56,405 nucleotides of DNA from the IMG/VR virus record IMGVR_UViG_3300017751_000019, positions 1 through 56,405 of that record; one strand, written 5' to 3'. Positions 1 to 56,405 of the stretch are shown in pieces. Under the pieces are notes generated by a model that was given only the letters and a program-made list of their open reading frames with translations, was not told where the DNA came from and did no database searches. The number at the start of each line of letters is the position of its first letter. Within the stretch, counting starts at the first letter, position 1. This stretch comes from a virus (lineage: Duplodnaviria > Caudoviricetes). The position numbers and the translations under genes are program-made.

Positions 1-99
1 GACAAGGATTCTCTTGCTGACTCCTGCTACGGAGTAAGTGACGATGTACTCATTGGTATCTGAGTCATATCCCACGATGTCATAATTAATCGTGCTCAT
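1..99 (-). CDS. Hypothetical protein, 3'-truncated at window edge; homolog of 55849..56115
   Basis: ATG at 97-99 overlaps the upstream stop (ATGA). Translation [33 protein letters not shown] aligns with MSSISYRIAAYDADTMEYLVTYPVAGTTKKILV. Confidence 0.8.
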   Translation of the reverse strand, partial: MSTINYDIVGYDSDTNEYIVTYSVAGVSKRILV

Positions 100-389
100 T
101 TTCTTTCCCACATAGTTTCTCGATACAGGCTTGGCTGAGACGATCTTCGCTCTCGGGTGAGATTAAGGGTCTCGATCTCTTTGCTATTCATAGCACGTAT
201 CTCTGGTTTCTTGTTCATGCCTCGTTTAAAAGGTATGGCTTGGGCAATAGGATAGCCGCGAGGCAATCTTATGGTCGTCCCTTTTTGTTTTAGGAATGAG
301 GGGAAGTTTACAAACTCAAAATACTTGTCTGTCTCAACGATGCCGCTCATGCACTCGATGATGTTGTTCTCACGGTTGAGAGGGGGGAC
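1..389. repeat. Diverged direct repeat of 56017..56405
   Basis: Same offset (56016) at both ends of the repeat. Hand alignment: 40/60 identical over the first 60 nt, 74/79 over the last 79 nt. Confidence 0.9.
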
Positions 390-800
390 AAAAAGTGTTG
401 ACCATCCGGGAGGGGTTTTCAGGTGCCAGTAGTTTAGGAACTTGAGGGGTGGGGACGGCAATCCGTGATGCCCTTTGATTTGAAAGTTTTCATGCGGCTC
501 GATCACACCACGAGTAAAATCTGTCCTCCAGTCCACGCCGCTGCCGTCCTCGTTGACTACGATTTCTATTTCGGCAGGCGTAACCATGAGGTAGCCTGAG
601 ACCATCGCGTCAAGAAAGGGTGGACATCTTTTAATGGTTCGGTAGGGCCAGACTTCGGAGTCGTCTTTGTCCTCGTGCTGGAAGTTTTTTAGCTTCTTGA
701 ACCAGTCGGGTATATGGGATCGAGCAGGCTTTGGTTCAGGGATAATTCCGTAAAGCTCGGGTTCAGTTGTAAAGGTTACTTTAGATTTACTTAATATCAT
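96..800 (-). CDS. Conserved phage protein, DUF6065-like
   Basis: 234 aa with [41 protein letters not shown] and GIVETD motifs; overlaps flanking genes by 4 nt. Confidence 0.55.
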
Positions 801-2569
801 TGTCTCTCGAACGTAATGGTAACAGTGCCTGATGACACAGTGACTGGGATAGCCTGCTGTGCCTGAGTCACTGTTATACTTTGGTTCGAGTAGCTTGTCG
901 TCCCGCCCGCGTTACCGGATCCGCCTGCGTTTCCTGCCTTTCCTGACCAGTTGCTTGGTGCGGCATTGCCGGGGTTTCCTGAACCTCCACCAGTGCCTGC
1001 GCTGCCTGCGTTTCCGTTAGCCCCAGAGTTTCCGGCATTCCCGTTAGTTGCGCCATTTCCGTTGTTGCCGGGGTTTCCGTTTGATCCAGCGTTACCGGGA
1101 TTTCCTGATCCACCGCCGTTTGCGCCGTTACCGTTGTTGCCGTAAGAGCCTACGTTGCCAGAAGCACCTGAGTTGCCAGAGTTGCCCGGGTTTCCATTGT
1201 TGCCTCTTCCTCCTCGACCACCGCCTGCTACGTTGTTCAAGCCTCCAGTCCCACCATTACCATAGTTGTAGGCGTTGGAGTTGCCGTCAGGACTTCCTGT
1301 AGCACCTACACCAACATTATTGTTTGTGGCGGGGAATCTCCCTCCACCTTGGCCTCCGCCGCCTCTCGCGCCACCGTTCCCTCGATTTCCTCTGGCTCCG
1401 TTGTTGCCCGCGTTTCCTGATGATCCGGGATTGCCGGGATTTCCTGCGTTTCCTCGTGCGCCACCGTTTCCGCGAACACCATTGTTTCCAGAGTTGCCCG
1501 GGTTTCCAGCGTTGCCTGCACTTCCTCCATTGCCGCGAACACCGTTGTTTCCGGGGTTTCCGGAGTTTCCGGGATTGCCCGGAGTTCCGCCGTTGCCGCC
1601 GGTGCCACTTGGCCCTGCCGCACCAGCATTACCTCTTGCGCCAGCGCTTCCTGCTGCTCCGCCTGCGAAGTTTGCGTAGTTGCCGAAGGTTGTTGCCGCG
1701 CCTGCATTACCGTTGCTTCCGGGATTTCCATTGGAGCCTGCGTTACCTGTAGAGCCGGGATTGCCTGCACTACCATTATTGCCTGCGTTTCCTGCTGTGC
1801 CGCTGTTGGCTCCGTTGCCGTTACTGCCTACGTTGCCAGAGTTGCCATTGTTACCTGAGTTGCCTGATGTAGCGCCGTTACCATTGGAGCCTACGTTTCC
1901 GGGGTTGCCGTTAGCTCCTGCTCCACCGGGGTTTCCGTTGTTTCCGAATCCGCGTCCATTGCCGTTGTTGCCATAGTTTCCAACTGGGCCGTTATTACCC
2001 GCGTTTCCCGGGGTTCCAGAGAGGCCAGCGCCACCGCCAGCGCCGCCATTGCCCCGGTAAGGGCCGCCTGCGGCGTTGCCGGGATTGCCCGGGGAGGCGT
2101 TCTTAAAGAAGACTGACCAGCCGCCACCACCACCTCCGCCGGGGCCGCCAGCCACGCCGGGGTTTCCGGGGTTGCCAGCATTGCCTGCGCCTCCGCCGTT
2201 GCCTCGGTTTCCTCGCGCACCATTGCTTCCGGAATTTCCTGAGTTGCCGGGGTTTCCTGAGTTTCCTGCTGAGCCACCGTTACCACGGACGCCATTATTC
2301 CCCGCGTTTCCGGGGTTGCCCGCGTTTCCTGCATTGCCTCTCGCTCCGGCATTTCCCGCGACACCCGGATTTCCCGGATTGCCAGCAGTGCCTTGATTGC
2401 CGGGATTGCCTGAGTTACCGGGATTCCCTGAATTACCGGACGAGCCTTTAGCCTGCACCGTTACCTTTGAGATTCCGGGCGGTAGATTAAAAGTACCCGA
2501 GGACGAGAGTGTTACCGTCCCCCCGGGAAATAGTGGGTCTGCTTTGAGAGCGGTTCCAAGGAAAGGCAT
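797..2569 (-). CDS. Gly-Asn-X repeat fibre/adhesin with glycine-rich-domain-like beta elements
   Basis: 590 aa, mostly [12 protein letters not shown] triplets; non-repeat segments [48 protein letters not shown]; lies downstream of the tail fibre gene. Confidence 0.75.
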
Positions 2570-2902
2570 TTAGGACACCTTGATAGCTAGTTCGATAAAG
2601 TCGCTAGGTAAGTCTGATGCCTGAACTGCGTAATTTTGTTTGCGATAGCTGTCAGAGCCATCATCTGCTTCCCAGATAACAATGTCGTAAATAATTAGAG
2701 GTGTTTCAGAGAAGATAACTGGCTCTTCGTCTTCATCTCTAAACCATGTAGATAAGGCGGCTAGGCTTTCTGTTGGATCTTCATACTGTAAGTCAGTGAA
2801 CTGAATCGCTCGAGTATCTAGCCATGCACGCATCTGAGATGTCGCTAACTGCCCGACTTTTCCGTAGAGATGAATATTGTCATAGCGAACAGGAGTGGTC
2901 AT
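2570..2902 (-). CDS. Hypothetical protein, possible Cys-less glutaredoxin-like fold
   Basis: IHLYGKVGQLATSQMRAWLDTRAIQFTDL...ETPLII resembles NrdH/Grx spacing but has no CxxC. Confidence 0.45.
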   Translation of the reverse strand: MTTPVRYDNIHLYGKVGQLATSQMRAWLDTRAIQFTDLQYEDPTESLAALSTWFRDEDEEPVIFSETPLIIYDIVIWEADDGSDSYRKQNYAVQASDLPSDFIELAIKVS

Positions 2903-2904
2903 TG

Positions 2905-4926
2905 TTAAGCCTCATAGAATGACAGTGAAACATAAATTGTTGTGGAGCCCTTCACCATCAGCGCAGTGTAAATAGTTTCCTTGTTAGCGGAGGTATTTAC
3001 TGCTGGCTGTGTGGACGAACTGTTGTACTTGATTGAGTAGCCAGAGGGGGCGGCGAAGGTAAATGTTCTTCCGCCTGTGCCGTCTTGTTTAACGAAGATG
3101 GTTATTGTTCTCGCTGAACCAGCAGGGAGTTCGTCAGTGTCAGGCAAAGTGACTGTTGTGTCTCCAACCAAGGTGTATCGCACATTGTTGGTTGCGTCAG
3201 GAATTGTTTGAGCGCCTGTGACGCTAGTGTTTGTTGCGATGGTTTCTTGGAAATTCTCTAGGGTGACATCAGTGACTTTGTTGTTATCGAAGTCAATGTC
3301 ACCCGTCATGGTGCCGCCAGCAAGCGGCAACTTGGCGGCGATAGCATTGTTAGTTGTCGTTGCGAAGTTGGAGTCATCGCCTAGCGCAGCGGCCAACTCG
3401 TTTAGAGTGTCCAGAGCAGCGGGTGCGCTGTCCACGACATTTGCTACAGCCGTGTCCACGTATGTTTTGTTTGCGGCATGTCCGTTTGCTGTTGGGTTTG
3501 GAACTGTTATCGCAGTGGTTGTGGACGCGCCAATGTCAGCAATGGTCTGAAGGTTTAGTGTGGTCGGCACAAACGAGGACGAGCCAGTGTTGTAGACAAG
3601 GCCTTGGTTTGCTGTCGGAGTGGTTGCTGCGACATTGGATAGGTCGCCAATCGCTACGTTAGCGAAACCAGCGGAGCTTACAAACGATGATCCGTTGTAA
3701 ACCTTCATTGCATTTACAGATGTGTCGTACCAAAGGTCGCCTGTTGTGACACCACTAGGGGCTGACGCACTAATAAAGTAGGTCGTGGCAAAGGTGTTCA
3801 CATTGGTAATGTTGGTTGCGACCGTGTTCACGTTTGAGATTGAGCCCGCAACTGTGGTTACGTTGCTGTTGTTTCCTGATACAGCAGACACGTCACTGGA
3901 TATACCAGCAACTGTTGTTACGTTGGAACTGATTCCTGCAACTGTGTTTATGTTTGCATTGTTGCCTGCAACTGTTGTGATGTTGCTGTCGATGCCTGCA
4001 ACCGTGTTTACGTTTGCAATAGAGCCTGCGACAGCTCCGATTGTGTCGGTGCCTGTAAGGTTTGTTGCGACAGTACCAATGTCTGTTGCGTCTCCTGCTA
4101 CTGCTGTTACGTTGGCTGAGATTCCTGCGACAGTGTTTACGTTGGCGATGTTTGTTGAAACTGTGCCGATGTCTGAGGCATCGCCTGCGACAGCCGTTAC
4201 GTCTGATGCAATGCCAGCAACTGAGGTTACGTTTGCGGAGATTCCGCCAACAGTGTTTACGTTAGCGATGTTGGTTGCAACGGTGTTGATGTTTGATATG
4301 CCGGTAGCAACGGTTGTGACGTTGGCGCTGGTTGCCCAGTATTTCGCTGAGTAGTTTGTGCCGTCCACAGTACCACTGGTTTTGATTGCCCACTCAGAGG
4401 CGGCTCCCTTGCCAGCGGTATCAGTGATTCCTGTGCCGCCTATGGCCCATGCCTTTGCTGAGTAATCTGATCCTGATACAGCGCCATCAACTTTGTTTGC
4501 GTAGTTCTTTACGAGAGTGCCATCAATAATCTTCAGGAACTTGCTTGCATCTGGTGTTGCATTAGAGGATGTGTGGGCAACCGTACAGAGGAATGTGTCT
4601 TGGTCTTTGGTTGCAATGTCGAGAACTTTGTATGCGGTTGATGTGGCATAGGTGCCGCGTGCATTAAAGATTTCGATGCCAGAGTCAACATAGCTGTTTG
4701 CTGTTCCCACTCGGACTTGTAACTTGTTGTTGTCTGTCGTGAGCACCCTTACAGAAAAGATCGTCGGGTCAAAGATGCCTGTCGATGCGTTAAAGATGTC
4801 GCCAAGCATTTGAGCGATAGTGCGGTCGCCTAGCTCGGCATTCTCCATATAGGTGTCGAGGATGTGCTCGCCAGTCTTTGCGGAGACGAATCTTAGTTGC
4901 TCACTTGTTGGGCGTGTAATAGCCAT
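2905..4926 (-). CDS. Tail fibre protein
   Basis: 673 aa; YSAK.WA motifs, many ~14-aa NVNTVAGISSNVTT repeats, GDLWYDTS module, APAALDTLNELAAALGDDSNFATT fibre motif, C-terminal VKQDGTGGRT beta domain. Confidence 0.85.
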   Translation of the reverse strand: MAITRPTSEQLRFVSAKTGEHILDTYMENAELGDRTIAQMLGDIFNASTGIFDPTIFSVRVLTTDNNKLQVRVGTANSYVDSGIEIFNARGTYATSTAYKVLDIATKDQDTFLCTVAHTSSNATPDASKFLKIIDGTLVKNYANKVDGAVSGSDYSAKAWAIGGTGITDTAGKGAASEWAIKTSGTVDGTNYSAKYWATSANVTTVATGISNINTVATNIANVNTVGGISANVTSVAGIASDVTAVAGDASDIGTVSTNIANVNTVAGISANVTAVAGDATDIGTVATNLTGTDTIGAVAGSIANVNTVAGIDSNITTVAGNNANINTVAGISSNVTTVAGISSDVSAVSGNNSNVTTVAGSISNVNTVATNITNVNTFATTYFISASAPSGVTTGDLWYDTSVNAMKVYNGSSFVSSAGFANVAIGDLSNVAATTPTANQGLVYNTGSSSFVPTTLNLQTIADIGASTTTAITVPNPTANGHAANKTYVDTAVANVVDSAPAALDTLNELAAALGDDSNFATTTNNAIAAKLPLAGGTMTGDIDFDNNKVTDVTLENFQETIATNTSVTGAQTIPDATNNVRYTLVGDTTVTLPDTDELPAGSARTITIFVKQDGTGGRTFTFAAPSGYSIKYNSSSTQPAVNTSANKETIYTALMVKGSTTIYVSLSFYEA

Positions 4927-5129
4927 TAGATGTTCACCTTGAGGTTAGCCACTTCGATTTCGAGGTCGCGGACTTGCTTCTGTAGCTTCACGATTGTCTT
5001 GGCGTTGGTTGCGCCCCAATCAGTAGTGTTGAGATCGACCTGATTAAAGACGGCGTGGACATAGTTCACGATGTCAGTATCTAGATCGGGCTCCATTGCT
5101 GCTGCGAGTGCGTTTATCGTGTTAGCCAT
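4926..5129 (-). CDS. Small hypothetical protein with C-terminal coiled coil
   Basis: 67 aa, overlaps portal end and fibre start. Confidence 0.7.
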   Translation of the reverse strand: MANTINALAAAMEPDLDTDIVNYVHAVFNQVDLNTTDWGATNAKTIVKLQKQVRDLEIEVANLKVNI

Positions 5130-7053
5130 TTTGCATCCTCTGTTTCTCGCTCATCGGAATAAGGTTTCCTTTCTGAGCTTCACGTTCGATTTGTTCCTGC
5201 GGCGCAACACTTGCTCCACGCATTTTCTCCATAAGGGCGATTTGCTGACTAGGTGAGTTACCCTGTTGCTTCTCTTCCTCGGAGATGCGGAACTGGTCTA
5301 GGTCTGAAATGCCAAGTGCGCGGATTGCTTCTTCTGCAATCTTGCCCATCTTGTATTCCATGTTGAGGCCAGTCTGGGACATGATCTGTAGCATGTTCAT
5401 CCACGTCTCAGCGTTTCGTGTTGGCTCCACGGGTAGCGTGCCATCGATAACGAGATAGTCGATCTTGCCTTGCAGGTCTTTAGCGCCATAGTCGATGTAG
5501 CCATCCTGAACCAAGTCAGCTAACTGACCGGGCATCTTGTCTTCATCGATCTTGATGGAGCCGTTAATTTCTAGTGCGTCCTGAATGTTCGAGGTCATCA
5601 TGCGAACCATTGGACGGATTGTCGTAGCCGAGATGACGCGACTTAAAACGCCAAGGCGCTGAGAGCCGAGCTGAGTCAGACGTTGGATTTCTGTTGCGGT
5701 TCTAACGTCTGGTGTCGGCATACCTTGTTGTGCATCGGATGCGCTGGACACTCGGTTCTTGAGTTCGGACATCGCTTGGATGTCGTTCCAGTGTCCACGG
5801 GTAACGTCAGGGACTTGAGCAATATAGACACCATCACCGGGTTTAGCTCCCGGCATGGTTCTCACAACACCCCAAGGGTTTCGGTCAATGAGGTCTGGCA
5901 CCATCACCTGTGTTGGATCAACAAAGATTAGGTTATTGAGCGCAGCCTGAACATTATCGATACGGCTTCGTAACAGCCACGTAGCAATGTCGTGCATGGG
6001 CAACATAAGATCATAGAGTGATTGTCCCCATGTTTTGTGTGTGTCGTTATAGAGGCCACCCATCACCATCGGGAACTGCTGACCGTATGGGTTTAGCTGC
6101 ATACGGATACAGACGTGCTCGTCTAGGATCGTGATGACCATCCAAATTTGTTCGATGGACGGAATGCCAATCTCATGTCCTGAGAATCGCACCCAACATT
6201 CGTCAGTGACGCGAGCGTCTCCCAGTGTGAAGTATGCGTGGTCTGCCATGCCTCCACTGTTCGGAGCGGCAGGATCAATATTAAGTCCACGGCCTTCTTC
6301 TTTGTGCCAGCGGTGGGCTTGCCAACCTGACTTCGCCGAACCTGTTCTGTGGCGTAGCTCGGGGTGATCCTTTAGCTTGGGGTATAGGCCAGTGTTGACT
6401 AGCGAGTTATATGACTGGTAGTCGGTGAACACGCAGAACTGCCACTGCTCCCATTCGCCCCAGCTTACTCTTGGGTCTGGGAAGCATCGGCGTGGATCAA
6501 TGTTGACGATACGGTTCTGGTTGTCATTGGCATCCCACACAATTTTGGTGGGGGCGAATCCGTAACGGATGCTATCGAGAAGCATCTGCGCCATTCTCGC
6601 TTCACCAGCAGTGCGTCGCATCTGTGAGTGCAGTACTCGCTCAAGAATCGATGCAGTCTTTCGGCTGTTGCGATCCAATCCCTCGAGCTGGAACATGGGG
6701 TTACGTCCACCCAGTGCGGCCATCAAGTAGGTGAGGACTGTGTCAGCAACAGCTCGCGTGTCTGCGACTACTGCCTTCTCGCGGAACTGAGTGGCATCTG
6801 GCGGAACCCAAACATCGTGCGCTCGATCAGCTTCTGTCCAGTGATCGTAGCGTTTCTTGATTTTGTTGTAGGACATGTCCACGCATGATTTAACGTAGTC
6901 AACAATGCGTCGCTCCTCATCTTCTTTGAGGTCACCGGATATGTCTTCGTATGCAACTATTTTGTTGGCGAGCCTAGAGAGATCAACCACTTGTCCATTG
7001 GTCGATGAGCCTGCGTAGTCCGCACCATAGTAGGTTCTTTTTTTGTCTGCCAT
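5122..7053 (-). CDS. Portal protein (podovirus type)
   Basis: 643 aa directly after terL; LLDSIRYGFAPTKIVWD, SRIDNVQAALN, RTATEIQRL motifs. Confidence 0.85.
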   Translation of the reverse strand: MADKKRTYYGADYAGSSTNGQVVDLSRLANKIVAYEDISGDLKEDEERRIVDYVKSCVDMSYNKIKKRYDHWTEADRAHDVWVPPDATQFREKAVVADTRAVADTVLTYLMAALGGRNPMFQLEGLDRNSRKTASILERVLHSQMRRTAGEARMAQMLLDSIRYGFAPTKIVWDANDNQNRIVNIDPRRCFPDPRVSWGEWEQWQFCVFTDYQSYNSLVNTGLYPKLKDHPELRHRTGSAKSGWQAHRWHKEEGRGLNIDPAAPNSGGMADHAYFTLGDARVTDECWVRFSGHEIGIPSIEQIWMVITILDEHVCIRMQLNPYGQQFPMVMGGLYNDTHKTWGQSLYDLMLPMHDIATWLLRSRIDNVQAALNNLIFVDPTQVMVPDLIDRNPWGVVRTMPGAKPGDGVYIAQVPDVTRGHWNDIQAMSELKNRVSSASDAQQGMPTPDVRTATEIQRLTQLGSQRLGVLSRVISATTIRPMVRMMTSNIQDALEINGSIKIDEDKMPGQLADLVQDGYIDYGAKDLQGKIDYLVIDGTLPVEPTRNAETWMNMLQIMSQTGLNMEYKMGKIAEEAIRALGISDLDQFRISEEEKQQGNSPSQQIALMEKMRGASVAPQEQIEREAQKGNLIPMSEKQRMQNG

Positions 7054-7060
7054 GCCGTGT

Positions 7061-7091
7061 AATTTGCCTTATAAAGTGTATGTGGTCGTCC
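7061..7091 (-). promoter_or_regulatory. Late promoter motif upstream of portal
   Basis: GGACGAC-N18-CAAATT; the ATG follows 7 nt later and has no SD. Confidence 0.7.
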
Positions 7092-7102
7092 CTGTGTCAG
7101 CG

Positions 7103-8728
7103 TTACTCGCCCCATCCTTTAAACATTTGCGTTCCGAATTGCGCGGACAAGGAATCCCTATTTCTCTGTGCTTCTTGATTGAGGGAGTTGCTCGCATTGA
7201 GAGAGCCGAACATGGCTTCCGGGGTAATTGTTTGGCGGGACAGGATGTCCACAGCCATAGACAGTGCATCGACTTGGTCATCGTGGCGACCTGCCGGGAA
7301 AGCTGTGCATTCTTCCACGAAATCGTCCAGCCACTTTGCTTTCTCGGGCAAGTGGACGCGACCACCTTGGATTAGGGGCGTGATTCCGTTGACTCGGCTG
7401 ACTTTGTCGTTGACTACCTTGTAGGGGACGACTGCCATGCCGGATTCTCGGCGTAAGTCTTGGATAATGGACTGGCCAGACGCCTTATCTTCCACATATA
7501 GGGCGCGGAGTCCCTTTCCTCGCCAAGATGCGTTGATGTTGATGAGCTTTTGGCGAAGGTCTGGGTATTCCCATCGTCCACGGTGGACTTCAACGATGTA
7601 TATGTCCCCGTCTTGGGTAAGACCAGCGACTATGGCGACCGAATAGTCCGATGTTTCCGTCTTTTTGAAGGCCGTATCTGCCGCAATGATGATTGTTTGG
7701 AAGTTATTGGGGTGCAAATCCTCTGGATAGTAGCTCCACCACTCTGATTTGAGGATGTTTCCGCCCTCAATGTAGGGTCTTTGCTGGTATAGAGAGGCAA
7801 AGTCGCGTGGGTTTAGGCGTTCTCGGCGTCTAAGTTCCTCGACAGGGAAGCGTTCTGGCCATAAGGCAACGTCTTCTTCCTCTTGGATGTAGCGTTTTGT
7901 CTTGGACAGGTTGCTTAGCTCGTTGGCTTCCACATACATAGGGTGTTCTGGCGGTAAGTGTCTTCGGGAAATCTTTTTTCCGCCTACCTTTCTTATGGCT
8001 GGATAGTCGAGGTGCATCCACATGCCTTCCTTCCAATCCTCTGTGCGCATAAGACGGCCTGCCAAGTCGTCTGGATGCCAGCGGGTGAGGATAACTATCT
8101 GGCTGGGTAACTGGCCTTTTGCGTCTGGCTGTAGTCGAGTGGAGAGGGCGGCTGTGTAGAAGTCCCAGATTTTGTTTCGCTGGGTTGCGGACTCTGCGTC
8201 CTCTCGAGATTTGGTTGGGTCATCCACTATAAGGAGGTTAGCGGGTCGGCCTGTTGTTGTACCGCCGATGCCTACGCCGAAGTAGGCTCCGCCCATCTCT
8301 GTTCTCCAGACGTCGGCTGCTCGACTGTCTGAGGACATGCGGAAGTCTGGGAATGCTTGCTGAACTTCCACGCCACTGGCTCTGTCACGCACTTGTCTAC
8401 CGAAGTCACTGGCCAGCATTGCGTTGTATGAGCAGGACAGGATGTAGCGGCTTGGGTTGCGTGCCATGTAATAGGCAGGAAAGAGGACGGTGGAGAATGT
8501 GGACTTGGCATGACGAGGTGGCATCGTGACAAGAATGTTTCTGGCGGGGCGTCCTTCTTCGTCTTCAAGGATTCCTTTCTCGAGGGCGTCGAGCTTGTTG
8601 ATTAAGTCTATCTGGAAGTCGGCGAGGTCGAAGGTGGGCTCGGCTACCTTAACGAATCCAAGGAATGATTTCTCTGCATCCTTGAGCTTGAGGAGGTGCT
8701 TGGCCGCTGCCGCACGAGATACGCTCAT
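7103..8728 (-). CDS. terL: Terminase large subunit
   Basis: MPPRHAKS (Walker A variant), TGRPANLLIVDDP (Walker B), ILTRWHPDDL, YQQRP, ADTAFK..SDYS, FPAGRHDDQVDA nuclease motifs. Confidence 0.95.
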   Translation of the reverse strand: MSVSRAAAAKHLLKLKDAEKSFLGFVKVAEPTFDLADFQIDLINKLDALEKGILEDEEGRPARNILVTMPPRHAKSTFSTVLFPAYYMARNPSRYILSCSYNAMLASDFGRQVRDRASGVEVQQAFPDFRMSSDSRAADVWRTEMGGAYFGVGIGGTTTGRPANLLIVDDPTKSREDAESATQRNKIWDFYTAALSTRLQPDAKGQLPSQIVILTRWHPDDLAGRLMRTEDWKEGMWMHLDYPAIRKVGGKKISRRHLPPEHPMYVEANELSNLSKTKRYIQEEEDVALWPERFPVEELRRRERLNPRDFASLYQQRPYIEGGNILKSEWWSYYPEDLHPNNFQTIIIAADTAFKKTETSDYSVAIVAGLTQDGDIYIVEVHRGRWEYPDLRQKLININASWRGKGLRALYVEDKASGQSIIQDLRRESGMAVVPYKVVNDKVSRVNGITPLIQGGRVHLPEKAKWLDDFVEECTAFPAGRHDDQVDALSMAVDILSRQTITPEAMFGSLNASNSLNQEAQRNRDSLSAQFGTQMFKGWGE

Positions 8729-8964
8729 ACAATGATTCCGGTTTTCTTTGTGAACTGGGCATCGGTTATTTTTTGAGCTAGGCGTCTGTCGTGGATGTTG
8801 TCAGCCATGATTCTCATGAAGTGATCCATCACGGCAGACTGATGTCTGTGCGGGGGAACCTCAGAGAGGTTGAGCTGGGACATGGCATTGCCAAGCTCAC
8901 TCATTGTCATGGATGATGCTGCCGCATCTTTCTGGATGTTCTTGACCATTCCTTTATTGCTCAT
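8725..8964 (-). CDS. Hypothetical protein
   Basis: 79 aa overlapping both neighbours, with GAGG SD. Confidence 0.7.
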   Translation of the reverse strand: MSNKGMVKNIQKDAAASSMTMSELGNAMSQLNLSEVPPHRHQSAVMDHFMRIMADNIHDRRLAQKITDAQFTKKTGIIV

Positions 8965-9307
8965 CGATTACTTCCTCTTTGGTTTCTTCTTCGGTTTCAG
9001 CGATGCCATCGACACCGCTGGCTATTCTTTCAAGTTCCTCTCGGGACATTTCAGTGAGGTTTTTTACTGAATGTTCGTGCTGGTGATAGGAAGCTGAGAG
9101 GTCAGGAATGACCTTATTAAGGAGGCTAGAAAAGACCCTTGCTTGGGTGGGCGTCCACTCTATATGGCCCTTAACGACCTCGTCAGCCAGCGTGAGATGC
9201 GTCTGCATCTTGCTTGCTATCTGTCCTCGTAGGTTCGCTACCTGATGGGGTGATAAAGCGACTTGGCCAGTGGCCGTTTTGACTGATATTCGGGTAGTTC
9301 TACTCAT
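8954..9307 (-). CDS. Putative terminase small subunit
   Basis: Upstream of terL; helical, with LLNKVIPDL and LTEMSREELERI C-terminus of the kind seen in TerS proteins. Confidence 0.55.
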   Translation of the reverse strand: MSRTTRISVKTATGQVALSPHQVANLRGQIASKMQTHLTLADEVVKGHIEWTPTQARVFSSLLNKVIPDLSASYHQHEHSVKNLTEMSREELERIASGVDGIAETEEETKEEVIDEQ

Positions 9308-9566
9308 ATATAGCTCCAGACGTTTTCATTTTTGCTCGCGAGTCGAGACCCCCCGGTGACGTTGACGCGCACCACCGTGGGAGGCGGGGCCGGGATAGCC
9401 CCCCGGGGGGGTATATGGGCGCAGATTGGGTCGTGGCAGGGCTGAAACCCGCGCCGTTGCTGGGATTTCTCTCCCCTGAGAGGGGATTTTCTTGCGTGGG
9501 CGTTTCGCAGGCGCTGGAAAGGCACGCGAACGATGGGGTCTGGGGAGATTTTGTAACCATTTCAGC

Positions 9567-9598
9567 ACATTACCCGTGCGTGCGTGGGTGTGTCGTCC
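9567..9598 (-). promoter_or_regulatory. Late promoter motif upstream of the terS-terL operon
   Basis: GGACGAC-N19-TAATGT. Confidence 0.65.
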
Positions 9599-9695
9599 AG
9601 TCCCCAAAGGGGACTAGGGGTTTTTCGTCGGAAGATTTCCTTCCAGCCCGCCGTTTGCATTCCGCAGGGCGAGTAGCTCACACAGGAGAACACCC

Positions 9696-10034
9696 ATGAG
9701 CCAGTTCAAATCCGTTTCACTCAAGCAAATCGCACGCACAATCGAAGACGCACACGAGGACGATCGAGGTCGTCTGGTCGCGGAGGCGTTGATCGAACTC
9801 GAGCCGCGTCTGGAACGCGCACAGGAGCGCAAGCAGGAGGGCAAGGTCAAGCGCACACGCAAGGCCATCGAGCAGTTGGTCTCGCAGGGCGCGGTTGATC
9901 ACACGCAGTGCTTCGCCATGCAGACGTCACGCAAGCCCAAGGCCAAGGCCAAGCCGAACACGCAGGCGCAGATGATGCGCATGACCAAGGCTGATCTGGT
10001 TGCGGCGCTCATGCTTGCAGGCGACCTGTCCTAA
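9696..10034 (+). CDS. First early gene, hypothetical
   Basis: 112 aa, strong ACAGGAG SD, followed by a terminator. Confidence 0.8.
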   Translation: MSQFKSVSLKQIARTIEDAHEDDRGRLVAEALIELEPRLERAQERKQEGKVKRTRKAIEQLVSQGAVDHTQCFAMQTSRKPKAKAKPNTQAQMMRMTKADLVAALMLAGDLS

Positions 10035-10059
10035 TTCGCACACACGGATGTGCTTCCCC

Positions 10060-10092
10060 AACCCTCACAGCTTCGGCTGTGGGGGTTTTTTT
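10060..10092 (+). terminator. Intrinsic terminator
   Basis: AACCCTCACAGC-TTCG-GCTGTGGGGGTT then T-run; cUUCGg tetraloop. Confidence 0.9.
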
Positions 10093-10171
10093 GTGTCTGC
10101 ACGTTGTCGGCAGGCACACGGTCGAGCATCGACCGATCAACGACAGCACCCGTCATCACAGGAGATACCCA

Positions 10172-10354
10172 ATGACGATACGCAAAACCACGAGCAAGAC
10201 CGACACCGCATGGCGGTGGCTCGCAATCGGTCAACAACCCGCAGGACACGCGGACGAGCTTCTGCTCAACCACGACGTTCAGGCGACTGACTACCCAGAC
10301 GAGGACGACCTCGCTCTGTTCGGCTACACGCTGGTAAGGGAGGACGAGTCATGA
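10172..10354 (+). CDS. Early hypothetical protein
   Basis: ACAGGAG SD before ATG 10172; start revised from the ORF track. Confidence 0.75.
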   Translation: MTIRKTTSKTDTAWRWLAIGQQPAGHADELLLNHDVQATDYPDEDDLALFGYTLVREDES

Positions 10355-10518
10355 GCATCTTCCGAGTCACCTCAATGGTTGCACCTGAAGGCGTCAACGA
10401 CGTGCTACACGTCGAAGCCAACAGCGCCAGTGATGCGCTCGCCATCATCCACCGCGAGGACGGGACTTCGTTGGTCGAGCACTTCGACTACGTGAAGATC
10501 GAGGAGGTCGCGTCATGA
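10351..10518 (+). CDS. Early hypothetical protein, 55 aa (not in ORF track)
   Basis: MSIFRVTSMVAPEG...; GGAGG SD; ATGA overlaps at both ends. Confidence 0.7.
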   Translation: MSIFRVTSMVAPEGVNDVLHVEANSASDALAIIHREDGTSLVEHFDYVKIEEVAS

Positions 10519-10691
10519 ACGTAGACGAGCTGTTCACCCTTCACTTCCGTGGCGATGAGCCACGCGATGTACGTAAACGACGCCGCTCTTGTGAGTGGCA
10601 TCAAGGACGTTACAAGGATCGAGTCCGCCACTACTTACGCCAAGGATATTCCAAGGCCGAATCCATGAAACGCGCAGGAGAAAACCAGTGA
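10515..10691 (+). CDS. Early hypothetical protein, 58 aa (not in ORF track)
   Basis: MNVDELFTLHFRGD...; GAGGAGG SD; TGATG coupling to the next gene. Confidence 0.7.
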   Translation: MNVDELFTLHFRGDEPRDVRKRRRSCEWHQGRYKDRVRHYLRQGYSKAESMKRAGENQ

Positions 10692-11023
10692 TGTATTACG
10701 TGAACGTGTACGAGAAAGCGTCCGCTTACGGCGGGCCTGAAGAGGGTGGCTGGTGGTACACAGTCATCGAGCCGCTTGGTTGTGAGGGATCAACAGCGAA
10801 CGAGGACGAGGCCAGAGACTTGGCTGAGTCCGTTCGTCTGGAGATCGAGCAACCCGAAGCCTACTACATGGGCATCAACAACGCAGATGGGTGTGACCCT
10901 GACGGCCAAGGTGACGACAGCTACCTGACGGTCGGCGGAGTGTGGGGTGACAGCAGTCTCGTTGTGTATGTCGAGGATCATCCACCCAAGCATCAACCAG
11001 AGGAGCGACCGCACTATGAGTGA
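10691..11023 (+). CDS. Early acidic protein with YGGPEEGGWWY motif
   Basis: AGGAG SD; I recall this motif from other phage early proteins. Confidence 0.75.
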   Translation: MYYVNVYEKASAYGGPEEGGWWYTVIEPLGCEGSTANEDEARDLAESVRLEIEQPEAYYMGINNADGCDPDGQGDDSYLTVGGVWGDSSLVVYVEDHPPKHQPEERPHYE

Positions 11024-11183
11024 TCAGGTATTGAACGAGGACTTCGAGCTTGGGCTAGTCAGCCTGTGCATCGAGTTCTTTGGTGAATCAGGCGACTGGT
11101 TCTACGACTACGACGTGGACGCGAACGGAGAAGGTAGCGTCTACATCCGACTAACCGTACCAGCAGAGGAGAGCGAGACATGA
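11016..11183 (+). CDS. Early hypothetical protein
   Basis: GAGGAG SD; overlaps both neighbours. Confidence 0.65.
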   Translation: MSDQVLNEDFELGLVSLCIEFFGESGDWFYDYDVDANGEGSVYIRLTVPAEESET

Positions 11184-11482
11184 GCGACGATTCAATCCAC
11201 TACAGCCATGTGGACAAGCATGGCATGTGGTCGCTAAAAGACCATCCGATCAACCCCGCGACTCAGGCAGAGGCAGACGTGATCTACAACGATCTCGGCA
11301 TGTACCTGTCACCCGAAAGCGTCCACTCGGACGGCGAGAGCAGTGAGTCAATGGCACGCGATCACTTCAACTACTACATGCGCAAGGCAATGAGAGTTGA
11401 GCGGTGTGGATTCCTGCCAACGGAATGGAGTGACGTGTGGGAGCCGGGTCAATCACCGAAAGCAATAGGGCTGTGGACATGA
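11180..11482 (+). CDS. Early hypothetical protein
   Basis: 100 aa, GAGGAG SD, ATGA overlaps. Confidence 0.75.
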   Translation: MSDDSIHYSHVDKHGMWSLKDHPINPATQAEADVIYNDLGMYLSPESVHSDGESSESMARDHFNYYMRKAMRVERCGFLPTEWSDVWEPGQSPKAIGLWT

Positions 11483-11604
11483 GTGCCGCAGAGTTCTGGG
11501 CATGGCTAGACAGTTGCCCATCAACAGAGTGGTTCGTGGCTGATGTCGAGACCGGATGCGCTCGAGTGTTTTTTACTTACGAGGAAGAGGAGGACGAAGC
11601 ATGA
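11479..11604 (+). CDS. Early hypothetical protein, 41 aa (not in ORF track)
   Basis: MSAAEFWAWLDSCPSTEWFVAD...EEEEDEA; fills the gap exactly with ATGA overlaps. Confidence 0.65.
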   Translation: MSAAEFWAWLDSCPSTEWFVADVETGCARVFFTYEEEEDEA

Positions 11605-11771
11605 AAACATACGAAGCGTATGTCAGCGGCGGTACAAGCCGCAGGGTAATAGTCGAGGCCAAGAATCAAGTCGAGGCTGAACTCGAGGCTATTCGAGAGT
11701 TCACCGCACTTGTTGGTGCTGAAGGCCATGTTGAAGTTATGGACATAGAGCAAATAGGAGACGAATCATGA
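11601..11771 (+). CDS. Early hypothetical protein
   Basis: GAGGAGG SD; VIVEAKNQVEAELEA. Confidence 0.7.
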   Translation: MKTYEAYVSGGTSRRVIVEAKNQVEAELEAIREFTALVGAEGHVEVMDIEQIGDES

Positions 11772-11953
11772 ACGACCAAACCTATCAGCAAGCAGTCGAG
11801 CAGGCCAGAGAGGAGGCTCTCGAGAGGTATCTGAACAACCGAATCGTTGAGTATCGCAAACAGAACGTGGACGTTGTACTCATAGCAGGGACGACACACG
11901 CCATAGCAATCGTGTTTGGTATGTGGCTGTTCTCAACGGTGTGGGGTGCCTGA
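11768..11953 (+). CDS. Early hypothetical membrane protein
   Basis: 61 aa with a hydrophobic C-terminus; AGGAG SD. Confidence 0.65.
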   Translation: MNDQTYQQAVEQAREEALERYLNNRIVEYRKQNVDVVLIAGTTHAIAIVFGMWLFSTVWGA

Positions 11954-12234
11954 TGCCAGAAGATACTGCGATGCTCAATTCGAGTGGCCGTCCGGCCAAG
12001 GATCAGGTCGTTCGACATTACGAGGACGGATCATCTGATTTCATTAGTTACGGCATGACCATTGTGTCACGCCCATTCAATTACCCAAGCGAGCCAATCG
12101 TGCTAGACGTGGACAAGTGGAACTACTCAATCACCACTGCCCGCTACCGCAACAGGTTCCTTGGGGAATCTACTGGCGACACCCGTCGCCGCATTAAGTC
12201 AGGCCAGTATGTGCTGAGCAATTTGAACGCATAG
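11953..12234 (+). CDS. Early conserved hypothetical protein
   Basis: TGATG coupling; FISYG..I..WNYSITTARYRNRFLG motif. Confidence 0.75.
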   Translation: MPEDTAMLNSSGRPAKDQVVRHYEDGSSDFISYGMTIVSRPFNYPSEPIVLDVDKWNYSITTARYRNRFLGESTGDTRRRIKSGQYVLSNLNA

Positions 12235-12243
12235 GAGTTACCC

Positions 12244-12627
12244 ATGTTCAAGATATTACGCAACATTTTTAGCCAGTTTGAAGCAGTGAATGACCCAAGT
12301 ATTTTGCAGACCACACCAGAGATGAACAAGATTAATCACCGTGAGCGTGCGTCCACGCCATCTCGAATCATCTCGGTACGGGGCAAGACGTTTGGTGTCG
12401 GTTTGGTACGCAATGCCAATGCGCGCAACCGATGGAAGAGGTTGTCCACGCTGCAAGTGGGCGAAGAGATGTGCTTCATGGAGAAGCAAGTCACGATGCA
12501 CAAAGCAGTAAAGTCATACCGCAACAGTTGGGAAGGCCAGAGTCGTGAGTACGTAATCAATCCTGCAACACTCGAGGGTGCTCGAATCCCAAGCCAAGAG
12601 GTGTCAGTAGTTACTCGCACCGCCTGA
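12244..12627 (+). CDS. Hypothetical protein
   Basis: 127 aa, AGGAG SD. Confidence 0.7.
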   Translation: MFKILRNIFSQFEAVNDPSILQTTPEMNKINHRERASTPSRIISVRGKTFGVGLVRNANARNRWKRLSTLQVGEEMCFMEKQVTMHKAVKSYRNSWEGQSREYVINPATLEGARIPSQEVSVVTRTA

Positions 12628-12740
12628 AAATCCTGGGGCTACAGCCCCTGTCAAATGCAACGGCTCGGCATCGAAAGGTGTCGGGTCGTTGTCGTTATGG
12701 TGTCACGTTATGTTGACACACGCACGCTTCAGTGTTCTCA

Positions 12741-12758
12741 TGACACCTTTAGGTGTCA
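12741..12758. promoter_or_regulatory. Palindromic operator, copy 1
   Basis: TGACACCT-TT-AGGTGTCA, downstream of TTGACA (12713-12718) and ahead of the AAA+ gene. Confidence 0.75.
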
Positions 12759-12786
12759 CTCACATTTACTTTAAAGGTTACTTATT

Positions 12787-14469
12787 ATGGTTAAAAAATC
12801 TATCGATTTATTCATAGAGGCATTTCAGCCCGAACTCACGCCAGAGCAACGCCGCAACACTTGTCGCAAGGCATTGGCTGAGGCTATTGGTGATACACGT
12901 ATGGACATTCAACTGTTATGGAATGAGGGAGAGTGGAAGCATCAGTTATCCGAACCCCGACTTACACCACGAGGTATCGCCAGTTTGTTTGGTAAGCCTC
13001 ACAGTATGTTGGTGTCAGCATTGAGCATCATGCTTGACGGCGACGAAACCAGCCGTCGCGTTGGTGAAGAGTCAAGGGGCAAGCTCGAGCTTTGGCATAC
13101 GGCAATGAAGTACCCACACAAGTGTGCAGAAGGATCACGGGGCAAGGTGTTTGGTATGCACAGGGATTGGGATGAAGCCTACTTCATGGACATCATATCG
13201 TATGCGGAGACGTTAGGTATTGACTGTGCCGCCAGCGCAAACATGAAACCGACTAAGACTGCTAGTAAGTCCAAGGCATCAGCGCCTGCCGCAGGTATTG
13301 AGACTGCGCTTAACGGACTGCTCGACACAGTGGGACTGCCTGACTACAGCGATCTCAGAGAGACTCTGGATAACCTAGTTGTATTGAAAGGCGACCTGAG
13401 AGACAAGGACGCAACCATCGAATCAATGAAGCGCCAGATAGACATGGCATCCAAGGCTACGTTGGCTCCCGTCAGCGTGAAGGGTAGCGGTGATGTGCCT
13501 GATGGCAAGGTCGAGATTGCCAAGGCGTATGACCTGTTCGATGTGGGTGCTAGTGACCGCTCGATGTTCGACTTCGATCTGCCTCATGGGGTGTGGGATC
13601 ACGATCACCCTTATGTTCCTGATGTGGACACAGCTTATGTGTTTGACCCCGAGACACTGATCCCAGTGTTGCTTGCTGTTGTGAACAATCGTATCCCGTG
13701 GTTGCGTGGACATACTGGTACTGGCAAGACAACGCTTGCCGAGCAAGTGTATGCACGCCTCAAGTTGCCAGTGTTCAGGCTCAATCTGGACAGTGACATT
13801 ACTCGTGGTGAACTGGTTGGTCGAGAAGTTATTCGCACTGACAGCGATGGCAAGACAGTGACTGAGTTTGTGGACGGGATTATCCCGATGGCAATGCAAC
13901 AGCCCTGTCTGCTACTGCTCGATGAGGTCGATGCGGCGAGGCCAGACATGGGCTTTGTCCTACAGCGATTGCTTGAGGGCAAGGGGTTCATGTTACTCGA
14001 GGATGGTGGACGCACAGTCGTACCGCATCAGCACTTCCGCATGATCGCAACAGCGAATACCAATGGGCGTGGTGACGAGACAGGATTGTACTCGGGGACA
14101 CGGGCTTTGGGTACAGCATTCGTGAACAGGTTCAAGCCTTACATCGAGGTTGATTACATGACCGAGGATGAAGAGGCTGAGTTGTTGCATGACAAGAATC
14201 CTGCTCTGGACAAGGATGACTGCAAGACTATTGCGAGGTATGCAACCGAGCACAGGACAGCGTTCAAGCAGAGTGATGTCACGTTGGCGTGTTCGCCCAG
14301 AGATACCTTGGCATTTGCGGCCAGTGCGGTGGACTACAAGAGGTGCTTCGGGTCAGGCAGTGGATGGATGATGCTTGCCTTGAAGCATTCGATATTGAAT
14401 GCGGCAGACAGTGACGACAAGCAGGCGCTTGAGGGACTGGCGAGCCGAGTGATTGGAGGAACTGTATGA
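12787..14469 (+). CDS. MoxR/CbbQ/CobS-like AAA+ ATPase
   Basis: GHTGTGKTT Walker A, LLLDEVDA Walker B, FRMIATANTNG, AFVNRF, SPR sensor 2; long N-terminal extension. Confidence 0.9.
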   Translation: MVKKSIDLFIEAFQPELTPEQRRNTCRKALAEAIGDTRMDIQLLWNEGEWKHQLSEPRLTPRGIASLFGKPHSMLVSALSIMLDGDETSRRVGEESRGKLELWHTAMKYPHKCAEGSRGKVFGMHRDWDEAYFMDIISYAETLGIDCAASANMKPTKTASKSKASAPAAGIETALNGLLDTVGLPDYSDLRETLDNLVVLKGDLRDKDATIESMKRQIDMASKATLAPVSVKGSGDVPDGKVEIAKAYDLFDVGASDRSMFDFDLPHGVWDHDHPYVPDVDTAYVFDPETLIPVLLAVVNNRIPWLRGHTGTGKTTLAEQVYARLKLPVFRLNLDSDITRGELVGREVIRTDSDGKTVTEFVDGIIPMAMQQPCLLLLDEVDAARPDMGFVLQRLLEGKGFMLLEDGGRTVVPHQHFRMIATANTNGRGDETGLYSGTRALGTAFVNRFKPYIEVDYMTEDEEAELLHDKNPALDKDDCKTIARYATEHRTAFKQSDVTLACSPRDTLAFAASAVDYKRCFGSGSGWMMLALKHSILNAADSDDKQALEGLASRVIGGTV

Positions 14470-16451
14470 GACAGATAAGCGGAGACAAGTTGACACACGA
14501 GGTAACGGCTAATGCTCGTACCTTTTATAGGAACCAAGACCTTGAGGTTCTGATCGGTGGTGATCAGGCCATGACGAATGGCAAGACGGTGTACCTGCCC
14601 ACGATTCCGTTGGGTGTTGATTACGACGAAGATGAGGTGCGTACCATTCGCGGGTTCGTTGATCACGAAGCAGGACATGGACGCCACACTAACTTCTCGT
14701 TGGGACGTCGCAAGAAGTACAAGGAGTTGATGGCTCAAGTCGAGCACTTCATGCCTATCACGAATGGACTCGAGGACGTCCGCATCGAGCGGCTGATCAC
14801 GCAAGAGTATCCCGGCTCCAAGCGCAACCTTGAGGCCACAAGCCAGTGGGCAAACAAGTTATTTCTTGATCACTGGGATGGCACACCACCCACGCTTGAT
14901 GAGATAGGTGCAGTCGCGATCACATGGGAGGGACGCAGACGCATGGGCTACGACGATCCGACTATTCAGCAGTGCCTAGACACCTTGAGTGACGAGGTCA
15001 GGGCTGAGGTTGAGGGTGCTGTGGACAGGTTGTCCAAGGCCAAGTCAACCAAGGCGTGCATGGATATATCCGAGGAGTTGTGCAAGCAGTGGGGGCTTGA
15101 CCAGCGAGGCAAGGAAGAGGAACAGCAGGAGCAGCAGGGTGGCAGCGAAGAAGGCGAGGACGAGTCCGAGGACAGCAATCAGTCTAGCAATGACACTGGA
15201 GCTGACAGCTCTGGAGCTGACGATGCCGAGCAGAATCAGGGTGAGAACGCTGATGACAAAGCCGAGGACATGAGCGGTGGCGAGGGTGATGGTGAGCCAG
15301 AGAAAGAGGATGGCACTGAGGGCTCGGGTGACAATAGAGATGATCAGGGTACTCAGGCTGATGGTCAGGACAGTGAGCACAAGAAGCAGGTGCAGAAGTC
15401 TGCGGGGCATGGGTTCGATGTTGACAAGCCCAAGCAAGCGTATGACCCAAATCTTGATAAGGCCATGCAAAACATTGTGCAGAACAAAGAGGCAAGCGGT
15501 GGCTCTTATGTTGCTCATGGTCGCAAGTACGATGTCCACGAGAAGGCAGGCAACTGGAGCAGGCACACCCAAGATAGCATTGAGGCGGCCAAGAGATATG
15601 GAGCCTACAACATGACCCGCAATCAGATTGGCAGTCACATGAACAAGATGCGACGCAATCTCGAGAGGGCTTTGATTGCCAAGCAGGACAGGTCATGGCG
15701 GTCAGGCTATGAGGAAGGGACACTTGATAGTCGTAGGTTATCGAGAGCAGTGAGCGGTGACACCAGTGTGTATCGCAAGAGGACACCAGCCGAGGACATG
15801 GATACCTGTGTGATGCTTTGCATTGATGCCAGTGGGAGCATGGGACATTCCAAATGTCAGCTTGCAATGCAGTCAGCGATTGCTATGGGCGAGGTGTTCG
15901 AGAAGGTTGGTATTCCGTATGCGGTGACAGCGTTTAATACTCGCGCCCACAACGATAACAACACCAGAGCATACAACAATAGCGTTCGCAACCATCAGCA
16001 TGTCGAGGGTAGGTCACACTGTTTGTCCACGTACCTGCTCAAGGATTACGACGAGTCGTTACGCCAGACCAAGCACCAGATTGCCGCTTACGAAATGCTC
16101 GTGGGTTCAGGGAATACTGATGGTGATTCGCTGATGTATATCAAGCAAGCCTATGTAGATCGTCGCCACGAGAGTCGCAACATTATGTTTGTGTTCAGCG
16201 ATGGTGAGCCAGTGGGTACGAATGAGGATGCTGAGAGGTCTCGTCTCAAGAATGTATGCGCTGATATTGAGAGGCATATCGAGTTGGTCGGGTTCGGAAT
16301 CAAGACGGATGTGGACAGGTACTACAGCCATAGCGTTCAGGTGGACAGCCTTGATGAGATGAGCGGCAAGGTCATGAAGCAGGTTGCCAGTATGTTGCTC
16401 GGACAGAAGTTCAAGGTGGACGCCAAGGAGGTAGCGACCAATGCAGCGTAA
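14466..16451 (+). CDS. CobT-like VWA-domain partner protein
   Basis: N-terminal DHEAGH...NGLEDVRIE, acidic linker, GTLDSRRL, MIDAS DASGS, N.DG and FSDGEP; overlaps the AAA+ gene. Confidence 0.85.
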   Translation: MRQISGDKLTHEVTANARTFYRNQDLEVLIGGDQAMTNGKTVYLPTIPLGVDYDEDEVRTIRGFVDHEAGHGRHTNFSLGRRKKYKELMAQVEHFMPITNGLEDVRIERLITQEYPGSKRNLEATSQWANKLFLDHWDGTPPTLDEIGAVAITWEGRRRMGYDDPTIQQCLDTLSDEVRAEVEGAVDRLSKAKSTKACMDISEELCKQWGLDQRGKEEEQQEQQGGSEEGEDESEDSNQSSNDTGADSSGADDAEQNQGENADDKAEDMSGGEGDGEPEKEDGTEGSGDNRDDQGTQADGQDSEHKKQVQKSAGHGFDVDKPKQAYDPNLDKAMQNIVQNKEASGGSYVAHGRKYDVHEKAGNWSRHTQDSIEAAKRYGAYNMTRNQIGSHMNKMRRNLERALIAKQDRSWRSGYEEGTLDSRRLSRAVSGDTSVYRKRTPAEDMDTCVMLCIDASGSMGHSKCQLAMQSAIAMGEVFEKVGIPYAVTAFNTRAHNDNNTRAYNNSVRNHQHVEGRSHCLSTYLLKDYDESLRQTKHQIAAYEMLVGSGNTDGDSLMYIKQAYVDRRHESRNIMFVFSDGEPVGTNEDAERSRLKNVCADIERHIELVGFGIKTDVDRYYSHSVQVDSLDEMSGKVMKQVASMLLGQKFKVDAKEVATNAA

Positions 16452-16632
16452 GGCAAAGGTGTATACCAAATGGTTTGGCGTGACCGACCGAGTGTGGCCT
16501 TGGGGTTTCTGGTTCGAGGTTGGTTACGAGGTTAAGACAAGGCGCGTGGACAAGTATGACTACGCAGAGATCGGACGGATTGTACGCAAGCATGAGAGGA
16601 AAGCCAGATGGCAGAGCAAGGCAAGAGTTTAG
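16441..16632 (+). CDS. Hypothetical protein
   Basis: AAGGAGG SD; part of an overlapping gene chain. Confidence 0.6.
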   Translation: MQRKAKVYTKWFGVTDRVWPWGFWFEVGYEVKTRRVDKYDYAEIGRIVRKHERKARWQSKARV

Positions 16633-16796
16633 TGGTGGATAAGATCGAGTGGTACTTGAGGGAGCATGTGCAACATTGCGAGCGTGCAGGTGCTGAGCAA
16701 GATAACTGGACACTATTAGTAGAGGAGGCTCTCGAGCATATCTATTGTTTGGAGTCGAAGTTGGAAGCAATACATAAGGAGTCAGCTAGTGAATGA
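16608..16796 (+). CDS. Hypothetical protein
   Basis: GAGG SD; part of an overlapping gene chain. Confidence 0.6.
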   Translation: MAEQGKSLVVDKIEWYLREHVQHCERAGAEQDNWTLLVEEALEHIYCLESKLEAIHKESASE

Positions 16797-16977
16797 GCGA
16801 GACGATTTGATCGCAAGGGTGAGGACAGGGATGTCCACGGATGAGGATGCCAGTGAGGTGAAGCGCATGATGGAGTACATGCGTGACTGTGAAGAGTTAG
16901 TGGAGGCGGCACTGAGCAATGACGTTTCGGTGTTGCGCAAGGTAATTGAGAGACAAAGTTTTAGGAGATCAGCGTGA
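16789..16977 (+). CDS. Hypothetical protein
   Basis: TAAGGAG SD, GTG start. Confidence 0.65.
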   Translation: MNERDDLIARVRTGMSTDEDASEVKRMMEYMRDCEELVEAALSNDVSVLRKVIERQSFRRSA

Positions 16978-17450
16978 ATATATTTGTACTGGATGCGTCG
17001 CCATTGAGAGCGGCAGAGATGCACTGTGATAAGCACGTACCAAAGATGGTACTTGAGACTGCTCAAATAATGAGCACTGTGTTGAACGAGAAGGGGTTGA
17101 AGGGAGCCTATAAGAGTACCCATAAGAACCATCCTTGTACTGTGTGGGCAGGCCAGAGTTTTGCTAATTATATGTGGACGATGGCGTTGGGTATGGCGTT
17201 AGGTTTGGAATATGAGAAGCGATTCGGGCGCACGCACAAGAGTGCGGACGCCATCTGGAGTATGAAAGATGTCCCCGTTCGAGTTCTGCGGGACGCCTTC
17301 GACAAGGACGAGATGACTGATTGGGTGTTGGCAATGCCCGACGAGTACAAGTGTAGTGATGCTGTCCACAGCTACCGGGAGTACTACCGGGGAGCCAAGG
17401 CACACTTCGCACGATGGGATAGGGGCGAGACGCCAGAGTGGTGGGCATAA
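16974..17450 (+). CDS. Pyrimidine-dimer DNA glycosylase / endonuclease V-like protein
   Basis: MNIFVLD.SP..AA..HCDKHVPKMVLETAQ, YKSTHKNHPCTVWA, AMPDEYK..DAV.SYR.YY. Confidence 0.8.
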   Translation: MNIFVLDASPLRAAEMHCDKHVPKMVLETAQIMSTVLNEKGLKGAYKSTHKNHPCTVWAGQSFANYMWTMALGMALGLEYEKRFGRTHKSADAIWSMKDVPVRVLRDAFDKDEMTDWVLAMPDEYKCSDAVHSYREYYRGAKAHFARWDRGETPEWWA

Positions 17451-17947
17451 TGAATGTGGTGGACAACTTCCTGCCGGATGCGCTGCTCGACGGGTTGGAT
17501 AATGACCCCACGATAAATTTGCTTAGGAACAATGGCATCAGGTGGTGGGACGGAGTGACCGAGGGCAACCGAGTGCATGAGATTATTCGTTTTTGTTGTG
17601 ATCAATTCCATGTTCAAGGTATGTGTGGATTCGAGTACTGGTTTAACGTGACCGAGAATGACGCTGGCCCTTGGCATGTGGACAAGGACGAGGGCGCTGA
17701 TGTTCTTGTGCCAGCAGACTGGTCTTGTATTCTTTATGTGATACCACATCAGATATGGGGTGGGTTCCTCGAGATGGAGTGCGGAGATGACACGAGGACA
17801 GAGGTTGAACGTATCTCTCCGAGGTTTAATAGGTGTGTTGTTCTGGACAATGGCGTTTGGCATAGAGTGTCTAGGGTGTGGTCTGGTCAACGACATGCGC
17901 TGTTAATAAATGGTTGGAAGCAAGCGCCTTCTACGGCAGATACGTAA
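17450..17947 (+). CDS. 2OG-Fe(II) oxygenase
   Basis: WHVDKDE (HxD), SCILY..GGFLE, PRFNR.VV..WHRV...R. Confidence 0.8.
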   Translation: MNVVDNFLPDALLDGLDNDPTINLLRNNGIRWWDGVTEGNRVHEIIRFCCDQFHVQGMCGFEYWFNVTENDAGPWHVDKDEGADVLVPADWSCILYVIPHQIWGGFLEMECGDDTRTEVERISPRFNRCVVLDNGVWHRVSRVWSGQRHALLINGWKQAPSTADT

Positions 17948-18057
17948 GACAAATACCCTGTTGACACCTGTGTGTGGACGAGATGCGCCAAGCTGGTAGG
18001 CGTAAATTACGCATAAGGTGTTGAATACAGACACCTTAATTATTCTTATTAACGCTC

Positions 18058-18086
18058 TTGACATCCAATGCACTCCCCTTTATATT
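18058..18086 (+). promoter_or_regulatory. Sigma70-type promoter for the luxR-like/integrase operon
   Basis: TTGACA-N17-TATATT; half-sites TAAGGTGT and GACACCTTA lie just upstream (18014-18038). Confidence 0.75.
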
Positions 18087-18146
18087 CCCTTTGCTGTCAT
18101 GATTTCATTACAGTTATGTGCAAACGTATAATACAGGAGGAGCCAC

Positions 18147-18575
18147 ATGAAACTTGAAGACAAAGTGAATAGGCTCGAAGGGAGAATCGAGAGCCTAGAG
18201 AGAATGGTAGACAGGCTAGTACTTGGGCAAGGTCATCAAGTACAGCACGAGGATATGGTCAAGGCCATTCTCCCGAGATTAACTGCCAAACAACATGTTG
18301 CATTACAGATGATCATGCTTGGTTGCAGTAATGCACAGATAGCAAAGAGGTTTAACGTTACGGAGAATACCGCAAAGGTACACGTCAGAGGGATCGCCAG
18401 AAAGTATCGCGTGAGCACCCGCTCGCAGATCGTTATGGCGGCAGTGTCTGAGTGGGAATCTGTTACATCAAATCAATACTTGCTTATGAGCGGAGGCATA
18501 CCGAAGGATTGGGGTGAGACATATGGACGTGGGCCTATAACAAAAGACCCTCACTCTAAAATATACAGGAGTTAA
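18147..18575 (+). CDS. LuxR/GerE-type HTH transcriptional regulator
   Basis: LTAKQHVALQMIMLGCSNAQIAKRFNVTENTAKVHVRGIARKYRVSTRSQ; N-terminal coiled coil. Confidence 0.9.
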   Translation: MKLEDKVNRLEGRIESLERMVDRLVLGQGHQVQHEDMVKAILPRLTAKQHVALQMIMLGCSNAQIAKRFNVTENTAKVHVRGIARKYRVSTRSQIVMAAVSEWESVTSNQYLLMSGGIPKDWGETYGRGPITKDPHSKIYRS

Positions 18576-18578
18576 TTT

Positions 18579-19598
18579 ATGTTGCAGTTGAAGAGACGTG
18601 GAAAGACGTGGTACGTCACTGGTTTTTACGAGGGCAAGCGCATCAGGGTTAGTGCGAAAACTGATGATCAGATGGAAGCCCAGAGAGTGAGACTGCGCAT
18701 AGAGAATGAGTTGATCAATGGCAATTCTGCTGATGCCTCAACGAAGGAGGGAGAGGTATTTAGTTTTGCGATGGCAAGCTACCTAAAGAGGAGAGAGTTT
18801 ACCAGCGAGAGCACCTTGCGTTATCTGAATATGTTTAATGAGATGTGGGGTGAAGTGCCACTGCTTAAAATGGATCAGCATTTTATTGCTGAGTATATCG
18901 ATGTCCGATATACGGAGGTTCAAAGCGCAACGATACGGCGAGAGGTTAATGCGCTGATGCCAGTGTTGCGTCATGCTAAAAAGCGTGGGTTGATAACGAT
19001 GGTGCCAGATGTTGATCGACCTGCTGATGGAGAGCCAAGGACGAGGTGTCTTGACCAAGAAGAGTTGGCGGCATTCAATGGACAATGTGGTGACCCTAAT
19101 GGCAGTGGAATTACAGCAAGATATTGCATGACGTGCTTCTTGTTAGCGACTGGTGCTCGGATAGGTGAGGCTGTTGCGTTGAGTTGGGATGATGTGGAGT
19201 TGGATGTTGATCAGCCTTTTGTCACCCTTCATACCCGCAAAACCAAAGGCCAGAAGAAGGTGGCCAGACGTGTGCCTTTGCACGAAAATATGCAAGACCT
19301 GATGATCCAATGGCGATCAACTCAAGCCAGAAGTAAAAAGGTGTGGAGTGCTTGGCAGGATAGCCGAGGTGCAGGCAAGGCAGTCAAAAGCCTAATGAGT
19401 TTGGTTGGGATAAAAGATTTCCAGCCCCATGATTTGAGGCGCACCTTTGCCACTGAGTTACTCAAGAATGGTGTGAGAGAAAGAGTGGTCGCTGACCTGT
19501 TGGGTCACAGTAGTTTGGCTATGGTCATGCGCTACATGATCCCGCCTGACTCCACCAAGGTGGACGCGATAGCTAGTTTGTATCAACGTAGTGCGTGA
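18579..19598 (+). CDS. int: Tyrosine integrase
   Basis: TGARIGE (R), TRKTK (K), HDLRRT (HxxR), LLGHS (H), MRY (Y); N-terminal arm-binding-like domain. Confidence 0.95.
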   Translation: MLQLKRRGKTWYVTGFYEGKRIRVSAKTDDQMEAQRVRLRIENELINGNSADASTKEGEVFSFAMASYLKRREFTSESTLRYLNMFNEMWGEVPLLKMDQHFIAEYIDVRYTEVQSATIRREVNALMPVLRHAKKRGLITMVPDVDRPADGEPRTRCLDQEELAAFNGQCGDPNGSGITARYCMTCFLLATGARIGEAVALSWDDVELDVDQPFVTLHTRKTKGQKKVARRVPLHENMQDLMIQWRSTQARSKKVWSAWQDSRGAGKAVKSLMSLVGIKDFQPHDLRRTFATELLKNGVRERVVADLLGHSSLAMVMRYMIPPDSTKVDAIASLYQRSA

Positions 19599-19666
19599 CA
19601 CACACGCTATTAGGTGTCGAAAGCGTGGTCACACACAACGAATGAAGAAGTAAACTGAATTACAAA

Positions 19667-19695
19667 TTGAAAACCAATAAGAGAGGCAATACAAT
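19667..19695 (+). promoter_or_regulatory. Sigma70 promoter with GC-rich discriminator in front of the tRNA fragment
   Basis: TTGAAA-N17-TACAAT followed by GCACGCG; ends 14 nt before the tRNA 5' end. Confidence 0.8.
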
Positions 19696-19709
19696 GCACG
19701 CGAATCAAA

Positions 19710-19750
19710 GGAGAAGTGGCCGAGTGGCTGAAGGCGCGCCCCTGCTAAGG
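19710..19750 (+). mobile_element. Putative attP core: 5' half of tRNA-Ser(GCT)
   Basis: GGAGAAGTGGCCGAGTGGCTGAAGGCGCGCCCCTGCTAAGG = acceptor 5' strand, D arm and anticodon loop CTGCTAA; no T arm or 3' strand follows; about 110 bp after int. Confidence 0.85.
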
Positions 19751-20004
19751 ATTGAGAAGGCACGGGGAACGCTATTTGAGAGACTTCTGACACCTTTTAG
19801 ACGTATCAGGGTGGCACTGGTTGACTGGAATAACCCCGTAATAGTTATCGCAAGTCCCAATATGTCACTTATGACACACACATATGACACCTTAATCTGC
19901 ACTTTAACGACCAACATTAAGGCCATGCCTCAAGGTCGTGAACATGATGAACTCGAAGAGGTGCGGGATTTAATTGAAGGGTTTAAAGAGGCTTACATTG
20001 CGTC

Positions 20005-20763
20005 TCAAAAATAGACACCGATAGTATTTGTGTCCAACAAAAGAGCCCCGTGTCCCTGTAAAGTGATGCGGGGTTTTTCTTTGGAGGGCATGTGATCCGA
20101 TGCGATCCGGTGGGGAAACCTGCCGTCATGTATATAGAGATGTCCTATCTCGTAGGGTAAGTATGTTCTTTGCGTTGCCCCGTTTTCCCAATAATCAAGT
20201 CCGCCCTTTCCGTCAGGTAATTCTAGTGCCAGTGTGTAGCTGAATGGGTTCGCGAATGGCTCCGGCCAGAGTATGCGTTGGAAGGGTTCGTCCGTGTGTA
20301 TGTGGCCTCCATCTGGATGCTTGCCTGCATTCTCTCCGAAGATGTGGAAGCCTGTTAGTCCAGCCATAGGCAACTCGACAACTTTGTGGTTGAAGCATTT
20401 CTCTATGGCTTTGTAGACGAGATCGAGCAGGGGAGTGAAGTGCTTTGCGATGATAATGTTGTTCTCTTCTGCGACCTGATAGTAACTTGCGTGGCCATCA
20501 GATATGACGAGGTCGTTGTACGTGGACGCACCTATTGTATAGAAGGTTCCATCCCCCCTGCTGATCCAATGGGGACGTAAACGCTTCACGACTTCGGCGT
20601 AATGTTCGGATACTTTTTCGTTGAGGAGGGGGACGTCGATGATGTCGATGGAGTTTTTTGGGGACGCAGCGTGGCGAATGTTCTCTGCGATGTTTGCCCA
20701 TCTTGCTTCGTCCTCCGCCTCACTTTCTTTCGGGGGATGAAGGTACGTCACAGTTGCGGTCAT
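20005..20763 (-). CDS. 2OG-Fe(II) oxygenase-like protein
   Basis: HIHTD (HxD), SYTLALELP..KGGL, HDGRFPHRI...RITLQGH. Confidence 0.7.
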   Translation of the reverse strand: MTATVTYLHPPKESEAEDEARWANIAENIRHAASPKNSIDIIDVPLLNEKVSEHYAEVVKRLRPHWISRGDGTFYTIGASTYNDLVISDGHASYYQVAEENNIIIAKHFTPLLDLVYKAIEKCFNHKVVELPMAGLTGFHIFGENAGKHPDGGHIHTDEPFQRILWPEPFANPFSYTLALELPDGKGGLDYWENGATQRTYLPYEIGHLYIHDGRFPHRIASDHMPSKEKPRITLQGHGALLLDTNTIGVYF

Positions 20764-20764
20764 G

Positions 20765-21127
20765 TCAGTATGACCATAGAGCAGGTGATGCTTTACCCGC
20801 GCAATCGTCTAGGTGGATGAAGCGCGAGGACAAGCTACCCTTTTGGGCGACGCCGATTCGTTTGAAACCTTTTGCTCTCGCAGCGTCGATTAATTTCATA
20901 GCTCGTTCACCGTGGACAGCGATGTCTATGGCCCGCCCGGATTGGTGCGCCCCGGGGGAATTTTTTCGTTTTTCTATTGGGTGCTCGGCGCACCTGTAGC
21001 CAGAGGTGACGACGAATGGGAAGCCGAGTTCTTCTCTGAGTTCCTCGATGACGCCCATGAAGCTGTGGTCAATACCTTCTTCGCCACAGTGTTGGCAGGC
21101 TAATTCTTTTTCGGTGAAATACTTCAT
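20765..21127 (-). CDS. Endolysin, peptidase M15 family
   Basis: YFTEKELACQHCG, VTSGYRC..H, GAHQSGRAIDI, FIHLD. Confidence 0.9.
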   Translation of the reverse strand: MKYFTEKELACQHCGEEGIDHSFMGVIEELREELGFPFVVTSGYRCAEHPIEKRKNSPGAHQSGRAIDIAVHGERAMKLIDAARAKGFKRIGVAQKGSLSSRFIHLDDCAGKASPALWSY

Positions 21128-21128
21128 G

Positions 21129-21449
21129 TTATTTCCTTGTCATGTAGGCAGTCGCGCCAAAGAACATACCGATCACGGATGCCTGACTCAGGAATAGCAT
21201 GTCGGATAGGGCTGCTAGGGTTTCGAGGCGTGACTCGGGGACGAATGGCATGAGTGGGAGGAGGGCAAAGGTACACATAGATACCATTGCCACCCATGCC
21301 ATTCGTCTTTGACTGTCAGCTTTCTCTTCTTGCAGTTCTAGCTTGAGCATCTCTTGGTTACGCGCAATCTCTTGGTCGGTGACCGTGCCGTCCCCGTCGA
21401 GATCGTATTGAGCGAACCTGCTGTTGGGTTCAAGTTTCTTTGGGCTCAC
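21129..21449 (-). CDS. Membrane protein with EF-hand-like loop (lysis cassette)
   Basis: DLDGDGTVTDQE plus two hydrophobic helices; lies between holin and endolysin. Confidence 0.7.
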   Translation of the reverse strand: MSPKKLEPNSRFAQYDLDGDGTVTDQEIARNQEMLKLELQEEKADSQRRMAWVAMVSMCTFALLPLMPFVPESRLETLAALSDMLFLSQASVIGMFFGATAYMTRK

Positions 21450-21817
21450 TTGCCTACACCTTTCACGCGCTCGTAACTACGTCCACCAGAGAGGCCGAGC
21501 ATACCGAGGAGGATGGGCATCATGACCGAGGCATCTGCTTGTGGGATTGTGACGCCGAAGCCAGCGGCGAGAGGCGACACGAGGAAGTTTACGAATAGGG
21601 ATATGACACAAACATAACCGCATAAGGGTCGCCAAGATGATTGGAACCATCCGCCTTTAGCATCTTCCTTTAGGATTTCTATTTGCCCAAGCATGATTTC
21701 TTGATGATGTCGTTCTGACATCGTAGCTATCTGGTGGGCGAGTGCGGCCTTCTGATCTTTGTCCTCGATGAATTTATCGAGCAGCCCGGTGACCGGGCCA
21801 ATGAGTTGTGCGAGCAT
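21446..21817 (-). CDS. Holin, 3TM (GTA-type) family
   Basis: LIGPVTGLLDKFIEDKD, WFQSSWRPLCGY, LGMLGLSGGRSYE.VKGV; AGGAGG SD before ATG 21817. Confidence 0.8.
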   Translation of the reverse strand: MLAQLIGPVTGLLDKFIEDKDQKAALAHQIATMSERHHQEIMLGQIEILKEDAKGGWFQSSWRPLCGYVCVISLFVNFLVSPLAAGFGVTIPQADASVMMPILLGMLGLSGGRSYERVKGVGK

Positions 21818-21836
21818 AATGTTACCTCCTGATACC

Positions 21837-21868
21837 ATTATTCATGGGGAGGACAAGCACTGTCGTCC
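21837..21868 (-). promoter_or_regulatory. Late promoter motif upstream of holin
   Basis: GGACGAC-N19-AATAAT. Confidence 0.7.
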
Positions 21869-22326
21869 TAGCTGTTGTTGATGATTAGGCTGAATACGAA
21901 GAAGATAATCATGATGCCAAGGAGACTGGCACCAATACCGACGGACACTTGGAGATAGAAATCTATTCTGTCTTGGCGTGCTCTAGCGGCATCAATGGCT
22001 TCCTGCTTGCGACGCTTTCTTGCTTCGCCTCTCATGCGAATGAGTTCATTCCACGCATCGGCACCACGAGTATACATAATGAGTTCACGTAGCTCGTCCT
22101 CCATCTCCCGAGCTTTGGTTTTGGCAATGAATTCGTCCATTGCTTCTTCCTCGGCAGAGCCGAAGACTTTCTTTTTGCCTTTCGCTTTTGAGTATTGGGA
22201 GTTGATCTGGTCGGTGGCTGCCCATAGTTTTCCAACCTCACCCATGAGGTCTTGTACTTCTCGTCCTGCGGACACGCCAGCTTTGATCGCACCGAATGCG
22301 CCAACTGCTATTGATAAGGGGTCGAT
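21868..22326 (-). CDS. Membrane-anchored coiled-coil protein; start probably ATC at 22326
   Basis: Frame stays open upstream of the GTG at 22275 (IDPLSIAVGAFGAIKAG); GAGAGGG SD 7 nt before the ATC; C-terminal TM helix. Confidence 0.65.
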   Translation of the reverse strand: MDPLSIAVGAFGAIKAGVSAGREVQDLMGEVGKLWAATDQINSQYSKAKGKKKVFGSAEEEAMDEFIAKTKAREMEDELRELIMYTRGADAWNELIRMRGEARKRRKQEAIDAARARQDRIDFYLQVSVGIGASLLGIMIIFFVFSLIINNS

Positions 22327-22330
22327 GTTA

Positions 22331-22534
22331 CTACCCTCTCTTCCAGCTTATTCTCTTGCTGGATGTTTTCTTTTTAGCAGCGGAGGTGCATTGAGCTTTG
22401 GTGGGACGACATGCGGGATAGCCTTTACGCTTCTCACCTTTCTTTCGTCCACACGGCTTCCCGGTCTTGCAATCTACCCAGCCCTTGCCGCCGTTCTGAG
22501 CGAACCACTTCTTGAGAGAATTACTTTTTGCCAC
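22331..22534 (-). CDS. Small basic Cys-containing protein (DUF5872-like)
   Basis: SLKKWF..WVDCKTGKPCGR..YPACRP. Confidence 0.7.
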   Translation of the reverse strand: MAKSNSLKKWFAQNGGKGWVDCKTGKPCGRKKGEKRKGYPACRPTKAQCTSAAKKKTSSKRISWKRG

Positions 22535-22676
22535 GCTTCTTATTCCCCCAGTTCTTAGCGCCTACCTTCCGGCACTTAACAAGTGCTCCACTAGCATAAG
22601 CTGATGGCCATACCTTGTAGCGAGACTTCACCTTGCTGTAGCAGGCGTCCTTCTTTGTTTTACTTTTTGCGGCCAC
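22521..22676 (-). CDS. Small basic protein, 51 aa (not in ORF track)
   Basis: MAAKSKTKKDACYSKVKSRYKVWPSAYASGALVKCRKVGAKNWGNKKRGKK; GGAGG SD, GTG start; motif recalled from marine phage proteins. Confidence 0.8.
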   Translation of the reverse strand: MAAKSKTKKDACYSKVKSRYKVWPSAYASGALVKCRKVGAKNWGNKKRGKK

Positions 22677-22782
22677 GACTACCTCCCGTGCGCTTTTCCG
22701 TACATGGACAAGGCTTGTGCTTCATATTCGCTGAACGTGTGCGCCGCCCTAGCGGGCGCACACTCTTAGATTTCTTTACCAC
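22660..22782 (-). CDS. Small basic protein, 40 aa (not in ORF track)
   Basis: MVKKSKSVRPLGRRTRSANMKHKPCPCTEKRTGGSRGRKK; fills the gap and overlaps both neighbours. Confidence 0.5.
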   Translation of the reverse strand: MVKKSKSVRPLGRRTRSANMKHKPCPCTEKRTGGSRGRKK

Positions 22783-23033
22783 GCCTTGCATGACCAGTAC
22801 CTCGCTTTGGTTTTAGGGCCGGGGGACGAGCAGTTATGGCGAGCCCGGAAAGATTTCTTGCGGGCCGGGATGTGTTTCTTGATGGTCATGTTCTTGTCCC
22901 CGAAGCGAACGACCTTAACTGAGCTACCGTCCTTCACGCAGACAGCAGACTTCTTGGGGCCACTTGGGGTTTTGAAAGGTTTGTTGAGGCTCTTGCCTTT
23001 GCAGGCGGAGGACACTCGCTTTTTGGCTGCCAT
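22776..23033 (-). CDS. Small basic conserved phage protein
   Basis: VKVVRFGDKNMTIKK..PARKKSFRARHNC..KTKARYWSCKAW; ACAGGAG SD. Confidence 0.8.
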   Translation of the reverse strand: MAAKKRVSSACKGKSLNKPFKTPSGPKKSAVCVKDGSSVKVVRFGDKNMTIKKHIPARKKSFRARHNCSSPGPKTKARYWSCKAW

Positions 23034-23056
23034 AATATTCTCCTGTGATATAGAAA

Positions 23057-23087
23057 ATACTACGCGCCAGAGGAGTTATGGTCGTCC
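23057..23087 (-). promoter_or_regulatory. Late promoter motif upstream of the basic-protein cluster
   Basis: GGACGAC-N18-TAGTAT. Confidence 0.7.
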
Positions 23088-23567
23088 GTGCTTTTTTTGG
23101 TGTCGTGTTATTGCCTTGCACCATTCGACCATTTCGTCCACGGTCATTGTGTGCTTCATTAGGTTAGCTATGAAGCAGACCAGATGGATGTTGTCCTTGG
23201 TGTAGCCTTTCTTGTTGTCTATCCTGTCGATGCTGACATTGGTGTAGACCGCTCCGTCGCCACGGGTGTGAGTCATAGGCTTGCCAGATAAAGCGCACTT
23301 ACCGGCCTGCTTCGTCCATTGCTCAAGGACGTCGAAAGAAGAGAGATGCCAGCCTTTAGTTGTTGATCTGGCTCTAGCTTGTACCATTGCCATGAGGAAT
23401 GGCCCGGGGTCTTCTTGATTGAACCTTGCTGCTTCGCGAAGTTGGTTACAAGGACGGCACTTGCCGTAGGGTTTGCCCTCCCTGTCACCAGCCGAAGCAC
23501 CGCGCAACCTAAATTGATTAAGAGGTTTCTGCCTCTTGCATCCGGGGCAGCGTTTTGTCTCCGACAT
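23076..23567 (-). CDS. His-Me finger (HNH-like) endonuclease with Zn ribbon
   Basis: CPGC..CRPC, Q.GKCALSG, SIDRIDNKKGYTKDNIHLVC..AN.MK. Confidence 0.75.
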   Translation of the reverse strand: MSETKRCPGCKRQKPLNQFRLRGASAGDREGKPYGKCRPCNQLREAARFNQEDPGPFLMAMVQARARSTTKGWHLSSFDVLEQWTKQAGKCALSGKPMTHTRGDGAVYTNVSIDRIDNKKGYTKDNIHLVCFIANLMKHTMTVDEMVEWCKAITRHQKKHGRP

Positions 23568-23570
23568 TAC

Positions 23571-23807
23571 TCAGTGCGCCGTCCTCTTGATGGACATCAT
23601 GTCAAAGACCTTGCCCTTCACGAGTTCTAAGTGGCCAAGGATACGGCTGGGATCATCCATTATGTCCTCGGACATACCTATGAATATGCCCTCAGAATCT
23701 TCGCTCATTACTCGAGCGAGGACGACTACGTTTTGGATGTCGCCTCCATTATCTTTAAGCTCAGTTACCATCTCTTCTAGTGTGTCAATGTAACATTCAT
23801 TGCTCAT
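23571..23807 (-). CDS. Hypothetical protein
   Basis: 78 aa, AGGAGAGG SD; GGACGAC-N19-CATACT lies just upstream at 23832-23863. Confidence 0.7.
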   Translation of the reverse strand: MSNECYIDTLEEMVTELKDNGGDIQNVVVLARVMSEDSEGIFIGMSEDIMDDPSRILGHLELVKGKVFDMMSIKRTAH

Positions 23808-24165
23808 GCTTAACCTCTCCTGTGAGGATTAAGTATGCGCGATAAATATCCTTCCAGTCGTCCAGCCTCATGATGACTAACGAATCTTTTGTATCGACAT
23901 TATTCTTGCGGGTGATTACTACTGGTGCGTCGGGGCATTGCCTTGCCTTAATGCCTCTCTCAGCCTGCTCCATTGCGGAGTAGACAGATGCCTTCTCTGT
24001 TCTCTTGGCCTCTACCCATACGTCAGGAGTGCCATACAGATCAGCCATCTGGATGTCACCAAAACCGCCGCCGCTCAACGGCGAGCGGTTGACGGGGATA
24101 CCAAGGTTATCGGTGAGATACTTAGCCAGTTCAACTTCGTATCCGTTACCTTTGCGGACACTCAC
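23797..24165 (-). CDS. PD-(D/E)XK nuclease, Holliday junction resolvase-like
   Basis: KGNGYEVELAKYL..R.PLSGG..ADL..VEAKR. Confidence 0.75.
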   Translation of the reverse strand: MSVRKGNGYEVELAKYLTDNLGIPVNRSPLSGGGFGDIQMADLYGTPDVWVEAKRTEKASVYSAMEQAERGIKARQCPDAPVVITRKNNVDTKDSLVIMRLDDWKDIYRAYLILTGEVKHEQ

Positions 24166-24458
24166 TCGTCCTCATAACCTCTATCGGCTCGGCACTTCTT
24201 GCAGTAGTACCAGTTTTTAGGGCGCAGCTCTGTGGACTTGCAGTCCATACAAGGACGCTCCCACATAGCTACCGTTACTTTGCGTGCAACAACATATTTA
24301 GCGCCTTCAAAATCACGTAGTCCTTCTCGGACTAGAATTCTTTTAAGAGTATCGACACACACATCTAATCTGCGTGCGGCTTCAGTAAGGGTAACTTGCG
24401 CGTGATGTTCAGTTAGCCAAGTCATGTTGTCGTCAGTGATCTCGACGACTCTAGGCAA
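24162..24458 (-). CDS. HTH plus Zn-ribbon protein, putative regulator
   Basis: TLTEAARRLDVCVDTLKRIL HTH; CMDC..CKKC; GGGAG SD with TTG start. Confidence 0.65.
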   Translation of the reverse strand: MPRVVEITDDNMTWLTEHHAQVTLTEAARRLDVCVDTLKRILVREGLRDFEGAKYVVARKVTVAMWERPCMDCKSTELRPKNWYYCKKCRADRGYEDE

Positions 24459-24494
24459 CTTAAAACTCTCCCATGTAAGTTAGTTGTGCTTTGC

Positions 24495-24579
24495 ATTGTA
24501 GCACTAAGGTGACACTTAGCAACAAATAACACACCTAAAGGTGTATAAAGTTGACATTTGGTTCGATTCATGATAATTT
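24495..24579. promoter_or_regulatory. Divergent sigma70 promoters with operator copy 2
   Basis: Minus strand TTGCTA-N16-TACAAT with extended -10 TG (24495-24522); operator ACACCTAAAGGTGT (24531-24544); plus strand TTGACA-N17-TAATTT (24551-24579). Confidence 0.7.
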
Positions 24580-24628
24580 AACGTCTGTGACTTAGTTAGA
24601 GTTACTTCAACTGATTTACTCCCCTATT

Positions 24629-24665
24629 AACCCTGCTCTGGCTGACGCCTCGCAGGGTTTTTTTT
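24629..24665 (+). terminator. Intrinsic terminator
   Basis: AACCCTGC..GGC-TGAC-GCC..GCAGGG followed by an 8-T run. Confidence 0.75.
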
Positions 24666-24691
24666 AAGTCTTAATTAAAGGTTTATTTAAA

Positions 24692-25153
24692 GTGACGTCA
24701 CAGACGATCCTCGGCTTAGACCTCGCATCCAAAACTGGTTGGGCTCACTCTAATGGTAACGGCGGGGTGATAGACCTACGCAATAAAGAAAAAGACTGGG
24801 GCCAGATGGCTGTTAAGTTTCACAGCAACCTGAGTTTCATTATTGAATCTGATAAACCTGACCGTATAATCTCTGAGCTTCCCCCTAACCGTTTACTCGG
24901 TGCCGCACGAATGATTCTCCTTGGCTTGCATTGGCAGGCGAGAGGGATTGCAAAAAGCTACGGCATTCCTTTCTCCAATGTAGCTGTCCCCACACTAAAG
25001 AAGTGGGCAACAGGATCAGGAAAGGCAGACAAGAAAGACATGATAAGAGCAGCTTGCGATCTCGGCTGGCAACAACCGCTCGATGACAACCATGCCGACG
25101 CCATCTTGATCTGCAAGTGGGGTGAAGAATGTTTCAAGGAGTCAAAAGAGTGA
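24692..25153 (+). CDS. RuvC-like (RNase H fold) resolvase
   Basis: ILGLDLASKTGWA, ISE, LKKWATGSGKADKKDM, DDNHADAILI. Confidence 0.85.
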   Translation: MTSQTILGLDLASKTGWAHSNGNGGVIDLRNKEKDWGQMAVKFHSNLSFIIESDKPDRIISELPPNRLLGAARMILLGLHWQARGIAKSYGIPFSNVAVPTLKKWATGSGKADKKDMIRAACDLGWQQPLDDNHADAILICKWGEECFKESKE

Positions 25154-25350
25154 CGATAGAATTAGAACCTATGGACGCAAGTCGCAAGGATAACTACACG
25201 GCAGATGATTGGAAGGCTTTGGGTAGGGCTTGGGCGGACAAGGAGCCAGAGTTAAAAGCTATGACCGATGAACTAAGGCGCGTGTTCCCCGGTTCTTACG
25301 TTACTTATATTGGGCCTAACCGTAATCTGAAAAAAACAGGCTTAGAGTAA
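25150..25350 (+). CDS. Hypothetical protein
   Basis: AAGGAG SD, GTGA overlap with the RuvC-like gene. Confidence 0.6.
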   Translation: MTIELEPMDASRKDNYTADDWKALGRAWADKEPELKAMTDELRRVFPGSYVTYIGPNRNLKKTGLE

Positions 25351-25837
25351 ACCTAAATGATGGTGCCGAGGACGAAGGCGGCCTAAGTGCATGAGGCACA
25401 TTCTTGTCCAGCCATAAAACTTGACCGGGAACAAACGGAATACAGGCGTGAATGTCCACGCCGTTGTCCTCATAGATTATTGTCTCGCCCGCCCAGTCTT
25501 GCTCCCAATCGTGATTAACGTAATACACAAGCGTGTGCTGATTAGGGTGGGCGTGAACAAAGTGGACGTTGTGGGGTGTCGTCAAGTTCACCCAGCATGA
25601 GTCTTGAGGACGACCCCCAATCAAATCCAATAGTCGCTTATCTTTTATCATCTGGAAAAACCCAAGCCGACTAACGTCCTCTTCACTGTAAGCGGAGCAA
25701 AGATACTTATGTCGCTCCGCCTTTGTGCCTTGTCTATCAGAATTGCCAATGTAATAGCGTGAGTTAATTACGAAATCAAACACGGATTGCTGATCAGCAA
25801 AAGACAAAGCATCGCGTATGGTAGTATAGCGGCTCAT
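25316..25837 (-). CDS. 2OG-Fe(II) oxygenase-like protein (HxH variant)
   Basis: VHAHP..TLVYYVN.DW...WAGET, FVPGQVLWLD..VPHALRPP..RFTL; ATGA-coupled start at 25837. Confidence 0.7.
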   Translation of the reverse strand: MSRYTTIRDALSFADQQSVFDFVINSRYYIGNSDRQGTKAERHKYLCSAYSEEDVSRLGFFQMIKDKRLLDLIGGRPQDSCWVNLTTPHNVHFVHAHPNQHTLVYYVNHDWEQDWAGETIIYEDNGVDIHACIPFVPGQVLWLDKNVPHALRPPSSSAPSFRFTLSLFFSDYG

Positions 25838-26016
25838 ACACGAGCCCTGTTGCCGCACCGAGGGCATGGTTTGATAATTACCTTGTGTCTGGGCTCGCAT
25901 TTACAATAGACCATGTTCTCTTCCTCGTCAGCAACATGGCTGAGATTGTACCCAGCCTTCGGTTGCAGAAACTTTTTAGGGTTAAGCTGTTTCAAGTCAC
26001 GATTAGTTAGCTTCAT
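25834..26016 (-). CDS. Small protein with Cys pairs
   Basis: 60 aa, CKC..CPRC; overlaps both neighbours. Confidence 0.5.
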   Translation of the reverse strand: MKLTNRDLKQLNPKKFLQPKAGYNLSHVADEEENMVYCKCEPRHKVIIKPCPRCGNRARV

Positions 26017-27919
26017 TGATGCCTAACCACTCGTTGATTACGTCTAATGGACGAGATAGTTCTTGGCTGATGTCCACCGGGCCACGACCATCAAGTGCCA
26101 TCTCTTTAGCTCGCTGTTTGGTAGAATAGCTGCTTACCAATTTCTTCTTGCCGGATACTTTGTGGACGGCCCAGCCGATGAACTGGATGGGATCATGCAC
26201 CTCTGTCCACTCACGCACCTTGCCGTATCGAATCTCAAGAGCCATCGCAACATACCAATCCTTTGACAGCTTAGCCTCTAGCGCATCCATAGGTGGACGC
26301 TCGTACTTGTCATTCCACATGCCAGCTTTTTGCTTGGCTGTTTCCTCGTCCCTGTAGATTTGGGTGACACGGATTTGAGTTTCGAGGACAGTGAGCTGGT
26401 TGGTTGAGCCCGCTTCTCGTCCTAGTCCATCGTCTCCGGGCTTGTTGCTGTGGTGCAACATGATGACGGTCATGCCTGCATTACGAAGCCGCAGTGCAAG
26501 CCTATTTATCTCTGACCATTCCTCTGCTGAGTTCTCGCTCATGCCAGACCATGCTGTACGTATAGTGTCGAACACAACGATCTCTGGCTTGTAGTACTCA
26601 ACCCAACCCGACATCTCACGAAGACCAGCGGCGGTGCGCATATTTATTTCCTTGTCCTCGAGCCAAGGTGTCCAGACGGAGAACCTATCCTCTGCGTCTC
26701 CAAACATTTCTCGAAGGTCTCCAAGGCGACGACCAAGGTCGCCTTGGCTTAATTCAAAGTCGAAGTAAAGTACACGCGCAGGCTTGTGACACTCGAATGG
26801 GCCGAAGTATCTAGCCCCCGCCGAGAGCGCATATAAGGCGTGCTGGAGGAACATTGTTTTACCTGAGCCCGAGTATCCATGTATCTGAATAATGGTGTTA
26901 GGACGCAACCAAGGCTCGAGAAAGTACTGCCTGTTCTTGCCCTGTTCAATTAGGCCATCGGCATCGGTGACGGTGATCAGTTTCCGCTCACGTTTCTCAC
27001 CATCAAAGACTTCAATGTCGGGACGCTTATAGATGTACTCACCAGAGTTCGGATCGAAACGCTCTGGATGATTACGCCGCTCCATGCGTTCAACACTATC
27101 GAGAGTGTCCTCAAATTCTTTGTCGCGTAGATGTTCGCGGAAGAAGTGATCCATGAATGCGCGGCAACGAACACGAAGCTCGGGGCCGAATGCACCTTGC
27201 AGTACACATTCAGATGCGTATCTCATTACACGTTCGTTGCGACCATTCCCTTGGCCAGCAGGAATCTTTCCATCCTTAAATCCACGCTTCTTTACAAAGG
27301 CTTCTGTGCGCTCCCACTCTGTCATGAGTGCGGTGGGATCGAAACGTATATCGGTAAGGTTTAAGTCCTCAAACACAAACTCATTCTTGGCGTCCACAGA
27401 GTTGCTTGGCGACCAGTCCTTCCATACGGGCATGTCATCGAACATGTCGAGGCCAGAGGGGATGCACCATTTGTAGTTTAACGAGGGTGGTAGTAGTGCA
27501 TAGCTACCATCTCCACGGAAATCTAGCCCGTTAGTCCGAGGCCAATCCGAACCAGTGGAATTACCTCCGGCTCTTGGGCCTCGGCGTACACCATCACGAG
27601 GATGGGTAAACCATAGGTGACATCCTCGCTTAGTGGACACGCGAATAGGTGAACGCATATCACAGCTTAATGCTGAGCTAAGCGCCTCATCGTTATCGCA
27701 GTCCACAATGACAACACCTGAAACCTCACCTGTTACCACGGCTATGTTGGCGTCAGGCCAAGTGGTAAACCACTGCTCTACCTCTTCATGAGTGGGTTGT
27801 CGATTTTGATACTCCTTCCACCTTATTGCAGGGCGCTTTGTATCAGGTCGTATTGGAATGATTGAGAGACCTTGTTCAAGGTACTCAATCGCTGCATCTA
27901 TCAGTGACTCTTGTGGCAT
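26003..27919 (-). CDS. Bifunctional primase-polymerase / RepA-type (AAA_25) helicase
   Basis: GLSIIPI..KRP..W, NIAVVTG..VVIVDCD, GCHLWF, DFRGDGSYALLPPS; GQGNGRN; GYSGSGKT, VLYFDFE, VFDT, LHHSNK. Confidence 0.9.
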   Translation of the reverse strand: MPQESLIDAAIEYLEQGLSIIPIRPDTKRPAIRWKEYQNRQPTHEEVEQWFTTWPDANIAVVTGEVSGVVIVDCDNDEALSSALSCDMRSPIRVSTKRGCHLWFTHPRDGVRRGPRAGGNSTGSDWPRTNGLDFRGDGSYALLPPSLNYKWCIPSGLDMFDDMPVWKDWSPSNSVDAKNEFVFEDLNLTDIRFDPTALMTEWERTEAFVKKRGFKDGKIPAGQGNGRNERVMRYASECVLQGAFGPELRVRCRAFMDHFFREHLRDKEFEDTLDSVERMERRNHPERFDPNSGEYIYKRPDIEVFDGEKRERKLITVTDADGLIEQGKNRQYFLEPWLRPNTIIQIHGYSGSGKTMFLQHALYALSAGARYFGPFECHKPARVLYFDFELSQGDLGRRLGDLREMFGDAEDRFSVWTPWLEDKEINMRTAAGLREMSGWVEYYKPEIVVFDTIRTAWSGMSENSAEEWSEINRLALRLRNAGMTVIMLHHSNKPGDDGLGREAGSTNQLTVLETQIRVTQIYRDEETAKQKAGMWNDKYERPPMDALEAKLSKDWYVAMALEIRYGKVREWTEVHDPIQFIGWAVHKVSGKKKLVSSYSTKQRAKEMALDGRGPVDISQELSRPLDVINEWLGINEAN

Positions 27920-28109
27920 TCATCTCACCTTTAAAGTAATCGTCAATTTTAATTTGTGGTTCAACTTCCTTTATCCGCTCAATAATCCTGCTCGACATCA
28001 TGCCTTGAGCAATCCATCGGTAAGGAGTTGTGCGACTTATTCCAAGTGCCGAAGCTAAAGCGGCGGCACCGCCACAGTCGTCAACGAGTTTCTCAATGTT
28101 TAGTTTCAT
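27885..28109 (-). CDS. Cro-like HTH protein
   Basis: GGAAALASALGISRTTPYRW; first gene of the divergent replication operon. Confidence 0.8.
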   Translation of the reverse strand: MKLNIEKLVDDCGGAAALASALGISRTTPYRWIAQGMMSSRIIERIKEVEPQIKIDDYFKGEMNATRVTDRCSD

Positions 28110-28133
28110 TTTTACTCTTTCGTTATTTATTAG

Positions 28134-28178
28134 TTGACACTGTCGTACTAATGTGACACCTTTAGGTGTCTAATGCAA
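28134..28178. promoter_or_regulatory. Overlapping opposed promoters with operator copy 3
   Basis: TGACACCTTTAGGTGTC (28154-28170) is identical to 12741-12757; plus strand TTGACA-N17-CACCTT; minus strand TTGCAT-N17-CACATT. Confidence 0.7.
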
Positions 28179-28198
28179 CAATTAAAGTGAAGGTTAAT

Positions 28199-28693
28199 AT
28201 GAAATTACGCAAAAGAAGTGCGACGCTTTCGTCGCCAAAGACTATCGTTCCATCAGCCACCCCTACCTATATAGCCTCTGGAATATTTAAAGATGGCCAA
28301 TGGGTTATGGATGCTCCCGAATTTGAGGAGGCCGTCGTTAGCGCAGTGGATTGCCGCGCAAAGATCGATGCACTCAGGGTTCAACTCGATTCAGCGGAAG
28401 CAAAGATTGTCGAGTTAAGTGAGCAGGTGAGTGGCGACACTGAGAAAGACCTCGAGATAAAGGGGTACGGCTTTGATGTAAAGATTAAACGCCGTAACCA
28501 ATATCGATGGGACACACAACGGCTGTCGGAAATATTCAGGAACGATGACTCCTTACCCACGCACGTCAAAAAACAATTATCCGTTGACCGAAAAACTTAT
28601 GAGCGTTTGGATCAGGCGACCAAAAATGTGTTGCGTCCAGCCCTCAATATCGTGAACCAAAAACCATCCCTAAATATTACGAGGAGTAACTAA
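28199..28693 (+). CDS. Hypothetical protein of the recombination module
   Basis: AAGG SD before ATG 28199; TAATG coupling to the Sak4-like gene. Confidence 0.7.
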   Translation: MKLRKRSATLSSPKTIVPSATPTYIASGIFKDGQWVMDAPEFEEAVVSAVDCRAKIDALRVQLDSAEAKIVELSEQVSGDTEKDLEIKGYGFDVKIKRRNQYRWDTQRLSEIFRNDDSLPTHVKKQLSVDRKTYERLDQATKNVLRPALNIVNQKPSLNITRSN

Positions 28694-29466
28694 TGGGTAT
28701 GTTCAACTCAACGAGTACGGCAGGTACTCAACATCACAAGACTCTTATCTATGGTCATCATGGGTACGGCAAAACATTTCAGTGCCGTTTCTATGCCGAA
28801 GAGTACGGCAAGGGTTTAATCATCTCTGGTGAGAGCGGCCTCTCGTCTCTGTCAGATGTGGACATCGACTACGTCAAATTCCACGGATGGGATCGCAAGC
28901 ACTGGCCTAACCTTACCGAAGATCAACTCTGCTTCCGTGACATTCTCAAGCTAGTTATGTCGGAGGACTTCAAGTCACAGGGCTACAAGTGGATAGCCAT
29001 TGATAGCCTTACGGAGATGTCTGATAGATGTATGTCAGATGTGGAGAAGTCTTTCGATAACCCCAATGACATGCGCAAGTGGCAAGACTACGAGCGCCAA
29101 ATGATTGGTGCTCTCAAGCTCATTCGAGATATGCCATACGAAATTCTAATGACCTGCTTAGCCAAAGAAGAAAAGAACGACAACGATGCTGTCGAGTACT
29201 GGCCAATGGTTCAGCAAACTAAGGTTGCTAAAAAATTGCCTGCTTTATTTGACCACGTTTTTTGTGGCATCCGAAGCACCGATGAATCCAGTGGCGCTGT
29301 CACTGTTACCCGCCAGATCATTACGGATGATGTCCGTGGATGGAAAGGCAAAACCCGCGATCCTCGTGGTCGTCTATCACCCGTAGAAAAGTGCGGAAAT
29401 GTCGTGGAGTTGCTGAAGAAAATCAACGCACCCACAAGTCAAATTAAAACTGGAGATAAGAAATGA
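28693..29466 (+). CDS. Sak4-like (AAA_24) ssDNA annealing ATPase
   Basis: LIYGHHGYGKT, SGESGLSSL, IAIDSLTE, GKTR. Confidence 0.85.
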   Translation: MGMFNSTSTAGTQHHKTLIYGHHGYGKTFQCRFYAEEYGKGLIISGESGLSSLSDVDIDYVKFHGWDRKHWPNLTEDQLCFRDILKLVMSEDFKSQGYKWIAIDSLTEMSDRCMSDVEKSFDNPNDMRKWQDYERQMIGALKLIRDMPYEILMTCLAKEEKNDNDAVEYWPMVQQTKVAKKLPALFDHVFCGIRSTDESSGAVTVTRQIITDDVRGWKGKTRDPRGRLSPVEKCGNVVELLKKINAPTSQIKTGDKK

Positions 29467-29993
29467 GTAGTTGGAGTTTCGATAAACTAGACCTCGCTAA
29501 TGTATCTGACGAGGGAGGACGAGCCACACTGCGTCCGGGAAACCATTCTGTGAAAATTGCCGAGGCAGAAATTAAAACTACCAAGGCAGGCACAGGCAAA
29601 TACCTTCAAATCAAACTGGCAAACGAAGAAGGCCAGTACGTTACTGATCGTATTAACGTCCATAACCCTAACCCCAAGGCTACCGAGATTGGCCTAGCGC
29701 GATTGAAAAGTCTGCTGACTTTTGGTGGACATCCTTCCCCTGACAAGCCGGGCGACATCAAGTCGATCATCGGCCTCAAGGTTGGTGTCCGTGTTGAACA
29801 GGGTGAAAGCTGGCAGGACAATGATGGCAACGTGCGACCCGGCGGTGGACAGCCTCGCAACAACGGAGCTTTCTTTGCTTTGGATGGAAGCGTCCAGTTG
29901 GGCGAGAGCGAGCCAGCACCTCAAATGGCATCACCTGCCAAGAGCGGTGGTACAGCGGCGGCATCAATGCCGAATGATGACATCCCCTTTTAG
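29463..29993 (+). CDS. DUF669-like single-stranded DNA binding protein
   Basis: LRPG.H.VKI..AEIKTTKAGTGKYL, INVHNPNPKATEIG; C-terminal DDIPF tail. Confidence 0.85.
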   Translation: MSSWSFDKLDLANVSDEGGRATLRPGNHSVKIAEAEIKTTKAGTGKYLQIKLANEEGQYVTDRINVHNPNPKATEIGLARLKSLLTFGGHPSPDKPGDIKSIIGLKVGVRVEQGESWQDNDGNVRPGGGQPRNNGAFFALDGSVQLGESEPAPQMASPAKSGGTAAASMPNDDIPF

Positions 29994-30028
29994 TTAGGAT
30001 GGGGGCAGGTAACTGCCCCCTAATCTCT

Positions 30029-30835
30029 ATGGAAGAAATGAAAGATAGAATCGACGCAAGTTGGGTAGAGGAGGGCGAGCAAAGAGCCTACCTTGGAGCC
30101 AGCATGATTGGCCATGAGTGTGAAGCATATCTGGCAATGGGTTTGCGAGGTTACCCTAAAAGACCTTTCCCTCCTCACGTCCTCAGAATATTTCAGCTTG
30201 GGCATGTCATTGAAGATTTAGTTGTAGCCCACCTCAAGAAGGCTGGCTATCACGTACAAGAAAAGAACGAGTTCACAGGTCGCCAGTTTGAGTGGAAGGA
30301 TTTGGGTGGACACGTTAAGGCTCATGCTGACGGAATGATTGATCTTGGTACTGGCGTGATGTCATTGCTTGAGATCAAGAGCATGAACGACAAGAAGCAT
30401 AAAGAGTTCGTGCGGAAGGGAATAAAGAATGCCAACCGGACTTATTACGAGCAGATGCAGATGATGATGGGCATGGACGGGCGATTGAAGGATGCCTTGT
30501 TTATTGCCTACAACAAGAATGACAGCACCTATGCTTGCGAGGTTGTTGAATATGATCCGCTTGATTACGCATACATCGTGGACAAGGTTAATCGTATTGT
30601 TGCCGGAAGATCAGTAAAGCTCCGCGCAGTGGAGGGTAAGTTTCCCTGTACTTGGTGCGATAGGGCAACCCTTTGCTGGAGTGATGAGCAAGATTCAGAG
30701 ATACCTACACTTTGTCGTACATGTAACTGGAGTAAACCTACAGATGATGGCGCATGGAAGTGTGCGAAATACAACAAGCGTTGCGAAGACCCATGTGATG
30801 ATTGGGTGAGAATAGAATTGGAGCCAGCACTATGA
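30029..30835 (+). CDS. Cas4-like PD-(D/E)XK exonuclease
   Basis: RAYLGASMIGHEC, F.LGH..E, HADG, LEIKS, YYEQMQ, CTWCD...C. Confidence 0.85.
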   Translation: MEEMKDRIDASWVEEGEQRAYLGASMIGHECEAYLAMGLRGYPKRPFPPHVLRIFQLGHVIEDLVVAHLKKAGYHVQEKNEFTGRQFEWKDLGGHVKAHADGMIDLGTGVMSLLEIKSMNDKKHKEFVRKGIKNANRTYYEQMQMMMGMDGRLKDALFIAYNKNDSTYACEVVEYDPLDYAYIVDKVNRIVAGRSVKLRAVEGKFPCTWCDRATLCWSDEQDSEIPTLCRTCNWSKPTDDGAWKCAKYNKRCEDPCDDWVRIELEPAL

Positions 30836-31125
30836 ATGACAAGACGAAAATAGAAAGGCTTGCTCAACTCAAGGAAGTTTTAATAAACCTTGGTATGGCT
30901 AGATGCGAGCAGATCGAACTCAATCATCAGGTTGAGAGTATGAATGACAGGATCAACCAGTTGAACCTTGATCAGAGCGCGGCCAAGACAAAAGACGCAA
31001 TCATGAAGGTTGTGGACAAGCGTAGACATACCCGAGAGAGACTGACGGAAGTGCGCGTTGAGGTGCAGGAGCTGGAGACTGAGCAACAGAAGATTGAGAG
31101 TGAACTTAAATGGGGAAGAGAATGA
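30832..31125 (+). CDS. Coiled-coil hypothetical protein
   Basis: GGAG SD, ATGA overlap. Confidence 0.7.
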   Translation: MNDKTKIERLAQLKEVLINLGMARCEQIELNHQVESMNDRINQLNLDQSAAKTKDAIMKVVDKRRHTRERLTEVRVEVQELETEQQKIESELKWGRE

Positions 31126-31388
31126 TTGTGAATGAAGATATTTATGGCACTTCATCGAGATCAGATGGTTCGTCTGCTGACTATTACATGTTGCCAGATA
31201 ACGCTACAGAGCTTCAGCATCTGATTAGCGACAAGGACATGAACGCACAGATGGGCGAGATTTTTAGAGCCGTCTATCGATATGGCGAGGCATCTCACAG
31301 CGACATGATGCGGGATGCAAAAAAGATTCGGTTCTACATTGATGCTGAAATTGAGCGACTCGAAAAACTAAACATCTGGCCAAGATGA
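31122..31388 (+). CDS. DUF3310-like protein
   Basis: GSSADYY..ELQHLI..MN...GEIFRAVYRYG..RDAKKIRFY...EIERL. Confidence 0.6.
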   Translation: MIVNEDIYGTSSRSDGSSADYYMLPDNATELQHLISDKDMNAQMGEIFRAVYRYGEASHSDMMRDAKKIRFYIDAEIERLEKLNIWPR

Positions 31389-31612
31389 AGACCCGCATTC
31401 ACGTTAATCAGCACAACATCCGAGCGAACACAAAAGGCGATGACCTTCCTGTTATCACTGTGAAAGACTACAGGCGTAACAGGAAAGTCAATTCAGCCAG
31501 AGTGATGCTAGGTGATACAGAGGTTTGTCGGGTTGTGTATCGGCCTGACAAGCCACTTCCTTGTGGCGCTAAGGTCTGGATAGAGACTGACCTAGATGTT
31601 GAGACTGATTAA
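31385..31612 (+). CDS. Conserved phage hypothetical protein
   Basis: KTRIHVNQHNIR.N..PVITVK..VYRPDKPLPCGAKVWIET. Confidence 0.75.
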   Translation: MKTRIHVNQHNIRANTKGDDLPVITVKDYRRNRKVNSARVMLGDTEVCRVVYRPDKPLPCGAKVWIETDLDVETD

Positions 31613-34600
31613 TCCCAACCCTTAGACCAACCTTTACCCCACGAACTACCTTTCTTTTTAACCTCTCCAGCTATCTCGTCTACTGCGGCTTCCTTGAGCG
31701 GCTTAATTCCTCCAACGACAGGTATGCGTCCAACGACAGACCTAGCGGCTGAACGCTCCTTCCCGTTAGCATCTTCATTGGTGTCAGTCACACCCTGCAC
31801 AACATTGACTGCATCGTTGAATAATCCTACCGATGGGCCAAAGATTGTGCTCGCGATCCTCTGCTTACCATAGGCTCCGTTGTCGAGTTGCTCGGCAGTG
31901 TCGTAGAACATGTTGGCAACAAGACCTAGTCCACCAATCTGAACCATAGACTCCACATACCAGCCAAGATAGTCGTCCCTGTCCCCGTGGATGTTGGTGT
32001 CAAATCCAAATCCTTCGGCTATTTTGCTGAGCTTTCTTTCCCGGAAGGTTTCGTTGTCCTCGCCTCGCTTCTGGACAATGTCCTTGGCTGCGAGTGACAA
32101 AGCACCACCTAGCGGTGCGGCAGTAGCCAACATGAGTAGAGGGCCAAAGCGTCGTCCACCACCAGTGACCGGGTCAACTTCTGTTGCCTGCTTGATTGAG
32201 TCATTGACTAGACGGCCAAGCATGAGAGGGTAACTCTTTAGCTGGAAGATCATCGCACCAACCGGAGTCTGAGCCCACAAGGGTACATCGTTCGGGTTTG
32301 GGGTAAAGATCGCCTCGTTAGCAAACTTGTTCATCGCAGAGCGAAGCTCAGGATGCTGGTTAAAGTCGGTGATGCCACGTATTGAGGTCATGCCGTCATC
32401 AAGATACTTGTCCAGACCATAGCGTCGCAACACTCGGAACGCCTTTTTGAACTGGGTGTTCTGCTGAGTCGCTGGCATGTTTGGATTGTAGTTGGTTAGC
32501 GCACGGTCGTACTCGGTGTAGAAAAACTCCAAGCCCACAGCTCCAGCCATATTCCTGTTGAGGTTTGTCCACGGAGTCAGCATGGTCGCATTGAAAAACG
32601 CGACAGTATTTTTGCTGGCAGCGGTTCCGTGCATCCCGGTTAATCTCTCGTGGACGACATTCTCAATAGCAAGGCCAGCGTTCTGGATAAACGACCGATA
32701 GTGCGGATCGCTTGCGTACTTAGTCATCGCCTTAGTGAAAGCAACTGGGCTACCTGACCGTACTGCCGTAAGCATTGGATCGCCAAGCGAGGTCAGGGTT
32801 GTAAAGCTCAACAAGGATACTGAGTTGAAGTTCCTTACTGCTTTACTCGCGGTGTTCATTGCGGCATAACCAGCCCCTGATGCACCTACAGGCTTACGTT
32901 GAACCGCCCTAAATATCTCCATAGCTGACTTGATGTGCTCGTTGTGCGGTCGGTTGTTGCCCATCCTTACACGGTCTTGAACTCCGCCCACGATAGCTTC
33001 GGATCGCTTGCTGAACACAGCTTTGTCAGCAGGGTCTGCCGACTCATCGAATGCTCTCAAGTACTCAAGCATCTCGGGTGTAGTCGCTCCTCTCTCAGCC
33101 ATCGCCAATAACTCTTGTGCGGCAGCTTTCGCTCCAGCAACGTCATTCTCGAATGGCATCAAGGTTTCCCGAACCAGCTCACCCTCGTCCACAGAACCTG
33201 TGTCGCTGATAGAGCGCATCTTCTTGGAGGTGATCTTCTTTGTGGTCAGCAGCTTCGTGACAGCATCAGTTGTATCGCCTGCGTCCTCGAGGATATTCAT
33301 GTAATCATGGAATCCATGTGACTGATTTCCATACTTAGATGCAAAGTCGATGCGACGAGAGGCTGAGTCAACGTACTTAGCCAGAACACTCTCAAGGTCG
33401 TCCTCAAGGTATCTGCCTACGTCGTCAAGAAGCTCGGGATACTTGTCTAGGCGAATCATTCGTTGATAGTCGATATGATCGCCAGTGACATCACGGCTAC
33501 CACCTGTAGGTGGTTCAACGTAAACGCCGTCCTCATCAATGATATGGCCGAACACTCGTTGAGCTTGGGCTTCTGCATTCTCTCTAGTTAGAACACGTCC
33601 TTCTTCCTTGGCTTCGAGAGCGAAGTAGCGGATGAGACGTTCTTTAAAGTCGGCCTCGTTCTGCATTACTTTTTCCATCGACCAGACTTGAGGGAAGTAG
33701 TTCTCGATGTTGCCGATCATTACGCCAGCATCAACCATTTCTCGACGCAGAGTATTAAATGCTCCGCGTACCATCTTGTAAACACCTTGCTCGTCCACGG
33801 TTAATTTAGCTTCGTGTCGTCCACCGGGTTGATTTCTCAGTGCGTTCACAATATTTCTGTGCGACTGCGGCTGATCCATGCGCATCCGATCTGAGCCCTT
33901 AAAGGACAGGTCAGTTGATCTGCGCAACCAGTTTCCGAACGTGCTCCTTGAGTCGCTAAGCTGTCGCATCTGCTTAAATATCGGGATGAGGATGCCACCA
34001 GTTCGACCATTAGTCCTCTCGAAATGGCCAACACCGCTATCTCGTGGAGGCGCAATCCAGTCAGCTACCCAACTCATTCCGTTCTCGCGTAGACGCTCAC
34101 TGTTGGAGCCAATGGAAACGGTGATGGCGCGCTGTATTGCGCTGGCCTCACGGTTATCTGGGTACTTGCCCCCCATCATCTTGCCGAGACCTGAAGCTGC
34201 GTTTGGATTCACGCCAGAGTTTAGTAGCGTTTGGACAAGAGCAGTTGTTTGAGGCTGACCAATGTTTATGTCGAGGGTCTTAGAGCTGAGAAGGGTTGAT
34301 GTTACAGATTGCAGTTCTATATCAATCGCTGATTCATCACCAATAGGCGGAACATCAAAGTCTCCGTTGTCCACAAACCTAACCTTGGCCGAATCAAAAA
34401 TCTCTGTCTTCTCTATAGGGCGGTCAGTCGGGCTCACCTTCTTGGGGTCATAGCTTGTGAAGCCGTCGAAGCCCATGCGATTTAACTCAAGGCTAAGGTC
34501 GTTGCGGCTGGAGGGTTTGTTTCCCATCATATTAAGAATCATATCGAGCACTTCGTTACCCGCCAAACTATCCGGCTGATTCTGACCAACTTGCGCGGCT

Positions 34601-37600
34601 TGTCGTGCTGTAAAATAATTCTCTTTAATTAGGTGCTTGACCACAGCAGACACAAAGGAGGAGTCATTCGTGTAGCGGGCTCTTGGGCCAAAGTCGGCAA
34701 CATTGCTTGCGCTTATGTAGACAGGCTCCGGGCCACTGACTTCAATGCCAAGTTTGATCAGCTCGTCATCAATAAAGGATATACCGTCTATTAATGACTC
34801 CTCGAGTTTAATTGTGCCGTCCTTTGAATTCCTTGTTGCCTCTTCAAGCCTGTCATTGAGGACTTGTTTTTCATTAAGCAATTCATCGATCTTTGTCTGA
34901 TCTGCATCCGTCCGCTTTCCTTTGCCTTTGATGTCAACAACGCCAGTTTCTTCTGCGGCCTGTGATGAGTATCTGTAGGCAATAGGGTTGCGTCCGCGAT
35001 TGCCAGAGTTTGTGTAAAACACCAGAGGGCGGTCATCACCTTTGCTTAGACCGTCTCCAATAAACTCATTGATAGCTCTTTTCCGAGAGTCAGGGCTGGC
35101 GTTCCATAGTCTAGGCTCTCGGTTCGTGGAAACAATAGGAGGCATTACATCAGGGCGTGCCGGAATGCTAAGGTCGGTCTTTCTTTCAAACAGGTTTCCT
35201 CTGCCATCAATCTGAGGGAAGGCGCGTCTTAGGTCTTTATCTAAGTGTCCGTTAAGAACCAAGGCTACTCGATCTATTATCGCGTCGTAAGCAGCTACCT
35301 GCTCTGCATGGCGAGAAGCGTTATACATTGACCCGTTATCTCGTATGCGATTCATCATCTCACCGATGACATTCCCGTCACTAGAAATAACTGCCTTAGC
35401 TGATGGGTCTATTCCGTCGAGGCGAAGAACCATTTCAACGACTTGCTCTACACCGCCCTCATCACCACGATTTAGCAGTTTTGAGATGTTGCGCATTCTG
35501 TCCCGCAAAGAAGCAAAGGCATCACTGCTGAAGTCGTTATCAAAGGTATCTCTGGAGCCAGCGGTCATAGGATCAAACTCGTCCCCGCGTGCGGCGACAA
35601 CAAGTCGCTGCGCGATACCCTCGTCAGATGCCTCGGAAATATTGTTGAGACGCAAGAAGATGCTCCGGGACTTGTACCCCTCCCGCTTTGTGCGATGACC
35701 CATTTTCTCTTGAGCTTCTCGAACAGATGCTGGCCCACTGGCTGAGAGGCTGTTGGCATCAAGACCCTCGCCCTCACGTATCTCTCTATTAATAGCGTCC
35801 GCTGTGACTGTATCTGTAACTGTGATAGGACTGATGGAGGTGACCCTTTCTGTATTAGCGCGAGCCTCCAGTTCGAGACTAGCCTGAAGCACCTCATCAG
35901 TGAGATTCTTGGCGGCCATTCCATCAGCCTTGATCTTCTCCAGCGAAGATGTGGACATGGTTTTAAAGCTAGGAGACTGGGCAGGGTTTGTCTCAGAAAC
36001 CTGCGGAACTTCTTTTGATTCAATAATTGCTTTTGTTGCCGCTTTTTCTTGGGTGATTTTACGCTCAGCTTTCTGTCTCTGGGCTCGACCCTTGGCAAAA
36101 CGCTCTTTAAAGAAAGTTCGCTGCTGAGACTCTTTTCGCTTCGCAAGGGTTTTACCCTCCGGGAACATCTCAAGGTCTTCATCAATTAGCCTGTTGAATA
36201 CACGCCGCAGATTTTTACTTATGTCTTCGTGAGCTTTTAGGTGCGGTTGTGCATTGCCTTCTAGCGCCAAGAATTTATAGAGATCGTCAGCTTTTTTGGG
36301 ATCAATAAGCTGAGCCGCAAAGTCCACGTCTCCATCAACAAGATCATCAACACTTTCTATTTTAAGAATGTCGAAAATATCTCGGGCCAAACGAGCATTA
36401 GCCGCGTTCGTTTTCTGCGTAAGCTGGAGCGGAGCGAATTCTTTCTTCCGGCCAGTGGCTGACATACCATAAAGGCGTTTAGCAAAATCTAGGGCGGCAT
36501 TTATTAATGCTTCAGGATTAGCAGAGTGATCAGTGTATAACTCCACCTGATACTCAAGGTCATCTACGAGCATATTTAAATCTTTTGCTACCCTTACTAT
36601 AGTTTGGCCAGCAGGGGTAGATGGTGGTGCGGCATCCCTCACTGCCATAGCTTCGCCGCCATCTGGAAGGATACGGGCGAATAATTTTTCTAGGTCGGGG
36701 TCTATATTCTTTGGGTCTAGCGCACGGTTGAATACACCCAGAACAACCTTGGATACTTTTTTCCAAAAGCTGTCTGACACTCCGTGGAATGCCTTAATTG
36801 ATTCCCCATATTGCTGGCTTCGAGCAAACCCGGATGCTTTGTTTTGCATCGTCCACATTGAAAACTGCTCAGCAAAGAACTCTTGAGGTGAGCGGATTCC
36901 CGGAGCATAAAAAACCTCCCCAAGGGTTTCTGCATTTTTAGGTAGCTTGTCAGCAACAGATGCTTCGTTTACCTGACCGTCAGCGTCAATGTATTTTGAC
37001 ATTGCTCCCCAGAACTCTAGCTTGTCCTCAGTGCTTAAAAGGTTGGCATACGTCCAGTGGCCCATCTCATGTGCAAGCGTGCGTATTCGGTCGTTGGGCA
37101 GTTGAGTTTCATCGATTCCCTTTGGCTTAGTGGCAAGAGATATTGAGTTATTTTTCCCACGGTATAAGCCGTCACCCTTGTAGGTATTTCCGTCAAATTT
37201 GGGAGCGCCTCGCCCGCCATCTTTGGCAAGCATCTCAATGAGACGCTTTCCTTCGGCTAACTCTTCGTTAGAGAAATCACTGAATAGTCTTTTGAAGTCT
37301 GCCTGACTGGTCTTGATAGCCAATGTGTCTAGTCGTATGTCTTCGGGGACATATTTTGCTTTAAATTGGTAAAGGTCAGATACAAATTTAATAGTATCTG
37401 TAGCGCCTTTTTCAGGCCAACCGAGAACCAAATCTACATCGGTGATCATCTGGTTGAGATCAGCTTTGCTTGCCACTCCGCCGTTAGCAGACATAAGGTC
37501 AACAAACCGCTCGATAACATCCAGTGGCTTGTAGAAAAGGGCAGACTCAGAATTCGGTAGGTTTTCAGCTAAGGATACAAGTCTTGAGATGTCATCCACG

Positions 37601-40600
37601 GTCACTGAAACCAGCTCTTGCCCAGCTTCTTTTTGGGTTAAGAATGACTTAATTTTCTTCGGCTCAACACTGTCGGCCTTCCACGCAACAAAGCTATCAT
37701 TAGCTAGGCGTGAGCCAGTAGTTGCTGACCCGTTGACGTATCCTGCTGTCCACTCGCCATCAGGCATTTTGCCGACGAGATCAGAAAGGGTCTTGCCTGC
37801 CTCGATCTGCTTGTTCGAGATAACACGAATATTCTTGTCGGGGTCATCAGGCAGTACCGCCAGACGCATACCATCTTCATCAACAGCGGGTAGATCAGGA
37901 ATAACCGTGAGAGGAGTTGTGTTGGCTGTTTCTTTTGCAACTGACTTGGAGTCAATGCCTTTTACAGCGTCAAGGTAATCCTTAATAGAACCACCACCAC
38001 GCAATACTGCACCAGCCTCCCTTAGTTTTTTAGCCTTCGGAATGTAAGGTTCGTCCACATCCAGTCCGTCCTCGGGTTTTACTGTCTCCCATCCTTCAAG
38101 AGCTTCAATGGATCGATATGACTTGCCTCGGCTATCAACATACAGGGTCTCACCTTTCTTGGCTCGAGACTGCACAAACTTCTTCTTGCCTTCTGTGCCA
38201 TACTCTTTCATCTTGCCTTGGTTGGTGGCATAGACCTTCTCTCCGCCAAGGGAGGTGTACTTCACGATCTTGTAAACTTCTTTGTTCTGGTAGACGCCGT
38301 TATCGTCTTGGATCATTTGCGTCTTTCTTGCTTCGTCTACAGCGGCCTCATGGCCATAGATAATTTTCTCGTCCTCAGTGAGAGGGCCGCGACCTTTCCC
38401 TTCTGTCCCCGGTAGGACTTCAGGCGCTCTACCAATGACTCCATATCCACCGCCAATATCAGTACTGCTACGCAAGAACGACTGTATTTTTCCACGGGTA
38501 GTTCGACCAGCAGTTGTATCGATTGGCTCTCGGCCAGCGGCACTTGGGATTCTTTGGTTTGCTCTATCCAAGTCGTCTGAGATTAGCCTGTCGTAGGCCA
38601 GTACTTTCGCGTACTCAGGAGTTAGCTTTTTATCTTTTGCCATCTCCTGACGCATTATCTCTAGCAGTCGCTTTTTGTCTCTAGTGTTAAGTGAGGCAAT
38701 CTGACCTTTTAGTTCGCTTGAGTTTGACTGGACTTCTACGTCAATTTTTCTAGGGTTCATCTGCCCCAGCATCCAGTCGGTGACCTCATCACCGCGACCT
38801 TTAGGTGCTTTCTGCTCAATCAAATACCTGAACGTGTCAGGGTCATCCCTGAGCATCATCATCAGGGTATCTTCGTCAATGTCCTTGAGTAGTTTCTCGA
38901 ACACCCCGTCAGCCACGGCGTCAATATCTGGCGCTTCAACTGGCTGGCGTGCGGTATTTGCTTTTAGATATGCACGAAGATTCTTTTGAGCTACTCTGGT
39001 TAAAACACCTTCTCCGGTTACGGGGAGTATGTTGTTTTCAATCAGGTCAGCAAGATCATCCTCATCAAGGTTTGCCTTTGACAGAATGTTGGTTATGGAT
39101 TTCTGCTGTTCGGCAGAGCGATACTTAACCTCAGTGATCTTGATCTCGTCATCAATAAGTTCTTCAGCGGTTAAAGGCTCTTTCTTGCCGGGGACACCGT
39201 CCACGAACATATCTCTGAATGCGTCACGGCCAGCTTGGGTCACCTTTCCGTTGGGTGACACCTCGATTTGACCAGCATTGATCATCCCGAGGAAGTCGTC
39301 CTCGGTCAGACCCATTTGTCCTAGTTGCTGCTTTATCGACGCTTCTTGTTGCGCACCTCGGTATTTGACTTCGGTAACTTGTTGCGTGGGAGCTTCTGCG
39401 GCTGGAGCTTCTGGAGCAACTGTAGCTTCAGGAGCTGGAGCTTCAGGGGCAACTGCGGCATCTGGTGCAGCTTCAGTTTGTCCACGAGCCTTAACAATTG
39501 CTCTTACTTGCTTTACGCCGATGCCGAACTTGGTTTCAGGCTCGACATCAGTAAGCTCCGCGACAGTGATGCCATTTTCTTCTGCCGCCTTTCGCGCTCC
39601 TTTTGTTAGCTTGAAGCCAGACAGGTCAGTTGAGTCACCTGCATCTGGTTGGGCAGGAGTTTCTGGTGCTGGCTCTGGTGCGCTAGGTGCTGTTCCTGTT
39701 GCGGGTGCTGGAGCTTGACCCGCTGCGGCGGCATCTTCTGCGTCCGCTGCTCGCTCAACGCCTGCAATTCTATCTAGTATAGACTGTAGGCTCGCACTGT
39801 CGCCTGCTTCAAATGCGGCGCGATAAGCTGTTTTGAGCTTAGTTAATTCCTGAGATCGCTTTTGTCCACGCTTGTTCTCAGCGGGATCGGCTGACTGGAG
39901 TAGGGGGGCAATGTCATCCTCGTATGCGGACAAGCGTCCATTCAACTCGAGCATGTCATTAAGCAGGCGGGCGCGTGTAACCAGATCATCGACCATGCCC
40001 GGATTGCCGTCCATAGCCTGAACGATCTCTGACTCAGTCTTTTTTATCTCTTCCTGAATCGCTACTAAATCGACTTCAAGGTCTAGGTCAGTTGGCATCC
40101 GGCCAGTGGTATCTGGGCCTTGAGTCTCTGCCTCCGTTGTCCCGGCCTCGGGAGCATTTGGATCAGGATCAACATCCGGGTTTGGCTGTTCACGGTTGGG
40201 CGGAATATTGTTTTTAAGAATCTGGTTTACAGTCCCTTGGGGGAGTTGAGGTATCTCGTCCTCCGTCCATCCAAGCTCAACCAGTCGTCGGTTCTCACGG
40301 AATATTGTTCCCGGGGCATCGACAGTGCGGCCCATCTTTTGATACTGAGCACCAAGTCCACCGAACACAGCACCAGCTCCAGCGCCAAACAATATGCCTG
40401 ACCCGCCAGCTACTGCCGCATCTCCAAAACTATACTCGTCGCGAATACCAAGATTGATGTCTCGAGCTTGCTCTAAAGAGTTGAAGCCAGTTTCAGCGAT
40501 ACCACTTGCGGCACCTTCAGCGATAGCACCTTTCTTCATGCCAGCCTTGAGAGCACCCTGAGCGCCTTGCCGCAAAACAGCTTTAGCCGCTTGTCCACCA

Positions 40601-41034
40601 GCACCAAAACCGATTAGGTTTAGTGGGTCTGTGACTGCCGCTGCAACATTGATTGCCAGACCTTTAGCGCCTCGCCCACCTTCCTCATAGAAGTCTGGAA
40701 CGCTGTCGAACACTTCGTTCATGCGAATCATGAGCTGTCGCTGTCGCGAGTCGGCACCCATTGATTCTGCTACTTCTTTACCGAGGGAGACAGAGTTCAT
40801 GTTCTGCCACTGATTATCAGTGTAGAAAGCATCGATCAGGTCTGTTTCGCTGTTGAAGTATTGGCCTTTGCCTGCGTAGTACTCACGCATTTCGGCCATA
40901 AAGGTGGGGTCGTTGAAGGCTTCTAGCCCAGTTGAGGTGCTTAAAGTGCCAAAGGTGTAATCAGTTGGTTCGCTCAGCCCGTCTATATCTACTTGCGTAG
41001 ATACGCGCCGATAATCATCTTGGTAGTCTGCCAC
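31609..41034 (-). CDS. Giant internal virion (ejection) polyvalent protein
   Basis: 3141 aa, last gene of the structural operon; HEMGH..EFFAE zincin motif, NYFPQVW, helical C-terminus with QLKSYP of the kind seen in podovirus ejection proteins. Confidence 0.8.
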   Translation of the reverse strand: MADYQDDYRRVSTQVDIDGLSEPTDYTFGTLSTSTGLEAFNDPTFMAEMREYYAGKGQYFNSETDLIDAFYTDNQWQNMNSVSLGKEVAESMGADSRQRQLMIRMNEVFDSVPDFYEEGGRGAKGLAINVAAAVTDPLNLIGFGAGGQAAKAVLRQGAQGALKAGMKKGAIAEGAASGIAETGFNSLEQARDINLGIRDEYSFGDAAVAGGSGILFGAGAGAVFGGLGAQYQKMGRTVDAPGTIFRENRRLVELGWTEDEIPQLPQGTVNQILKNNIPPNREQPNPDVDPDPNAPEAGTTEAETQGPDTTGRMPTDLDLEVDLVAIQEEIKKTESEIVQAMDGNPGMVDDLVTRARLLNDMLELNGRLSAYEDDIAPLLQSADPAENKRGQKRSQELTKLKTAYRAAFEAGDSASLQSILDRIAGVERAADAEDAAAAGQAPAPATGTAPSAPEPAPETPAQPDAGDSTDLSGFKLTKGARKAAEENGITVAELTDVEPETKFGIGVKQVRAIVKARGQTEAAPDAAVAPEAPAPEATVAPEAPAAEAPTQQVTEVKYRGAQQEASIKQQLGQMGLTEDDFLGMINAGQIEVSPNGKVTQAGRDAFRDMFVDGVPGKKEPLTAEELIDDEIKITEVKYRSAEQQKSITNILSKANLDEDDLADLIENNILPVTGEGVLTRVAQKNLRAYLKANTARQPVEAPDIDAVADGVFEKLLKDIDEDTLMMMLRDDPDTFRYLIEQKAPKGRGDEVTDWMLGQMNPRKIDVEVQSNSSELKGQIASLNTRDKKRLLEIMRQEMAKDKKLTPEYAKVLAYDRLISDDLDRANQRIPSAAGREPIDTTAGRTTRGKIQSFLRSSTDIGGGYGVIGRAPEVLPGTEGKGRGPLTEDEKIIYGHEAAVDEARKTQMIQDDNGVYQNKEVYKIVKYTSLGGEKVYATNQGKMKEYGTEGKKKFVQSRAKKGETLYVDSRGKSYRSIEALEGWETVKPEDGLDVDEPYIPKAKKLREAGAVLRGGGSIKDYLDAVKGIDSKSVAKETANTTPLTVIPDLPAVDEDGMRLAVLPDDPDKNIRVISNKQIEAGKTLSDLVGKMPDGEWTAGYVNGSATTGSRLANDSFVAWKADSVEPKKIKSFLTQKEAGQELVSVTVDDISRLVSLAENLPNSESALFYKPLDVIERFVDLMSANGGVASKADLNQMITDVDLVLGWPEKGATDTIKFVSDLYQFKAKYVPEDIRLDTLAIKTSQADFKRLFSDFSNEELAEGKRLIEMLAKDGGRGAPKFDGNTYKGDGLYRGKNNSISLATKPKGIDETQLPNDRIRTLAHEMGHWTYANLLSTEDKLEFWGAMSKYIDADGQVNEASVADKLPKNAETLGEVFYAPGIRSPQEFFAEQFSMWTMQNKASGFARSQQYGESIKAFHGVSDSFWKKVSKVVLGVFNRALDPKNIDPDLEKLFARILPDGGEAMAVRDAAPPSTPAGQTIVRVAKDLNMLVDDLEYQVELYTDHSANPEALINAALDFAKRLYGMSATGRKKEFAPLQLTQKTNAANARLARDIFDILKIESVDDLVDGDVDFAAQLIDPKKADDLYKFLALEGNAQPHLKAHEDISKNLRRVFNRLIDEDLEMFPEGKTLAKRKESQQRTFFKERFAKGRAQRQKAERKITQEKAATKAIIESKEVPQVSETNPAQSPSFKTMSTSSLEKIKADGMAAKNLTDEVLQASLELEARANTERVTSISPITVTDTVTADAINREIREGEGLDANSLSASGPASVREAQEKMGHRTKREGYKSRSIFLRLNNISEASDEGIAQRLVVAARGDEFDPMTAGSRDTFDNDFSSDAFASLRDRMRNISKLLNRGDEGGVEQVVEMVLRLDGIDPSAKAVISSDGNVIGEMMNRIRDNGSMYNASRHAEQVAAYDAIIDRVALVLNGHLDKDLRRAFPQIDGRGNLFERKTDLSIPARPDVMPPIVSTNREPRLWNASPDSRKRAINEFIGDGLSKGDDRPLVFYTNSGNRGRNPIAYRYSSQAAEETGVVDIKGKGKRTDADQTKIDELLNEKQVLNDRLEEATRNSKDGTIKLEESLIDGISFIDDELIKLGIEVSGPEPVYISASNVADFGPRARYTNDSSFVSAVVKHLIKENYFTARQAAQVGQNQPDSLAGNEVLDMILNMMGNKPSSRNDLSLELNRMGFDGFTSYDPKKVSPTDRPIEKTEIFDSAKVRFVDNGDFDVPPIGDESAIDIELQSVTSTLLSSKTLDINIGQPQTTALVQTLLNSGVNPNAASGLGKMMGGKYPDNREASAIQRAITVSIGSNSERLRENGMSWVADWIAPPRDSGVGHFERTNGRTGGILIPIFKQMRQLSDSRSTFGNWLRRSTDLSFKGSDRMRMDQPQSHRNIVNALRNQPGGRHEAKLTVDEQGVYKMVRGAFNTLRREMVDAGVMIGNIENYFPQVWSMEKVMQNEADFKERLIRYFALEAKEEGRVLTRENAEAQAQRVFGHIIDEDGVYVEPPTGGSRDVTGDHIDYQRMIRLDKYPELLDDVGRYLEDDLESVLAKYVDSASRRIDFASKYGNQSHGFHDYMNILEDAGDTTDAVTKLLTTKKITSKKMRSISDTGSVDEGELVRETLMPFENDVAGAKAAAQELLAMAERGATTPEMLEYLRAFDESADPADKAVFSKRSEAIVGGVQDRVRMGNNRPHNEHIKSAMEIFRAVQRKPVGASGAGYAAMNTASKAVRNFNSVSLLSFTTLTSLGDPMLTAVRSGSPVAFTKAMTKYASDPHYRSFIQNAGLAIENVVHERLTGMHGTAASKNTVAFFNATMLTPWTNLNRNMAGAVGLEFFYTEYDRALTNYNPNMPATQQNTQFKKAFRVLRRYGLDKYLDDGMTSIRGITDFNQHPELRSAMNKFANEAIFTPNPNDVPLWAQTPVGAMIFQLKSYPLMLGRLVNDSIKQATEVDPVTGGGRRFGPLLMLATAAPLGGALSLAAKDIVQKRGEDNETFRERKLSKIAEGFGFDTNIHGDRDDYLGWYVESMVQIGGLGLVANMFYDTAEQLDNGAYGKQRIASTIFGPSVGLFNDAVNVVQGVTDTNEDANGKERSAARSVVGRIPVVGGIKPLKEAAVDEIAGEVKKKGSSWGKGWSKGWD

Positions 41035-41068
41035 GTCGGTTCTCCAGTTTCCGTATTAGCTAACCCAT

Positions 41069-41099
41069 ACGGTACTGTTGAACCGACGCTTGGTCGTCC
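41069..41099 (-). promoter_or_regulatory. Late promoter motif upstream of the giant gene
   Basis: GGACGAC-N18-TACCGT. Confidence 0.7.
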
Positions 41100-41102
41100 C
41101 TG

Positions 41103-43037
41103 TTAGAGGTTGCTCAGCAAGGCTTTCATGATGAGATCAGTCTGATCATCAAGGGTCGTTCCTTGCCTTCTCATGTTTGGATAGTTGGCATTAACCGGGT
41201 TCTGGCTAGTCCCACGACGTTGAGCCAACCTTTTGCTTGAGCCGGGGTTTCCTCCCGGTGTGCTAAGCGAGGCCGCTGACGGATGCTTGTTTACGCCAGC
41301 TTCGCGCATGGTGTCCTCAACCTGCTGTTGCGTTAGCTGACCACCACCCCTAATAATGTCAGCATAGCCTTTCTTCTCGAAGTAGTCCTGCAACTGGAGC
41401 AAGTTAGCTGATCCCGGATCGAAGTCATTGATCGTCGCCAAGCCTTTATCTCGAAGGGCGACCGACCTAGCCTCAACTTGAACCTGAGCCAGCTTTTGCT
41501 GAAGTTGCTCTACCTGCTGGTCAAGAGACGCTATGTGCTTCTGTCCTTGAGCCCTTGCTAGAGTAACCTGCTGGCCGTAGTCTTCGTTAATGGTTCCATA
41601 GAAGTTTGCCGGGTTCTCTGAGCGAGCAACGATATCAATAATGGTTTGACGCTGAGTCGCAATATCTTGGATATGACCCTGAAGGTCTCTAATATGAGAG
41701 TTATAGTTAGACGACCCAAGGCGAGTTTGATATTGGTTGCCTTTAAAGTTGGTTACATCTGCGGTGTCACCCAAGACCTTTTTGATTTGATCTTGGTTTT
41801 CACTTATCTGTTTGCCAACTCTTCCTTGGCTATTAGCGCCATCACCAAATGCGTCGCCAACATAGTCTGTTATATAGGTCTTCTTTTGGAGACCTTGATT
41901 CTGCATGTACTCATTCACGATGTTTTGCTTGTAAGTATTGGTAGGCACAAATCCATTTTGGCTGTACTTACTGAGTATCTCATTCATTTTCTGCGAAGAT
42001 ATTCCATCCCCTTCGGCGTCAATCTCTGAAACCAAAGCAGATATAGCGGCACGGTTATTCGAGTTGTGGGTCATTGAAAATTGTTGGAGGGCGATCTGTG
42101 CCGTCTTGTCATCTATCTCGTCAAACTGAGAGAGGTAACTGACAAGCTCGTCAGTGTTTGCTTTTACCATTGGAATGGCTCGGTCGGTTCCGGCAGTCAT
42201 CGCCGCCGAACGCTTACCGTCAAAGATGTTGTCTTGCTGGGCCGTTAAACGCTGTTCGATCTCTTCGTCCTTTAAAAACATAGAGAACCTCTCGCCTATA
42301 GCCTTGCGAATACTATCAACATTGCCAGCGCCAACCTGATTTAAATAGTTTGGGTCGGCAAGCAATGTATTTAATTTATCAAACGCAGCTACTCGTCGAG
42401 TCTCTTTCTCATCCTCAAAAAGATTGGAGTAGAGATTCTTGAAGGTGCCAGAGTTGACCATGTGCGGGTTAGCTGAATTACTGGCGAACTCATCAAATGA
42501 TGTCCCCGCAGAGATTTGTGAGGTGATCAGGTCTTTATTATCGTTAAAGTACCGCTGATCAAACTGCTTACTAATAGCGTTCAGGTCTAGCCCCTGAAGG
42601 TAACGCTTATCATCGTCTAGCTGATCGCTCTGGAATCCGGTGTCTGGGTTAAGAGCATTCAGATCAGATTGCAGGCGATTCATAGCGGTCTTAATGTCGC
42701 CTGTTTCGGTGTAGTAACCAAACAAGTTGTCCTGCATGTCCTGCTTATTTTGTTTCTTGGCGGCAACATTGGCTTGGTACTCTCGACGCTCTCTAGCGTA
42801 ATTAGCCTCAGAGTTCCTGCGAGCAATATCTTTGATCGTCTCTTCAGTTGCGGCACCCGAGCGCAAGTAAGGGCTTGAGCCAGCGAACTGGTCAACCGCG
42901 TCACGCAACTCCTGTGTGGTTGCGTATGGGTTGGCTTTCTTGAATTCCTCGAAAGCCTTTGCTGTCTTCATACGCTGGTTATCAAGCTCGTCATTACGAT
43001 CTTGATAACCTTGGTATACGTATCCGCCAAATGCCAT
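41103..43037 (-). CDS. Putative internal virion protein
   Basis: 644 aa, helical, Q/N-rich; sits in the ejection-protein block. Confidence 0.65.
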   Translation of the reverse strand: MAFGGYVYQGYQDRNDELDNQRMKTAKAFEEFKKANPYATTQELRDAVDQFAGSSPYLRSGAATEETIKDIARRNSEANYARERREYQANVAAKKQNKQDMQDNLFGYYTETGDIKTAMNRLQSDLNALNPDTGFQSDQLDDDKRYLQGLDLNAISKQFDQRYFNDNKDLITSQISAGTSFDEFASNSANPHMVNSGTFKNLYSNLFEDEKETRRVAAFDKLNTLLADPNYLNQVGAGNVDSIRKAIGERFSMFLKDEEIEQRLTAQQDNIFDGKRSAAMTAGTDRAIPMVKANTDELVSYLSQFDEIDDKTAQIALQQFSMTHNSNNRAAISALVSEIDAEGDGISSQKMNEILSKYSQNGFVPTNTYKQNIVNEYMQNQGLQKKTYITDYVGDAFGDGANSQGRVGKQISENQDQIKKVLGDTADVTNFKGNQYQTRLGSSNYNSHIRDLQGHIQDIATQRQTIIDIVARSENPANFYGTINEDYGQQVTLARAQGQKHIASLDQQVEQLQQKLAQVQVEARSVALRDKGLATINDFDPGSANLLQLQDYFEKKGYADIIRGGGQLTQQQVEDTMREAGVNKHPSAASLSTPGGNPGSSKRLAQRRGTSQNPVNANYPNMRRQGTTLDDQTDLIMKALLSNL

Positions 43038-43053
43038 GTCTATTACCTTTTAA

Positions 43054-44517
43054 TTAACTGCCAAAGAACTTAAAGTCAGGAAACTTTTCATCAAGGAACG
43101 CGCCGCCGTCTTTCGCTAGTTGTCCTAGTGAACTACCATACTGCTCTGATGCTGTTTTCGCTCTATCGAACTGGGTGTTTGCTGCATTAGAGGCATTCGT
43201 GTAGTTAGTACCCATCGCTGTTGCCTGATTACTAAAGAAGTTGTCTGGGTTATAGCTATTTAACTGCGGCCCAGAAGCATAACCACTCGCGCTGTTTGCG
43301 GCATAGCTGTAGCCGGGGTTAGTCAACTGTTGTGCGTAGGGGTTTGATACTTGCCCTGCGCTGTAAATGCCGCTACCTATAGACATAGGGCCACGGACGC
43401 CAACCGTTGATGTACGGGGATTCTGTAGGTATGCGTTAAATGCAGAGCCAATATCGCGGTCTAGGACTGCCGATGTCTGCGGATTCAATCGAGCTTCAAG
43501 ATCAAGACCTGTCATTCCAGCCTGCTGTTCTGCATCCATCTGCTTGGAGAGAGAAGCATGAAGATTCTCGAATCGATCTTTGCGAATCTTGTTTGCTGTC
43601 TCAACACCAGTGGCCGCATCAGCATTTGCACGAGCCTTAGCTTTAGCGTACTCAGGAGCCAGACGAGCAATGACTTCTGCTCGCTGGGCGTTAGCTGACC
43701 CGCCCATGTCCATGCCTGAACGAATCAGGTTAGCTTCAGTTGTGGACATTGCCTTGTCAGCCAATGAGTCCACTTCACCTTTGTATGAGTCGTAGAGGAC
43801 ATCGGATCGACGTCTAAACTCGTCCTCACCTATTAGCTCAGGAGTAGAGATATTGCCAAACTGATCTAGGACTTCGCGTAGCCTGTCTCGAGTTGCAGAT
43901 GACTCACCGATCACTCTGTTCTGGCGGTCGATCTCTTCGCGTCGTTCTGCCGCACGTATTCTTTTGTCTTCTTGAAGTCGATTGAGCCTGCCTGCGAACT
44001 CCTCGTTGAGAGTCTCGCGGTTCTCACTCATGCGATCTAGTTCTTGGTTTCTCTCTGTACGGGCGCGTTCTCGCTCAGCCTGAAGCTCGGCGATAGCGAA
44101 CTCTCTTTCTTCTTGAGCCAGATTGTCGTTTCTTGCAATTCGATCTAGCTCAAACTGGCGACGCTCTCTAGCCGCAGCATCCATCATGCGCTGACGACTA
44201 AAGGTGTCATCCCTGTCCTGAAGAAGCCTGCCTTCGTTTCTTCGGTCTTGCGCTCTCAGGTACGCCTGAAGGTCTTGCTCCGCTCTGTTCTGACTGTTGT
44301 AAATATCTTTAAAGTAGTCATTTTGATCTTCCTGTAAGCCAAGGGTGTAACCACCCATTTGGCCCTGAAATGCAGCATTCTGAGCAGCATCTCTTCTGGC
44401 GGCTTCAGCGACTTCGGCCTGATACGCGGCCATCTTTTGCTGGTACTTAGCGGCACCTCGGCTTCCAATAGCGCCAAGGATAGAGCCACCCATTTGGAAT
44501 GCGGCTGAAAAACTCAT
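43054..44517 (-). CDS. Putative internal virion / DNA transfer protein
   Basis: N-terminal GGSILGAIGSRGAAKYQ followed by a long coiled coil. Confidence 0.65.
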   Translation of the reverse strand: MSFSAAFQMGGSILGAIGSRGAAKYQQKMAAYQAEVAEAARRDAAQNAAFQGQMGGYTLGLQEDQNDYFKDIYNSQNRAEQDLQAYLRAQDRRNEGRLLQDRDDTFSRQRMMDAAARERRQFELDRIARNDNLAQEEREFAIAELQAERERARTERNQELDRMSENRETLNEEFAGRLNRLQEDKRIRAAERREEIDRQNRVIGESSATRDRLREVLDQFGNISTPELIGEDEFRRRSDVLYDSYKGEVDSLADKAMSTTEANLIRSGMDMGGSANAQRAEVIARLAPEYAKAKARANADAATGVETANKIRKDRFENLHASLSKQMDAEQQAGMTGLDLEARLNPQTSAVLDRDIGSAFNAYLQNPRTSTVGVRGPMSIGSGIYSAGQVSNPYAQQLTNPGYSYAANSASGYASGPQLNSYNPDNFFSNQATAMGTNYTNASNAANTQFDRAKTASEQYGSSLGQLAKDGGAFLDEKFPDFKFFGS

Positions 44518-44518
44518 G

Positions 44519-46633
44519 TTAAACTATTCCCGTCATTAGGTTCCTAGCAAACGAGGACTGGTTATTCATGTTCACCAGCTCGTCTTCGTCGTCAAGGTTC
44601 GCCAAGTAAGCAGTTAGTTGCTCCTGCGTGATAGGAGTGTTTGCATCTCCCACTGAAGCGAACTGCAAGTTTCCGTAAGCATCAACAGCGCCTTCGACTT
44701 CTGCGGCGGCCAATGCGTCTCTGCTTGCAACCTGTTCAGCATCAAAAGCAAGGCGGTCGCTCTGATCCCTGTATATGTCTGCTAATCCCGCAAGCTCATC
44801 ATTTGCTTGGGTTGCGCCATAGCGTTCGATCTCTTGGCGCAATGCCTCGATCTCATCCCCGGCAATGTTCAAGCCATCATTGTCGAAGAACTCCCGGTTA
44901 CGAATGTCTTGCAACAAAGTCAGCGCGTTACCCTCGAGATCGCTTCTCTTGAGTCCAAGGTTTTCAAGTCTTTCGTCCACGCCACCAAATGCTTCTTGAA
45001 GAGCGGCATAGTTTGCTTCAGTTCCGCCTTGGTACTGTCCAAGCTCTGCCATCTCGCGATCAATCTTTGATCTGAGATTCATTAGGCCAGCTTCGTCGTA
45101 GTCTTGAATCTCTCCGAGTCCGGCCATTAGTTCCTCTAGCTGTCCAGATTCGGCAAGCAATGCCGCGTCCCTTTCACCTATGAGGCCAGATAGTACGCCT
45201 TTAGCTTCCTCTAACGTCCCAAGCTGTCCACTTGAGTCGAAGGCTAGGTCGCTTGTAACGGAGCCGAGGTCACCCTCAAGAGCCCTGATTTGATCTTCAA
45301 GGTCTTGAATGCCATACAGGTCTTTTGTCCCCGCTCGGCTTGCGGCTCTTGCGATTGCATCTGCACGCTGTCTTGCGGCATTGCCAATGGTATCTAGTCG
45401 CCCTTGCTCTTCGGATCGCTCTCGCTGTAGACCATACAACTGATCTTCAAGTGCATATAAATCCTGAAGGTCTCGACCAATATTAAAGTCCATCTCGCTG
45501 TCGAACCCAGAAAGCTGGCTCTCCAGCTCTCTGATCTTGTTCTTCAGCTCGGTTGGGTCACCAACGTCAGCAATACCTAGATCATCGAATGTCGTCTGTA
45601 GGTCTCCGATTTGTCCACGGACACCACCTGTGCTCTCGTCCACGTCTGGCGTGGACGGGTCGTCAGGTATGCCAGTAAAGAACTGATCGATGCGGCCCTG
45701 CTCAGCAGTTTGCTCGCCAATTCTCGAATTAATCAGAGCCTCAAGATTGTCCAGCTCAGTCATCGCATTTGCTTTCGAGTCAAAGCTAAGCGGGCTATCG
45801 AAAGCGTTTATTTCGTTTCTAGCTTGCGCTAGGTCGCGAGAGAACCTACTGAAGTCAGTATTAAGGTCGGCGAACTCAATATCAATGTCACCTTGGTTGG
45901 CCTCGTTAATGTACTGAGTAAAGAAGTCCTTACCGCGTCGCTTCTCTGCTTCTTCTCTAGCTTGAAGATCGTCAATGCTTTCTTGAATTCTATTCAGATC
46001 GCCGAGGTATTTGTTTGACAGACCCGTGTTCAAATCGGATAGGGTAGGCATGTCATACATAACAGACGCACCGTAAGACTCTCCAGCAGGATTAAAGCCG
46101 GGAGAAACTGGAAGCCCGAACTCGTCGTACTGAAGTTGTTGTGGCGGCTCGTATGACCCAAAACTCGACCGTCCTGACCCTTGACCAGCAAGGCCAAAGT
46201 TTGCGCCAGCGAAACCACCAAAGTCGATGTTGTTTAAGTTAAGATTGGTGAAATCAAAAGCGGACGGTTCGATGTTAGATAAGGCATCTTGCTTTTCGGC
46301 TTCTTGAGCTTTTATTGAGTCTTGAACGCCACTCATCCATGAAACATCGCCAGCATTGAAAGACTCAAGGTTGCCCCTCAAGGATTCAATTTCTTTCTCA
46401 ATATCAGAGAGACCGCTAAGGTCATCACCCAAGGACAGGCCGCTTACTGTGTCACTGAAACCACCAATGCCAGACGCAGAATCTGTCAACGCAGAGTTGA
46501 ATAATTTGATTCTGTCGTTATAGTCGCCAGCCAATCTATTTCTGGATTTGTTCTCTTTAGAGACTGCACTCTCTCGCTGCTTGGTATAATCAGGCGGCGG
46601 AGGAGGTGCCGGAGGCCCAGATTTCTTACCCAT
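44519..46633 (-). CDS. Putative internal virion / pilot protein
   Basis: MGKKSGPPAPPPPPDY N-terminus, typical of the gene after the virion GNAT in podoviruses; acidic helical repeats. Confidence 0.65.
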   Translation of the reverse strand: MGKKSGPPAPPPPPDYTKQRESAVSKENKSRNRLAGDYNDRIKLFNSALTDSASGIGGFSDTVSGLSLGDDLSGLSDIEKEIESLRGNLESFNAGDVSWMSGVQDSIKAQEAEKQDALSNIEPSAFDFTNLNLNNIDFGGFAGANFGLAGQGSGRSSFGSYEPPQQLQYDEFGLPVSPGFNPAGESYGASVMYDMPTLSDLNTGLSNKYLGDLNRIQESIDDLQAREEAEKRRGKDFFTQYINEANQGDIDIEFADLNTDFSRFSRDLAQARNEINAFDSPLSFDSKANAMTELDNLEALINSRIGEQTAEQGRIDQFFTGIPDDPSTPDVDESTGGVRGQIGDLQTTFDDLGIADVGDPTELKNKIRELESQLSGFDSEMDFNIGRDLQDLYALEDQLYGLQRERSEEQGRLDTIGNAARQRADAIARAASRAGTKDLYGIQDLEDQIRALEGDLGSVTSDLAFDSSGQLGTLEEAKGVLSGLIGERDAALLAESGQLEELMAGLGEIQDYDEAGLMNLRSKIDREMAELGQYQGGTEANYAALQEAFGGVDERLENLGLKRSDLEGNALTLLQDIRNREFFDNDGLNIAGDEIEALRQEIERYGATQANDELAGLADIYRDQSDRLAFDAEQVASRDALAAAEVEGAVDAYGNLQFASVGDANTPITQEQLTAYLANLDDEDELVNMNNQSSFARNLMTGIV

Positions 46634-47060
46634 GTTTAATCCACCTACATTCTTCTTTCAACATTGACATCAGGATCGCGTCCTCATGTGGTTCGTCTCC
46701 AAAGAATCTTCTGAGCCTTCCTTCTTCAACAAAGCCCATCTTCTTTTGGAGTTTCAAGGACTCTTCGTTTCCTGCCCTCGTATTAGTGCATAACCTCAAG
46801 ACATCGCACTTAATGAAGGGGTAGCTGTAGATTTCCCTCATTATTCCTTTGGTTAATGCTTTCTTGTCGTCCATCCAAATGGACGCCCATATTTCTCTCT
46901 TCGTGTAGTTGGTGTAAGTAACACCACCAACTAGCTTGTTCTCTTTTGAGTCCCAGATGCCTATCGAAGAGTTAGGCTCTGGGTAGGCAGGACATTCACA
47001 CTTCATTGAGCATATAGCTGCAAGTGCCTCCTGCCTTTCGCTTGTGCAGATGTACCGCAC
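46626..47060 (-). CDS. GNAT-family acetyltransferase-like protein
   Basis: YPF..RL..NEESLKLQKKMGFVEEGRLR; lies between tail and ejection genes. Confidence 0.85.
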   Translation of the reverse strand: MRYICTSERQEALAAICSMKCECPAYPEPNSSIGIWDSKENKLVGGVTYTNYTKREIWASIWMDDKKALTKGIMREIYSYPFIKCDVLRLCTNTRAGNEESLKLQKKMGFVEEGRLRRFFGDEPHEDAILMSMLKEECRWIKHG

Positions 47061-48608
47061 TTAGCTACTTAAAATACTGATGGCTAATGTAATCTCCAGA
47101 GTATTAAGACTGCTTGCGTTCGTAATATCGAACCCAATCAGTTTTGACGATGAGGTTGAATCAATCTCTTGCGGCGTGGACAAGACGACCTCCAATCCTG
47201 AAGAGGTTACAGAGTGAGTCGAACCAACAGCCACACCATTCACCGTTATCTGAACAACACCTGTGCCAGATGCGCACTGCAAACTGATTGCATCAACCTG
47301 AATTTTTTGCCTGTAAACTCTTTTGATCGGGACGTTGCCGTTTGAGTTACTGCCAGCACTCTTTAAATATATGCTGTCAGATGCCAACACGGTGGGTAAC
47401 TGAGCCGCTGGTAATCGGCCAGTGCTATCCAGTGTTGCTACTCCGTTGGCCGCACCTTTCTGTGTAACCGGGACAACTGCGGTGTAATCAATATCCGCGT
47501 ATGCCAGAGCAGTACCTGTAGCGTTTACCTTTACAAACTGACCCGCATTCGCGGCGGCAAAGGTAGGTAGTGAGCTTTCTGGGGCAGTCTCTAGCCAAGC
47601 TGTTCCTGTATAAAACTTGAGTCGGTTAGGTGTACCTGAAGTATCCATCCACAAGTCACCGCTCGCTGGCGTTGATGGTGTGGACGAACTAACAGTGAGC
47701 TTAGCTGCTGTTGCAATATGAGCCACAAGGCCAGCGACTTTTGCTTGGGTAATATCCCCATCAGCTATTTGCAAATTGCTGTAGAGAATCTTTCCTGTAG
47801 CTGTGTCAGTGAAGTTAGCTTCTGTCATTAGGCCAGTGACTACGTTAGTCTCTGTGCTCTCAACAGTAATGATGGATACGACATTGCCGGAAGCTACTGT
47901 GCTAGTAAATGTTACTGTGTCAGTTGCCGCGCTAGTCACATAATCATTTGCACCGCCTGATCTTTGCAGGATGCCGTTCTTGTATACCTGAAGAACTGTT
48001 GACTCATCGTGGACAAACGGGAATACAGTTTGGTTCGCCGTGGTCGTAATATCTGAACGAGTAAAGCCAGTGATGGCAGTTGCTCGTATTTTGTAGATGG
48101 TCACAACGGCCCCAGCAGACTGACCTGAGTTGAAGGTGACCGTGTTCGCTGCGCTACTCTTTTGATAGTCGGCTGACGCGCCTTCGACCTTGAGTACACC
48201 GCTAACATAAACCAGCAGTTCGTCCGAACTATCAAAAGCGTAGTTAAACACCGTTTGACTGCCAGTGGCCGTCGTGTCTTGTCTGCTGTAAAGAATCGGA
48301 GCACCAATCTCACTCACTACAGTGCCTGCCGCTCCACGGAGTTCGGCGAGGGTTGCTAGGTTTGCCCAGCCAGTGTCTTGAGATGTGTAGGTTCCTACGC
48401 GGTATTGCAGACCATTAGAGCTGTCATTACGTAGCTCGATTGGCCCCTGCCAAATTCCGTCAGCAGTGAACAGGGTAGAAAGAAGCTCACCGAGCGTCTT
48501 GTCACCTAGTTCAGCAGAGTTCAAGTAACGTATTACGTTCTCGAATTCCGCGTTTATGTTCTGTGATGCAACATAATTTTGTGAGTTTTGTTGTCTAAGC
48601 CGTGCCAT
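47061..48608 (-). CDS. Tail fibre/spike-like structural protein
   Basis: Two QTVF..VY..G.L..DY..TVTF repeats, GDLWMDTS module, KGAANGVATLDSTGRLPAAQLP fibre motif. Confidence 0.75.
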   Translation of the reverse strand: MARLRQQNSQNYVASQNINAEFENVIRYLNSAELGDKTLGELLSTLFTADGIWQGPIELRNDSSNGLQYRVGTYTSQDTGWANLATLAELRGAAGTVVSEIGAPILYSRQDTTATGSQTVFNYAFDSSDELLVYVSGVLKVEGASADYQKSSAANTVTFNSGQSAGAVVTIYKIRATAITGFTRSDITTTANQTVFPFVHDESTVLQVYKNGILQRSGGANDYVTSAATDTVTFTSTVASGNVVSIITVESTETNVVTGLMTEANFTDTATGKILYSNLQIADGDITQAKVAGLVAHIATAAKLTVSSSTPSTPASGDLWMDTSGTPNRLKFYTGTAWLETAPESSLPTFAAANAGQFVKVNATGTALAYADIDYTAVVPVTQKGAANGVATLDSTGRLPAAQLPTVLASDSIYLKSAGSNSNGNVPIKRVYRQKIQVDAISLQCASGTGVVQITVNGVAVGSTHSVTSSGLEVVLSTPQEIDSTSSSKLIGFDITNASSLNTLEITLAISILSS

Positions 48609-48609
48609 T

Positions 48610-50097
48610 TTACTTCCTCAGTATCACGCCAATGCCAATAATTCTGCATAACCCCTTACCATTTATGGTCAATCGGTACTGGGCAGCTCTGTATCGCATC
48701 TCTAGTTTTCTTTCGTATTGACGTGATAATGGGACATCAGGGAAGTAGTTGTCGTCCGCGCTATCGCTAATCTCGAATGACAAACTCCCTATCGTTCTAC
48801 CCACGTCATCTATTACCTCTAGCGTCGCGCTACCTGATCCATCTGCTTGAATGATCAGAGAGTTCACTGTCTTTGTCTCAGTGAAACTGCCGTGCCAGAG
48901 AACGGGTGTCGTGACGACCATCTCTGGATGGACGTCACTTTCTTCCTCAATTTTGGCTATATCGTAAATGCCGCCAGAGCTTCCATAGACAAGTCGTCCG
49001 CCTTGGAATGATCCGCATCTTGCGTTCAGGAATGTTCCTTCCGACCATTTGGGCTTGCCTTCAGGGGTTACTGTCAGCGTTAAGCGTTTAGACAGAACGC
49101 CGCCTTTTTGAGGAAAGAATATGTGGTACTGACTCATGTCAGGATCATAGGTTGCGGTAATGTCTTCAGGAGACTCGACACTCGCGATTAACTCGCGATA
49201 CTTAATGTCTATCTTTTCTGATAGCTCTGTTCCCTCGATGGTTATACCGTTGTCCACGGATCGACGAAGACTGTGGACGCCAGATCGAGAGCAGAACAAG
49301 ATGTCGCTACCTGCACGAGTTATGGTCGCATGGCTCACGCAACCTACGTTGATACTTGCCTTATCATCGAGCGCCCATAAATCAATGTTGGCGTCTATGG
49401 CGTAGATAAGTACTCGGTCAGAGGTGAAAACCGCCAAGCGAGTTTGCTCAAACTTAGCCAGACCAGTGATCACTTCTGATGTGCCTAATTGGTTTGATAC
49501 GTCTATCGCGCCAGCACGTAGTACGCTATTACTGTCAAGCGGCTCGTCCCCGGGGAATATTCCATCGTCGTCCACACGGGACAGAAATATCTGAGTCTCT
49601 CTGCCAGATACGCCTGCAACACAGAATCGCCTAGCAACAGATGCGGCGAAGGATGGTCTAAGCTCGTTTAGGTCTGGGCTTCCGTTTGGGGTGTACTTGA
49701 TACCGTCATACGAAATCGACTGAGAACCAGAGCTGAAGAAGTGAACCTTTCTGTTAAAGACCGCCGAAGTTACATTGGAGCCAGAAGGGAAAGCGTTCGT
49801 ATACCTGTGGTCGTCCTCGCTCACAAGGTTTATGCCTGCGCCATCCTGCTCTGCGTAAACAACATTTGCGGCAGAATAAAAATTGACGTTTAGGATTGGG
49901 TGCTCACCCTGAACTAACTTAGCTCCCGGGTCTCTGACTATCTGTCCCCGCCAATCACAGAACGCATTGGTTACCTGCGCAAGATGCTGGCCCTTGCCCG
50001 TATCTAGTGAGGTTGTGTCTCTGGAGACGTCGAGACCCTGAAAGCCGTCATAGCCAACAGTCTTGGTTTGAACTCCTGTTGGAGCTTTAGTCGCCAT
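48610..50097 (-). CDS. Tail nozzle / tubular protein B-like
   Basis: 495 aa, beta-rich; FQGLD start, GEV/ITGL-type and VGCVSHATI, ELSEKID motifs; follows the adaptor gene. Confidence 0.75.
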   Translation of the reverse strand: MATKAPTGVQTKTVGYDGFQGLDVSRDTTSLDTGKGQHLAQVTNAFCDWRGQIVRDPGAKLVQGEHPILNVNFYSAANVVYAEQDGAGINLVSEDDHRYTNAFPSGSNVTSAVFNRKVHFFSSGSQSISYDGIKYTPNGSPDLNELRPSFAASVARRFCVAGVSGRETQIFLSRVDDDGIFPGDEPLDSNSVLRAGAIDVSNQLGTSEVITGLAKFEQTRLAVFTSDRVLIYAIDANIDLWALDDKASINVGCVSHATITRAGSDILFCSRSGVHSLRRSVDNGITIEGTELSEKIDIKYRELIASVESPEDITATYDPDMSQYHIFFPQKGGVLSKRLTLTVTPEGKPKWSEGTFLNARCGSFQGGRLVYGSSGGIYDIAKIEEESDVHPEMVVTTPVLWHGSFTETKTVNSLIIQADGSGSATLEVIDDVGRTIGSLSFEISDSADDNYFPDVPLSRQYERKLEMRYRAAQYRLTINGKGLCRIIGIGVILRK

Positions 50098-50564
50098 CAG
50101 TAGGTCACTGTTCCATTTATAGTGCTTGTGGACTTGGCTGTGTAGTTACGCTTATTAGTGCCGTTGTCCATGACACGCATCTGAATAGGTGTGTTTCCGT
50201 TCTTCAGTCGCCAGAGTTCTTGGCTGATCGTTCTGATAAAGAAGGAACCATACTGTTGTGACTTTTCAGATGCTTGTTGTGTCGCGTAGTGATAGAGCAA
50301 GCCAGCGATCATGATCGTGTCAGGAATAGGGCGGGTCTCACTCAGATGCTCATAGTAGTTGAGTTCGTTTGTTGCATCCCAGTAGGGGTGCATGCGCACT
50401 TCATCAATAACCATATTGGCAAACTCGATGAACATTAAGACCGCATCACCAGATAATGTCCCGGGCGAGAAGTCACCAAATCGGCGAACAGCTTGCATGG
50501 CCATCGTCTCAAGCGGTGAGTTCTTGTCGGCTACATGGGGATTGGTGTTGCTGGTCTCTGCCAT
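50097..50564 (-). CDS. Putative head-tail adaptor / tubular protein A
   Basis: 155 aa, helical; lies between the capsid and nozzle genes. Confidence 0.55.
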   Translation of the reverse strand: MAETSNTNPHVADKNSPLETMAMQAVRRFGDFSPGTLSGDAVLMFIEFANMVIDEVRMHPYWDATNELNYYEHLSETRPIPDTIMIAGLLYHYATQQASEKSQQYGSFFIRTISQELWRLKNGNTPIQMRVMDNGTNKRNYTAKSTSTINGTVTY

Positions 50565-50565
50565 C

Positions 50566-50820
50566 TTAGTCTACCTCTATGACTCGCCCTGTCTGAACGA
50601 AGTGGTGGCGACGAACAAACACTGCGTCCTCCTGAGAGAACTCCCAGACTAATCGTCCGCCGGGTTCTAGTGAGGCGTAGTTGTCGCGAATACTGAATTG
50701 AGTAGGCTCTATCTCTTTAGATTGAAACCAAACTGTCTCAGGAGCCTTCGGTGTAGCAGGAGCTTTTGCTTCAGCCTTAACTTTCTTCGCCTTTGGTTTA
50801 GCGGTTACTTTACTTTCCAT
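50566..50820 (-). CDS. Hypothetical protein with K/A/P-rich N-terminus
   Basis: GGAG SD before ATG 50820. Confidence 0.7.
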   Translation of the reverse strand: MESKVTAKPKAKKVKAEAKAPATPKAPETVWFQSKEIEPTQFSIRDNYASLEPGGRLVWEFSQEDAVFVRRHHFVQTGRVIEVD

Positions 50821-50832
50821 TATCGTCTCCAT

Positions 50833-50863
50833 AAAAAAAGGGTAGCAGGTTGCCCTACTACCC
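50833..50863 (-). terminator. Intrinsic terminator after the major capsid gene
   Basis: GGGTAGTAGG-GCAA-CCTGCTACCC-TTTTTTT. Confidence 0.9.
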
Positions 50864-50865
50864 CT

Positions 50866-50896
50866 AATTTACGCTTCAAGAAGCGACTGGTCGTCC
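50866..50896 (-). promoter_or_regulatory. Late promoter motif upstream of the tail genes
   Basis: GGACGAC-N18-TAAATT, immediately after the capsid stop codon. Confidence 0.7.
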
Positions 50897-50898
50897 GC

Positions 50899-52071
50899 TT
50901 ATGCGTTGCTTGACCAGTTCTTGATGTAGCAATGAGTCTTATCCTGAAGCATCTCCAGACCACACTCGGTCAGATACTCGTGGATAGAACCATCAACACC
51001 GTTGCCCTGACGGTTCTCATACAGAGCAGTATCACGACCTTCTAGGTGGCGGTACTTCAAGTATGGGAAGTCAACAACAATCATTGCGTTGTCCATGCCC
51101 GGAACCTGACGGAACTGCGGGTGGAGGTGAACCATAAGGTCACCAGCAAAAGTGTTATAGCGAGTCAGGTTCACACCGTATGCACCTTCAACACTCTCTG
51201 GACGCCAGCGAGACTTACCGAACTCCTGCAAGTGAGCAGCTACTTTGTAGCCAACAAATGCAATCTTCTCTCGTGAACCATACTTGAATACAGTCTTGAT
51301 GAGTTCTTCATCAAACTGAGCTTCGTTCATGGTGCCGTCGCCATCGATGTCGCTTGCAACGTCGATAACGCTTGAGATAGAAGTGGTAAGACCACCAGTG
51401 TAACGACGAGGAGCCGCAGAAGAAGCACTCTCTTCAGCTTTGATGCCGAACAACATAGCGCGTTCGATGTCGCTCATGTGAAGTTTCAGCGCCTTAGTCA
51501 TCGCTTCGTCTTCTTTATCGCCAGTACGCAGATAGGTTGACTTCAGAGTGTTAGACACACCGAAGGCAGTACGGAAAATCTGAGTGTAGTTAGACGCTAC
51601 AGTTGCATCAAACGAGATAGCCGTACCGACATCTTGGTTTTCAGCAGCAGCAAAGCCAGCTACAAACAGTGGTGCGTTGTCCGCGATTTGGTGAGCAGTT
51701 CCGCCGATGTTACGCACAACAGTTACAGTTGTAGCAGTAGTATCAGCAGAGACTCGCATCACTTCACCAGTCTGGCTGTTCACAAGGATAGCGCCAGCAA
51801 CGGCGTACTTGTTATCAGCAGAAGCATCTACAGTGATTGAAGTTGTGCTTGTTGAAGCAACAGCACCATTCACTTGCAGTTTGCGATCTGGCAGTTCGTC
51901 ACGAAAGTTCTTGTACTCAGGATCGTCAGTAGCTTCTGATGAACCCATAGAAAGCAGAGCGTTTAACGGTGCATTACCGTTTGGCTCTAGTAGCGTGAAT
52001 AATTCACGATAGTTTTTGGGGCGAAAGTCACTTGAGAACTCTCCAGTACCCCGTACACCTTGAATAGCCAT
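50899..52071 (-). CDS. Major capsid protein (DUF5309/SU10-like)
   Basis: 390 aa; NYTQIFRTAFGVSNT, KLHMSDIERAMLFG, RYTGGL, EYLTECGLE; strong SD and a downstream terminator. Confidence 0.9.
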   Translation of the reverse strand: MAIQGVRGTGEFSSDFRPKNYRELFTLLEPNGNAPLNALLSMGSSEATDDPEYKNFRDELPDRKLQVNGAVASTSTTSITVDASADNKYAVAGAILVNSQTGEVMRVSADTTATTVTVVRNIGGTAHQIADNAPLFVAGFAAAENQDVGTAISFDATVASNYTQIFRTAFGVSNTLKSTYLRTGDKEDEAMTKALKLHMSDIERAMLFGIKAEESASSAAPRRYTGGLTTSISSVIDVASDIDGDGTMNEAQFDEELIKTVFKYGSREKIAFVGYKVAAHLQEFGKSRWRPESVEGAYGVNLTRYNTFAGDLMVHLHPQFRQVPGMDNAMIVVDFPYLKYRHLEGRDTALYENRQGNGVDGSIHEYLTECGLEMLQDKTHCYIKNWSSNA

Positions 52072-52209
52072 GATAAGTTTCCTCTTATAGGCAAAAGTTT
52101 ACGAAAATAGTTTGGTGAGTTACTGCGCCTTGTGAGGAATTACCGTCCCAAAAGGAATGTACTCGGGTATATCTGTGTTGCAAAAAGGGGCCGTAGCGCC
52201 TGTGATTTA

Positions 52210-52241
52210 ATAATATGACTTATGGGATATACCCATCGTCC
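52210..52241 (-). promoter_or_regulatory. Late promoter motif upstream of the capsid gene
   Basis: GGACGAT-N19-TATTAT. Confidence 0.65.
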
Positions 52242-52249
52242 CTGTTTGC

Positions 52250-52275
52250 AAAAAAAAGGCTCCCGATTGGGAGCC
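52250..52275 (-). terminator. Intrinsic terminator after the scaffold gene
   Basis: GGCTCCC-AATC-GGGAGCC-TTTTTTTT. Confidence 0.9.
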
Positions 52276-52297
52276 CTTCCTGTGGTGCTTAGTGCTA

Positions 52298-53308
52298 CTA
52301 GCCTTTGTTCATCGCCGCAGAAGTTAAGCGGTCTAAGGTGGTTGCTTCAGGATTTGCAGAACCATCTGCTCCGCTACCCATAGGAGTCTGAGCTACAGTG
52401 CCAGTGAATGACTGTCTGCGTGCATTGATCTCTTTGAGTCGCTCCATCTCAGGAGAAGCCATGTTGTTTTTAAAATCGTTCATTACGTTAGCGGTCAAGC
52501 GGAGATCAACAAAGTCGTCCTCCGTGTATCCACGCTCGTAAGCAAAGATTCTAAAGTCTTCTGCCTGCTCATCCGATAAGCCAGTGGCTTGAGCCGCTTT
52601 ATCTAGGTTGTTGGCAATCGCTTGCTTGATAGCCTGACCCTTCATGTCTTGAGCTTCGAGACCTTGCTGAACAGCTTGGTTAGCGTTACCTTCGGATTGT
52701 CTCAGGACTTGACCTAGCATCTGCTGAAGCTGGGTCATGTTAGCGCCCATCTTGTTCATCATGTCAGCTTGCTCTCTGAATCCCGGTGGAAGCGAAACAG
52801 CGTTGTCTTCTTCCCATTGGGCCAGAGCATCCATTGACGTCTCAGCTTTGGCTTGGACGTTTGTCTTGCCGTCAGTGTCGCCCATCTGTGCATTCGTCTC
52901 GTTAGCCTTCAAGAGATTTAACAGTTGGCGTGCGGCGTCATCAGGACTTTTAGCAACACCGTTTTTGATTGCGGCTTCAACTACTCTGTTAAGGTTAGAG
53001 TTCTGAGCCTGCTTGTGATTGACATCACGGTAACGCTTAAAAGTTTCCGAGATTTGCTTCGGGCTCAGCTTTCGCATATCGCCGTCACCAAAGTCGATCT
53101 CGTAGAGAATCGCGTCTGCATCCATACGATCACCTTCTGTTTTTGGTGATCCGTCAGCAACAGCTTTCTCTTGGTCAGTGGGTACTTCAGGAGCTTTTTC
53201 AGCGGCCTGTTGAGGCACTGGTTGCTCTGGTACTTGTGGTTGGACACCCATTTGTTGCGATGCCACTCGGTCTATCATTGCACTTGGGTCTATCGGTTGG
53301 TCAGCCAT
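52298..53308 (-). CDS. Putative scaffolding protein
   Basis: 336 aa, acidic, Q-rich and helical; directly upstream of the capsid gene. Confidence 0.65.
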   Translation of the reverse strand: MADQPIDPSAMIDRVASQQMGVQPQVPEQPVPQQAAEKAPEVPTDQEKAVADGSPKTEGDRMDADAILYEIDFGDGDMRKLSPKQISETFKRYRDVNHKQAQNSNLNRVVEAAIKNGVAKSPDDAARQLLNLLKANETNAQMGDTDGKTNVQAKAETSMDALAQWEEDNAVSLPPGFREQADMMNKMGANMTQLQQMLGQVLRQSEGNANQAVQQGLEAQDMKGQAIKQAIANNLDKAAQATGLSDEQAEDFRIFAYERGYTEDDFVDLRLTANVMNDFKNNMASPEMERLKEINARRQSFTGTVAQTPMGSGADGSANPEATTLDRLTSAAMNKG

Positions 53309-53311
53309 TTC

Positions 53312-53632
53312 TTATTCCTCTCCCGGCCTTGGCGGGGATTTAGTTAGTATGTCGAAAGAAGCCTGAGCTTCGTCCGGCAGGTTTGCTGCCTCAAGTGCTA
53401 TGGCGCTCTCCAGATGTGCTGTGAGTCGCTCAGGTAGATCAAGAAGCTGTTTTGCGGCCCAGATTGAGCCACGACGAAAGTGCATCTCTTCAACTGACAT
53501 GTTTGCATTAGTTGCCATGCCAAGAGCTGCACCGACGATCTCTTTCTCCATGACCTCTTCGATGTAAGTCCATCCGCGAGAGGTCTTGAGTGTTGCTAGT
53601 CCCTTATGAAGGGTTTCATGTTTACGTGACAT
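53312..53632 (-). CDS. Hypothetical protein preceding the scaffold gene
   Basis: L..L..SRGW..I..FRRG motif as in small podovirus proteins found before scaffold genes. Confidence 0.65.
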   Translation of the reverse strand: MSRKHETLHKGLATLKTSRGWTYIEEVMEKEIVGAALGMATNANMSVEEMHFRRGSIWAAKQLLDLPERLTAHLESAIALEAANLPDEAQASFDILTKSPPRPGEE

Positions 53633-53651
53633 TTAATTAACCTTAGAGTTT

Positions 53652-53762
53652 TTACTTGCGGCCCTTACCTCTGCCGCCCATTACTGGCTTAAACTTTTTG
53701 CTCGCGCTGGGCTTCTTCTTACTTCCAGCGTTCTTAGTTACTCTCTTGCGTCCCATTGCCAT
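53652..53762 (-). CDS. Very basic 36-aa peptide (not in ORF track)
   Basis: MAMGRKRVTKNAGSKKKPSASKKFKPVMGGRGKGRK; GAGG SD; fills the intergenic gap. Confidence 0.6.
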   Translation of the reverse strand: MAMGRKRVTKNAGSKKKPSASKKFKPVMGGRGKGRK

Positions 53763-54291
53763 TGTCGTATTCCTCTCTTGCTAGTCTTCGTTTAAGTAGG
53801 TGCTCAATCTCTTCTGGGTGAGCACGTAGGTAGTACCTCTTAGCCTCAAGCTGTCTGCTTGCATCATCAAGCTCGGTTAGCCTCTGAATGAATATCAAGG
53901 CATAAGGCTCATCGACGAGAGGCGTACATTCCTCTTCATCATCTATAAATTCTGGGTCGGGGTCGTCCGGGTGAAAGCCAATAAACCAGAGGTTACGCCG
54001 GGAAAACTTTTTCTCGGAGTTCAGCCTGTCCAAGTCCTCGTGCATTTCTTTTGCTGTCATCGACGGGCTTAACTCGTAGTGGATGACAATGCTTTTGTCC
54101 TTGGGGAAATTTCTTGATGTTCTCTGTATGTTTGAGTAGCCCCAACCAAAACCGCTTTCAATGTCTACTTTGTCTGAGACAATAGCTTTCGATGCGTAAG
54201 GGCAGGCAGGCATACCAGAGAATTGAGGGTGGACGGTGGACAAAGCATTAACTGCCCAGACACGAAGTTCCTCGCGGATTAAATCTTTCAT
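53734..54291 (-). CDS. DUF1415-like protein
   Basis: CPYASKA, GFHPDDP, PYALIFIQRL motifs. Confidence 0.6.
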   Translation of the reverse strand: MKDLIREELRVWAVNALSTVHPQFSGMPACPYASKAIVSDKVDIESGFGWGYSNIQRTSRNFPKDKSIVIHYELSPSMTAKEMHEDLDRLNSEKKFSRRNLWFIGFHPDDPDPEFIDDEEECTPLVDEPYALIFIQRLTELDDASRQLEAKRYYLRAHPEEIEHLLKRRLAREEYDNGNGTQESN

Positions 54292-54542
54292 TCGCCTGTG
54301 GTGTAGACGTTTACTGCCAGAGCAGTGGCAATAGCGGCCAGAACAAGCGTTGTTAAAAACTTAGCGACTGTCTGGCCAACGGCCTTTTTTACTTCTCGCC
54401 ACCCATCGAGAAGGTCTCTCAGCTCATGTACGTCATGAATAGCTTCTTCATCAGAAAGGCCAACGTCGGCAAGCGCCTTCTTTGCGCCTTTCTCCGCTGC
54501 CGCTTCAAGCATTAACTTGAATTCTTCTGATTTTATATCCAT
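54288..54542 (-). CDS. DUF6127-like small membrane protein
   Basis: LEAAAEKGAKKALADVGL.D..A..D..ELRDLLD.WR plus a C-terminal TM helix. Confidence 0.65.
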   Translation of the reverse strand: MDIKSEEFKLMLEAAAEKGAKKALADVGLSDEEAIHDVHELRDLLDGWREVKKAVGQTVAKFLTTLVLAAIATALAVNVYTTGE

Positions 54543-54547
54543 AGCAG

Positions 54548-54579
54548 ATTGTCGCTTTAGGGTTACAGGGTTGTCGTCC
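54548..54579 (-). promoter_or_regulatory. Late promoter motif upstream of the head operon
   Basis: GGACGAC-N19-GACAAT; the ATG follows 5 nt later and has no SD. Confidence 0.65.
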
Positions 54580-55124
54580 TACTTTAATTGGGGGCCGATA
54601 AACCAAGTCACGATGCTGTGGCGTGTACCTGATGTAACGGGAGTCACTTGGTGCATTCTGAATGAGGGAAATACCAGTATTGATCCTTGCTCTTTAAATC
54701 CCTCTACAGTCTCCCCTTCACCGTCCTCGTTGATGAAGTGAAACTCTCCACCCTCATAGTCTTCGGGTTTGTTTAGCTGAATTACTATGCTCAATTTGCG
54801 CATACCGTCAGCGAGGGCGAAGGTATCCATGTGAGGCTTGTAGTGTTCGCCAATGCCATAGCGAGTGAATTGAATGCCGTCTTGTCCAGTAGCATCAAAC
54901 TGCCATGCTTGTTCGTTGGCCAGCTTGCCGTACATGTTTGTGATTGCGCTAATCCAGTGGATAGGTGGAACCCAGCCGACCTTTGAGCGACGAACATCCT
55001 CGTTGACTTCTCCGCCAGCAATACCGTCCTCCAGCTTCTGAGAGTTCCCGCAGTCTATGATGAGGTCGCAAAGACCCTTGTCTAACTCACCAGTCCAGAG
55101 CCAGTACTCAGGGTCTAGGATCAT
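54579..55124 (-). CDS. 2OG-Fe(II) oxygenase, prolyl-4-hydroxylase/PKHD type
   Basis: QFTRY..GEHYKPHMD, RKLSIVIQLN.PEDYEGGEF, GSILVFPSF..HQVTPVTSGTRHSIVTW. Confidence 0.9.
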   Translation of the reverse strand: MILDPEYWLWTGELDKGLCDLIIDCGNSQKLEDGIAGGEVNEDVRRSKVGWVPPIHWISAITNMYGKLANEQAWQFDATGQDGIQFTRYGIGEHYKPHMDTFALADGMRKLSIVIQLNKPEDYEGGEFHFINEDGEGETVEGFKEQGSILVFPSFRMHQVTPVTSGTRHSIVTWFIGPQLK

Positions 55125-55849
55125 TTGTAGACGAGCGCGACGATGGTGTCACCGTGGGCGGTGAACGTGGCTTCATCCGAGCGTAGCTCGATAAAATCTT
55201 TTGCATTAAACGAAGAGCCAGAAATGTCAGCGCCTGCATGAATTGGAATGATAAGACAGTGGTCTCCTCGTTTTTCTATAGTGATGGTTTCCCCCGCTCG
55301 GACAGGACGAACTAGGCGGCTCCAATTTGGTTCGTCATTAGGTAGGTCTTGAGGCATTAGGCAGTGCAGTGAAGCCCCTGATTGAAGCACCTCAAAGCCA
55401 AGCGATCTTTCATAAGGCTGGTAAGACCATTTAGTTGGTTGCCAGTCTGTTTGATCCCAGTATCTTGAGCCATCAATGTAGGCGTGAACCTTCATCTCCT
55501 CACTATCAAAAACAAAACGGGTCACAAAGAAAGGCTCTGTTCCTTCCATTGCACTTTGAACTTCTGCCATATCAGCTTCTGGTTCACAGTGAGATGTGTA
55601 ACAAAGGTGCTCACCTGAAGGGACATTAGGGCTGATGGTCGCAAAACACCAAGGCCATCGAGAGTGATATACATGGTCAGTGTCATCATGCTTTACGCTT
55701 GTAGACCTATCAAAGAAAGTTGTTAGTTCTTTTGCGGTGTAGCTCAGCGTCTTGCCAGCAGGCATATCGAGAGACTCGCTTAAAGTAAAGACACCATTTT
55801 TAAGGAGGAGGGGGAAGGCGTGCTCTGAAAGCAAGTCTCTATCTGACAT
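55121..55849 (-). CDS. Hypothetical protein
   Basis: 242 aa, overlaps both neighbours; beta-rich C-terminus. Confidence 0.7.
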   Translation of the reverse strand: MSDRDLLSEHAFPLLLKNGVFTLSESLDMPAGKTLSYTAKELTTFFDRSTSVKHDDTDHVYHSRWPWCFATISPNVPSGEHLCYTSHCEPEADMAEVQSAMEGTEPFFVTRFVFDSEEMKVHAYIDGSRYWDQTDWQPTKWSYQPYERSLGFEVLQSGASLHCLMPQDLPNDEPNWSRLVRPVRAGETITIEKRGDHCLIIPIHAGADISGSSFNAKDFIELRSDEATFTAHGDTIVALVYK

Positions 55850-56115
55850 TAGACTACTCCAGTCGTGATCTGAGCATCTCCAGAGTAACCAATAAGGTCA
55901 TCAACATTGTCAGGGACTGGCGGGATAATTTCTGGGGATTCAACGTCTCGTATTGCAACTTCAATAGCTAGTTTTGTACGGGCAGAATCTATCGAGTTGC
56001 CAGACTTTATGACAGGAACAAGTATTTTTTTGGTCGTTCCTGCAACTGGATAGGTTACAAGGTACTCCATTGTGTCTGCATCGTATGCAGCGATTCTGTA
56101 GCTGATAGAACTCAT
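55849..56115 (-). CDS. Hypothetical protein, 88 aa
   Basis: ATGA-coupled start; homolog of the ORF at 1..99. Confidence 0.75.
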   Translation of the reverse strand: MSSISYRIAAYDADTMEYLVTYPVAGTTKKILVPVIKSGNSIDSARTKLAIEVAIRDVESPEIIPPVPDNVDDLIGYSGDAQITTGVV

Positions 56116-56405
56116 TTTCTCTCCCACATAGTTTCACGATAAAGGCTTGGATGAGATGAGCGTTTATCTCTAGTTTTTTGGAGATGCACCAACTCTTTTT
56201 TGTTCATAGCCCTTATCTCTGCCGTCTTCTCCATACCCCTCTTAAAAGGTATGGCCTGCGCAATAGGATAGCCCCGAGGCAATAATATGGTCGTCCCTCT
56301 CTGCTTTATGAAGGATGGGAAGTTCACATACTCAAAGTACTTGTCTGTCTCAACGATGCCGCGCATGCACTCGATAATGTTGTTCTCACGGTTGAGAGGG
56401 GGAAC
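56112..56405 (-). CDS. Second DUF6065-like gene copy, 5'-truncated at window edge
   Basis: [26 protein letters not shown]...[10 protein letters not shown] aligns with the C-terminus of 96..800. Confidence 0.85.
   Translation of the reverse strand, partial: VPPLNRENNIIECMRGIVETDKYFEYVNFPSFIKQRGTTILLPRGYPIAQAIPFKRGMEKTAEIRAMNKKELVHLQKTRDKRSSHPSLYRETMWERK

What the first reader, a model, noticed from the sequence alone, without database searches (positions are those of the whole stretch)
19667..19750. attP supplies the 5' half of tRNA-Ser(GCT) together with its own stable-RNA-type promoter
Seen: 41 nt matching a tRNA-Ser(GCT) from position 1 to just past the anticodon loop, after which similarity stops. 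Directly upstream is TTGAAA-N17-TACAAT with a GC-rich discriminator (GCACGCG) and an A-rich upstream tract. Known: most tRNA-targeting elements carry the 3' part and leave the host promoter in place; GC-rich discriminators mark stringently controlled tRNA/rRNA promoters. Inference: crossover in the anticodon loop rebuilds the host tRNA under a phage promoter, giving the prophage control of the tRNA that reads AGC/AGU codons and of any downstream tRNA operon, while the host tRNA promoter would point into the prophage against the lysis genes. The free phage may also make a tRNA-half RNA. The fragment is also a host-prediction handle.
Basis: partly seen in the sequence, partly recalled or inferred. 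Interest (0 to 1): 0.85.

Follow-up and report, generated by a model that had tools for sequence, protein, structure and literature searches.

The report
Phage attP carrying tRNA-Ser front half
This marine phage's attachment site holds the first 41 bases of a host serine-tRNA gene behind a promoter-like sequence, so insertion would rebuild the tRNA from the phage side; this mirror-image layout is uncommon but already documented in other marine phages.

Summary
Window 19710-19750 is identical to bases 1-41 of tRNA-Ser(GCT) genes in 62 marine bacterial genome loci. It ends two bases past the anticodon loop. TTGAAA-N17-TACAAT lies upstream, with the -10 hexamer ending 14 nt before tRNA +1 (chance about 0.0006).

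The window is a free CRP-810-type phage genome. The fragment lies 112 nt downstream of a tyrosine integrase gene.

Five diverged relatives carry the same 5' half, each in a variant of its own. Three of the four variants were found exactly in real bacterial tRNAs. Other members of the same integrase family carry the conventional 3' part of tRNA-Ser or tRNA-Thr, or a full tRNA-Thr. So this is very probably attP, and integration would rebuild the tRNA beside int from a phage 5' half and promoter.

No lysogen or junction of this phage was found. Promoter activity is untested.

An unrelated 56-kb prophage in an alphaproteobacterial chromosome shows the same mechanism at the same tRNA.

The layout is published for pelagiphages and for archaeal pTN3. 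Earlier notes of this scan report it on other DNA. It is a new member of a known, infrequent kind. The likely host is Porticoccaceae (SAR92).

The parts
18147..18575 (+). LuxR/GerE-type helix-turn-helix protein directly upstream of int
   Evidence: Pfam GerE 4.8e-10. CRP-810 has the same luxR-int order.
18579..19598 (+). Tyrosine integrase, 339 aa
   Evidence: Pfam Phage_integrase 6.8e-27. PHROG 1 integrase 1.6e-50. R194, K221, H284, R287, H310 and Y319 are invariant in a 20-sequence family alignment.
19596..19639 (+). Left-arm repeats: TGACACA (19596-19602, overlapping the int stop codon), inverted TAGGTGTC (19611-19618), GGTCACACACAAC (19627-19639). These are candidate arm-type Int sites or regulator sites.
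   Evidence: Sequence; motif statistics; like motifs flank the core in relatives. Who binds them is inferred.
19667..19695 (+). Promoter-like site TTGAAA-N17-TACAAT
   Evidence: 10 of 12 consensus matches. Background fraction 0.00055 for an equal score at this distance. Both hexamers are unchanged in sister phages while nearby bases vary.
19696..19709 (+). GC-rich discriminator GCACGCG plus the 7-nt stretch AATCAAA before tRNA +1
   Evidence: Sequence. Halieaceae tRNA-Ser genes have TATCAT-CCCGCGCC-TTAC before +1, a like layout.
19710..19750 (+). 5' half of tRNA-Ser(GCT), bases 1-41: the attP segment identical to attB. The anticodon loop is at 19742-19748.
   Evidence: Exact in 62 host loci, all full tRNA genes. 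0 tRNA genes in the window.
19739..19750 (+). CCCCTGCTAAGG: the only tRNA stretch shared by the 5'-half type and the 3'-part type of attP in this integrase family. This is the likeliest crossover region.
   Evidence: Comparison of class A and class B loci. The position of strand exchange is inferred.
19788..19891 (+). Right-arm repeats TGACACC (19788), TGACACA (19872), TGACACC (19885)
   Evidence: Four TGACACM sites lie on one strand within 19596-19891. The window holds 30 in all against 18.7 expected, and 0 of 100 shuffles reached 30.
19862..20014 (+). Small conserved ORF (about 50 aa) between attP and the convergent - strand genes; function unknown
   Evidence: Open in the window. The related reading frame (YDTLI..., ELxELRxTLV...QK*) is present in 7 of 8 class A loci. 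No PHROG match.
20054..20083 (+). Terminator-like hairpin plus T run
   Evidence: A like sequence directly follows int in L069 and L072, which lack the attP region.
20005..21838 (-). Convergent block: 252-aa protein (20005-20763), M15 peptidase (20765-21127), three-TM holin (21446-21838)
   Evidence: Pfam Peptidase_M15_3 3.6e-15 and GTA_holin_3TM 1.8e-16; no Pfam hit for the 252-aa protein.

Best explanation
The window is the free (non-integrated) genome of a temperate CRP-810-type marine phage. The stretch from about 19596 to 19891 is its attP. It has repeat-bearing arms on both sides of a core made of the first 41 bases of the host tRNA-Ser(GCT) gene.

The integrase encoded just upstream would recombine this core with the identical stretch of the host gene, most probably in or beside the anticodon loop. 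Any crossover within the 41 bp gives two junctions. The junction far from int would hold the host promoter, the host 5' half, and then phage DNA from 19751 onward. The int-proximal junction would hold int, the phage promoter-like site, the phage 5' half, the host 3' half and the host terminator, which together form an intact tRNA-Ser(GCT) gene.

Because the host promoter is cut off, the rebuilt tRNA, which reads AGC and AGU, must be transcribed from the phage side. The near-consensus promoter ending 14 nt before tRNA +1 is the obvious candidate. The likely host is a member of Porticoccaceae (SAR92 group); Halieaceae is less likely.

Shown here: the sequence identity, its sharp boundaries, the position next to int, the layout in relatives, and an integrated analogue in another phage family. 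Inferred: integration by this phage, the crossover position, promoter activity, and who binds the arm repeats.
For: 1. The record is a virus genome estimated 97% complete, with int in mid-genome.

2. The 41-mer is exact in 62 host loci. All 62 are full tRNA-Ser(GCT) genes, and identity stops at the same base. Neither flank resembles any of 70 host loci.

3. Three sister phages (int 93-95% identical) have the same site with one change, A at tRNA position 7. That variant is exact in 22 of 202 Porticoccaceae genomes and 0 of 306 Halieaceae genomes. All 8 full A7 tRNAs printed have T opposite it.

4. Diverged relatives L068, L070, L071, L073 and L074 (int 34-49% identical) carry a 5' half starting at +1 and ending at AAGG or AAGGG, on the int strand downstream of int. 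In a sample of 301 Alphaproteobacteria their variants are exact in 11, 8 and 2 genomes; the L068 variant is in 0.

5. Other family members carry the conventional 3' part of tRNA-Ser or tRNA-Thr from the anticodon stem onward, or a full tRNA-Thr plus a 13-bp anticodon-loop core as in CRP-810, whose integration was PCR-verified (PMC11288001 section 9).

6. 7 of the 8 5'-half rows fall in one clade of 9 rows with support 94/99.

7. The promoter scores 10 of 12 at the distance seen in host tRNA promoters, with a chance fraction of 0.00055.

8. Genome G706 holds a 56,043-bp prophage of another family. It has a Tyr integrase (Pfam 4.2e-13) and a TerL-like frame. On one side are host flank, host promoter and a truncated 5' half. 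On the other is an intact tRNA-Ser(GCT) behind an element-borne promoter copy. Five relatives have the empty site.

9. Published precedents with attL and attR PCR exist (PMC8477408 section 21; bioRxiv 10.1101/410191, passages).
Against: No integrated copy or junction of this phage or its close kin was found. Its integrase gave 0 of 306 Halieaceae and 0 of 202 Porticoccaceae genomes at E <= 1e-25. The first genome-contig scan gave none. The two informative metagenome loci of three fetched are both attP forms.

Four of the five diverged class A phages lack a significant sigma-70-like site at the expected place: scores were 6 to 7.5, against 9.5 for L071. A dedicated promoter is therefore not shown to be general.

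They need not be Int arm sites.

Two relatives inside the class A clade (L069, L072) have int but no attP region.

Promoter scoring used the E. coli consensus, which may not fit the host.
Confidence: 0.75

Rival explanations
1. The site is attP and rebuilds the tRNA, but the TTGAAA-N17-TACAAT promoter mainly serves the phage. In the free genome it would transcribe through the tRNA half into the conserved small ORF (19862-20014). In the lysogen the tRNA would be made by read-through from int or upstream genes, as proposed for archaeal pTN3.
For: A conserved small + strand ORF lies 112 nt after the core and is followed by a terminator-like hairpin. No terminator-like site was reported between int and the tRNA half. 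Four of five diverged class A relatives show no significant promoter at the tRNA-proximal place. [quoted passage not shown]
Against: The -10 hexamer ends 14 nt before tRNA +1. Host tRNA-Ser promoters sit at 10-19 nt, and the GC-rich discriminator resembles theirs. Integrase genes are usually kept quiet in lysogens (general knowledge), while this tRNA is needed constantly. The two roles do not exclude each other.
Confidence: 0.13
2. The fragment is a functionless relic, for example host DNA picked up by faulty excision or a decayed phage tRNA gene, and the phage integrates elsewhere or not at all.
For: No lysogen was found. L069 and L072 keep int without this region. Faulty excision is a plausible origin for such a segment: the G706 element's promoter copy resembles the host's.
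Against: The fragment begins exactly at +1. It ends within two bases of the same point in five diverged lineages. It is 41 of 41 identical to living host tRNAs, while both flanks are unrelated to the 70 host loci compared. Sister phages differ by one base that matches a real host variant. A decaying relic would not keep these boundaries or this identity.
Confidence: 0.07
3. The promoter plus tRNA half is expressed during infection as a small RNA with a job of its own, such as a decoy for anticodon nucleases or a regulator. Integration would be secondary.
For: In the free genome a promoter-like site sits directly in front of the half.
Against: The predicted transcript 19702-19860 folds no better than shuffles: z 0.52, with 136 of 200 shuffles at least as good. 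No Rfam match in 19500-20000 reached its family's gathering score; there were three weak matches to unrelated families and none to tRNA. No RNA run holds the stretch (0 of 20 holders). The position beside int and the 3'-part relatives are explained by attP alone.
Confidence: 0.04

Closest known systems
Pelagiphage HTVC028P attP (HTVC010P-type; Du et al. 2021, PMC8477408; section 21 read)
   Same: attP lies in the intergenic region downstream of int. A 40-bp core is identical to the 5' end of a host tRNA gene. The host tRNA is split and rebuilt with the phage part. It is a marine phage.
   Different: It targets tRNA-Asn in a SAR11 host and belongs to an unrelated phage group. Integration was PCR-verified there and not here. 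That paper does not use the word promoter (0 occurrences).
HTVC019P-type pelagiphages HTVC021P/022P, HTVC109P, HTVC120P (bioRxiv 10.1101/410191; passages read)
   Same: On integration the phage-borne partial 5' end of a tRNA gene complements the split host tRNA. The same phage group also holds members with a short core plus a full phage tRNA.
   Different: The targets are tRNA-Cys, -Leu and -Arg. Some rebuilt tRNAs carry base changes. These are T7-like podoviruses. The paper does not discuss a promoter (0 occurrences).
Archaeal pTN3/TKV4-type integrases (PMC8371274 section 18; PMC5495485, supporting-information legends)
   Same: attB is the 5' half of a tRNA gene and 41 bp are shared. The tRNA is rebuilt but separated from its own promoter.
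   Different: These are archaeal. attP lies inside the int gene, which is split on integration. Expression is said to come from the integrase promoter, not a separate one.
Roseobacter phage CRP-810 and the CRP-810-type family (PMC11288001; abstract, section 9 and passages read)
   Same: It is the nearest isolated phage: TerL 61.9% identical, the same cobT-denV-luxR-int order, and about 57 kb. attP lies just after int at a tRNA anticodon loop.
   Different: CRP-810 has a 13-bp core and a full tRNA-Thr gene, with int only 29.5% identical. The paper reports hosts among Alphaproteobacteria. In the passages I read it mentions no tRNA-Ser site and no 5' half.
tRNA-dependent lysogeny (Guerrero-Bustamante and Hatfull 2024, PMC10865867; abstract, introduction, discussion read)
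   Same: It is an alternative answer to the same problem: keeping the tRNA function after integration into a tRNA gene.
   Different: There the tRNA is not rebuilt, and a full phage tRNA gene complements the loss. This window has no tRNA gene.
[quoted passage not shown]
   Same: [quoted passage not shown]
   Different: I could not read it, so details cannot be compared.

Membership tests
Tyrosine (lambda-type) integrases | Catalytic domain of the phage integrase family | tested here: met
   Pfam PF00589 6.8e-27 over residues 158-320; PHROG 1 1.6e-50.
Tyrosine (lambda-type) integrases | Conserved catalytic residues Arg, Lys, His, Arg, His and the Tyr nucleophile | tested here: met
   R194, K221, H284, R287, H310 and Y319 are invariant in 20 family sequences. 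Assigning these residues to the catalytic roles rests on my own knowledge of the family.
tRNA-gene attachment sites, anticodon-loop sublocation (Williams 2002 scheme, as described in PMC8371274) | A block of identity with a host tRNA gene that has one border at the anticodon stem-loop and lies next to int | tested here: met
   41 of 41 identity ending 2 nt after the loop, 112 nt after the int stop codon.
tRNA-gene attachment sites, anticodon-loop sublocation (Williams 2002 scheme, as described in PMC8371274) | Observed attL and attR junctions in a host | tested here: inconclusive
   None was found for this phage. The contig data cannot bridge the tRNA. Absence from these collections does not show that the phage cannot integrate.
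tRNA-gene attachment sites, anticodon-loop sublocation (Williams 2002 scheme, as described in PMC8371274) | Arm-type repeats flanking the core | tested here: inconclusive
   TGACACM-type repeats flank the core on both sides here and in relatives. The motif also clusters at 12600-13017, so another protein may bind it.
5'-side (reverse-polarity) tRNA-integrating elements | The element carries the 5' part of the tRNA gene starting at +1, not the 3' part | tested here: met
5'-side (reverse-polarity) tRNA-integrating elements | The element supplies transcription for the rebuilt tRNA | tested here: inconclusive
   There is a near-consensus promoter at the right distance. Its activity cannot be tested with these tools.
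CRP-810-type phage family | Shared core genes and conserved gene order with CRP-810 | tested here: met
   TerL is 61.9% identical, against 34.5% for the next best phage. The cobS-like, cobT, denV-like, luxR and int genes are in the same order. Portal and primase-polymerase are present. The major capsid protein and the other core genes named in the paper were not compared.
tRNA-dependent lysogeny | Short common core that does not rebuild the tRNA, plus a full cognate tRNA gene in the phage | tested here: not met
   0 tRNA genes in the window. The 41-bp block would rebuild the tRNA.

The most novel reading that the evidence does not exclude
Integration acts as a two-way promoter swap. The sole tRNA for AGC and AGU codons would become dependent on a prophage promoter. 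This would make loss of the prophage by anything other than precise excision costly, and would let the phage set the level of that tRNA. In the other direction, the host's growth-rate-controlled tRNA promoter would be redirected into the prophage. There it would drive the conserved small ORF at 19862-20014 and read against the lysis block, giving the prophage a direct read-out of host growth state. One integrase family holds four att layouts: 5' half, 3' part on either strand, and full tRNA plus short core. That would make it a natural series for seeing how such layouts interconvert.
Probability: 0.15. Interest if true: 0.65.

Novelty: new member of a known kind. Interest (0 to 1): 0.4.

Why it matters
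[quoted passage not shown] The published family description names only alphaproteobacterial hosts in the passages I read.

Within one integrase family, the same tRNA anticodon-loop target is served by four different ways of keeping the tRNA alive. That is a useful comparative series for studying how attachment sites evolve.

It also raises a point that neither pelagiphage paper discusses (the word promoter occurs in neither). A 5'-side attP must bring its own transcription signal, and here a good candidate can be named and tested. Prophage finders that look only for 3' tRNA fragments would miss such sites.

Tried and rejected
Searches for an integrated form all failed.
- The integrase as protein query against genome contigs gave no relative.
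- The genome search over 306 Halieaceae and 202 Porticoccaceae genomes gave 0 and 0 hits at E <= 1e-25.
- Metagenome contigs gave 3 loci. One is cut before the site and two are attP forms.
- The exact 41-mer in viral contigs gave 0 hits. The window's own record may be left out there.

Sequencing runs were uninformative. 20 DNA runs hold the stretch and none is RNA. I laid the contigs of four marine metagenome runs. They break inside 19710-19750, where depth is dominated by host tRNAs. The loose ends there are host tRNA flanks and other phages' flanks. No contig bridges the site, so this says nothing for or against integration.

Rfam at a permissive threshold on 19500-20000 gave three weak matches (best E 0.03), all below their gathering scores and none to tRNA, so it did not see the half tRNA. 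megablast of 18000-21000 against phage records found nothing. The fold of 19702-19860 was not better than shuffles. The small ORF had no PHROG match.

I considered that the 115-aa ORF 19667-20014 is a gene. I rejected its 5' part because it starts in the -35 hexamer and runs through the tRNA half. Only the last ~50 codons are conserved as protein.

I considered that the two-copy genomes G398, G696 and G772 were lysogens. G398 is an overlap of two contig ends. G696 and G772 had no close family integrase, and I did not pursue them.

Literature. Williams 2002 (PMC100330) and Zhao and Williams 2002 (PMC139527) are not held, so what they report on bacterial 5'-side cases I know only through citing papers. 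Phrase searches containing 5' cannot be run. Searches with '5 half' and '5 end of the' found nothing, and 'portion of the tRNA' found nothing. Supplementary figures of the pelagiphage and CRP-810 papers, which show the att alignments, were not seen and may bear on the comparison.

Full report
What the window is. The genome search identifies the window as a whole virus record of 56,405 bases, linear, estimated 97% complete. It encodes the following:
- a large terminase, a portal protein, tail fibres, a primase-polymerase and a CobS-like ATPase;
- CobT, a DenV-like glycosylase (weak Pfam match), a 2OG-Fe(II) oxygenase, a LuxR/GerE-type protein and a tyrosine integrase at 18579-19598.

Its terminase is 61.9% identical to that of Roseobacter phage CRP-810, and the next best phage record reaches 34.5%. 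CRP-810 has the same cobT - denV - luxR - int order. I therefore place the window in the CRP-810-type family described in PMC11288001 (abstract and section 9 read). Because int sits in mid-genome, the record is in the free form and not the prophage form.

The observation. The bases at 19710-19750 are as described. ARAGORN finds no tRNA gene anywhere in the window. The exact 41-mer is present in 62 loci of the species-representative genome collection. In all 62 it is the start of a tRNA-Ser(GCT) gene that continues GCGTA or GTGTA, where the phage reads ATTGAG. By my tally of the record titles, about 19 loci bear Halieaceae-type names (Congregibacter, Luminiphilus, NOR5-3) and about 16 bear Porticoccaceae, SAR92 or HTCC2207 names. 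The rest are other, mostly marine, Gammaproteobacteria and a few Alphaproteobacteria. Neither flank of the 41-mer resembles any of 70 host loci, so the identity is confined to tRNA bases 1-41. Counting along the gene, the anticodon loop is bases 33-39, and the block ends two bases into the 3' arm of the anticodon stem.

The promoter-like site. TTGAAA-N17-TACAAT (19667-19695) is the best sigma-70-type match in 19000-20600. On its own that is not remarkable, since shuffles of the region give 1.8 sites on average. Its position is what matters. The -10 hexamer ends 14 nt before tRNA +1. Only a fraction of 0.00055 of 20,000 random positions in the window have an equal or better site ending 3-25 nt upstream. 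Halieaceae tRNA-Ser genes have TTGACC-N16-TATCAT ending 12 nt before +1, followed by CCCGCGCC. The phage layout, with discriminator GCACGCG, is of the same type. In the sister phages both hexamers, the discriminator and the short stretch before +1 are unchanged, while bases upstream and two spacer bases vary. All of this is sequence evidence only.

Relatives. A search with the integrase found two near-identical phages in IMG/VR and two informative metagenome contigs. All have the same site in attP form. Three of them have A instead of G at tRNA position 7. That variant is exact in 22 of 202 Porticoccaceae genomes and in 0 of 306 Halieaceae genomes. In all 8 full A7 tRNA genes that I printed, the opposite acceptor base is T, so the pair is kept. 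The one-base difference between sister phages thus follows a difference that exists among Porticoccaceae. This is why I favour that family as host, although the window's own G7 form also fits Halieaceae. The window's G+C content is 50.1%.

A profile search with 20 family integrases brought 74 viral loci. Five of them (L068, L070, L071, L073, L074; int 34-49% identical) also carry a tRNA-Ser(GCT) 5' half downstream of int on the int strand. In each it starts at +1 and ends at AAGG or AAGGG, and each has its own sequence variant. In a sample of 301 Alphaproteobacteria, the L071 variant is exact in 11 genomes, the L070/L074 variant in 8, the L073 variant in 2, and the L068 variant in none.

Other loci of the same family show three other layouts:
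- The conventional 3' part of tRNA-Ser, or of tRNA-Thr(GGT), running from the anticodon stem to CCA on the int strand.
- The 3' part of tRNA-Thr on the opposite strand, between int and the anticodon loop.
- A full tRNA-Thr gene plus a separate 13-bp anticodon stem-loop core. This is the CRP-810 layout, for which attL and attR were amplified (PMC11288001 section 9).

The 5'-half type and the 3'-part type of tRNA-Ser site share only CCCCTGCTAAGG, which contains the anticodon loop. That is the basis for placing the crossover there.

In a tree of 48 integrase rows, 7 of 8 5'-half rows lie in one clade of 9 (support 94/99), together with two loci that have lost the site. L073 lies apart. I left loci with partial integrases out of the tree: L074, L085, L109, L112-L124 and L127-L139.

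An integrated example of the same mechanism. The alphaproteobacterial sample contained a genome, G706, with two exact copies of the L071-type 41-mer. They lie 56,043 bp apart on one strand.
- The upstream copy follows host flank and a promoter-like stretch. It is followed by foreign DNA that begins with a convergent tyrosine integrase gene (Pfam 4.2e-13), and it is not a tRNA gene.
- The downstream copy is an intact tRNA-Ser(GCT). Its upstream region differs from the host flank but shares TGCGGCATACACGGCGGT and CTTGAAA with it.
- Five related genomes have the same left flank joined directly to an intact tRNA, which is the empty site.
- A TerL-like frame lies inside the interval.

So a 56-kb prophage there supplies both the 5' half and a promoter copy. 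Its integrase is not detectably related to the window's by BLASTP, and it sits on the other side of the core. This is an analogue, not a relative. A second genome, G707, has a truncated 5' half with a convergent integrase. That integrase matches the family profile at 4.9e-30 and is 25.8% identical to the window's. I did not map its other end.

Mechanism. Any crossover within the 41 bp gives the same products. One is host promoter + 5' half + phage DNA from 19751 onward. The other is int + phage promoter-like site + 5' half + host 3' half. The second is an intact gene whose 5' half is identical to the host's own. The first puts the host promoter in front of a conserved small + strand ORF (19862-20014) and a terminator-like hairpin (20054-20083). 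Beyond these lie the convergent 252-aa gene, an M15 peptidase and a holin.

In 21 of the 22 A7-variant Porticoccaceae genomes the 41-mer occurs once. The twenty-second is a contig overlap. A lysogen therefore very likely needs the rebuilt gene to be expressed.

Repeats of the type TGACAC(A/C) flank the core and recur around the cores of relatives. They may be Int arm sites. Which protein binds them is open.

What is known. Passages I read support the following:
[quoted passage not shown] - Pelagiphage HTVC028P has a 40-bp core identical to the 5' end of tRNA-Asn downstream of int, with attL and attR amplified (PMC8477408 section 21).
- Several HTVC019P-type pelagiphages complement the split tRNA with a phage-borne 5' end (bioRxiv 10.1101/410191, passages).
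- Neither pelagiphage paper contains the word promoter.

Earlier notes of this scan report 5'-half attP sites with promoters on other DNA.

The finding is therefore a new member of a known but infrequent kind. New here are the host link to marine Gammaproteobacteria, the named promoter candidate, and the range of att layouts within one integrase family.

Verdict. The core interpretation is probable (about 0.75) but has no junction evidence. The side claims are untested. Interest is moderate.

Noticed in passing
L147:950-1521; also L145, L150, L151: In Porticoccaceae genomes the tRNA-Ser(GCT) gene is preceded by tandem 147-nt units. L147 has 3.9 copies at 100% identity. Each unit starts with tRNA bases 1-21, followed by a hairpin with a T run and a promoter-like tail. 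The units match no Rfam family. They could be scars or duplications linked to 5'-side integration, but this is unexplained.
   Followed up: partly
L153 and L154 (G706:C1:1841336-1897419): A 56-kb prophage of another family is flanked by a truncated 5' half of tRNA-Ser(GCT) and an intact gene behind an element-borne promoter copy. Five relatives have empty sites.
   Followed up: yes
L163 (G707:C8:125511-129428): A truncated tRNA-Ser 5' half with a promoter-like upstream region faces a convergent integrase of the window's family (profile E 4.9e-30). It looks like an attL-type junction. The other end was not mapped.
   Followed up: partly
L069 and L072, just after int: Two phages inside the 5'-half clade have int followed directly by the conserved terminator-like hairpin. 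The attP region and the small ORF are both absent.
   Followed up: no
window 12600-13017: A second cluster of six TGACAC(A/C) motifs on both strands lies upstream of the cobS-like gene.
   Followed up: partly
L003, L013, L017, L022, L030, L033, L043, L053/L054, L063: In at least 8 of the 62 host loci the tRNA-Ser gene lies within about 100 nt of a contig end, or within about 400 nt in L003. This suggests that assemblies often break here, as expected at a site with variable inserted DNA.
   Followed up: no
window 19862-20014: A small conserved ORF (about 50 aa; related frames in 7 of 8 class A loci) lies between attP and the convergent lysis-side genes. It matches no PHROG family. It might be a directionality factor or a regulator.
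   Followed up: partly
L077-L081, L083, L084, L092-L094, L096-L098, L100, L106, L107, L109-L111, L140: The same integrase family uses tRNA-Thr(GGT) in three layouts: the 3' part on the int strand, the 3' part on the opposite strand, and a full tRNA plus a 13-bp core.
   Followed up: partly
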